Below the pieces are notes generated by a model. It saw only the letters and a list, made by a program, of their open reading frames with translations. It was not told where the DNA came from and ran no database searches. DNA of 61,103 bases, counting the filler, from Sphacelaria rigidula (lineage: Eukaryota), in NCBI GenBank assembly GCA_964200075.2. It is 4 parts of 4 records of this genome, joined end to end, with 100 filler letters (N's around TTAATTAATTAA, not from the genome) between each part and the next. Parts side by side here need not be neighbours in the genome. Positions count along the whole stretch, not along the records: positions 30,607 to 45,807 come from CAXNAA020001866.1; 3 more parts are not named here. The stretch is one strand, 5' to 3'. Below, piece after piece: positions 1-61,103 of the stretch. The position numbers were made by a program, and so were the translations under genes. Positions within the stretch are counted from its first letter, which is position 1; every line of letters begins with the position of its first letter.

Positions 1-54
1 ACACATGGAACCCCCCCCCCCCCCCCCCCCCTCCTTCTCTATTTTCTCCCTCAC

Positions 55-3000
55 CGACATCTGAGTAGGCTTCATGGTCGAGGAGACCTTGAAGTTGTAC
101 AGCTTCTCTTTTTCGTGCGCGGGGTAGTCCTCGTAGAAACGCCTCTGTATCATCGCCACGGCCTCCGTCAGCATTTCAATCGGGTTTATCGCCTGCATAC
201 AAAAGTAAGGGAAGGGACAGCAGCAGTGCATCCCTGTATTAAAAACAGGTGCTGATGTATTGCATTGAAATCAACATAAAATACATGCATGCGCCGCCAA
301 AAGTAAGCGCCCGACTCGCGAAGCTTTTACTATGCGATCTGACTCGGCGGGACTATTTGAGCAGGTCAGACGCAACATGTGACGCAGCGACGGTATACAA
401 GAATAGCAATGCAGTGTTGACAGACGACAGAAGATATAACAAGCGAGGTCATGGTCATCAATCGCCCATCACACCCGAGATGATGGTTATTACCGCGATA
501 CTGGCCGTTGATCGCGGGTCCTCGGGAATGCATTACCAACTACTGGACGTGCTTCTCTCGAAAATGCACACTGGTGACAAAAAAAAAAGTGGCAGAAAGG
601 AGCAATGCCACGGACACTAGGGGGGAATGCACAACAAATCGAAAAATAAATAAATCGAGAAACAAGGCTACTGCAACCCGTGCCCTCAACAAGACAATAG
701 CACTACCCACGCAACCCAGGAAAATAACCCGCCCCCCAGATTATACAGTATCACCCATTGATGCATACCATGTGTGGTAAGCCCGAGTGAAACAGCTTCC
801 CGATGGCCTTGATAGTCCAAACCAAAGAACCCACGGTGCCCACGCAGGGCTGCGAGTCGGCCGAGTCCACCCAAAATATCGGTCCCCGGTTAATGCCCAG
901 CTCCTGAAGCTTGCCCGAAGAGTGCAGCCCATCCACGCCCACCCCCTCAATCTCCCCATTTTCTTCATTGGCAATGAAAATCGCCAGCACGGAGCGGCTG
1001 AGGACCGGTCGCTTCTGTGCGAGCTCGATCATGAGCTCAGTGATCATGGCCACGTGCCCGAGGCAATCGGTCGTACCTCGGCCGTAGAGCTTGTCGCCGT
1101 CGCGAGTGAGGTGGAAAGGGTCTACGGACCATGTTTCGGGATTTGCCGGGACGACGTCCATGTGGGAGCCAAGGAAGGTTACCGTCCTATCTCCTGTGCC
1201 TGTTAGGTTGTCAAGGGCGGGGAGAGTTGTATCGGTGGTTTGAGCCAATCAACGGGCGGTTTTCCTCGGTTGCTATTTGCATGTGAGAGAGACAGCTTTT
1301 CAAGGAAAAGCCGATACTTAAATTCGTTCATGTTCACGAGAGCCGATTTGAACCATGCTTCATTCAACCACCCACTCGTGTAGTGCTCCTCATCGTATAC
1401 GAAGCGGGAGGAGGGGGGCGTGGGGCATCGTTTCGGTGCAGTACATGACATGAGTGTAAGAGGAAACTAGCCAAACTATGGGAGCTTGAACCTGCTTCAC
1501 GTGTAAATCTTGGTACATAGTAGTTGTGCTATACTTTCAGCATTACACCAGATCGATTCCGGGTCATGACGACGAACCCTGACCTAGAAACATAGGGAGA
1601 ACCGGGAAAATGATGTGTGGAAGGGTGTGTTTCTGTCCCTGGTATTGGTTCCTTTTGGGCTGCTCTTGATCCCTCAGTGACATGATGGCTAGATTCTTTT
1701 GACAACCTATTGTGCAACCTTACATCATGGGCGCCCGAGGCCGATTCCTCGGAGAATCCAATCTTCGGCAGTCCCGCCGAGTTTTGGACAATGGCAGTAG
1801 TGTCGGCGGATATGGCCGACAGTAAGTCGAGTCGGCCCTGATTCAGTTTATTCTAGATTTAGTCTCGCCCACGACTGCAGTAGCCTGGGTCCATCGTGAT
1901 CGAGTGGGCCGGTTAAGTGCGGTTGTGTTGTCCACATGCACGAAACACAAAAAAACGACCGAGGCCAGTCCCCGATCCCCAACTCCCAGCGCCACGGACT
2001 CCTCCTCGGGATGGAAGTGTTTGTCAGCGGGGCAAGTTCACTACTGCGGTTCCGTGCAATTTAGCTGTGTATGTGTCAACTTGTACCCATTCTGGTCAGT
2101 CTCCTGTGGGTACAAACATTCCGCAAATGAAACCTTAGGTATGAAATGAAGATAGCACCCACCCGCGCTCGCACGCGCCGCTTACAGCACCGACATCCCG
2201 CGCCAAGTACGCAAGCCGACTAGATATTCGGCAATAGCTGCATGTGCTCAAATCTCCATACATGCAATCGGGACGGACGGTTTGCGTTCTTTTTCTCGGC
2301 TTCTTCTCTTTTCCATTGAATTATTTTCTCCTTTTTGTGTTTTGTTTGTCTTCTGCTATTGCTGAGTTCATCACTTCATACCGTTTGTTCTGTCCTCATT
2401 CCCTGGTATGCGCGGGGCACTTCCGCAGTGTTTTTGCTCCAATCGGCGCCCGTGCCCAGGCACGAGTGGAGCAAAAACAACGCACGCTGTGCCTGGATGC
2501 CTACATATGTACCCCCCCCCTGTGCTCCGTCTCGAAAGGGATGCGTGGTCAATGGTCAAACGACTAAGGCAAGCAACGAATGAGTACACCCCCCCCCTGT
2601 GCCCGAGGCTTCATGGTCTGTCTTTGCTGGGGTTATGGTCGGGGTTAGCGTTAGAGTAAGGGTTAGCGTTAGGATAATGGTTAGCTTTAGGGTGTAGTTT
2701 GGATCGCCTGTATGAAGATCCAACATGCATGGCCTGAGATGAGTCACAGCCCTGTCAGTAAGGTTTCAAGAGACACCCTCACTCCCCTGGTACTCCCTTT
2801 CGGGGGTCATACGAGCTGGTTTACGCGTATCACCCAACATTGTGTCACTGACAAATGCCTTCCGCAATACCGACACAATAGTCGCGTACACGGTATGGTA
2901 CTGACCGGTTATGTACACATGACGAGGGTGATATAGCCGGATTCCTTCAAGGCCATAACGGCGGCGCTAATGGTGACAAGGTACCTCGACTTATCAGCAG

Positions 3001-6000
3001 CCTTCAAATTGTGCTGATATGAAAGATTTACAATTCCCAACCCGATTTCTACCCAATCTTCACATGATCTAAATCATAGTAACCGTCATTAGTTTGGGAG
3101 TCTCAAGAAAATGAAACATTCCAAAACGGTCACAATGGATCGAACTATACCCAAAACCGTGGTGTTTCAAAGATACGCGGTTTTTGGGTCGTCGGATTTC
3201 TACTGATGATATGCACCAAAAACCTCATGGAGCCTCCTGACAGTTTCCTTAGATCTGCCGGAGAAAATATCCCATCACCCTCAAACTTGGCAGCTCGGTA
3301 GGGGGCTGATGCTCCAAGTAAAAAAATGGCATGTTGAACACTTCAAATTTTCTCCGCTCTTCACCGGCTTCCGGGGATGACCTTCGGCAGCTGTTTCAGA
3401 ATGCTTCAAAGTAATAAAATATGATGTATGCGTCCAGAGGTAGTCCAAAGAGGATTTGTGAAAAATTTTGTTGCGCAACTTGAAAAATTAATGCAGTATT
3501 TCTCGTTAGGGTCCTCCTTATCGAAGGGCATTTTCCCCTTTCATGAAAATCCCTTTTTGAAAAACGACCGCTGATTGGTCGCTGCGATACCACCTCCCAG
3601 AAAAGCGTGCCAAGAAATCCCCCTTTTTGCCTTGATTTCACGAAGTGAAAAAACACTTCCTGAAACCCGCTGTTCGAGAGGGGGTTTCTGGATACCTCGA
3701 AGGGGAACATACATGTCCCGTTGACAGGGGCATCTGCAAAGGCTTGCCAGACAATCAACACAATCAGAGCTGACCCTGAGGAACTTGATGCCCCCCCAAA
3801 CCAAAGACACACAGCTCGAGCCGTACCTGCTCATCAGCTGAGCACGTTATGCGTGACCTTCCTCAAATCTGTTCAGAATTAATTGAGAAATAATGAATTG
3901 TGTGAGGTGCGCGCACAGCACGTGCGCACAAACGGTCAGCAACGACACGTTTTGGGTTGTTTTTTACATGTACGCGGCCGCCATTCGTTCACTACATAAC
4001 GGATTTCCGTCAAACAAAGACTGCCGTGTTTACACTAGCAAGGGCTAGCGGTGGAACCAATGCGCGTGAGCATTAGATGTCCGTGCATGTTTTGTCAGGG
4101 CTGGGTGTGTAGGTGTTATGTTGCCTTGTTGCGTCTGGTATGTAGCATTACAGAGACCTTGGAACAACGACCACTTCCAGACCCGCCGTGTTCCTGAATT
4201 GGTGAGTAGATCTGGGCTTTGATCTGTACAAAACTGCTTCTCGACAAGACTCAAAAGTGGCCATTGTGAGAGCCATCTCCATTTAAAGTGGGATTTTGAA
4301 AAGGGGGAAAATTAATTTCGATACGAAGAGCCCGTACAACGTCCACATACGTTTCTATACTAGAATCAATTAGTTGGGGAGTTTGTGCCTTTCAAGCTCA
4401 CTTCATCGCAGAAAATCGCGAACACTCACGCCGATTTTGGGAGGGTTCGACTCTGAAACTTTGGACACATATACCATGGAACATTACGAAAATTTTCTCC
4501 AGTTAACGGGGGTCCCAGAAAGATATGTGATCCCCCCAAATCTCTCGAAACGCTGGGACCACCGATCACTGGCGGAAAAATAAAAGTCGAAAAGGCCTCA
4601 TCCATTGAAAGTTTTGCAATGTCTCATGGTTTACGTGTGCAATTTTTCAAAGTCCAACTGCAAAAATCGGCATGAATATTGGCAAATGAACGCATTTTGC
4701 GTGAAAAGTGTAAACCAGCAGCTCGTATACGGACTTGAGTCCACGATAAAGCATAAAACTGATGTCTTCGATCATTTTGTCTTGTATGGGCTTGGAGTGC
4801 TGCAGTACGGGTGATGCTAAATCACCTTGGTACTTGATGATGACATTGCCGCGGCCGGGAGCAAAGTGTACGCGCTCCACCTCGAGGGGGCCACCGTTCT
4901 CCTTGGTGTAGGGTGCCAGCGATTCCAGGACGAGGTCAGACGCGTTATCCTCTCGAGGGATCATGCCCTGTTTGGTGTTTTGTTTTCGCAAGCCAAACAC
5001 GCACACGAAGGGAGAACCAGAACCGCACACTCATATCAATCATCACTGTCGGTCATTTGTCGTACAAGGAATGAGGCTGCTTCTGATGGCAAAAAAAAAA
5101 AATGCTACTTCTGCGTCGTTAGACACTCTGAAAGAGAACTACGTGGATGTCGAGACCTTGGAATGCGTTGCTTTACTCGTTGAGACGGTTCCAGCACACC
5201 TTCGTGTTTCCGGTGGCCGCAGGTGTTTTTGTGGGCAAACTTGCATGTTCTTAACGGACAAGTCTGGGAGAACTTTTGGTTCAGAGTCCAGAATCATGTT
5301 TCCGGCATCTGGGGAGTTTGTGTGAGCTGTGTCTTGATCGGATTTTTCATATATAGGATCCTTCTTCGCGTATGAGCACACTCTGCAATGCCATACGTAC
5401 ATACAAAATCAGTAGAAGAGAAAGCGAACGAATATCTACCGCGTTTGTGAGGCTCATCAGTATCCATGAACTCTTACTGACAATGAGCCTCACAAGCGCG
5501 GTAGAGCTAATTTCGTTGATACTGATTTTGTACGTACGTATGGCATTGCAGAGACTGCGCTCATACGGAAAAAAGACCCTGACGATGAAAAATCCGGCCA
5601 ATACACTGACGACACAAACTCCCCAGATGCCAGGAAAATGACTATGAACTCTAAGACGCCAAGAACGGTGACAGCAGCGACCACGAGGACCTGGAAAACG
5701 CCGATGACACAAAGGCACCCGTTGAAGAAATGCGTGGGAACTTTAAACCCAAAGTTTTCCTGGATGTTTGTCAACAGCCGATTCTAAATTTTGCAGGAAT
5801 GGCGCGAAAATAGTTACACCTGGGGGAACCATCTCCCCCACCCCCCTAAAACAAAATCTGCAGCAGTTCAGCAGTTGTGGCCAGGTGCACCGAACGAATG
5901 CGGTGTACCCGCGTGTCGATGACGATACCACCGGAGGAGTAACGGCAGAGAGGAAGCTCCCCGCCCGTATCCTGTGTGTCCTTGCTCGGCAATTCCCAAT

Positions 6001-9000
6001 CGCTCGAGAGACTGACATCATGCATGTTACCAGCATGTACCCAATTTCCCATGTGCCGGTAGGCAGGTTATTGCTGCAGAACCCCCCAAAGAACATCGAG
6101 GTGCCGAGGTGTCGTCTCTTCTAGTCTGTGGAGCTCATCAATGCAAAGATCGATCCGTCTCTGCCCTTCTTTTTGGACAGGACGCGCCTCTGTGCGCTGC
6201 AGAACATGTCGTTGAAAGAGAGGGCGATGTTCCCGTCACCGCTACTGTTCTCTGTAACACACATGCCAGCAAGGACGGTGCTGCGGCAATAACAAATCCA
6301 ACAGCAACTCGGGGGGGGGGGTGTTATTCATCGTTGATTTTACCCGAAATGTATATTCTTACCTGTGCGTGCGCGACGACAAGAGCGTGCCACACGCCAG
6401 TTGGCGAGATGTATGAGATATGAACACTTGTGGAGACCTTCTTGTCATGCGGAGTGAAAGAAGATACCTATGGTGGTGACCTAACTGTTGCTGGCGTGGC
6501 GCATGGGGGTGCCTCTATGCTGCAATCTTAAGCAGCCACCCACCCGCTGCGTGTGCCGCGGTAGCTTTCGACAATTCCCAAGTGAGGAGGTCATTCGCCA
6601 CAAGCTGGGGCGAAATATTTTTCACGAGGAACAAGAGTCCTCCATGATCAACCACTTGTCGTTGCATTTGAGACCCACGCCATCAACCGCCGACCGCAAA
6701 GGTCTTTTGGCTTTCAAGCAACGCTGGTGGCAGTACGCTAGACAGACCCAGTCAAAGCTAGCTTTCGTTGCTCTACGAGTCCTGTACTGACTGTCGCGAC
6801 GTCTGTACAATCACCTCGTAACAACACCGAAATTGACAAGGGCTATAAAATTAAACAGTTCCATTTTTTCAACTCATTCCACACAATGTAAAGAACTCTC
6901 AAGAGCTTCAGATGTGGAAGGCGCTGAGGGCGCGGTATGCCTTGAAAAATGGATACCCGCATTGCATTTTTTCCCTCGACACTATCTGATACCAATTATA
7001 GGGGGTATGGTATCAAATGAGCACGCGGGAGGCAACGGATCCTGTCAGGTGTGTCACAAATCTTCATCCGGTTATGGATCAACGCTCGAAGGGACACAGT
7101 CAAGAAGCACCCTTCAGGCTCCGTTATATATCTGAAGGTTAGGGCATCAACGTTCCCGCTCCAAGTCGCGCGACAGCTTGACGCTAAGCTCCTCTCGCGC
7201 GAACAGTGGGTTGTGCCAAGGACCCCGGCAAAGCTACGTGGAAAGGGGGAAACGTTCCCTTACAGACAGTTCCAGAACTTCCAGACCGGGCATGATAACA
7301 GTATCATAGCCACGGAGGTGGTCGCTGTGCTCCTCTTCTCGCAGTATCAAGCTACGGTAAGGCCTGTCCGAATATGCACGCCAATATTTTGTGGTCGAGC
7401 AATTTCCAATTCGCCGAGCTCTTGTGTGTAATGAGTACCATCTGGCAAAGTGACGCGTTTTGCAAGTCTACTTCCACGTCGGATACAGGAAGCAGTCACG
7501 TATCCGTGTGCAGAGAGTGACACCCGCAGCTCTGAAAATACAGGACCAGCTTAATCATTTGCTCCTCAACCGGGGCAGGTTTTGAGTAGCAACCGCTTGC
7601 GATCTGTGCAGTGACGTTCGTCCTTCGCCATGCTGATTCCTCCACCGCCTGTCCCCCCGCCTGCTGCGCCAGCTGTCCGTGCTGATTGTGATCACCTCTA
7701 ATCCCAGGATGGTTTTCTTCACTGGGCTCAGTACATTTGATAGTGTGGAACATGACTACTTCAACTCGAGCACTTTACAGTCGGTGAAACAAATGCGGCA
7801 CAAAAGCCTACATATCATGGAAAAGGAACACTGTTATGCCCGTGAATGAGGGCCAATTTTGGGCACTATATGTCGGGAAAATGGACCGACCACCTACACC
7901 GTCAGTTGAATGCAGAAGAAATGAGGCCTAAATGAGCCAATCAGTATCAATCACAAGTACACCCGTCACTCGTAATGACGACGACGTTCATACATAATGT
8001 ACTATTAATAGAGTACATTTTACAACAAACCTGTGACCGACGTTGCTGTACACTTGTACACAGGGTTACAACAAGAGGATAAAGGCTGCTGATTGTGTTG
8101 TTGTTGTGCCCCTCTTGTTGCAGTATGTTGCTGTGCCCATATTTCAACGCAGTTCTCTCGGCAACGAAGCAGAGGATTGGACTGCGGTTTGATACGTGCG
8201 CATCCCAAACACCGAAACTGATCAGTGTGGCCACGGGTTTCTGTAACGCGTGCCGCAGAGGCCGCAGCACTTTGTGAACCGCTGCACCAAACACAAAATG
8301 TACTTGAAAACGCGTCCCCTAGGACGTTCTGGCGCTTTTCGGGTCGGCTGTGGCGAATCAAGCAACTCCGCCGCTACACTGACTAGGTGTAGTGTATGTG
8401 CGGGGGGCTGTGAAGTCCCACAGGCCGGTTTGCTTCCTGTAACGAGAAATACGCGATAAAAAAAATTACAGCTGTCACATACTAAACCAAGGTCATTTGG
8501 GATGGAGCGTGTGTGCTGTTCGGCAGGGGTTCGGTACAGGTCTGACCAGTCTGTGACGTCTTCATTTTTTCTCAGGCCGTGTCTTGAAAAAACAAAATCG
8601 AGTGGAACGAGTTCGTGCGGCGGAATTGATTGAGGTCGTTTTGCTGTGTTTGTGTCCGAGCGAATTTGCACGCTTTGGATCGAACAGGCTAAACGAAATT
8701 CGTGAAGCAGTACTTGTTTACTTATACTACAGACAACAGTACAGAAAGTACAAGCAGTACATGTTGCCTGTGCATAGTGTGTTTCGTACAGCATGCAGGC
8801 GCGATGTGGAAGAGAAGCGGGCAACGTGAAATACAGACAGCTGGCATACAGGAGGATGCGAAGAAGATTTCACTGGAACCGCAGGTAAGGTACCGTACCG
8901 AGCGTACCCCCGGTATTTACCGGGGTATCTCATACCGTGGTATTCGTGGATATCGTAGATAGGAGTTTCGAAAATACCCGATTGAGCGGGTACGTAGGTA

Positions 9001-12000
9001 TTGAAATCTCGACATACCGTGGTATCGTGGGTATCGTAGGTAGTGGTATCTTGAAATCCCGTGGTATCGTGGGTATGATTTGATTTTGATTCAATTGTCG
9101 CACTTTAACTGACCCCTCAGGGGTCCAGCCGTGGTCTCATGCTAGTGGTCTCATGATAAACGTACCCAAGACAAAATAAAACTGAAGCACTCGCTGAAGA
9201 AAAAAGAAACAGAAAAAAGAAAAGGAAAAATAAATAAATACGAAGTTGAACAGAACGATGTGTGACATTTGAAAATACCCGATAGGCTCGGTATCGGTAA
9301 GGTATGAGATGTCCGAAATACCAGTACCGGGTACCTGCCTCCCCCTCTTTACCTGCTTCAAAACTGCCATCCGGCAGTGTGGAGAAGCGTTTCAGGGGGT
9401 GACTTGGCACGTTTGTTTTCGATCGAAAAAATGGGGCGGTGGAATTGATTTGAGCGAAATTCGCTCATTTTTGCCGAGTTGGACCCACGCTGCGAATTTC
9501 AAGCTTTCGACCGAAAAGAAGAGACCGTGAAATTCGTGAAGCGGTACATGGTCACTCGTGTGCAGCAGTACAGACTGCACTGCTTGCAAGCCGTGTATCT
9601 TGAGTGCGTGTGTGCGTGTTTCGTTCAGGAGGATTTTAAAGAGAAGCGTGCAACGTGCAGTGCAGACAGCCCAGGACTATCGGTTCTCTCTGCTTACAAT
9701 GCGACGTGAAAAGGGCTTCAATAACGTGCAGCTTTGTACGGCTTCCACTGTCCATGATGGTGTACGCCACTCGGTCGCCCACCGCATCACGCAATTCCGT
9801 TGCTGACCCCTGCCATGAGGGAAGATGCGCAAGTTGTTGCCAACAAAAATAAACAAAGCATACCCAACTACTACAGTATATCTATCCCTGTGCTGAACTC
9901 GTGCTCTATGCTGCAGGGTTGCGGTGGTGGCTGAGAATGAGTTGGATGGGGTTCGCATGGTCTGTGAACAGGTATTATCTGGCGCGGTGGTCTGTAAGAC
10001 AGGAGTCAAGTGCTGCTTCATGCCTTTCGACCGCATGTTTTCGATCGAAAACGATTGTTTTTCACCTCGATACGTCCTCCTCTGCGCGTCGCTAATTATA
10101 CCTTTGAGTTGAAGCATCTGGGAACATAAATGCGGTGGACCTATCAGATCGGTGAAAAAAATCGACCGCACTTCTTCGATCGAAAAAAAAGGACTGCGAG
10201 CTGGGCAAGCCTAAGCGGATTTGTAGTTTGCAGGCGAATTCGCAATTTTTAAACCAGAGTTGGATGGTGGAATTTGACACCGTATGGACAATCAATCAAC
10301 AGGGCATGAAAAAAACTGTGTGCGGGGTCCCATACATTTTTTCCTGGTGATTTAACCCTTAGGCCGCGAGGTTAGTCTTCTGTTGAATCGGCATCAATTT
10401 CAAGTGAAAAAAGGTATGCATGGTCCAGAAAGAACAATCTCGCGGTTCAAGGGTTAACGGCATTTTACTAGAACCTCAAAGCTGATTATTGCCCTACACT
10501 CACGAAATTAACAGTTTGGGACCCCACACGCAGCTTTTTTTCATGCCCTGTTGATTGTCCATACCATATTTCTCTGTCCAACTCTAAGTGAAAAATTGCG
10601 AATTCGCCTTTTAAAAACCAGGCCGGGCGAAATTCGCAACAGTATTTTGCAGGCCGTTTACCGGTCTACATCTGGTGTTTGTGTTTTGAAACATTGTGCA
10701 GGACCTCGCTAGGTCATGCTGAACCAAGAAAAATGGATCAGGTTGATTTTGACTTTTTTTTCCGCTGGTTCAGGGCGTTTTAGTATGGTAACGACCATTT
10801 TGTTTTATACTCCAGCATACCCCTGTCGTTCTGCATTCCAAGTTTCAAAACATAATTTTGAAAATTGAGATAAAAAATTGAGATAAGGTCGAAGAGCAAT
10901 GTTCCTTTCTCCTCAAAACTCCCCTAGAAACACTAAAAAAAGGAAAAACGAAAAAAAAGGGAAAAGCTGGGGGGGGGGGTTCATGATGCACTAGCAGTTC
11001 TCCATACCAAATTTCATAGCACAACTCTCAAAAACTGAGACGCTTTAGCCAGATTTAGGGTATCTCGTGCCTCTGCTCGTAATATATTGATTTTAGTATG
11101 GAACCTTATGTGCGCTATATTTCGAGATAGATACGATTTGGGTAAAGGTGAGGTTATCTATCGTCTCCCCGTACTCCAGGGAAGGTCCACACCAAAAATC
11201 GTCATCATCCGCTGAATGCATCGTTCGGGGTTTCATATAGATTTTAGTCTAGACGCTATCTCCGTACGGTAGAGGAATTACTAGACATGGGGTTTGATTA
11301 AGGAGAAAAAATGATCCAGATTTTTGAGCAGATGGGCACATTCCCCTTGATTAGACGATTCATCCGATATGCGGATCATGGCCCAACTCGTCTGCGTCGA
11401 TGAGATATTGCTTTGAGAGCTGAAATCCGTTTTTAGGCTGGCCCAGCTCGTGAGGCACATCCTGGGGGGGGTAATGACTATACTCACAATTTCATCTGAT
11501 ACTTAGAGTTGCTGTGAAGTGTTCGAAAACCCGCGAGGGATTGGAGCTAAATGTCAACCCAGATGATCTTTCGAAGGCAGGAAACGACTCACGACGAAAG
11601 GAGGAACTTCGCAGGGAATTCCAAATTCTGCTTGGGCATCGTATCACAACCCCAGCCAACAAGTAAAACCGCATGGCACTACAGAGAGTAGCGTAAAACG
11701 AACGATGAACGGTGAACCCATCATTGCAATAGCCACCATCCAGCTAAGCACACAGCAACTAGTCGCATTATCGCTTCATCGCCCGTATCTGGCTAAGGCG
11801 GGTGATCGAAGAGCGGGATCGACGAGCATTGATTCAGGCTTTCCATGAGGAGCAAGCACACCAAGGGCAGGTTTGCAAATCAGAAAAATGCAGCCGAATG
11901 CATTGAGTTAGTTCATGCACTTCACTTGCCTGGGACGGGTTGTTCTGCAACGTTTCCACCTTGTCGATGAGCTTCGTGAGTAGCTCCACAAACCTGTCTT

Positions 12001-12064
12001 GGTCCATCTCTATATTAGAAATTAGTGCCTTAGAAGCATCCTCGCTTGCACTCATGGCGGCCAT
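55..12064 (-). CDS. argE: Acetylornithine deacetylase / M20 metallopeptidase (ArgE/NAOD-like), 5' part; exons 12064-11930, 4967-4826, 1199-769, 192-55; continues off the left edge
   Basis: Exons splice in frame (phases 0,1,0) to MAAMSASED...LQNNPSQ|GMIPRED...GRGNVIIKYQ|GTGDRTVTFLGSHMDVVPA...KLYGRGTTDCLGH...FIANEENGE...GKLFHSGLPHM|AINPIEM...STMKPTQMS. M20 motifs SHxDVV, YGRGxxD and xEE are present. Intron 1 has a GC donor (CAG|GCAAGT); the others are GT-AG. Confidence 0.93.
2526..2583 (+). mobile_element. Extremely 5'-truncated LINE 3' end with target-site duplication
   Basis: tccgtctcgaaagggatgcgtggtcaatggtcaaacgactaaggcaagcaac matches the 3' end of the LINE relic at ~44185-44240 (minus). 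Flanked by the direct repeat gtac(a)ccccccccctgtgc at 2509-2525 and 2584-2602. Confidence 0.7.
2630..2695 (+). repeat. Degenerate (TTAGGG)n-like interstitial telomeric hexamer run
   Basis: ggttatggtcggggttagcgttagagtaagggttagcgttaggataatggttagctttagggt has 6-bp periodicity around GGTTAG. Confidence 0.55.
5281..5654. repeat. Long imperfect inverted repeat (foldback) in argE intron 1
   Basis: Arm pairs 5281-5323/5612-5654, 5381-5414/5520-5553 (34 bp, one mismatch) and 5435-5457/5483-5505. Loop about 25 nt. Weaker pairing extends toward ~5190/5720. Confidence 0.85.
5795..6530 (+). repeat. Dispersed repeat, copy 1 (non-autonomous TE); copy 2 at ~44980-45690
   Basis: Collinear shared blocks: cagttgtggc..tgcaccgaacga, gtgtcgatgacgata, caatcgctcgagagactg, ggagctcatcaatgc, cacacatgccagcaaggacggtgc, ggtggtgacctaactgttgct. 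Confidence 0.8.
6600..8850 (-). mobile_element. Highly degenerate hAT-like transposase relic in argE intron 1
   Basis: Fragmented minus-strand motifs in hAT order: LVCDS (catalytic D-like), AHTLHLV (CxAHxLxL-like), LQKPVAT (PVxTRW-like) and PSTSEALESS (PxTSxxxERxFS-like). Many stops and frameshifts. Confidence 0.45.
8882..9337. mobile_element. MITE-like element rich in ggtatc/taccg subrepeats, interrupted by a LINE tail at ~9076-9170
   Basis: Ends caggtaaggtaccgtacc and gtaccgggtacctg are imperfect inverted repeats. Internal gatttgattttgatt-...-actttaactgacccc matches the tail at 28941-29050. Confidence 0.5.
9395..10211. mobile_element. PIF/Harbinger-like non-autonomous element, longer relative of the MITE at 46416-46712
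   Basis: Start gggggtgacttggcacgtttgttttcgatcgaaaaaatggggcggtggaattgatttgagcgaa matches 46416 onward. Inverted subterminal ttcgatcgaaaaaa near 10175-10190. Confidence 0.6.
10232..10608. repeat. Second foldback element in argE intron 1
   Basis: 10232-10266 pairs with 10574-10608 (ggcgaattcgcaattttt / aaaaattgcgaattcgcc). 10283-10335 pairs with 10513-10563. Confidence 0.85.
10356..10453 (+). mobile_element. 98-bp piggyBac-like MITE with perfect TTAA target-site duplication
   Basis: TTAA|CCCTTAGGCCGCGAGGTT ... AATCTCGCGGTTCAAGGG|TTAA: CCC...GGG ends with TTAA on both sides, the piggyBac signature. Confidence 0.85.
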
Positions 12065-12301
12065 TTTATGCGGTTCACGACAGAACAGTCCAGGGCACTA
12101 CACTGTGATTGCTGCACAACAGAGATCTACTGCTGGCAAGCGGTGGCGGATCGTGCGGTGACCGGAACAACAGGAGTTTGTGTGTTTTTAGAGTATGATA
12201 TGCTCAGATATGAAATTCTCTGATCGGCGGTTGTTGATCGTTCCGCCGCACGAACGCCTAGCGGGGGTATAGGAGGCGCTTGTACGCTTGACTATTCTAC
12301 C
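12065..12301. promoter_or_regulatory. Putative bidirectional promoter between divergent argE-like and YAE1-like start codons
   Basis: Only 237 bp separate the minus-strand ATG (12064) from the plus-strand ATG (12302). No specific motif is called. Confidence 0.5.
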
Positions 12302-13856
12302 ATGGAAGAGAAGAGGGTAGATTTTCACGAAGATGGTGATGGTAGGGAGGTGGACGAATTTTTTGGTGATGGACATGGCGATAATGAGCACGACGGCGAC
12401 GGAGGTGACACCTTGGCTGCCAGGTGTGACGGTTTCGACGAAGCACTTGCAGCTGACCCACACGCGTCGCCCTCTCTGTCTATTGCGTTGCGTCCACGGC
12501 AGACGGGTTATGCTTCAAAGATCGTGGCCACTCTGCCTTGGTCTAGATATAACCCCCGCTGCCCAGTGAGTCTTGTATGTTTATAGCTGTACTTCAGCAC
12601 TTACGGTTGCATAGTCAAATGTGCTCATGAGCCAGCCTCTCCCGGCTCTTGTATGGAGATCAGGTTGAGTAACGCTTTGTCGTGTGTCTCCCCCTTGACG
12701 TCAGTAGACCCTGAGACACAGTACTCGATTACACAAGGGCACCCTCAAACATACCATTATTGGACACCCTGCATGGTCTTGCGAAATCATGGGCGCATTG
12801 ACCTTCTCGTACAGGTTTCAGATTTCGGCATTATTATCATCCCATCATCCTACTATCGTCGGCCAAAGTTGAAGGCTGGCCAATCAACGCCAGTTCTAGC
12901 GGCCACTGTTTGTGTGCAAAGTATCGAAAGCGGATGACATCGCTTGTCATGTAGAAATATTGGAACGCCCTGGGATGTCTCGAAATAAGTTGTAAATAGC
13001 AGAGAGGGAAGTGGCTGCTGAAAAATTCCCCGGAAATTGGGGGCTTCACCTTTGAATCACAACCCGAGGTTGGCTCACGCTGCATGCTTGGTACAAGACG
13101 AAGTAGACGAGATCGTGAAGAAGAACGTGAATTCACCACCGAGCGAGTGGTTCATGCGTTATGTCGATTCGTGGATACGTATCATCAACAACGCAAAAGA
13201 CAGATAAGGTCAAACCTCAACCTTACAAACGCCGGTATGGATAACCCCCGGTTCTCGCCGACGCCTTGCGGCGCCCCCCCGGCACACACTCCCGCCGACC
13301 CTCCAGAGAACTGGCGGCTTTGACTGCGCGATTAACAACACTCGGGTACCAGGACGGTGTGGAAGACGGCGTCCAGGAAATGGTACAAGGGGGCTTCGAC
13401 AAGGGCTATAAGGATGGCGCGGCAGCAGGGTGGGAGACAGGCATGTTTTACGGTGCCGCGGCGGCGACAGCCGCAGCCCTCGCCCGTCACACTCCGAAAT
13501 TGTCCACTAGTACAACAGATGGCGCTTCGGTCACAATTGATCACGGACAAGACGGCGACGGAGATGAGGTGGACGCTGAACAGCACGAGTGTCGGGATAG
13601 TATTGTTGAGAGGGTGGAGGGGAGGGGCGGTGATCCACGGTTACCATCAACGAAATATGAGGGAGACGGTCGGGGAGAGGGGGAGCACCGGAGTAGCGTG
13701 AGCAGCGTTGGAGAGTTGTCGGGTTTGGTGGAAAAGCTGAGGCGTGCTAGTCTGTTGGGCCCGGACGCTCCGCAGTTGGATAGAGCACAAGTCTTGAGTG
13801 GATTGCGTTCGGCGGGTTGTCTAGGGGCCGCCGTCGCTGCGGCAGTGGATGAATGA
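12302..13856 (+). CDS. YAE1: Yae1 N-terminal-domain protein (YAE1-like, Fe-S maturation adaptor family); exons 12302-12423 and 13307-13856, 223 aa
   Basis: Phase-2 GT-AG intron (AG|GTGTGA ... CTCCAG|A) gives an acidic N-terminus followed by LAARELAALTARLTTLGYQDGVEDGVQEMVQGGFDKGYKDGAAAGWETG, the repeated GX3 pattern typical of Yae1/Lto1. TGA at 13854-13856. Confidence 0.75.
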
Positions 13857-14546
13857 CGAGTATATATACTCCCGTACACTGTCGCGAGAGTTTGTACAGA
13901 ATATCAAGTCGCTGGCTTGCACGCAAGTACGTAAAACTGCCCGCCTTGATTATTCGAACAGTTGGGTAGAAGATGTGCCGTTACATATCAGCTGGACAGC
14001 GACATGAGCAGCTGGAGGAAGAGCTCCCCGCGTTTTAGAGTGCTGTAAAAAAATTCTGTTGAGGGCCATCATAAATGGGGCTGTTTTATCAGACTCTCCA
14101 GACTTTTCAGAGAGGAAAAAAGAACCTCCTCCCCAGGGGGCAGCGCGGAGAAAAATTTCGGACACGTAGGCCCGCCCCCCCCTCCCCCCTCCCGGAGGGA
14201 ATATTTTTTTTTAATTGTCATGATTTTTGCGATTTTTTTTTCCAAGTTTGTCGCAAGGGGTTGATCAATAAACACTGTTTTGATATTTCATGTTAATTTT
14301 GTCACAAGAAATTGATCAATAAACGCTGACAAAAACCGAAAAGTCTAGTGGGCTTTGTGGGGTTCGTATATCTGCTTGTGCTTCTTGCCCGTTGTGTCCC
14401 GATGACCTCAGATGCTGGAGGGCATTTTTTCGACAACTGAAATTATCCTAAATTTTGGACATTTTCTGTTAGCTTTGTTCAATGAACATTGACAAATCCG
14501 AAAAATTTTGGTGGGCCTTGCGGGGTGTGTGTTTGCTTCTGTTCTT

Positions 14547-14815
14547 TTACATATAATATTTAATATATAGCATATACATTAATATACACTGATACAAAAT
14601 AGTATATACTGCCCCTTGATGAATATTCATATATATATAATTATATAATATATGAATATATTGTATAACATATAAAGTAGTACATATTAAGGAGTAGAAG
14701 CATATGCATGATATGGACCTATTATATAGACCCATATTATATGAAATATAATATGACATATAAAATATGAGGTATAATACATCATGTATAATATATGAAA
14801 TAAAATATACAAGGA
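14547..14815. repeat. AT-rich low-complexity (ATAT/TAAT) tract
   Basis: Degenerate (TA)n-like sequence, much more AT-rich than its flanks. Confidence 0.7.
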
Positions 14816-15204
14816 TCTTCACTGTCTACGGCAGCTGACCGCATCCGCCAACGCCTCGGCAAAAAACCAGGGGGGACACGGCTGGGTGTCCGCCCCCCCC
14901 CCCCCCCCTCAAAAACTCGAATTTTCGATCTTGGGGCCTACGTGTCCTGATTTTATTCTTTCGCTGCCCCCTGTCCTCCTCGAAAAATATGAGCAGATTT
15001 TTCAACGAAGTCAAGGAATAGAATAGTTCAAGACTGACGACATATTACTCGGCAATTTAACGTTGGATTTTTTTGTGCACTTTTTTGAGAAATCCGAAAC
15101 TTACCGGAAATGGGTGAAGAGTAGGAAAAGTATAGCCCTTTATTAGGCCGCTTCTTATAATAGACAAAAATAAAAACCTGGAAAAGTGTCTTTTTGGAGC
15201 TTTT

Positions 15205-15304
15205 NNNNNNNNNNNNNNNNNNNNNNNNNNNNNNNNNNNNNNNNNNNNTTAATTAATTAANNNNNNNNNNNNNNNNNNNNNNNNNNNNNNNNNNNNNNNN
15301 NNNN
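15205..15304. other. Artificial contig-join linker
   Basis: Ns flanking TTAATTAATTAA (stop codons in all six frames). Confidence 0.95.
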
Positions 15305-16869
15305 GATCCACAACAAGCTTGTTCGAACAACTGTTGCTGCTTTCAACGACGATCTGACTCGAGATTTCGAGCAAAAAATGGCCCAAAATACTCCCCCCCC
15401 TCTCGTAGAATGACTCCATGCATAAGTTCATACGATCTCATGAAATCTGAACTACAGAGCAATGAACCCGTGTGGCGCCGCTGGCAAAAACGAATGCGCC
15501 ATTATCGTACTTCAAATCGAAATAATCGCCACCATTCCAATACTCGAGGCGCTCAAATCGCGAGCGCCGACAGAACGACAACCATAGCTCTGGCACTCGC
15601 CAACGATATAATACCTCCCGTGCCAATCATGGTTCCGCTGATAGGCATCAACGAACGGGACGGACACGTAGCTTGAACCCCAACACCAGAAACCCTGGTA
15701 CCTTCACTTCGGATCGCTTAGACCCATGATGTGACAACGTCGGCGTCCTAAAGTCTTCGGTGCCGCCGACAGCACACACGAAGACTTTTTCAACACTGCC
15801 CGCGAAAAAAGCTACAAAACATTCTCGCTCAGTCTCCCTGGCATTATGCAGGAGCACTAATGACGGCCGCTCAGATCGACCCCCGTCTTCACCTCCTCGC
15901 ATACGGCGAAACAATTGCGTGAACTCACGACTTAGCTCTACGCTCGGCTCTGAACTTAGTCCTTCAGAACTGAGAGTAAATCTGAGGTGTGGGAATACCA
16001 GCCGCACGTCCCTGAGACAAAGGCTTCCCTCAGCGACCGCACGCGTAGGCAGTAGTGTAGCTCACCCGACTGGTTCAAGTGCCGCTGGTCTCACTTTGAT
16101 CACTTCGGGCCAAGTAACACTCACCCAGCTCGAAAGAGTTCGTACTTGGCGTACATTACACCACGCGAAACTACCCCTGATAGGTTTGAAGAAAATCCGT
16201 CCCAATTTACAATCGGCTATGACTCCTCAGCCAAGCTTGCCAACGGAAAGTCGACAAGCTTCGCCCGAGCATGCCCCGATGCTGACCCCATCCACCCAAC
16301 TGGACGAAGTTTTAGGGCCCCAATAAGTTTTGGAAGTTCCCCGATCATCGTCACGGCGAAAGAGGAAGCCCCGTACAGGTGCCCCTAAGAAAGCGCCGGC
16401 ATCATCACGCATACCTCTTTCCACCGGAAAACTTCGACCTCAATCTCTCCAAAATGCGAAGACTTTGTGCTCGACGGCTTTACCAAGCATCTCGGAAGAA
16501 GCAAATTCAAATATTTATGATGCCCCTGCTTCTTCAATCGACGGCCCCAACAACGCACAATCTGGATCCACCTTGGATGTTGATCCCTGTGAACCCAAGA
16601 GGGTCATTTATGGAATCGCTAATGATCAGTCTACCCGTGCCTCACTTGGGAATAATATACCGTCCACCACCTTTTCTGGTGAAAAATGTTACCCACCAGC
16701 GGATCACCCACCGTCCGTTTTTGCCGTCAGCCCCGCCGATCCTAACCAATTTCCCTTGCCGAAACACGGTCTAGATCTTGTAGGCGGTAAAGTGTCTGTA
16801 AAACCGACCACTTTCACTGCACGCGTCGCGATTCACTCTGGTCCGAACGCTACCACGCTTACGAAATGC

Positions 16870-19800
16870 GTATCCCTGTTGGACAGCGGCAGCCCGCAAA
16901 CGTTCATTCGACAATCAACACGGGAACACATGAAAAAGACTGGCGCTGCTACCGCAGCTTGTGAACCACCACCCAACCTCGAGTATGGGGTGGCTTCGGT
17001 GATTCTACCGCACCTCTGACGACACGAAAATCGGTACGTCTCAATGTGCAATTTACTCGTTCTGCCAGCCTGGCCGTCTGGGCATACATCGTCCCTGACA
17101 GCACCATGCATCACGCCATATTATTGGGCAGAGATAGCTACATGCGGTTTAATAAACGAACATACCGCACGCTCCCACCAGTATTGCCACAATCCACGTC
17201 TCGTCAAGAATTTAACCTTGGACACTTTGGTACACTCCACGGTGCTCTGGCCTACCAAAAGAATACTCAAGCAACCGAAGCTGCTTACCACCTACGATAC
17301 AATGGTAGTGTTGGTATTACACTCTACGACGATCCTCAACTTTTAGAAGTTGTACTAGTTCGCCGAAATGGCATGCCTGCCCTTACGGGGCATTATCTTG
17401 CCGAAATATTACCCCGTATTGGTGCACCAGCCGACACTGAACATTTTGCCGAAGAGACTCCTTAGTCGACGCCAGTTGAATAGAGTTAAGCCGGGTGTAT
17501 GGTAGACACGCCTCACTGGCAAGGCAGGAGGACCAAACAAGAGACCTCGCCAACAGCTAAGGGATGAAGAACAATTCTGCAGCGTACGACGCTGACGTTC
17601 TGTATCCGAGGTATCAAATCACTTTCACGCGTAGGTATGATAGTATCTCTTCTCGGCTGCTTAATTCCTTGATCTCCTAAGTACTCTCAGTGTACGATCT
17701 CTCTCACTCAATCAATCAGTCTCACCGAAGATGTAAAGGTCTCCCTGTCGGGATGGAGCGTTGTGATCGCCAAGGGGGACCCATCGACTATCATCCCTTG
17801 CTATAGACGAGTTCATACTCGTATCTGACCAACTCTGAACAGATCTGCCGCCTTGAAATAACCTGAAACGCCATGCGATCTAGCTAGACCCGTCAACGGG
17901 TCTGAGGCGTCATGACAACAGGCAAATATGCTCGTCATGACATGATGCACATCCCACTCGAGACGTACCTAGCAGAGCCTGCCGAGCCCGACGCACCATC
18001 TCCGACGGAGTCAATCCATTGTGTCGATGAACCTTTTGTCGACTTCGCCTCTACAACTCCACCGCAGGTCCACATCGTGGATCCTGCCGAGTCAAATCTC
18101 GATCCTCCTGCTGAAGTGCTTCAGAGCTTATCACCAGATTCTCGGAATAGTTTCTTGCAAATGTGGAACCAACTGCCGCCACACGTGCGTGATATCCATT
18201 TTGACTTTCATCGGCCCGGCAGGGAACCAGCAGTCATCCAAGAACTCAAGGATGTCCTGCCACAGTACCAAGACCGCTTTTCCCAATCCAAGACGAATCT
18301 TGGGCACTGCAAAACGCTGCCCCTTGAGGTTACACTCCGACCCGGGGTCTCGCCAATATCGTCTCGACCATACCGGACAAACCCAATCCTTACCAAAGAA
18401 GTGAATGTCATCTTAGATACATATTTTGGAGCGGGATTCATACAGTATTCCTCCTCTCCTTCGGTCTCGCCACTCGTGGTCGTCCCCAAGAAGGATGGAA
18501 ACATACGCATATCCGTAAATTACCAAAGGTTGAACCGCATCACTGTGATTGGTAAACTTCCAGTCCCCCGCATTGATGGAGTCTTCGACTCCTTAGGCGA
18601 AGGAAACATATTCAGCACCTTCGACCTCGCTTCTGGATTTTTCCAGAATGCTATCAACCCTGACACAGTCCCACTTACGGCCTTCTGTACTTCGTCCGGG
18701 CTCCGCGAGTGGCTTCGAATGCCACAATGCGCTGACACTACCCCGGGATGCTTTCAACGCTTTATGCAACGCGTCACCGAGGATCTCGAGCACATCATCA
18801 TGTGCCTAGATGACGCCATCGCTTGCGATGCCTCACCTATTGAACACATCCGCACTCTACGAAAAATATATCTCGTCTACGTAAACACGACTTGAAACTG
18901 GCTCCATCCAAAGCTCGCCTTGGCGCGACTGACTTGGATTTCCTGGGAGATTCCATTTCGCCAGTAGGCCTACGTCCGGATACAAAGTCGAAGCGATGAC
19001 TGACTTGCCGATGCCAAGTAGCGTTTCTCAACTTCGCTCATTGTTGGGCGGACTATCTTACTACCGTAATTTTTCGCCGAATTTATCCAAACGGATTCGC
19101 CTCCTTACTGAGTCTCTCAAGAAAGGAGCCGTGTTGACTTTCCCCACCGATATGGAGAACATCACCCGCGAATTGCTGAAAACGCTTACCGAAAAGCCGG
19201 TACTATGTTTCCCTTATTGGGAGACAGTACAAGATGTCTCTCGCTTTTTCCAGCTACATACACACTGACGCCAGCACAGACAGATTTGGAGGAGTTTTGA
19301 ATCAATCACAGGTTGACGGCTCCATTCGACCCATCCTATACGTCAGCCGCGCCACCCTGCCCAACGAGGCCCACTGGAGCCCGCTAGAATTGAAAGGCGC
19401 AGTAATCATCCGGGTCATTAAGCCGACAATATCTGTTTCACGTTCCGTTTGAGATTCTACACGGATCATGGGGCACTCGATCAACTCGCTAAGGTTGGCG
19501 AACACAACCCGCGCGTAGAACGATGGTTGGAGTTTCCAACAGCGTACCAGTAGACTATGAAGCACCGTCCAGGGAAAACCAACGGAAACGCTGACCTTCT
19601 TTCCCCACTACCCCTGCCGCCTACGGCCGCAAATTTCAGCCCGGCTTGCCGTTTAGCGGAACCCGATGAACCTGGGATTTACCCTATAAGGCGTTTTTCA
19701 ACGCCCGTTTATGCCCTTGACCTACAGTGCCCAAAGACTGGTATGCTCACGGGCGGTCCTTGCCCTCTACCATATGACGCCGTCTTGGGTGGGTTAAAGC

Positions 19801-22420
19801 CCACTACCTCCGATTTAATCGATTTCCGCACTTTTGGTACTCGCGCGAAGCTTTTCACGGAGACACCTTCGGTCATCCACTTAATCTCCGACAACACACG
19901 CTTCTGGTCTGCCGCCCGCACCCCGCCCCCGAGTGCCCCGCCGCCACCGAAAACATCTACAAACCCCACGAACCACGCAATATGGGTCCAACGCGTCAGT
20001 ACGCAACGCTCCGCGAAAACTACTACAACGTGCACCACGCGCCGCGGACAATCTTCGCCGCGCACTGCTACAACCCCGCCGCCCATAACGGCGCCACCTA
20101 CATCTACTGCTCCTAAGCATGGAGCCGAGGACTCAGCTCCTGCTCCCGGGGTGGATATTGGCGTCGGCATTTCTGCCCCGTCGCCTATTTCTTCGCTGCC
20201 TACCCCACCATGTTTGGTCGGCTCTTCAGCGGAAGGTCGACAACGCGAGTTTCTCACGAGCTACTCTCACCGCGATTGGGTCCACGAACAAAACGTAGAA
20301 CATTTATGGCACGCAGCCATCCGATACTTGTAGCTTGACTGTCCAGTCCCTTTTCCATCCGCTCTTGTGGCCCCGGTTGGCACACTGCCACTCCCAGATA
20401 TCTCAAACGTATACGAACTCGTGCGCAAAGGCACCCTTATTACTACGGATGAAGACGTACAACTACTCGTGCGTCGCCCCACGCCTTTGACAGGCGCAAT
20501 TTCCGTCTCAACCACCGGACGCCACACGCGACTACTCGATGACGAATCAACGCGCATATATGCCCCATTATTAATGCGTCCCTGGGGCATCGAAGGCTGT
20601 CACACAGACGTTTCATGTCACCTTGGCGTCACCCGCACCCTAGCGCTCTTGGAACCCTTCTACTGGTGGGTTGGCATGGGAATTTCCATCCGTTCTGGAT
20701 TCGACGATGCTTCAAATGCCAAGCTCGAAAAAATTCACGGCAGACAGTACGCTGGCCCGTCATCTCTATGGGACTCCCCAACGCTCCGGGCCACCTTGTG
20801 GTTTTTACTGCTTTGGCGCTCTATCGACCACGGGTCGCGGCAACAACCGCATCTTACTCTTCACTGACCGCTTCAGCCGCCACGCGTCCATGTACGCGGT
20901 AGCCGCTGCAGACTTCACTGCCATCGGAACGGCCGATACATTGATCCACGACTACATTATGCACTACGGTTGCCCGAAACGACTCTTTTCGGACAATGGT
21001 CAGCAATTTCGCTTAGATCTCTCTGATGAAATTTACAAGCTCCTGGGCATCCGCGAAATTGCCACGAGCGCCTACCACCCTAACAGTGACGGTGGTACCG
21101 AAAGAGTTCATCACACCATGGCTCAGGTGCTCTCTATGGCCAATGACCGCCAAAATGACTGGGACCTACACCTCTCGCACTTCATGTTATCCTACAACAA
21201 CTCGATTAACGCCGCCACAGGCCTTTCCCCGAACAAACTCCATCTTGGACGTTACCCTCGGCTGTCTATCACCGTGTTTGAGCGACACACGTTCGATGGC
21301 CACCAAGGATTGGATCAGGATCAAATATCCTATCACGAGCTAGCACATTCACGACAACGCAAAGCGTTTACCCTCGTGCGCGAACAACATACTATCAACG
21401 CCTCGCGCCTTGAGAGGTCTAACACTGCTCTCTACAACCTCATGCACAAACGCCCCAACTGGAAAGGTGGTGATTGGGTTTGGATCCACAATATTTGTCG
21501 ACGATTCTCCAAGGCATCAGCAAGGCAGTCAACGAAACAACTTTGAAGATAAAGCTGTCCCTCAATTGGATAGGACCATTCAAGATCCTGACAGTCGGAC
21601 CATCGCCACCATCACCGGATGATAAACCCGTTGGTGAGAAACTGCTCCATCTTAACCTGAGTCGTGACCTTCAGGGCAAGAACACCAAACCCCGCGTCTC
21701 CGTGTACAGCTGCAAACCCTGCAGAAACCCGCATGATACAAGTGACATGCCCAAGTACTTGCCTGCCGGAGTCACACAGGATGTTCTCAGCAGCTACTCG
21801 ACCAAGTCCCCGCCCTACCACGTTACAACCGACGACGTGACGGAACAGGCCCTCCGATTGACCGTGTCCACCATCTCCGGCCACCAGATCACTCGTGGTC
21901 GAGGTGGCAAAATTGCTGTCCTGTAAAAGACACACTGGCAAGGTCTTCGGAGAGCATCTTGGGACCGCGAACCCGACCTACAATTGCACCGCCGTGTAAT
22001 CCTCCTGTACTGGATGACATTCCAACATCAGCATCTTGCTCACAACAAGGGTACCGCAACATGCGTCGTGGTGCAGCAGCCGGTGAACTTCGCCGCGATC
22101 ACGAGCTACGCTTCGTCGCCGATGACTACGAACTTGTACCCACCAAGACTTGTAAGGCGAAGTTCTTCGCAAACCAGCGAATACTACCCAATGGCAGCTA
22201 CCTTTGGTTCAAAGGAGCGACAACCTCTGGTGGTTGGGTCAGGCCCACTCCGCAAACCTGGTTTCTGTCAATACGTACATCGTGCGCTTCATCGATGACC
22301 CTGGACCCATCCAGCTCAAGCCTCGGCCAGCACGATACACCACCAGCCCATCTGCCCCACGCGGATCCTGGTGCCTTCAGCGCAACATCGATCACACCCA
22401 CGACGTTCACGCACCGCTTT
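16870..22420 (+). pseudogene. Frameshifted Gypsy pol (protease, RT, RNase H, integrase, chromodomain-like)
   Basis: ORF fragments 16330-17019, 17046-17465, 17912-18895, 18996-19268, 20367-20867, 20671-21546 and 21474-21926 carry consecutive pol motifs in shifting frames. Confidence 0.9.
17457..17942 (-). mobile_element. Nested, inverted 5' LTR (17942-17477) plus PBS (17474-~17457) of a sister element, otherwise deleted
   Basis: Minus strand reads TGTCATGACGAG...CTCTATTCA (TG..CA), then ac, then TGGCGTCGACTAAGGAGT. Homologous over its full length to LTR 23012-23488. Interrupts pol between HFAEE and LMHIPLE. Confidence 0.85.
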
Positions 22421-23011
22421 GAACCACGCCCCTTCACTGCATTATTTCATCCCTTCTTCAGTATTTTGCCCTCCCTTCTTCGCTAGGACCCGACTCTACG
22501 CCATACGCAACAGGACTATTTACATCGGACTACGATCGGACACTACTAGAAGCGACTAATCATTTACGACTACTAGACTACTAGGAGCCACCAACCACCT
22601 ATGACCACTGGAGGTCTAGTTTTCTCCTTTTGGCTGGCGCTCGATCTCGTTGGATCACCTATTTCAGATTTTCATTTCCTTTCTTCCGACCAACATGCGT
22701 TGGTCGCCAATGATCTTGCCGGATTTTTCTCCTTGGATCCCCCAGGTACGAGCTCTGCTCTGTTGTACCTCCCTGGTTTTCCCCTTTGTTTTGCTAGGAC
22801 GCCCCCGCGTTTCAGAGCAGTTTTTTCTGCTCCTCGAAGTAGTATATGCTTCCCTTACTTTGAGGTTTGAGAGTGTGGGAACGGGAGCGTTTTCCTCAGG
22901 TATGGCCCCACTAGCCGCTCATGACTTTACGAGTAAAGAAAAACGTTAGTTTTCGCTGCTTTCGAGGATAGATCCACGTAGCTGTAACAAAGGTTCGTCT
23001 GGGTGAGTTAG

Positions 23012-23488
23012 TATCATGAGGAGAATATTAGCGTGTTGTCATGACGCCTCAGACCCATTGACGGGTCTAGCTAGATTGCATAGCATCTAAGGTTATCTTA
23101 AGACTGTAGGTCTGTTCAGCGTTGGTCAGATACGAGTATGAACTCGTATATAGTGAGGTATGATAGTCGATGGGACCGCCTTTGGTGATCACAGCGCTTT
23201 ATCCCGACAAGGAGGCTCTCATCTCTTCGGTGAGACTGATTGATTGAGCGAGAGAGATTGAGCACTGAGAATACTTAGGGATCAGGGACTTAAGCAATCA
23301 AGAAAAGATACTATCATACCTACGCGTGAAACTGACTTCGATACCTCGGATACAGAACACTGTCAGCGTCGTCTGGTACGCTACATAACTGTTCTTCACC
23401 CGTCAGTTGGTGTGTCAGGCCTCTTGTTTGGTCCTCCTGCCCTGCCAGTAAGTCGTGCTTACCATACACCCGGCCTAACCCCATTACA
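23012..23488 (+). repeat. 3' LTR of the Gypsy element (~477 bp)
   Basis: Preceded by purine-rich gggtgagttag (PPT-like). Starts TATCATGA (TG mutated to TA) and ends ...CCATTACA. Collinear with the reverse complement of 17477-17942. Confidence 0.85.
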
Positions 23489-24829
23489 GTAGGTCAGATG
23501 GGTGTGCGGTGTGAGCGTACCGAGAACAAGGGAGCGTATGTTGTGCCATGTGTGGCCGCAGGTCCGTAGCGTTGGTTCCGCCATCGCGTTTGCCCTAGAT
23601 GTCTCTGTGGAGGATCGTCACCGGACAGCTCCTGGCATGTATGAGTGATGCTACGGTAGGGGTAAGCAAATATTTGCTAAGGTTAGAATTGTTAGGAGCC
23701 CTTTATCTCATCCAAAACACGACTTAAATGAAAATATGTGAGAGTACGCCAAGATTACAATTCCAATGTGCTGGGGATATCCCGAATGAATCTGCAAATG
23801 GGGATGCCCCGACCCATATTCTTGTGCGTCTAGGATCGTTAGAAGCCCCTGAACCAGACAAAGTTTCGCGAAAAAAGTGCACCCCTACCCTAGCATTGCT
23901 CGTATGTAACAGTATATACAGTGTTTTTGCATCACACGATAATATATGATAATCCCGACCTCTGCGAGTCATTGTCCATGTTGTAGGGGGGTAGGCAGAC
24001 GCGCCAAGGGCGGTTCTGCTTGTATAGTGTTCTGCTAGCCTGCCCTTTGTGCCCCACGCCCCAATGCTGACTGATGACAGGACGCAGAGGCCTGTAGTAT
24101 AGCATACAAAAAGGGATAAAGTAGCCTCTTCTTCTCTCTCTTGGTTTGGCGCCGTCACTAGTCCCAGTCGACTTTGAAATGACACCATCCCTCTCTCTTC
24201 CCTTCGTGGTACATTCCACTGAAAAAACGACGTTTTCAATAAAAGTCTTGGTCAATCCAGTGCTACCTGCCTAAAATTGATCGGGGGTCATATGCGAAGT
24301 TTCGATTTCAAGCCCATTCCGTCTTTTGCAATCCGTTCTTGATCGAACATACTGTTCACTGCATCGCTTCCATCTTCTCAAGAGCTGACGAGCTGATGGG
24401 CTGGCTTGGTTCCAAGGCATCAGGAGACTTACTTCAGTGAAAATGCTGGTCCCAAAAATGATTCCCACAGTAGATTCTCCGGAAAAATGTTCTTCATCGT
24501 TTTATTCTAGGACAATGGTCCAGAAAAGGCGTACCTTCTGCTTCTTGCCTAAGAAAGGTACGAAAAATGGCCAGAAACGCGAAAATAGCCAAACACGCCA
24601 TTTTGACCGTTTTCGCTCCGGAGGTTTTCACGCACATCATTTGGGGGGGGGGCATTGGCACCCGGGACTCGAAATAAAATGGATACATAGCATATTACTC
24701 GATAGATATGGCCACGCGAAAACGGACATGTCGCCTCCTGAAACCGCTTACCTTTTGTAGGCCACATTTCGCCGAGGTATACCTGATCTAGGAATTATTT
24801 TTCAATCGGCCGAGAACGTACCTCTGCTA

Positions 24830-26400
24830 TGCCATCGCTCTCTACACCGTACCGGGCAGTCTACGCGCCAACTCCAACCATGGCGCTTACACATTCGGCT
24901 CTTTTCCCGCTCATTCGCCGTTCACGGTCGCCACAACGCCCACGCCCCTTTCCCCGGGGAAATGGTACCCGAGTCTCTCCGCATCGGCACAATAACTGGT
25001 CTCACTGCTCACAACGCGTCGGTCTTTTGTGATGCGGGAGGTTGTGCAACACCGTACTGATCCGATCTCGGGGCTGGTGTCACGGTCAAGCTAGGCTCTT
25101 CCGTTCCGTCACCAACGGGGGGTTGTCGCGTCATCGATGCTTAGTTCAAGCAACGGATACAGTACTGGCGGTGACGCATATACGAACAGGATCAGAACAC
25201 TAATAGCGTTCAGGCGAGAAACTCGTGAGACGAACGTCAGCCGTCAAATTGCTTGCCCTGCGATGTATAACATCCAAATCGAAGTAATGTGATTGCACAA
25301 GTGCAGCTTCTTGATGGCTACTATATTTAGCACCAACACGTGTGGACGAGACCCCCTTCTCGCCTGTGACCCTGTACAGTATCGCAACCTTAACAAGTCG
25401 GGTGTACACACATATTTTCCGAAAGTGGGTTACCACTTTGACCTCTAGGGTAGGTCACGAGCTGAAGCGGCATCAGGTTTACTCGAAAAATGTGAGCGTG
25501 GTCCAGATGTACTATCCGCATCGCGGTCCAAGGGGTGTTGGCCATGGTGGAAGCTGATCGCAGGTATCCACGAAGATCTGCAATTTGTCGTTCCACAGCA
25601 CGCACAGTGGCAACATCAGGGCGGGGTGGAAGGGCACGGTTAGTGCTGCGTCCGCCGCGCAAAGGTACGTGAATATCAGCCAACGAAGCATCAACGGGGA
25701 GTCGTGAGCTCACATGGGTCTGATCGGCAGATTTAGGCCGTGAGGATCCCGTCGTTGATGATAATCCTGATAACAGGGCACGTACGTCGTGGACATAAGT
25801 AGTACGATCACTGTGGTGAACAACGTCGTCACCATCCAAATCCAAATCAGAGGGAACATCTGAGGTCGAAAGTTCGTCATCAGGGTCTGCGGACGGTGGG
25901 ACAGAGGCCTGATGCTTCGCACTCCCATCAAAGTGAACATGATCTGAAGACGCCGAATGTTGAACGGCTGTGTGAAACGCGGCCGCAAGCGCTTGTTGGA
26001 GGGCAGTTGTCGCCGGACCATCAGAAATGACAGCCGGTGATGAGCGGAGCAAGTGCTGAAGAGCCGTGCCAAAAGGCAAGTGTTCTGTGGAAGGCTCTCC
26101 AGAGTGGCCAAGACGCGAGGAGGATGTTCGGCGCGAGGGCTGGGGAACAGAAGTGGCCTCACGATGCATGTCGTGTCGTCGCGGGCGTTGTAAGGCATCG
26201 GAACCGTTGTGCGGCGTGCCGGAAACGTCGGAAGGCATGGACGGGTGCCGTTCAACACCGCAGGCGCGGAGTGACTCATTAACCGCGGTGGAAGCCTGGA
26301 GCGGTTTGCGTTTCACAACAGTGGGAACGCGTGGCGACTCATCAGACACGTGGAGCTCCTAGACGGTGTGCGTTTGACAACAAAGCGAGCGCGTAGCGAC
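24830..26400 (-). pseudogene. Degenerate ORF, probably a gag-like relic of an unclassified retroelement
   Basis: 319-codon Ser/Pro-rich open frame 25390-26349 (GTG start just after a stop), continuing downstream with frameshifts. No splice structure or recognisable domain. TE-only contig. Confidence 0.3.
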
Positions 26401-27324
26401 TCGTCGATCATGTTGGCAGTCTTCGACAGATGATGGTCGTGGTCACCAGTACAAGCCAAGTCCCGAGACGTGTAGTCGCCAGAGTGGAGGGCTGAAGCTC
26501 TGTCGGGGTTTACTTCTTCGCGCGTAAGAGAAGTAAGAGTGAATGGTTTAGAAGGAAGCGATAGAAGAAACGCTGACGACGTACAGATTTGTGAGAAGGA
26601 GGGCCAAAGTGGAGGAGTGTTTTTTCCGGTTGAATCATATTAAATTGAAGAGGTAGAAATGGACGCTAGACACGAGAGTACAATAGTCTGGTGTAACAAT
26701 AATAGGTAGCGTAAGCTCGGCAGGAAATTCCAAGTGATTGAGCAATAAAGACTACAACATTTATCAATGTGGGTACACTGAAGTACAGTAAACTGCTTTG
26801 ATAATAACAATCAGCGTAATCTAGGCAATTTTCAAGTACCGAGAAGGTAGACAGCAGAGCAAAAAGATGAAGAATTGAAGCTAGACGCCGAAAAGGGAGG
26901 AACGGCGACAGGAATACGATACCTGTACGGGAGACCGCAGGAAGGCGCCCTGTGCACCTCAGATATAACAGGGGTAGTTCAGTGGTGCACGTAGGACACC
27001 GCACACGGGAGGTGTTGAAAAACACAACTCGAGATCGCGAAGGTAGACACCAAGAGTGGTGTATAGATCTCGTCACCAAAGGGAAGGCGATGCGTAAATA
27101 GTTGTGAAAATCAGTCGAGAAAAAGAATAAAAATGGCGGCAGCGAGGATGCTAAACACTGAATTAAAGTGCAGGGCGCCAAGAGGAAACAGCCGTAAAAG
27201 CCGATTGAAACACTAATGTTGGCGCAGATCAGGCGCCAAACTGAAACGACGAAAGGAGGATACTAAATTTCGGAACAAAGAAAAATAGTATATCGTAAAC
27301 CAAACCAGGTAGTACACCGCCAAG

Positions 27325-27520
27325 GAGGAAAAGGTGGATCACGTAGGGTGCGACCAAAAGGTGATCACGCAGTATAGAACCAAAAGGGAAAATGTGTCAC
27401 GTAGTACACACGCGGAAGGTGAAAAATGTATCACCCAATACACAGACCAAAGATGAAAAGCGCGTCGCGTTATACACAACCCAAAGATGAAAAGTGGATC
27501 GCGTAGTGCACACCCAGCGG
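27325..27520 (+). repeat. Degenerate ~33-bp tandem repeat (about 6 units)
   Basis: Units like aaagatgaaaag(t/c)g(g/c)atc(a/g)cgtagtacacaccc, e.g. 27449-27482 and 27483-27515. Confidence 0.6.
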
Positions 27521-28829
27521 ACAATTGAGAGGCGGGGCTGGGGTGTTGTAGAAACCTGCGGGAGGGTGCGGTGACAGAAGTACAGCACCGATACTAGTGA
27601 GCAATTGTGTTCGGGTAGATTGTCGCTCGGAAAAACATATAATGTGCACTGCAGTACTGCTACACGGTGGAGCGGCAGTTACTACCTACACAGTTGCTGC
27701 ACCGGAAGAAGCGTGTGGGTTTTAAGCGGTGAACCAAAACACTAAAACAATCAGAGTCAAGAGTGAGAGGACACCGCACTATAGACACAGCAGCGGCACG
27801 CAAGTGTCAGCGTCCTGCAAGGATAAAGGTATAGTCGCTTGCGCCGTAAGATAAAAGCGGCGTGTGTTGGGTCTGTCCACTCAAGTATAATGTCAACTGC
27901 CTGCAAGGGGCTACAACAAGCAATCTGACACAGCGCTGGACGGAATATTCGTCGAGCGATGTGGGGCAGGAGAACAATGACAATAGAGCAAGGGCACTAC
28001 AGATCAAGAGTGCGGCTCAGCAAAAGAAGCGACCAAAGCAGGAGAAGGACAAAGGACAGAGTGTGCCAGCGGTGGAGGCAGGAACATGCGACCGAACAAA
28101 TAAAGAAAAACAGCGCTGTGACACAGCAAAAATGAAAGCACTCTAAAAGCTAAATGAAATTCAGGGACTGTGAAGACTGCTACAAAAAAGAAGGGGAAAT
28201 TACAGGATCGACCAAAAGCGAGGAGCAGCAAACGAGGGCTACAGGAAGAGACAGCTAAACAAGGCAACGAGGCTACAAGAAAACTAGTGAAAGACTACTG
28301 AAAAACCTAGCAAGACACGGCCAATTAAGTCAACGCCAGTGTAATATGGGCGGCTCAACACACCTTCCTAGATGGGTGTTTATCACTGTTCTGCAAGCTT
28401 GGTGAAATGCACAAGGTGCAATGTGTCCGAGCAGAACAAGCTGCAGATATGTGTTTCACACACAGGTTCTCGTGATTGTCGGTCAACAGTAGCAAATAAA
28501 CAAAAGAGCTCGGAGGCTTGGTATCTTGCTGTTCTCGCTTATTATTCTCTTGCTCGCCTAGCGCACTGTTCTCACCGGAGGTAAGCAGTAGATGTATATG
28601 GTCCAGCTCAGAGAGTGATCGAGGGTGCAAGCAACATAACCTCTCTGACCTAGGCCCGAGAAGGCGTTCCTCCTCCTCGGGGCTAGGGTACGCAAGTCTG
28701 CATGCCAACCTTCCCCAAAACTATGGGAGTACTCCCATGAACAGATCGAATGATCTGTAAGTCAACCTGCCCCATAACTGTCTGAAGGAACCAATAACGC
28801 CTCTCTATCTTCCTTCCTCATGACATCAA

Positions 28830-28927
28830 CCCTTTGATGGCGAGAGTAGGTCTCGTGTTGAATCGGCATCAATTTATCTTGGAAGATATATGCATTATCC
28901 AGATGGACTACCCTGGAGGTCTAAGGG
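28830..28927 (+). mobile_element. Diverged copy of the 98-bp piggyBac-like MITE
   Basis: tcaa|ccctttgatggcgagag...gttgaatcggcatcaattt...tatgcattatccaga...ggtctaaggg shares core and length with 10356-10453. Confidence 0.7.
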
Positions 28928-28940
28928 CTCGGGTTATCTT

Positions 28941-29150
28941 GATTTGATTTGATTTGATTTGATTTGATTTACTGTCGTACTTTAACTGACCCCCGACGGA
29001 TCCAGCAGCCGTGGTCACACCATAGACGTACCCAAGTCATATTCGGGACGAGTCCGTGGTCTCAAGGGATCAACCCATCCCTCCTCCGGTACACGCTTTG
29101 CATTGACGGTGTAGCGGATTGGGTCACCACGCCCGCACCGCGTTAACTCC
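28941..29150 (-). mobile_element. 3' end of a non-LTR retrotransposon with (AAATC)6 tail
   Basis: (GATTT)6 at 28941-28970 is followed by actgtcgtactttaactgacccc..ccagcagccgtggtc..acgtacccaag; the same tail occurs at 9076-9170. Short tandem-repeat tails are typical of RTE-type LINEs/SINEs. Confidence 0.6.
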
Positions 29151-29251
29151 CGTCGAATAATGCACACCCTAGATCAAAAAGTGTACTGCGTGTAATGTAG
29201 ACTATCGCACCTATTGTAACAAGCATTCTAAGGTTGTGTTCTGTATAAGAT

Positions 29252-29755
29252 ACGGGTACGTTCTGTAGGGTATAAGAATCCTCACAGAACTTACAGAACT
29301 GTCGGGTACCGGTATGAAAGTCTTACAGAAATTATAGAACGTGTCGAGTGCAGTATGGGAGGCTTACAGAAAACCGGTACCGGCAATCGGGTAGTAACTC
29401 TTATAGGGCATATACCCGCCCCTCGGGTTAGGGTGAAGTTTCGGTACAGAACTCACAGAACTGTCGGGTAAGAGTATGGGAGACTTACAGAATTCACAGA
29501 AACTGTCGGGTAGGGTATGGAGGTTGCACACAAAACCGTACCCGCACGCGGGTATCTTATCAAGAGCATACCCGTGCCCCCCGGTAACGGTACGGGAGGT
29601 TATAGAACTCACAAAACTATCGAGTACGGATATGAAGGTCTTACAGACATTACAGAACTGTCGGGTATCTGTATGGAAATCTTACAGAGTTTACATAACT
29701 GTCGGGTACGGTAAATACCCGTCAAAATATCCCGGTATACAGAAAGCCGTACCCT
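29252..29755. mobile_element. MITE-like element with internal tandem subrepeats (cttacagaa..tacagaactgtcgggta)
   Basis: About 6 degenerate copies of cagaactgtcgggta. Ends gggtacg-ttctgta and tacagaaagccgtaccc are imperfect inverted repeats. Confidence 0.6.
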
Positions 29756-30506
29756 AAAAAACACGACCTTGGTGTATTATCATCACCCCTGCGGTGGGAC
29801 CTACGTCACTACAACAGTGAGAAAATACAGATGACAGTTCACGAAAACTCTGAACGGCCTTCACGGGGTTGATAGAGAAAGAAAACACGCGCAACCGCAA
29901 TAGTACATGGATCGTCAACATCAATCGGTTTCACGTACACACACTCTCTCTCAGAGAGAACATGAAGGAGCACTCACGGCTGCCAGTTCTCTGAAAGCCC
30001 TTCGGCACGCGAAAAAATCGCCGACGGCCTTGACTTTGGCAGCTCATATACTCTGTGCTGTACATGTCGATAACGGCCTGGAGTTTGATGACCACGACGC
30101 AACCACCACCAACATCGATGACGTGCGTCCTACTACTTGATCCTTTGGCGGCGCGGATGAACCGCCTCCGCTCGAGCCACTACTCGCGAGTCTGGGGATG
30201 ATCCATCCCGACGGTCTGCAGGGCTGATTATGTTTCGTGTTTTCACTCAGCGGTACGTCGCGTCCCGTCAGATCCCGAACTGAAGAACTTTTCAACACTG
30301 AATGATTGTTGGTGTGCAGTTTTGAATGAAGGGGTTATTGGGTGGGTTGACCGCGATCGGAGGTACATGTTCAGGCCATGAGATTGTGTTTGGATTGAAC
30401 CTAATACTATATACGTACCTCCCCAAGGTATATACTGGTTGGACACCCATGAGGCAGTGAATAAGCTGTGGCTGTCTCTGGAAGTGGCGATACCAGACAA
30501 TAAAGC

Positions 30507-30606
30507 NNNNNNNNNNNNNNNNNNNNNNNNNNNNNNNNNNNNNNNNNNNNTTAATTAATTAANNNNNNNNNNNNNNNNNNNNNNNNNNNNNNNNNNNNNN
30601 NNNNNN
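30507..30606. other. Artificial contig-join linker
   Basis: 44N-TTAATTAATTAA-44N. Confidence 0.95.
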
Positions 30607-30626
30607 AACCAACCTACATAGAGAGT

Positions 30627-32375
30627 GTCTTACAGCACTCGTCATGGACCCTGCCCTGTTTTGTTCTCATGGGGATAAGGGGTGAGGGCCATCACGCTAC
30701 TGGCGAGCGAAGGACAATAAAGCAAAACGCTGACTACCCGCGAGCACCAGCGACAGCAGTGATGATGCCAGCCAAGCCATCACTACAAACAAGGTTTTTG
30801 TGAGATTTAGAGTAGAGGATACGATTGAGAGTGAAAAGCGGTCAATCTAGTGGATTACCCTTTTCAGTTCCGAAATGCCCCTCTACGAGAGGCCCAGCAT
30901 GCCTCCTGTAGCAGCTTGCCACTGAGGCCCTTGATATCCCTGGGTAGGATATTGACGTGTAGCTCTAAGCACACGCCAATGATGGAGGGGAGAAAGAGTG
31001 CACACGGAAATGAATAGTTGGCTGAGTTGAAGCGAATGAATGAAGCCACTCCCGCGCTCTACTCTCAATCTCACGAAAACGTTTACAGCCAATGCATACA
31101 CTACAGTAATGTTGTGTGTACTCTTGTCCGTGCTTTCCTTTCAGCCAAGTAGTACCGTGCAGTGAACAGCACAACCGTCACTTCTGCAGGCAGTTATTAG
31201 TACAGCAAGGCGATGTTCGATTTGATCGTCTTCCGTCACGCAGCCCACCATGTATTGCTCAGGCGATGTATCACAAAAGTAGTACAGTTGGTGCGGACCG
31301 TACACCACGACACGACAGCAGAGTGCTGCGTCTATCTCGCGCGTCCCAGAATTTGAAATTATGCCTGCACACCTCATAGAAAACGATGAGCACTGCATTT
31401 TCAATTTTGACAGAGCGTCGATTACCTGAGGAAGGGTACTTTGAAGAATTATGTGGAAAATCGCGCTGTTGAGAAACGGCTTTTTTTGACTACGTGTTTT
31501 TCATAAATACGAAGTAGCCTTGAATGTGATCGAGATGATCATGATGCTTCGTATGATTGTGACGTGTGGTGGGGAGAGCGCGAAATTTTTGCATTAGTAT
31601 CATATACCTATACCATGGTCATTCAAACTCACTCGTGTTTATTGAAGCGCCATGTTCCAGGATTTTTAAATTTATTGCAAACTTGAAATTTCACCACTAC
31701 ATCTGGCGTGTTCATGACATGTCATGTAACGTATAACGTAACATATAACGCTACGTGTAACGTGTAACGTCTAATGCACGTGTAACGTGTAAGAGACGTT
31801 ACACGTTACATGAAACATTTCATATTACGTGATTTAAACGTTTGGGCAATTAAACGTTCACGTTACGTTACGTATGTCACGTTAAATAGAATAACGTTAC
31901 GTTAACGTTCCATTTGAATTTTAACGTTACTTTCACGTTACGTTCATCACGTAAAACAAATTTAACGTTCACGTTACGTTTCGGTCAAAACGTAACGTGA
32001 ACGTAACGTGTAACGCTGTGGCACGTGTAACGTGTAGACCCCTGGATTTTTTGGATGGGACAAGTGTGACGTAACGTGATGTAACATGTGGTCCTTTGAA
32101 TGAACCCTAACGTAGCGTTTCACTTTCCAACTATGACGGAAACTCTGCATGTTTTCGTGAATTTGTAACGTGTCACGTGTCACGTTAAAAAATCACAAGA
32201 ACAGCCTTTTTTCAAATCTGGAAAATTCCAAGAGACACTACTTCAAGGCCCACATATTACATTACGTCACGTTACATATGTGCCGTCCAAAAAATCAAAC
32301 CTTACGTGGCGCTAAATGGCCCAAAGTTACGTTGTTCCCGGTCTCTTCGAAGAAAGTGACACGCGTGTAACGTGT
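30627..32375 (+). mobile_element. Non-autonomous element with ACGT-motif-rich region; inverted-orientation copy at ~58890-59950
   Basis: 30630-30787 is the reverse complement of ~59790-59942, and 31085-31980 of ~58900-59790. Dense (gtt)acacgttac/aacgt motifs at 31715-32375. Confidence 0.8.
30788..31084. mobile_element. ~295-bp MITE with ~27-bp TIRs nested in the element above
   Basis: aaggtttttgtgagatttagagtagag versus ctctactctcaatctcacgaaaacgtt. Absent from the sister copy, which reads ...gccatcattacagccaatgca uninterrupted. Confidence 0.75.
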
Positions 32376-35300
32376 ATATCCGTGTTTTCCCCCCAAATTC
32401 ACGGAATCCTCTATTTGGTCCTGGAATATGTTTGAACGATATGTGTCATTTCAGTCTGCCGCTTCTTATAATGGAACAGTTATTAGGGGAATTAATCTCC
32501 AATATGCAGAGGCCCCAATATGCATGCAAACGGGGTGACTCAGACTTGCGAAATTTAAGTTTGCAGCGGCTCCATTATGGCTTCACAAATTTGTTGACAT
32601 AATTCTGCATACGGAGAGTCATCTTCCGAAGCGGTGGGGTATCGCTAACGAGTGTAGCCGAAGGACAGGCGGGCAGTGAATCATCCCTCAGGTGCAGTGC
32701 CGTACCGTGGTACCCTAAGGCGGTGCGGTGTAGTATACTCCATCCTCACGATATACACTAATACCGTGCGGTAATATTCCCAAGCTCCGATATGAGATTG
32801 GGTCTCTATCAGCGAAACGAGGGTGAGTTTGTCGATCTATTGACGTAAATCACCCCTGAATCGATTGACTCTATCAGCTGATCTTAGTCCACCGTGCGAA
32901 TTTCGCGCCACTCGATGCATCTCCGCGTAGGCAAGATGATTTTGTATGCTCTCCGAATCCTTTGAGCAGGTATCGTCTCATGCGGCATGCGGAGGTCGAT
33001 GTTGCGCTTTCAAGCGACAGGAGAAGAGTCGAATCTCCCGCAGACCCGAAAGTAATCACAATCCTGTTACGGTAATTTTTTAAACCGATGGGTGGCCCCT
33101 TGATTGATCGATTCTCAAAAGCCGATCTCAGCCCACAGAACGAACCTCGCGCTGTTTGATACATTTCTGTGTAGGCAAGATGATCTCGTGAGCTCTTATA
33201 TGTCTTTCAAGCAGCTATTGTCTCCTGCTGCACGCGAAAAGCGATTTTGCGCTCTCACGGAATTTGCCGTAGATACTAAATAACTATGAACGTGATAGGG
33301 TGGGTGTACTCATGATCATGCATGCCATAGTCATTAGACCATTGAACCTGATTGGGGTGGATTATTCCACCCTGCGATTCGCAGTTCAACCTTCAAGCCC
33401 ACCTGCCGCGGGTCTTACATCCAATACAACCCCATCACGGATCGCCTGGCCGGCACCTACGTTTTCCGCAGCCCTTCAGGACGGCCAGAGACGGTAGATA
33501 CTCACCCACTACACGCTTGGCAACCCTTCGGGCTGCTTAAATATATCTTGTGGCATAAAATTGGTAATGAATAGTTTTGCACCTCAACACCAGCACCCGA
33601 GGAAGACACAATGGCTGCGCAGCCATCACGTAATTCTTTCAACTTTGTATAGAGGGACAACACCGTGTTCCTACTCCAGTCCCGTACAGACCGGAACACA
33701 GCAGCAGTACAGTAGCTCAGGCAATGCCCGCCGCAAATCGAACCGTCCTCGCATTATTCGAACGCTTCACAGGATACCGTCTTGCTCCTCTTGTTCATTT
33801 TCTACTTTCTGTCAAAACGAGTGCACTTAACCTGCGCAATAAAGTTGCTCCAACAGCTAGCGAAGGTAGGCACGGTCCGTGCTGTCACGAGACTGTCTGC
33901 TGCTGCGGTTCAATCGGATCTGACGCCGCTTTCGTGCACATTGGGGGGGGCTCAAGTTACCAATCGCGTGAAAATCGAGGAATCCCAATCTGAGCTCCCT
34001 CAATCCGGGTCATATATGCGCCTGTGATGAGCGAAATTCAAATCTGACCGATCTTAATCTGCGCACAAATTCAGCTTTGTGCCACCACAAAAATAGATTT
34101 TGGTCGCCCCTTCGATTGACAAAACTGGAACAATAATACCGCCCAACCTTCGACGCCGATCGCTCCGGGGCTGTTGCTCACCAGCTCTTCTCTTCTTGCA
34201 GAAACTACCTCCAACGCCTAGGTGTCGCGTGTTCCATGGTACCTGACTTCCCTACTCTCGCTCAGTGTTGAACCTTTTGTCACAGAACAGTATCTAAGGC
34301 TGACGGTCCGAGGGTATCATGAGAGTGCTTTCTCGTTCGAAGCGTGGGGGTGTGGGTTTCCGGATCATCGAAGGGAACTTCCTCAATCAAATATAGGTCG
34401 GGTAACAAGCCTGATGGAAGTGGGCTCGCCATTTTGATACAGTAGGTTTGATGGGTCAATTGATGTACTCGTACTCTTATGTTCAATGTTCCCCTGTTAG
34501 TACAAATCGCCGGACATCGCCCACCTGGCGGCACAGCTGCATGATAGATTGTGCGACGACCAGTCAACCACTGGAAGACACAAAAAAGAGGGGTACCTTT
34601 TGGTGTTCGCGCAGTCTTCGCACGCTGCCTGCCCCCGCTTGTGTTGCTTTTGTCGTCAAGGCAGCTGCACATCATCGTTGCATACCGCTACGCGGCGAAA
34701 TGGAAACGAGGGTCCAGGTGTTAAAAGGTTCAGCGGTTGCTTGTCACATTACCCGCCGATAACGCTTGTCAATGCTTCAGACCTATCCATAGTATAGCGC
34801 AGTCGCCATGAACCGGTGCCCGTTGTACAGCACTTCATGAGCACTCTAATGCACTACACGTATACCTACACCACTCGAATGCCAAGTGCCAGCTGGTGCG
34901 AGTACTTGATGGTGCAAAGCGCGTACTCGTGTCTCTATGCTGTAGTGTACGTGAACTACGAACACATGAGAGATTTGGCCTTGAAACGGACTGCTGATGT
35001 ACTGTGGTACTCTTGAATACCAGGAGCTGCGGCCTTCCGCAAGAGCCTCCAAGTGACCTTGCGCTCCCTCTAACGTAGCCCAGACAGTTTTTGTAACGAT
35101 AATCACCGATCCCCTTCCGTGTTCGATACGGAGTACCGGCACAGCATTTTCAAGAATTGATAACACAGGGTTCTTATTTTTCTCTCCTCCTCTTCTCTCC
35201 CTGTTTTTTTGTCCTTCCTCTCCTCTCCCCCCCCCTGCATTTTTTCTCTGTTTTGTTTCTAGTTGATGTCGAGTTTACTCCGTTTTTATTCTCTACTTCT

Positions 35301-35759
35301 TCCTTTCTCGAGTTTCGCCTAGCGAGTTGATCTGTGTCGTTACCTTGAGCACGCCTATCTTGTGAATACGACAGGGTTCCTCGCAGATGAGTTAATGTTA
35401 ATGCGCGACAGCCAATGAATCATTTAAATCAAAGCGACCAATCGATAGAGGGGCTATCCAAAGTTACTCATGTGTCGTGCCTCTTGACAACCTTCAAACA
35501 GCAGATACGCACCAGCCGACGGCCCACGGGCACAATATTCGCGGTCTCATCACCGAAGAAGTATTTGCATCATGTACTCGGGAACGTCCCAGGACAGCGG
35601 GGCCTGCCCGTGGCCGTGAGCGGCGTCGTAGTGGTCACAGTGACTTGTCTGCTCGCCTCGATCAACAGCGACAATCTCCCCGCCAGTGCTTTGGGTACTG
35701 ACTCCAAGATCGAAGTCGACGCTGTTGCACAAGATGGGAACGAAGTTTGCAGCGGAGCC

Positions 35760-38700
35760 ATGAGAGGAACCACCACATCCGACGAGCGACGGGCGGGCTA
35801 CATTGAGAACGCCCAGTTGGTGGCGACGGCTCACGAACTTCGGCGTTCGCTTGATCCACCACACCAGAGCTTGTTCCGTGTGGTGTGCATCCTGCTGTAC
35901 GAGGACGTGTCGGGAAAGATGCGTCGAATCACTGGCGAGTAAATACCTCCTCACCATTACAGCTAATCGTTCCGATATTAGTGTGAACGGCTTCGTGGGG
36001 ATGGTTTCGGTAGTGTGAAGTAGTGTGAAGTGATATCGAGAGGATAACGCCGCCTCGTTTTTCTCGCTTCATCTCGGGTGCTGCTTCCGTGCCTGACATT
36101 ACCTGCTTCGCTGACCTATGGAGGTGCGTGCGAGAGTTAGACAGCACCGTCTTCGGTATTTTCTTGAAACCATAAAAATCTCGCGGCTTGAGTGAGTACA
36201 GGCGTGCCCCAGCGGGCAGTGTCAACGCGTGTAATATCTTAGCGATGCACGGATCGCATAAAATTACCCCAAGACTACAGTACTCGAAGAGCGAGGTGTT
36301 ATGAGAGCGTGGGCTTTTCATCGGTCGTGGGCAAACATTTGGTCTCTTCCTTTTTACCCAAGCTTCCGCTGGATGATTGGGTCGTTCTCTGTGCTTGTGT
36401 CGTATCAGGGACAAACTGCGAGCCTAGCACTATCGGGGGATCTATATGTGCGGAGCGTGCGGCCATGTGCAAGCTGCGCGAAGTGACTGATTGCAAGCTC
36501 GTGACGAAGGTGGTTGTCGTGACGGATAGTCCTCGACCGCTACCTCCTGGTACGCACGTATGTATGTTGAGGGAGCTTTTGACGCCACGATATAGTGTTC
36601 CAGTTATACAGTGTTGGGCACGATACGAGGAGAAGTCGCCGCCATACAAGATGTACAAGTTGCTGACCGTGCTGACGTTCGAGTGTAAGGTTTCATGCTT
36701 TTTTCATACGGTATACACTACTTGTATCCCCCCCCCCCCCCGCGCACCGCGCGCGCGCCTTGGATATCCGATAGCCAGCAGATATTTGTTCCGCTTAACA
36801 CACGCAATGGGTTTGGCGTTGAGCACCCAAGTTCTGCCTCGTGATCAGCACACGTAAACACAAAAATGACCCTCCCTTTCATCAGACGCATCTACATGTA
36901 GCAAAGACATGCCTCGCTCTGACCTAATCCCTACTTGCAAATTCCGTGCTGGCACGTTGGGGACGAGTATTCCGCCAACAACGATAATATAGGCCATAGC
37001 ACATGACCACCGCGACTAGCTTACAGTTCAGTGCGGTTCGCCTTCTCTTGTGCTCGTGCCTCGTACGTCTCCTTCTCGATTAATGAAAGACCTTCTGGGA
37101 ATGACCATCGCGTTTACTGTACACACGTTGAAGCACCCCAACGCACTGAGCGTTCGTTGCTCTTTGGCCCCGAAAGACTTCGTAGTGGCTGAGCCCTTTG
37201 ATCGCGAGGGTAAGTCATCTGGTCATGTAGTCATTTTTCAAGCGACATTGATGCTGATTCAAAAGATTGACTATGCTCGCGGTCAAAGGGTTGAGGTTGC
37301 AAAATGTACACGAAATCCATGGCTGTGCCAACCCATCTGCTTGCCTGCATTTTTGTCAAATACAACCGCGCCCTGAAGGCGTGTTGTGCAGGGAGTTTCT
37401 CTCGGCACACCTGCCCCCGTGTACTCCGGTCATCATGGCTGGATCCGGGGATGATACTCTCCTGTCTGACGCAGGAGGCTTCGAGTACGACAAACACGAT
37501 TCCCAGTCCCCGAGTGTCGTCAACACCGATCTTGACGCGAAGTACCATGCAAGAACCAGTGAAGCGGAAGTGGCTCAGTCTACGTGCAATTGTGCGAAAG
37601 AGGAACGGTCGGACGAAGGCGCCGGACAGCCAAGAGGTACCGTGCCCCCGCGCGGGGGCTCGGGATGCATTGACATGACCACTGTCGGCCAGTTGTACCC
37701 TTGGAGAAATCTGTACGGCTTGACCCCGCGAGGGGACCAGCTCAGACTCGGCTTCGTCAGACAACAGGTACGGAATTGTGCGTGTAGATCTTGTGACCTG
37801 CGCACTACCGTGCAGTGCTCTTCGAATTCATTACAGTGGAGAGAAAGAGGTGCACACGAAGCATGATTACATGATCACATGATTACACATGTGATTCGTT
37901 GCGGTAGGAGAGACAAACCATGAATTCGCCCGCGTGGCAACATAATGTCTAGGGAACATGAAGTACCGTTCCACTTGAAGCGTGCTCTCCTCATACCCCC
38001 TGGCGGTTGCTGTTGTTTTCAGCTGTGAAGCACTGCATTGTGCCGGGCGTTATCATGCGATATCATGTGCTATTCCGTTTCGTGGAAACTTCAGTGTCGC
38101 CTCGGTGGTCTGCTGCCTTCCGTCTACCTGCTATCTAGGCGTCCCAGAATCTTTCTAAGGCTGGAGTGGCGGAATCGTTAGGACTGGATAACGCGACGGT
38201 GGATGCATACGACAAAACCCAGAAAGCAACAGAGGATGACAATCAGGATGGAGTACATCCGATCAGGTTTCCTCAATCAACTGCTTTCACGTTATTTTGA
38301 ATTAAACCACCATTCCACCTGAGAGTTTGCACTTGGTGGATCACAACGGATTCGGTGTCTTGCTGTATCTTGCTGTATCCGTCGCTTTCACTCCCAGCTT
38401 TTCTCATGAAAAAACGGCCGCTGATCCAAGCACTAAACCACTGCAGCACTAAACTATCCCTGCTGTGCCCTACGCCCGTTTATAGGCTCACCTCCCACAG
38501 ATAGGGGTAACTCAAAGTGATGAACAGATTTTCGCGCGAAGCGCGATTATTGCTGAGCGTTTAGAAGTCGGCACTCGACAAAAATTGAGGACCCGTCTGA
38601 AATCAGGGGAACTTTCACATGGGGCGTGTCCTGTTTCACTGTGCTGCAGCACAAACACACTCGCCCTCCCTCATGTGCAGTAGCTGTCACTGCGCTGTGG

Positions 38701-41700
38701 TGTGTTTAAACCTTTGCGAACACTGTTTGGTCTCCGCCGGGACTGCGTGAGTTGCTTTATTGTGTTCGTCTCTATAGAAAATAATCTTCGTCGGCACGCA
38801 GTGCTGTCTGTTTATACGCTGTTGAAAACTTCATGGTATGTTGGCTGTTTCGTCTTCCGTCAAACGAACAAGGCGCTTCCCACGCCCATCATTTCTATGT
38901 TGTAGTTGTCGCTGTGCTGTTGTGCATTTGAACACTCTACGAACGTGGAGGGTGCCTGAACAGCTGTACCGCTGCATGCCGTTTTTCGGTCTGTACAAAT
39001 TCTTGTAAGGAATAGCAGAGACGGTATTGGAAAGACGAGCCTACGTCTGTGACCACGGGTTCGAGAGATCGGATTAATGCCCGGAAATAATAATGAATAA
39101 TAAATAATTGGGGTGGGATCAAAGTGCTGTCTATACAAAGTTGAAAAAATCAAGTGGCGGCTGTGCAACTGCCTATTGCGTCTTCTTTGGTACTTCAGTT
39201 GTAGTCAGGTGCTGTGATGAGGAAAGACATGCAAGGCGGGGGCGTGCAGGTAGGGGCAAACAAGCCGAGCCAGCGCGGAGCTGCTGTCCCCTCAGTTATT
39301 GATGATCGCAGCTGTCTGTCTCGCAGTGACGCAACGTGTGGGCCAATCAAAGCTATTTCGCCACTCATTTGCCACTTATTCCTCTCATTTGATTGGAGAC
39401 CAGTCGCCGCATTTTGGGTTTTTGGTATATTGAAAGGCCCTGATCGGTCGAAAAACCCTGCCACTCATAGTTTTTGCCCCTATCTGTGAACCCTGCGCCC
39501 GCTTATATGCACAACCGTAGATATGCGGCAGCAGCGGTTTTTCCAGATGGCCAGCTGGAGATCACCCATCAGGTTAGCGTCATACATGTTTCGTGTGTTT
39601 GTACTCCGGAACATTTACGCATTGCAGCACTAATTCTCCACGCCACGTGCGGCTGCAATGGACGACAGACTTCAGTTGTCTACATTCTATTCCCCGACAC
39701 ACCATGGGTCCGACCTGATCGTCGATTGCGTGCTCCCCTTGCTCTAAGTCATTTCGAGGTTCACATGGGCATCGCGCATGAGGTCAGGCGAATATCACCA
39801 CGTGCGCTCGTTTGGTGAGTGTGATGAGAGATGCGCCCTCAGGTGTGGCCATGGGTTTGTGTCGTTGCGATTGCACCGCACTTGTTGTACTACTTGTTGT
39901 ACTACTTGTTGTACTCTAGGTGAAAGCGCTCGAGTACGGGGCTACGCTGGACCCAGTTACGCTTCTAGCCCCGGTGCTGATGCGGCGTGCTAAGGGCGGA
40001 ATAAGGTCAGCACCATCGAGTAAAGTCACGTCTGATAACGACTACTTCCAGCTCACCCGCACGTGTTTCCCTCAGTCGCGCCAGCTTTACAAGCAGTGCT
40101 GGGAAAGGGCTACTCGGCATGTGATACAGGAGGCATGCTCTAGACGCGGAAAAGATTCGGGCTGACTCTAAAACCAGAGAATCTATGCTCTGTCTAGTGC
40201 AATAATGGCGAGTGCTTGAAAACGCGCGAAATGTTTCGTTGCGTCTGCCCTGCTAGATTGCCCTGCTACGGTCGATTAACTTGTGCGGCTTTCCCCCGCA
40301 TGCATGCCGACATGTCGGTGTCGTTCCTGTTGTGTGCACAGCTCGCTGCAGATCTGAGCCTAGAGTAGTCTTTCACGGACAAGCATATACAGTACGTCAG
40401 TAAGACGTGAGTCGGCGAATCCCCCACAGAAGTGCCCAAAATGCCCGCAGAAAATAGAACACGGCAATACCTTGCTGTTTTTACAGGGGCTAACCGATGT
40501 ATTGCTTCTTCAAGCCAAGCTTGTGCGCTTAAGCCCTACCTGACACCAAGAGATGGATGTTTCGTAGGCGCGGGTATCACAAGTGTCTTGCCTACAGTAC
40601 ATGCCTAGAGTACAACAACAGGAGAATGACAGAAGTGTGCGCAGCTTGTAGCTGCCTCAATGTTTTTCGTCTCTCTTGTCACATGCAGCGGTCTCAGAGG
40701 GTGCAACGTTCCGGCAGCCACCATATTGTCGCCAACTAGACATCCCGTGGGTCACTGTTCAGTTCCACCACTTTTGATTCGCCAGACAAAACATTTCTTC
40801 CATTTAGAGCTATGCTATGTGCAACTTATGACATGCCTGCAACCTACGTACAGCGTCAAATGATTTCATTTCAGTAATTGTCAGGTTTCTGGTTCGTTTT
40901 TTATCGTTTCTCGAACGTTTTCGGCCAATCGGGGCTTGCCAACACACCTCGCCCCCGCAGATAGTTGTGAACGAATCAGCAACTCAAGAAGCGCGTGATG
41001 GATGTGTACGCGGTGATTGCAGGCCTTCGTGCGTGCTGTTGGTGGACCAGTTCGGGAATCTGCATGCCCCTTTCGCTCAGGCACGCACGTTTCTTTGCGA
41101 GCAGGGCTTTGGAAACACCCGCGTTGTTGTCCACGGGGCCGACGGCAGACTTGTGGTGCTCAAGGCACAAGGTGAGAAGGTTACAAGGTTAGAAGCTTAG
41201 CTTTTTCTGCGTTCGTTAGGAACTTGGTATGCCGTGCTGCAGTGCAACCTTCCGTTGACCCGCGCGGTGCTGTTGTGTGAAAGAGATCCGTAGCAAAGGA
41301 GAGGGACGAGCTTACAATGAGACCGCCTATACGGAGGCACGGGTATATCAATGTGCACGAACGGCGCACGAGGTTTGTGCTTTTGTCCCAGTCCATGCCC
41401 ACATAATCACATTAGTGTGGGGGGAAGTTTTGCTTCTGCAGTTGATGTGTGGCAATCAATCGCTCTATTCAATCAAATCACTTGATGGTGCGTTCGAAGG
41501 CGGCTGGAGCTTAAGCATGTAGGTGTCAGTGGTGGTCGCTGTTTCTTGGCGCTCAGAGCAGCTACTACCGTTGCCGACGATCATTCGACGCTCTCCAGCA
41601 ACATTGTACTAACGCATTCAGCAACGTGCGAGAAAATTGGAAAACATGCAGTACGAGATGATGCTGGTTGTCCCCGACACGAGCAGCAAAAACATAACAT

Positions 41701-42057
41701 ACTTCGTATTCGCGTATCTCGAATATGTATCCTGGTTTTCAAAAGGAACATGCGAGCAACCTCACTAATACTGACACAACGTTCTACACACTACACAATC
41801 GTCCTCTTTTGTATGTACGCCTTGGTGTAAAAGCCTAATCTCCCTACGAAGTACAGAGTAGTACGAGTGGCAGAGAAAGCCACAATCCTAATCCAGATGA
41901 TCGACTAGTCAGGAGTGAGGGGCGTAGGGATACGGTGCCCATGATAACATAGTTTTCTCTTGACCATTCTTCCTGTCGTTCTCGACTGTGTCTACCTTCG
42001 TCGCTGCCTACAGACTTGGTTCCAAGAGTAACTACGGGCGGGGGATCACTCTGTTGA
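35760..42057 (+). CDS. CDA: Two-domain cytidine-deaminase-like protein; exons 35760-35934, 36409-36549, 37379-37767, 38139-38266, 39521-39572, 39920-40005, 41023-41171, 42014-42057 (387 aa from this ATG; true start may be upstream)
   Basis: All phases are consistent (1164 nt). Domain 1: PPHQSLFRVVCILL..IT|GTNCEPSTIGGSICAERAA..VVVVTDS..PP|GVLCREFL..TTVGQLYP. Domain 2: HPIR|YAAAAVFPDG..|VKALEYGATLDPV..LLVDQFG..ARTFLCEQG..AQ|DLVP. Intron 1 needs a GC donor (G|GCGAGT). Confidence 0.8.
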
Positions 42058-43997
42058 AGCATGGCCGTGTGGAGTTCCTCGGGGGTCTTCTCGCTTCTTC
42101 TACCGCTGTGCGGAAGGTTATACTTCCTCTGTCCCAGAAGTCTGTTCGATTATGGGGTGCGGGTCGTATATCGTGAACGAAGGCGCTTACGAAGCTGCAG
42201 TTAAGATTGGTAGAGATGAAAGTTGTGGAGATGCTCATAGAAAAAAAAAAAAAATGAAATATAACCCATTTTTGGCCTCTTTGAGCCTTGTATCAGCGAA
42301 GTTCGACATATTTTTACAATTTTCGCGCTGGACAAGAGTGACAACGTGGCAAAAGTGCCTTAGGACGAGACGTAGCTAGCCTCTGTTCATCAAGTAAGAT
42401 AAAACGAAGAGGTTTGTTATTTTTGTACCATTTCCCCCCGGGGTTTTCGTTCGGTTATTTTGCCCCCTGAAGGAGGGGGGCGAAATACGGCCACTTTCGG
42501 GCTTCGTGCTGTTTTGTCGGCCGCTCGGCCGCATGGGGAAATTAGCAAGTACTCCGGAGTAATGAAAAATGGCTGCGTTTGTAAAAACGTCAACGAATTC
42601 CACGAAAAAAACGAAAACAGAATGGGACATTGTCGGGGGGCGTACAAACATATCCGAGCAAACGTGTGAGACAGAGGGGGTAAGCGATCTCACCAGTCAT
42701 GCGAGTGTTTCTTGTCGTGGCGTGGGCTGAGAACACTGGGCTCAGGAAACGTCATCGACGGAACCGGGGTAGAGTGTAGACAGCGGTATGCAACGGCAGT
42801 ACGAGAAGAGCTGTATCTTGGTGCGTATGCCACTATTTATCAACCAACCTTGACAAGGTGGTGGTACAGTACAGTAGTGTCCCACCGAAGCCGCTGTTAG
42901 CGAGTGTGTCGGAAGTAAGGATATGACTGTCGCCGTGAGCCGTCTTGACAACACACCATTTATCAATGAGAAATGTGTTTCACCCTTTCTCAGCAGTGGG
43001 GGAAACGGGTGTGCAAAATAGGTTGCCGGTGGGATATAGCATTCCATACTCGGGCGTAGGTTTTACAGTCGGAGGTGATATGATGGCGACGGTAAGCGAT
43101 GCCGACTATTATAGCATGAGAACACGCACAATTTTGAAAATCTACGCGAGTTGGGGTGGTATTTTCCTTCACGAGACGGCGAGTTCACGTTTGTAATATT
43201 GGGTGGCAAAAAACGTTTCTTGTTTTTGGCAAGGTTTAGAGCCGTTCACCACGCAGTGCATCTGGCTTGTGCGCTTGATCCCGTCGTGAATGGATACCGT
43301 TCTGTACGCATCTCTTTCCCGGAACGCTACGCTATGCACGTGACAGAATTTCGTTCATCCTGGCGTATGTGCCAATCATTGTTGATCGCTTTCAAGCTCA
43401 TAATAGCCTGAGCTGGGTGGACATGATGGGGGGGTCCCGTTTCAATTGGGATCGAGCGGTGTCAATCAATCCCGCACGACATCTTTTGCCTCTCACGGTA
43501 CAGATTTACGCATAACATACACACAGATGCATTGATCACCTTCCACCACCCACATCACGCAATAGGCATCAAGCAACATAGCGTAGCACGTCGGCCGGCA
43601 CATGAACGATAGTAGTGCCAGCAGCCGTTGAATTGGAACGAGTTGGGAATATACCCTAAATCTAGCTTACAACGCGGCCCGAGCGAAAAACCGACAGACT
43701 TGGCCTCGCCGAGACGCACAACTCCGCTTCCGGTCTGTCTGTGCTTCATCAGAGTTCAAGTCACTGACCGCTGGCATTCCGGTATGTGGTGATGTTGGTA
43801 CACGTGCCTATCGGCGAGTTTGGATAGAGTAGTGTATCCCAATCCCAGCAATACAGTAGTTTTTTTTCTTCCTCCTGGATTCCGTCGTGGGAAGCGTGAG
43901 AATACGAGCAAAGAAAAAGAAAAGATGAAGTGGACTGGCTGGGGGATGCGGATGGTCACGATAATAAGCCATGTTCCAATGTTGAAATATATAAATC

Positions 43998-44180
43998 GTG
44001 CCCTGGCGGTCTGACTGGTGCAACTGACAGCAGTTAGGTCGGGAGCGCGGGTTCGACACCCGGCAGATGCAACCAGGTCTCTTTCTCAACGTGCCCTGCC
44101 ATCTTCAGGGCAGGAGTCATAACCCTCAAATGTGCAGGACAAGTTCTTTATGACCAAGGTTGAGGGGAGGGATGCTGGTG
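43998..44180 (+). mobile_element. tRNA-derived SINE-like head
   Basis: A-box-like TGGCGGTCTGACTGG, B-box GGTTCGACACC (44050-44060) and ACCA at 44072-44075. No pairing acceptor stem, so not a tRNA gene. Confidence 0.5.
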
Positions 44181-44184
44181 GTTT

Positions 44185-44900
44185 GTTGCTTGTCTTCTTG
44201 GTCACTTGACCGTGGGCCACGCATCCCTTTCGAGACGGAGAACCGTTCCTACTCCTGATACCGTAGAGACACGTCCAACATTTGGGCGCTCGATATACTT
44301 TTCCCATACATCACATAATAACCTATTGCATACCCTATCCCTTCCTATTTCCTCGTCTGTCACTACAATCTATCTTCTAGCACAGCTATCGTTTTCTCGC
44401 TGCTACCTAAAACGTACCAAACTTTTACATGTCACATTCCTTTAGTTATCTCATCTCCTCCTCTAACATGTCCCGTCCCTACTTCTTGACAACTGTAGTT
44501 CATATTTTCCTACTATATGTGTTCTACTCTCTGTTGCTTCGCTACAAGGGCAACCCCGTGCATCTACTCCCTCATCCATCCGACAACTGGAAGGTCCAGG
44601 TCCCCTTCCCGAAGTCGCAGTTTCAGGGTTTTTCGCGTAATAGGGCCGTGCTAATATGCTTCCGTCCTTGTGTCTTCTCCCAACCCCTCCCATATCTTCA
44701 AGTGTTTTTCCTCGTCCACTCCGTCTTCGCCCCATTTCTCCCCTCATTTCTATTGTTTCTTGTACTTTTGTCTTGTGCATCCCTCGCACACCTACGGACA
44801 ACATCTATTTTTGTTCTCTTACATTCTTCCACACTTTCTAGACTACACTCTCTCATCTTATTCTACGAGTAGTCTGCCCTTTCGTTAGTTTCTTCTGTAC
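44185..44900 (-). mobile_element. 5'-truncated LINE relic (C-terminus of ORF2)
   Basis: Frameshifted minus-strand pieces LKLRLREGDLDL, CPCSEATESRTHIVG (CCHC-like knuckle), SSEKTIAVL, ERPNVG, SRNGSPSRKGCV. The 3' end is shared with 2526-2583. Confidence 0.6.
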
Positions 44901-44956
44901 ATCCCCATCAGCTACGAACAGCGGATCCTCAAAAATGGGATCGATCTCGAAGATGA

Positions 44957-45690
44957 GGTTCAAGTGGCATATCCTTTTTGCAAGGATGACGAGAAACAGT
45001 AAAATAGAGCGAAACCATCTCTAACCCCCAAAACCGCAGGAGTGAATAATCAGTTGTGGCTAATGCACCGAACGACTGCGGTTTACACGCGTGTCGATGA
45101 CGATATCACCAGAGAGAGAAGCAACGACAGAGAGGAAGCTCCTCGTCCGTGTCCTTTGTGTGCCCTCGCTGGGCGATTACCAATCGCTCGAGAGACTGGC
45201 ATCATGCATGTGACCAGCACGTGCCGAATTTGTCATGTGCCGGTAGGTATCCCCAACGAATATCGAGCTGCGGAAAGATTTCGTCTCTTCTTTTTGTCTC
45301 TGGAGCTCATCAATGCGAAAATCGATTTCTCTCTGCCTCTCGTTCTGGACAGGACGCACTTCTGTGCGCTGAAAAATAGGACAATGTTCCCGTCACCGCT
45401 ACTACTGTTCTCTGTCACACACATGCCAGCAAGGACGGTGCGCTGTGGCAAAAATAACAGATGCTCCAATTTGAACTTGGGGGTGTTATTCATCGTTGAT
45501 TTTACCCTGACATATCTGACCATCCAGGTGCCCGAGCACAAGAGCCTGCCACAGGCCAGTTGGGTGAGTGTGTGAGAGAGATCAAACACTTGTGGAGACC
45601 GTCTTGACATGCGGAGTGGAAAAAGATACCTGTGGTGGTGACCTAACTGTTGCTAGCGTGGTGCAGAGGGGTGCGTCAGCTGCAATCTGG
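44957..45690 (+). repeat. Dispersed repeat, copy 2 of 5795-6530; similar terminus (ggttgaagtggcatatc) also at 61077-61098
   Basis: Collinear identity blocks with 5795-6530. Confidence 0.75.
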
Positions 45691-45807
45691 AGCTTTCGTT
45701 GCTCTACTCCACTGACTCCCGTCTGCAGAGCGTCTGTCGTGGTCTGATCACGAGGTGACACTGGCTTCACTCTCGAAGGACATGCTAGGCCAGGGGTGAC
45801 ACGAGGT

Positions 45808-45907
45808 NNNNNNNNNNNNNNNNNNNNNNNNNNNNNNNNNNNNNNNNNNNNTTAATTAATTAANNNNNNNNNNNNNNNNNNNNNNNNNNNNNNNNNNNNN
45901 NNNNNNN
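45808..45907. other. Artificial contig-join linker
   Basis: 44N-TTAATTAATTAA-44N. Confidence 0.95.
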
Positions 45908-46288
45908 GATGCGAGCTCAATGGTCTTATGACTATGGCATGCATGATCATGAGTACACCCACAGTCTGATCACACTCAGTCTGATCGCAAACAGAACACA
46001 CACGTACACTCATTCTTCGTGCATCGAGTTTAGAAACTATTACCCGAACGATATGAAACCAAGTTGCCCATATCGGGGTGGAACTGTTGTGCTGAGATAA
46101 GGTGCGCGCAAAAAAGAACGCATGCTGGCCGACCCGTGTTTGATTGTTGGGCGCACGCCTACCCTGTGTCAGTAGCATCGATTTTGAACGAATTAATGGG
46201 TGCGCTCCACTCTGCTGCACAATTGTATGAGAAGTGAGGAAAAGTTCCCAAAAATACCATCCAGTCATCAAACCGCTCCTTCAACTAA

Positions 46289-48404
46289 CCCTTTGACCGC
46301 CAGTGTGGGTCATCTGCTGAATCTACATCATCTTCAGTTGAAAAATAAGCCTTGTTCCTTCTTGAATCTGGGATTATATTATCTCGCATATTCTGTGTGT
46401 CAGTTTCGTTGCTGAGGGCGTGTCTTGGCACATATTTTTCAGATCGAAAAAAAGCGCGGTGGAATAGATTTGAGCGAATTCATTCATTTTTCGCGATTTG
46501 GGTCCAAGCGAATTTGCAAGCTTTTGATCGCAACAAGACAGAAAATTCGTGGAGCGGTACTTGTTCGTTTGTCTACAGTATACTATCTGTACTATCTGCG
46601 CACAGTGCGTGTGGGCGTGTGTGGGCATGTTTCATACAGTAATATGTGAAGAAGGGGGCAACGTGCAGTACAGCATTTTCTCGATCGAAAAAAAATGTGC
46701 CAAGACACACCCTAAATCCCAATCAGCCTGCCCGGACCCAGCTAATGTAACTTCTGCCACATTTGACCCCCCCCCCCCCCCCAACGCCATACCCGCTGGT
46801 CCCGTAATCTCCTCTACTGCCAGGACGGGTCATCTGCGGAATCGGCATTATTTTCATTTGGAAAGTTAATGTGATACACAGATCGCCTAGCCCAGCGGTC
46901 GAAGGGTCAATATTCAGGTCACTCCACAAACCCAGGTATCCACCACGTTGATCTGTTGCGTAGTATCCACATGGTCCACGTCGGCGGTGAAGGAGTTTGC
47001 TCCGAGCGCTCGCATCTGGGCACCTGAGTCTGACGGTCATTTTCTAAGCGAGCATGATGCCGATTCAACACAGATGAGTGCACCTGGGCGGTTGAAGGGT
47101 CAAACCAGCCAACGATTTAGTTTTGCTACAGCAAAATACAGGCTGATGCTAGACACCAGACCCAATACAATTCTTGATGTGCGCTGATCAAAGCACTCGA
47201 CAGCTGCTGGGAGTATTCGAGAGCTGCTCGGTGCTCTGTGTCCGCGTAAACCTGCTCTTGAGAACTGCGGGACCCGATCCGCGTTCCCGTGGAGCAGTTC
47301 TAAGCCGAGGAAACATATTCAATACTCCCTGAAAGTACGAGTAAAGTAAAATGGATTATACTCAGACGTTTCTCACAAATCTCCCAGAAACCGCTTTGAG
47401 CAGTGCCAACTTTTCGAACGTAGGGCCGTATTGGTACACGTTGGATTGTGGACGGCAATCATCTCAAAACTGTTGTATCTTGGATACTGGTGCTCAAAAC
47501 AACCAAGTCGGTTTTTGGGGACGGCTGCTACGTTTTGCTTGGCTTGACTACCAGGTGGGAAAGCAAGAATGTTCCTGAAATTGCAGGTCGCCTTATTCAG
47601 TGGCGCCAGCGGATCGGTGAATGCCGGAGTGCTGCACCCTCGAAAACCACGTGAACCTATTGGCCCTTTGAATGCACTGGACATCATGTCAGCAGCTGCA
47701 ACTATGCCTGTTTTTTTAGGGTTAGCGTGCACCTAGTTAGACACCCCATCGTGCAAGTACACACTTATCCACAGGGGATTGCGCTACCCCATTCGACGCA
47801 GGGTGGGCGATCTGGGGCTCAAAATTTATTTTTGATTTTCGTGCCGAAGACGATCCGACAGATGTTCCACCCTGGAGGTGAAAGGGCTGGCCCTTTCACC
47901 ACCAGCCTGGGCGAGCTGTTGGATCGGCCACACTTTCATATGGAAAATGAAGTACCGTGCTCCAGACTATCGATCCTCGGGACGTCAAGGATTACCCTTC
48001 GACCGCCAGGATGGGTCACCTGTTGAGTCGGTATCACTTCGACTTGAAAAAAGTATAGAAGACCCAGATCACCCACCCCCGCGGTCAAAGTCACAACGGC
48101 AATAGAATTTACCCCACTTGGGCTATAATCTACCCATGGTTGATGTCACTTGATTCGAGTCTAACGAACCAGAATCGGATCTTCCGTGGGGCTAACAGTC
48201 CCGTGTGCTCCCAGAGTGCGCAGAATGACTTCTTGTTCAAATCGGCGCTGCAGATGAACACCGGCGTCTGACACCACCATTTCCCGAGTGAAAACGATGC
48301 CGATCAAGCTCTTCGACACTGCGTTGGGTGATATTTTGAATCGGCGCAAGCTCCACTTAAAAGGCGGACGTGAGATCCAGATCGCCCACCCTCGCGGTCA
48401 AGGG
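46289..48404. repeat. Cluster/chain of ~98-bp piggyBac-like MITE copies in both orientations
   Basis: Units at 46289- (truncated), 46809-46906, ~47000-47099 (rev), 47787-47886 (rev), 47891-47990, 47995-48091 and ~48310-48404. TIR consensus CCCTTnnACCGCnAGGnTGGGnnAnCTG and core GAATCGGCA are shared with 10356-10453. Confidence 0.75.
46416..46712. mobile_element. PIF/Harbinger-like MITE (297 bp)
   Basis: TIRs GGGCGTGTCTTGGCACAT / ATGTGCCAAGACACACCC (1 mismatch), with 3-bp flanks TGA / TAA. Confidence 0.75.
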
Positions 48405-49050
48405 TTGAAAATGGACACATGCACCGTCCGTGCTTAGTATTAGTAACACACCATGTTCTGCTCACTGCTTCAATCAACTCGCCTCATCGTCACATGTCCG
48501 TTTCTTGGACAAATTGTACTTCGGAGTAGAGTAATCTGCAACCGGCGACTCCGTTACGTCTGAGCATTAGTACGAAACACAGTACTACAATTGAAAGTAC
48601 AACAGCACAGTACAGTACAGTACAGTACAGCAATTAAACTGAAAAAAGGGCCGAGCGACCAGCAAGAGACAGGAAAGGAAGATTCGGGGCGGCATATCCC
48701 ACAAGTGCGGAGATACAATACCAGGAACACCAGGAAAAAAACAGATGAAGTGCAGTCACAGAATTGCACAACTGAGACTTTTGGTATATGCGCTCGCGTG
48801 CTCAAAACTAGATTGAATCATTCAAAACTGGATCGAGTATTTCCCGAGCAAGGTTTGGGGAACGACGAGGGAGTGCGCGAACGGGGTCAGGGACGTTGTG
48901 GAAGAAGTATCCATCAAAAATCGTTTGGCATCACCCCCACACGACCGAAACTTGAAATCTTGGGTCAACATCGCGGAGGTTCACTCTAGAACAAAACGAA
49001 CACGCTCCGACAGGCAGAGACCCTCGGCACTACCGTACTCCATTGGTCAC

Positions 49051-49214
49051 CTGAAAGCTACGCACGGTTCCGGCAGCGTTCTTCTGTAGAAAGTTCTCTT
49101 GGGGCGTACTGTCGCTGCCGGCGCGATCGCCGCAGCTTGTTTAGGGACGGCAGCAGCAGCTGAAGGAGCCGCAGCCACCGCAGCACTGGAAGTTTGTGTT
49201 ACGCCCTCACTCAT
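49051..49214 (-). CDS. PCS: Phytochelatin synthase (glutathione gamma-glutamylcysteinyltransferase), first coding exon only
   Basis: MSEGVTQ...PKRTFYRRTLPEPCVAF(S) followed by the phase-2 donor AG|GTGACC matches the conserved eukaryotic PCS N-terminal motif (F/L)Y(R/K)RxLPxxC/AxxFSS. No further PCS exon is recognised before the contig end. Confidence 0.72.
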
Positions 49215-50896
49215 ATCTGCCCCGTTATGGGCTTGAGAAGCGAGATATGATACGCAGTGCAGTTTCTGTTTTGTGGATGAGGTATTCACGCTCCAAGATC
49301 TTGAACGTGCTAATACTAGCGTAGAGGTCAGATGCTTCGTGACGAATGGTGGTACACGCATTGAGTAGACGTGTGTGGACGAATGTCAAAGCAGCAATGC
49401 GGTGCAATGCGGGCATACCATGAGGTCATCTGCACTTGTTTTTCACTGTAGAATATTCGCCCTCGGTCAGGTAGCCGTGCCGTTCGCCTATCAAGCAGAC
49501 ATATGGAATACTTGTGAATTACAGTAGTTAAAATGCGTTGCTGATTGTAGTGTCAAGCGAAATTATTCATCAACCACTTTATCAAAAGTGGAGAAAGTCT
49601 TTCCTTTAATATGACTACGAAAATAAATGCTGCTTTTGTTGTTTCAACAAATCTTCAGGCAACTCCTACTAATACAGAATAAGCAGGGAACGACAAGAGG
49701 TTCGTTTCTGATGTGCAGTTCATAATCTAATGCGAGCAACTTTTCGAGTGCCACGCATACGATATAGCCATACATGATCTAAGCCATCCACCCTCCTGAG
49801 AATTTTTCGATCGGGTAAACTCTACCTAGAAGACTCCCACATCAGCGAAGTGACAGCAACGCAGCTCTTCTACAAGAGGTGGAGATAGAGCTGGGGCTGT
49901 CAGTGTGGCGAAAGTTGGAGAGGTATTTTCGGAGTCCAGGATCTACAAATACATACCAAACGTAGATTCGACGTTGTTATTCTCCGCCCTGCCCTACCTC
50001 ACCCCACCGCCAACAACAGACAGGCGGACCGTCACCGTCAGCTTTTAAAAAAGAGAACGCTTGAAAGGGCACCCTTTAGCTGGAGTACGGCGTTCGCTAG
50101 AGCAGCGATCCTTCCTCGACAAGGCTCCACCTTCATCAAGGTATTTGAGACTCGTTCTACTTAAAGGTGGCTAACGCAAAATCACTCTCGCCCAATTTTT
50201 CCAATATGCTTCCACCGCTCGACGAGCCAAACCCGACTTGTCTGAAGAACAGAAGTTATTGGGGGAATAAAAAGGCGACCGCACTCTTTTTCTGTGCTGT
50301 AGTAATCCTCTACTGTACTGTTTCGTACGTCGTACTCTGTGCTCCTGCGTGCTGTATACTCTCAGCGACGGACGGATTAGGGCTGGCCACGGTTCCACAT
50401 AAGCATAAATGTGCAGCACTTGTACACCCAAGTTAAAGAAATCTTGGCTGTGTCCCTCCTTCTGTTGTTGGTGTCATAGATCTGGCGTTGCTTACTCTAC
50501 CCCTCCCTTAACCCACACAAAACTTTCACTTTCCTCCTGTTGTCGAAATTCTCTGTTTTTCGACTTGAATAAAGATAGGACGTGGGACAGAGGGATGGTG
50601 GTACCGCACACATGTTCTGATGTTATTTGCTTGCCTGTCTACACGTTCATGGACTGGAAAAAACAACAAGTGCTGGTAGAGCACACGTCCAGAGTGTGGG
50701 CCGCCGCTCCTCTCCCATGATAGCCTCCGCCATGTTTTGCTTTTACCTGCGCCAACACAAGTTGTACCTTGTCTTTCTGTTGCACTTGCTCCTCGTTCCT
50801 CTGGTGAAAAAAATATATATACTGCTATCTATGATGGTAGTGTCTAGACTAGGGCCGGAGCCGGACCAAGCAGGAAAGGGGGTTAGCGGGGAAACC

Positions 50897-57111
<6,215 letters not shown>

Positions 57112-58889
57112 GATGGCGGTAGCGACGGCAGCTTGTCGGGTGTTACTAGAGACTGGGAGGCCGGGAGGGAAGGGGCAGCGGGCGGGAAGAGGAAGGCTAA
57201 TGGCTAGACACTGCTTCGCTGTGTATGCGGTTTTGTAAACGACCTGTGCGCTGTGGTGAGGGGAGAGGAAAGGGCGAGAGCCTGAAGGTGGCTCCTGTTT
57301 TGGGTAGGTTTTGCTGAGCTACAGTTACGTGCGCCGCCGGTGATGCGATCGTGGCGATGTCGGGGGGGGGGGGGGGGAGAGGAGGTTCGCGACATATTTT
57401 GAAGATCGAGGGTGTAGCCATGTGGTGCCCAGGCAACGTAGTGAGAGCTGTTGTTTTTTTAATATTCTCGGACAGTAATGGGCGGAGTTCATAGCTGTGT
57501 CATATAAGGGATTTTGTGTACGGTGAACTGGATTTGCATTCGAGGTGTAGCTCCAGCCTGGTACCTCGGCCGCCGCAGCGGGACGGCTCCAAGTCCCAAC
57601 TGCATCTGTCAATGTGGTATGGCAGACGAGTGCGTGACAAAGAAGACATGGAAGCGGTACTTGTTGGCGCTCATGGTATTGGTGGAGAGGGAGAGATTAG
57701 GGGGCGAGCGTAGGTCCCGTCGGTGTTCCTCATGCAGTCGTTGTTATCGCTGGAAGGCTCACCGAGCTCGTACTCGAGAAGCATCGAGCCCTGTTTCCAC
57801 CGCCTGTTGCGTATCTTGACCGTGATGCTGCGGGCGCCCTGGATGCGGCCAGAGCTGTCGGCGCTTGGCGGGCCGCCTTTGCAAGCGTTTAGGGGGTAAA
57901 CCTGCTTCCGCTTGCTCATACGCGTTGTTGCAAAAGATGAGGTCGTTGGGTTGTCCCCTTATGGTCACTCGCATTGTGTGGAGAAAGTGAACCGCAACTG
58001 CGGAGACGGGGGTTTGCCGTGGCAAAATGCAGTTTCGTGATCACGCGCACGTTATAATTATGTGCCTCTGCCCTCCCCTCCCCCCTCCCCGCTCCCTCCC
58101 TGGATCTCTGTCGGAAGATACTCTGCCACGCAATAGGCATGTACCGTTTTTCCCCCCTGACATTGTCGTGTGCATTCGCGTCTCTTGTAGTAAATTTGGT
58201 GAGCGTTTTGGCGCAAAATGAGTAGGAGCGCGCTCCCTTTCTCCCGTCTTTTTTTTGTCTCTTTCTTATCTTGTCTGTTTCTATTTGTTTCTCTATATTT
58301 GTCTCTTTTCTCTCTACTCCCCCCCCCTCGTTGTCTTGGAGTGTTTGCTATTATCCGTGCTCCATGAAAAAGAATCTCCCCTCCTCCCCCCGTTTTTCCG
58401 TTGTGTTTTTTTTTGCAGTTTATTTTGTCGGCTTAGTTGGGAGAGCTAGAACCTGTGGCGTATGTCGCTGCGCGCACGGGTGATTTCATGGGTCATATTT
58501 AGTCATGTCGAACTAATTTTGTTCCCAAATGAGCTGTGGTCGGCTGCGGTGCAAGTCCACATCCGCTAGCCCCGTGCCCGAGCTTGCAATTCTGAGCTTC
58601 TGGAGCTGGAGGCTGGGGGTGTAGACGTGTAGAGGTGGGCATCAGTTGGAACGCATTATTCATCATTTGCTGGCCACAGTTCTGTAGAACCTATAACATA
58701 TATCAAATAACCCAAGACATACCATGAAAAATGCATCACTGTAATCCAGGTTATCAACTCCCAAACAGCATTCCAATTTCATTTTACGAAGTGAAATCGG
58801 TTTCTGCTGGGGTAAAAATTTGACTAACCATTTTTTTGCGACTTGATTTCTGCGACTCGATTTTTGAAGGGGTCTTTACATTGTATATG

Positions 58890-60058
58890 CCACAGCGTTA
58901 CACGTCACGTTCACGTCACGTTTTGGCCGAATTTTTTTTCAAGTGATGAACGTAACGTCAAATTTCCAACTGAATCATGAACGTAACGTCATTGTTTTTT
59001 GACGTGACATACGTAGCGTAACGTGAACGTTCAATTGCCCAAACGTTCAAATCACGTGTTATGAAACCTTACATGTAACGTGTAAAGTCTATTACACGTT
59101 CCACGTGCATTAGACGTTACACGTAACGTTATATGCTACATTACACGTTACATGAAACGTCATGAACACGCCACCTAAGTTGTGAAACTTCATGTTTGCA
59201 ATGAATTTTAAAATCCCAAAGATTGTGCTTCAATAAACGAGTGAATTTGAATGACTATGGTATACGTATGGTATTATTGCAGCAATTTCGCGCTCTCACC
59301 ACCATACCTCACATTCCAAGTCATCGTTATAGCACTGCATCATGACATCATAATCATCTCGACCACATTCAAGGCTACTCATGTATAAAAAAAACATTGT
59401 CAGAAAGCCATTTTTCAACAGCGCGATTTCCCACATAATTCTTGAAAGTAGCCCTTCTTCCGTGATCGACGTACTGTCGAAATTGGAAACGCAGTGTTCA
59501 TCGTTTTCCATGTGATGTGCAGGCATGATTTCAAATCCTGGGGCGGGCGAGAGAGACACTGTACTCTGCTGTCGTGTCGTGGTGTACGATCTGTACTGAC
59601 TGTACTACTGTGATACATTGCCTGAGCAATAGATAGTGGGCTGCGTGACGCAAGACGATCAATACGAACACCGCCTTGCTGTACTGACTGTAGAAGTAAC
59701 GGTTGTGCTTTTTCACTGTGCGGTAGTACTTGACTGGAAAGACAGCACGGACAACAGTACAAACAACAGTGCTGTATTGCATGCATTGGCTGTAATGATG
59801 GCTTGGCGGCCATCACCACTGCTGTCGCTGGTGCTCGCGGGCAGCCAGCGTGTTGCTTCATTGACCTTCGCTCGCCAGTAGCGTTATGGCCCGTACCCCC
59901 ATGAAAACGGAACAGGGCAGGGTCGATGACGAGTGCTGTACATACACTCTGCAAGTATCTAGTTTGCACAGTATTGTAGCCCAGTTCAGGTCTGTGCATG
60001 CAGCGTGTTACAAACAGCACTCGAATACAGTACAGACGGCCCAAGCACCCAAGCCCTG
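58890..60058 (-). mobile_element. Second copy of the ACGT-rich non-autonomous element
   Basis: Reverse complement of 30627-31980, lacking the nested MITE. Possible terminus CAGGGCTTGGGTGC at 60058 (hAT-like, weak). Confidence 0.7.
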
Positions 60059-61103
60059 TAGACACTACAGCAGTAGCACTGCTTACACTGTGGTCGTGTG
60101 CTTTGTACAGTCAGTGCGGTCCTATGGGGGGTGTGTTGGCGTGCGGCTGGAGCTCAAACGCGTGTTCAATTACAATTTTCGATAGCCCGAAGCTATCCGA
60201 AAACCCTAATATTCTGATGACTTTGCGTTATCGGAAAATGTTATCCGAAAATTTTCTTCAAGAAAACGAGAGATTTGTTACGGCAGACATCGGCTGTACA
60301 TACAGTAGGCGTTTCGAAGCACGCATGGCGAGTGCAATAGGTCGTATTCCATTCTTACATTGGTGTTATGCTCTAGTTTCATGTGTTGCGTACCCAGTCT
60401 GTCACAACTTTCCAGCACCCAGCAACTTCGGTTCTAGCTTACCAGTAGCAAAGCCTAATAACCAAAGCTATCAGCCACACTCGGAGACATGTTGCTTGCA
60501 AGCAAGTCAAGAGCACCTCTCTACACGTGAAAGTGAGCCCCTGTTTGGCCTTATGATGCAGTGCTGGTCGGACTCAAAGGTCCGTTGGTCACGAGTTCGA
60601 GGGTCGCTCCTCTCTACTGCAATCGTTCATCACGGCCAGCCGCTGGCCCCGTGTCACCCCTGGCCTGGTATGTGGTTCCTTGAGAGTGACACCAGTATCA
60701 CCTCGTGGCCAGACCACAACATGGTGACCAATCCAAGAGTCGAACTCGGGTTTCCACGGTGTCCACGCCTATCCTCCCCTAAATTATCCATGATTCAGTT
60801 TTCACCTAGAACCCCAAAACTTTGGTTAATGGAATCCAAATTCGTATGGCGTGTAGTAGTTGCCAAGAATAGCAACCAGTAGGTGAAGAAATGCAACCAT
60901 ACTTTGGATAACTGGTGTGAATACGAAGATTATAATTTTCCGAGTCATCATCAGTGAAACTTCTATCCTCAATTATTTTGATGATTGACTGTTGATCATG
61001 CGTGCGAACTGTTATTGTGCGGCATTAGTCTACATATAACAGCCGATTTTATATTTTGGGGTTCATACAAAATATGGGGTTGAAGTGGCATATCTGTCTT
61101 AGA

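Follow-up and report, generated by a model that had tools for sequence, protein, structure and literature searches.

A candidate zinc ligand from the decayed domain of a two-domain cytidine-deaminase-like protein of Sphacelaria rigidula

The PITG_06599-like clade of deaminases is known from haptophytes and stramenopiles, and its members contain two deaminase domains (Iyer et al. 2011, PMC3239186, Table 1). According to the main-text passages of that work, the N-terminal domain is without the C that opens the CxxC motif, the C-terminal domain is inactive, and both 'appear to be inactive'. A search of the open-access literature found no activity or zinc data for this family. PMC9897663 treats the homotetrameric cytidine deaminases (CDAs), whose pocket is made narrower by F125/F126 from a partner subunit. 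Docking of one such enzyme indicates an active site into which Ala46 and Tyr48 from a different subunit reach; in a tetrameric CDA the double mutant C88H/C91H is dead; and where histidine was put in place of a cysteine, Gln was substituted for R56, following the E. coli enzyme.

The window, the whole stretch of DNA analysed, has 61,103 nucleotides. N spacers at 15205-15304, 30507-30606 and 45808-45907 join four separate contigs in it, and genes lying across a spacer are no true neighbours. The gene described here is located on the third of these contigs (CAXNAA020001866.1) and is single-copy in the genome, according to two exon searches. It is organized as follows:

35505..35934, plus strand: exon 1, drawn from RNA-like contigs, with an AG acceptor at 35503-35504 and a GC donor at 35935; an open in-frame stretch of 85 codons precedes ATG 35760, followed by residues 1-58
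35935..36408, plus strand: intron 1, GC-AG, skipped in three RNA-like runs; the Gly codon of GTNCE is split
36409..36549, plus strand: exon 2, encoding N61 (36414), E63 (36420), C72 (36447), the catalytic E74 (36453), R75, D98, P105 and base 1 of G106
36550..37378, plus strand: intron 2, GT-AG with an AAG acceptor, splitting the G106 codon
37379..37767, plus strand: exon 3, encoding the rest of G106, V107, L108, C109 (37387), R110, E111, the end of domain 1 (P213, Y218) and a linker helix; it includes a low-confidence insert, residues 139-198, with pLDDT <50 in the predicted model
38139..38266, plus strand: exon 4, the start of domain 2 with H275-P276
39521..39572, plus strand: exon 5 (52 nt), strands 1-2 of domain 2
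39920..40005, plus strand: exon 6, encoding K297, E300 (39932-39934; invariant, and the candidate for the third zinc ligand), Y301, G302 and D306
41023..41171, plus strand: exon 7, encoding D332-Q-F-G, H338, P340-F-A-Q-A-R345 (a decayed PCxxCR) and E350
42014..43207, plus strand: exon 8, encoding V376-P377, with the end of the stop codon at 42057 and a 3' UTR of about 1.15 kb

Four of the eight runs that contain the stretch provided the splice evidence, mapped on 34500-44000. All seven introns are skipped by contigs of the three RNA-like runs (X1-X3, from one study), for which 'RNA' is the guess of the tool, none of the eight runs being recorded as RNA. The fourth run, X7, of unrecorded kind, presents none of the seven splice joints and covers the introns evenly, in a DNA-like way. 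The 36549/37379 junction, which the original prediction had marked for confirmation, was checked and is present in all three RNA-like runs, which skip 829 bases bounded by GT..AG, the short side having 141 letters; its acceptor is AAG despite a TGCAG 13 bases further downstream. In the listed pieces of exons 1-3 the RNA-like contigs have no letter that differs from the genome, and joints 3-7 are flagged 'between: not known' yet end in GT..AG. In the intron 2 region, these contigs contain no hidden exon that restores the cysteine of PCxxC. Joined by coordinate, the exons give a single frame of 387 amino acids that opens with ATG 35760, has the last base of its stop codon at 42057, and equals by eye the database protein P0001, labelled Sphacelaria rigidula by NCBI. 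The eight clean exons of the original prediction are borne out by the three runs and by this frame, as is PGVLC with its intron-split Gly codon by the RNA-like contigs. GTNCE, CAE (36447), PGVLC (36546, Gly codon 36549 and 37379-37380), KALEYG (39923), DQFG (41045) and HAPF (41063) all lie where they had been placed.

The gene model probably lacks part of its 5' end. The RNA-like contigs extend 106, 158 and 93 letters 5' of 35504, and no piece of these extensions was placed on 34500-44000. A ninth, upstream exon is probable because these 93-158 extra letters find no place there; the true start may differ from ATG 35760, and the NCBI model may lack some of the N-terminus. Two upstream features are relevant here:

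34202..34238, plus strand: candidate upstream exon ending in ATG before GT, phase 0, one of 15 listed candidates and outside the read-mapped region 34500-44000
35604..35654, plus strand: hydrophobic segment in frame upstream of the annotated start, with a Kyte-Doolittle 17-mer mean of 2.41, a possible membrane anchor

The N-extensions of three relatives (P0004, P0005 and P0088) likewise contain hydrophobic 17-mers, and the in-frame leader has a weak likeness to that of P0004, with a score reached by 15 of 500 shuffles. Across the family, 35 of the 66 N-extensions of 30-150 residues include a hydrophobic segment, against 4.9 expected from shuffles; in 104 of 180 members the N-terminus is short, hence without an anchor. 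A longer, membrane-anchored N-terminus is suggested for the Sphacelaria rigidula protein with somewhat better than even probability. Some lineages, perhaps including this one, would have their enzyme attached to a membrane by such a segment; a mitochondrial location, from Arg/Ser-rich leaders judged by eye, would be a guess.

Repeats were also observed in and near the gene. Intron 4 includes, at about 38500-39250, a very high-copy interspersed repeat, whose summed depth reaches 87,973, compared with about 12 in unique DNA (run X7); it has an AAT-rich end near 39080 and a 38-nt inverted copy at 33616-33653, and gave no Rfam match. The region 31730-32385 contains dense ACGT/TAACGT-rich palindromic repeats with inverted arms of 47-52 nt, possibly a foldback or miniature transposon relic.

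Relatives were collected by searches that gave 87 proteins and by a profile search that gave 3824 representatives with a threshold of E 0.001 and 375 with one of 1e-30; the best 150 of the 3824 were used. The alignment includes 209 of 211 proteins, two exon fragments having been dropped, with a mean identity of 35%. Five features that define the PITG_06599-like clade are present in the Sphacelaria rigidula protein. Domain 1 and domain 2 align by hhalign over 102 columns (E 9e-5, probability 59%), and in the predicted model each half of the protein matches CDA structures. The N-terminal CAE found in CDD/CDA is present as C72-A73-E74. The first C of CxxC is replaced by G106, with G in 204 of 205 relatives and Cys absent from all 205. 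Domain 2 is without the catalytic residues and has D306, V308, F341 and A344 at the positions of C53, E55, C86 and C89. A further feature, listed for CDD/CDA, is an E where strand 5 ends; if this is residue 210, as in our own mapping, it is Q here and E in 77, D in 48 and Q in 21 of 206 members. Named members come from brown algae, diatoms, Chrysoparadoxa, an ochromonad (Ochromonadaceae) and Lapot gusevi, and the commonest taxa of the Atlas clusters are Oomycota, Bacillariophyta and Haptophyta, the haptophyte label coming from one member. A protein named PITG_06599 was absent from the 30 cluster look-ups and from the named matches.

Judged by the described features, the gene very probably belongs to the PITG_06599-like clade. 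The 'distinct deaminase subfamily' of the original prediction is in this way a distinct CDA subfamily, already described in Table 1 of PMC3239186. The second, non-catalytic CDA-like domain proved to be a decayed duplicate, as seen in the hhalign result, the structure matches and the lost residues, and the expected conservation of PGxxC and DQFG..HAP in relatives was found in the 209-protein alignment.

Some members are fused to other domains. In six proteins of 1064-1745 aa (P0126, P0130, P0135, P0139, P0145 and P0149) the two-domain deaminase follows N-terminal leucine-rich repeats (LRR). The five of these that are named all come from centric diatoms (Thalassiosira, Conticribra and Cyclostephanos), the fusions form a single clade, and the listed exceptions at catalytic positions include none of them. 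The Sphacelaria rigidula genome contains a second CDA-like exon (L008:1486-1926, minus strand), in which all three zinc cysteines are lost (GAE, PDGPG); it may correspond to the inactive tudor-fused deaminase mentioned for Ectocarpus in the main text of PMC3239186.

The catalytic residues of domain 1 are kept at 98.6-100%: N61 in 193 of 195 sequences, E63 in 195 of 195, C72 in 196 of 197, E74 in 197 of 197, R75 in 195 of 197 and C109 in 204 of 207, figures inflated by the choice of the 209 proteins by similarity, a bias that acts on both domains. In a tree of 197 tips, parsimony gives 0-2 changes for E63, E74, C72 and C109 against a median of 56; over a tree length of 124 substitutions per site, the catalytic Glu has no change and the two remaining Cys have one or two. 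The counterparts of these residues in domain 2 have decayed. This evidence speaks against the 'inactive' label, and domain 1 is likely a working enzyme. It is probably alive because the proton shuttle E74 is invariant, and a dead site would seldom keep it.

The original prediction named a replacement third ligand as one option. This is plausible, with a candidate, E300 of KALEYG, in a motif that the prediction had quoted without proposing that residue. Five columns of the alignment are fully invariant: E63, E74, D332, R345 and E300. Two of them, D332 and R345, are the domain 2 equivalents of the structural residues D98 and R110, and E300 is without such a counterpart. It is conserved in 199 of 199 sequences, with no parsimony change; the equivalent position, 47, is Ser in three solved CDAs and variable in domain 1. 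Residue 301 is Y or F, also in 199 of 199, and with these two residues domain 2 carries a conserved copy of the loop that caps the active site of the neighbour in tetrameric CDAs. E300 is the best candidate, as predicted from conservation. Of the two ligands that had been suggested, the Cys of NCE (C62) is refuted, with C in 13 of 195 sequences. Among the domain-2 histidines H275 fails too, since 17 of 200 sequences have Tyr or Phe there, and H338 (192 of 196) is conserved and less likely, facing the pocket of domain 2 itself at the V83 position. We propose that R75 is kept because the site would still have three anionic ligands, to be compared with the R56 change reported in PMC9897663. K297, D306, Q333 and H338 are polar and conserved around the dead pocket of domain 2 (39923-39952, 41045-41065), which may be a second ligand-binding or regulatory site; this lies outside what E300 as a ligand explains.

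Covariation between the domains was analysed by mean-field DCA on 197 sequences. The top pair is V107-V376 (z 12.3); L108-G302 comes sixth, with 8.6, followed by Q36-H275 in eighth and I67-T304 in fifteenth place. Where residue 108 is Ala, Ser or Gln, residue 302 is Ser or Ala in 10 of 10 sequences; where it is Leu, Met or Val, Gly302 is found in 183 of 187. For L108-G302, a pair chosen after the scan, targeted simulation gave 11-26 of 4000, or 72-153 of 4000 if three nearby A108/S302 clades count as one event. In simulations of the whole alignment, one of 11 produced a pair between the domains that attained this score (8.8 against 8.6) and none reached 12.3, and as a whole-alignment result the pair is borderline. 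The invariant E300 itself cannot covary. Because L108 and G302 covary, the EYG loop is probably packed against the initial turn of the PGVLC helix, at a point two residues away from E300 as well as from G106. A ligand swap would be expected to look like this, with a glutamate facing a near-invariant glycine. V107-V376 would place the tail of domain 2 beside the CxxC helix of domain 1.

We therefore favour, tentatively and at a little under an even chance, an active pyrimidine-nucleoside deaminase with a predicted Cys/Cys/Glu zinc site (C72, C109, E300) completed by the other domain. Duplication would have left one copy free to supply a ligand and allowed the other to dispense with a canonical cysteine. 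Two chains would pair into a pseudo-tetramer. In the site, G106 would leave space for the carboxylate of E300 where the CxxC helix begins; N61 and E63 would bind the ribose 3'-OH; Y301 would close over the 5'-OH, like Y48 in tetrameric CDAs; and E74 would shuttle protons for the attack of zinc-bound water on C4. F39, V41, N61 and E63 are canonical and, with Y301, form a closed nucleoside pocket, which makes cytidine or deoxycytidine the default and RNA editing unlikely. The substrate would most likely be one of these two, and the role pyrimidine salvage.

The protein could instead be a catalytically dead nucleoside binder, a sensor or scaffold with a pocket kept for binding and a structural E300, which we consider unlikely. 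The absence of the first CxxC Cys from the whole family, the published judgement in the main text of PMC3239186 and the inactive CxxC Cys-to-His mutants of a tetrameric CDA (parts of PMC9897663), which indicate that these cysteines matter and count against the active reading, agree with a dead protein. E300 is also retained, with E74, in two members that lost cysteines (P0012, without N61, C72 and C109, and P0189, without C109), which fits a structural role for it, and the LRR fusions of centric diatoms could suit a regulatory one. Against this, the catalytic Glu and the two remaining Cys hardly changed over the tree, whereas domain 2 and the GAE/PDGPG exon show how dead domains decay. An active enzyme in which E300 is not a direct ligand is equally improbable: the third position would be taken by a water held by E300, or by H338 or D306, with E300 capping the G106-C109 helix or binding the sugar. 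H338 and D306 (191 of 199) are also conserved, and covariation locates the loop, not the E300 side chain; but both residues map to the pocket of domain 2 itself (V83 and C53 positions) and have four and five parsimony changes, against none for E300. A site of two Cys is expected to bind zinc weakly, which also counts against this alternative.

A main activity on some other substrate, for example cytidines modified at N4 or C5 that arise in RNA or DNA turnover, with a borrowed Glu or not and possibly with another metal, appears more doubtful still. Three residues past P377, at the place of the lid Phe of tetrameric CDAs, the domain 2 tail carries Pro in 124 of 178 sequences, so that a wider substrate range is possible; V107-V376 sets this tail next to the CxxC helix of domain 1, and some tetrameric CDAs act on N4-substituted nucleosides, according to parts of PMC9897663. 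However, the V83-equivalent is aliphatic (I/V/L in 192 of 202), which the same source ties to a narrow pocket, the canonical residues of the pocket are kept, and its closure speaks against RNA editing. That PGVLC is a gene-model error, a sequencing error or a private mutation has practically no probability: the acceptor of intron 2 is weak and the codon is split, but the junction in three of three runs and the G of the relatives rule this out.

The family itself has been known since 2011, and the gene alone would be modest news. If the E300 reading is true, the published 'inactive' label would be overturned for at least 375 proteins (E <1e-30, 50%-identity representatives), a pseudo-domain would supply a metal ligand, the CDA fold, whose PCxxC motif serves to call activity from sequence, would gain a new ligand set, and a likely pyrimidine-salvage enzyme would be named for brown algae, diatoms and their relatives. 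It is conceivable, with chances just short of even, that this widespread family of double 'pseudo-enzymes' of protists is an active cytidine deaminase in which the 'dead' duplicated domain donates the third zinc ligand, with a pairing unlike that of the E. coli and plant CDAs.

In comparison with the PITG_06599-like clade, as it stands in the main text of PMC3239186, the protein has the same two domains, CAE, loss of the first C of CxxC, inactive C-terminal domain and taxa. That work considers both domains apparently inactive, whereas conservation in the present set argues for an active domain 1. E300, the membrane-anchor extensions, the LRR fusions and the Lapot gusevi member do not appear in its main-text passages, and its supplement may hold an alignment showing E300. 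The LmjF36.5940-like deaminases (PF14421) are likewise CDD/CDA-derived and occur in stramenopiles, but they keep PCxxC, whereas the present protein has G106 and reaches 16.2 bits against a PF14421 cut-off of 27.1. Two LmjF36.5940-like pieces with CAE and PCGAC (L010 and L011) lie on two contigs of the Sphacelaria rigidula genome and possibly belong to one gene, so the gene described here need not be the sole cytidine deaminase, and salvage need not depend on it.

The homodimeric two-domain CDAs (E. coli 1CTT/1AF2, Arabidopsis 6L08) share the catalytic-type N-terminal domain and the decayed C-terminal copy, but have HAE with PCxxC, where the present protein has CAE and PGVLC. When the predicted model is superposed on them, one domain only aligns, and the long alignment has an rmsd of 17 A. 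The homotetrameric CDAs (B. subtilis 1JTK, yeast CDD1 1R5T, human 1MQ0; TIGR01354) have three Cys zinc ligands (CAE, PCxxC); the present protein instead has two fused domains, with half of its sites dead, a Gly in place of the Cys that opens CxxC, a Glu as residue 47 of the loop and a domain 2 without F125, and scores 39.4 bits against the TIGR01354 cut-off of 113.65. Shared with the homotetrameric enzymes are the NxE sugar-binding motif, the catalytic Glu and the counterpart of R56, present here as N61, E63, E74 and R75.
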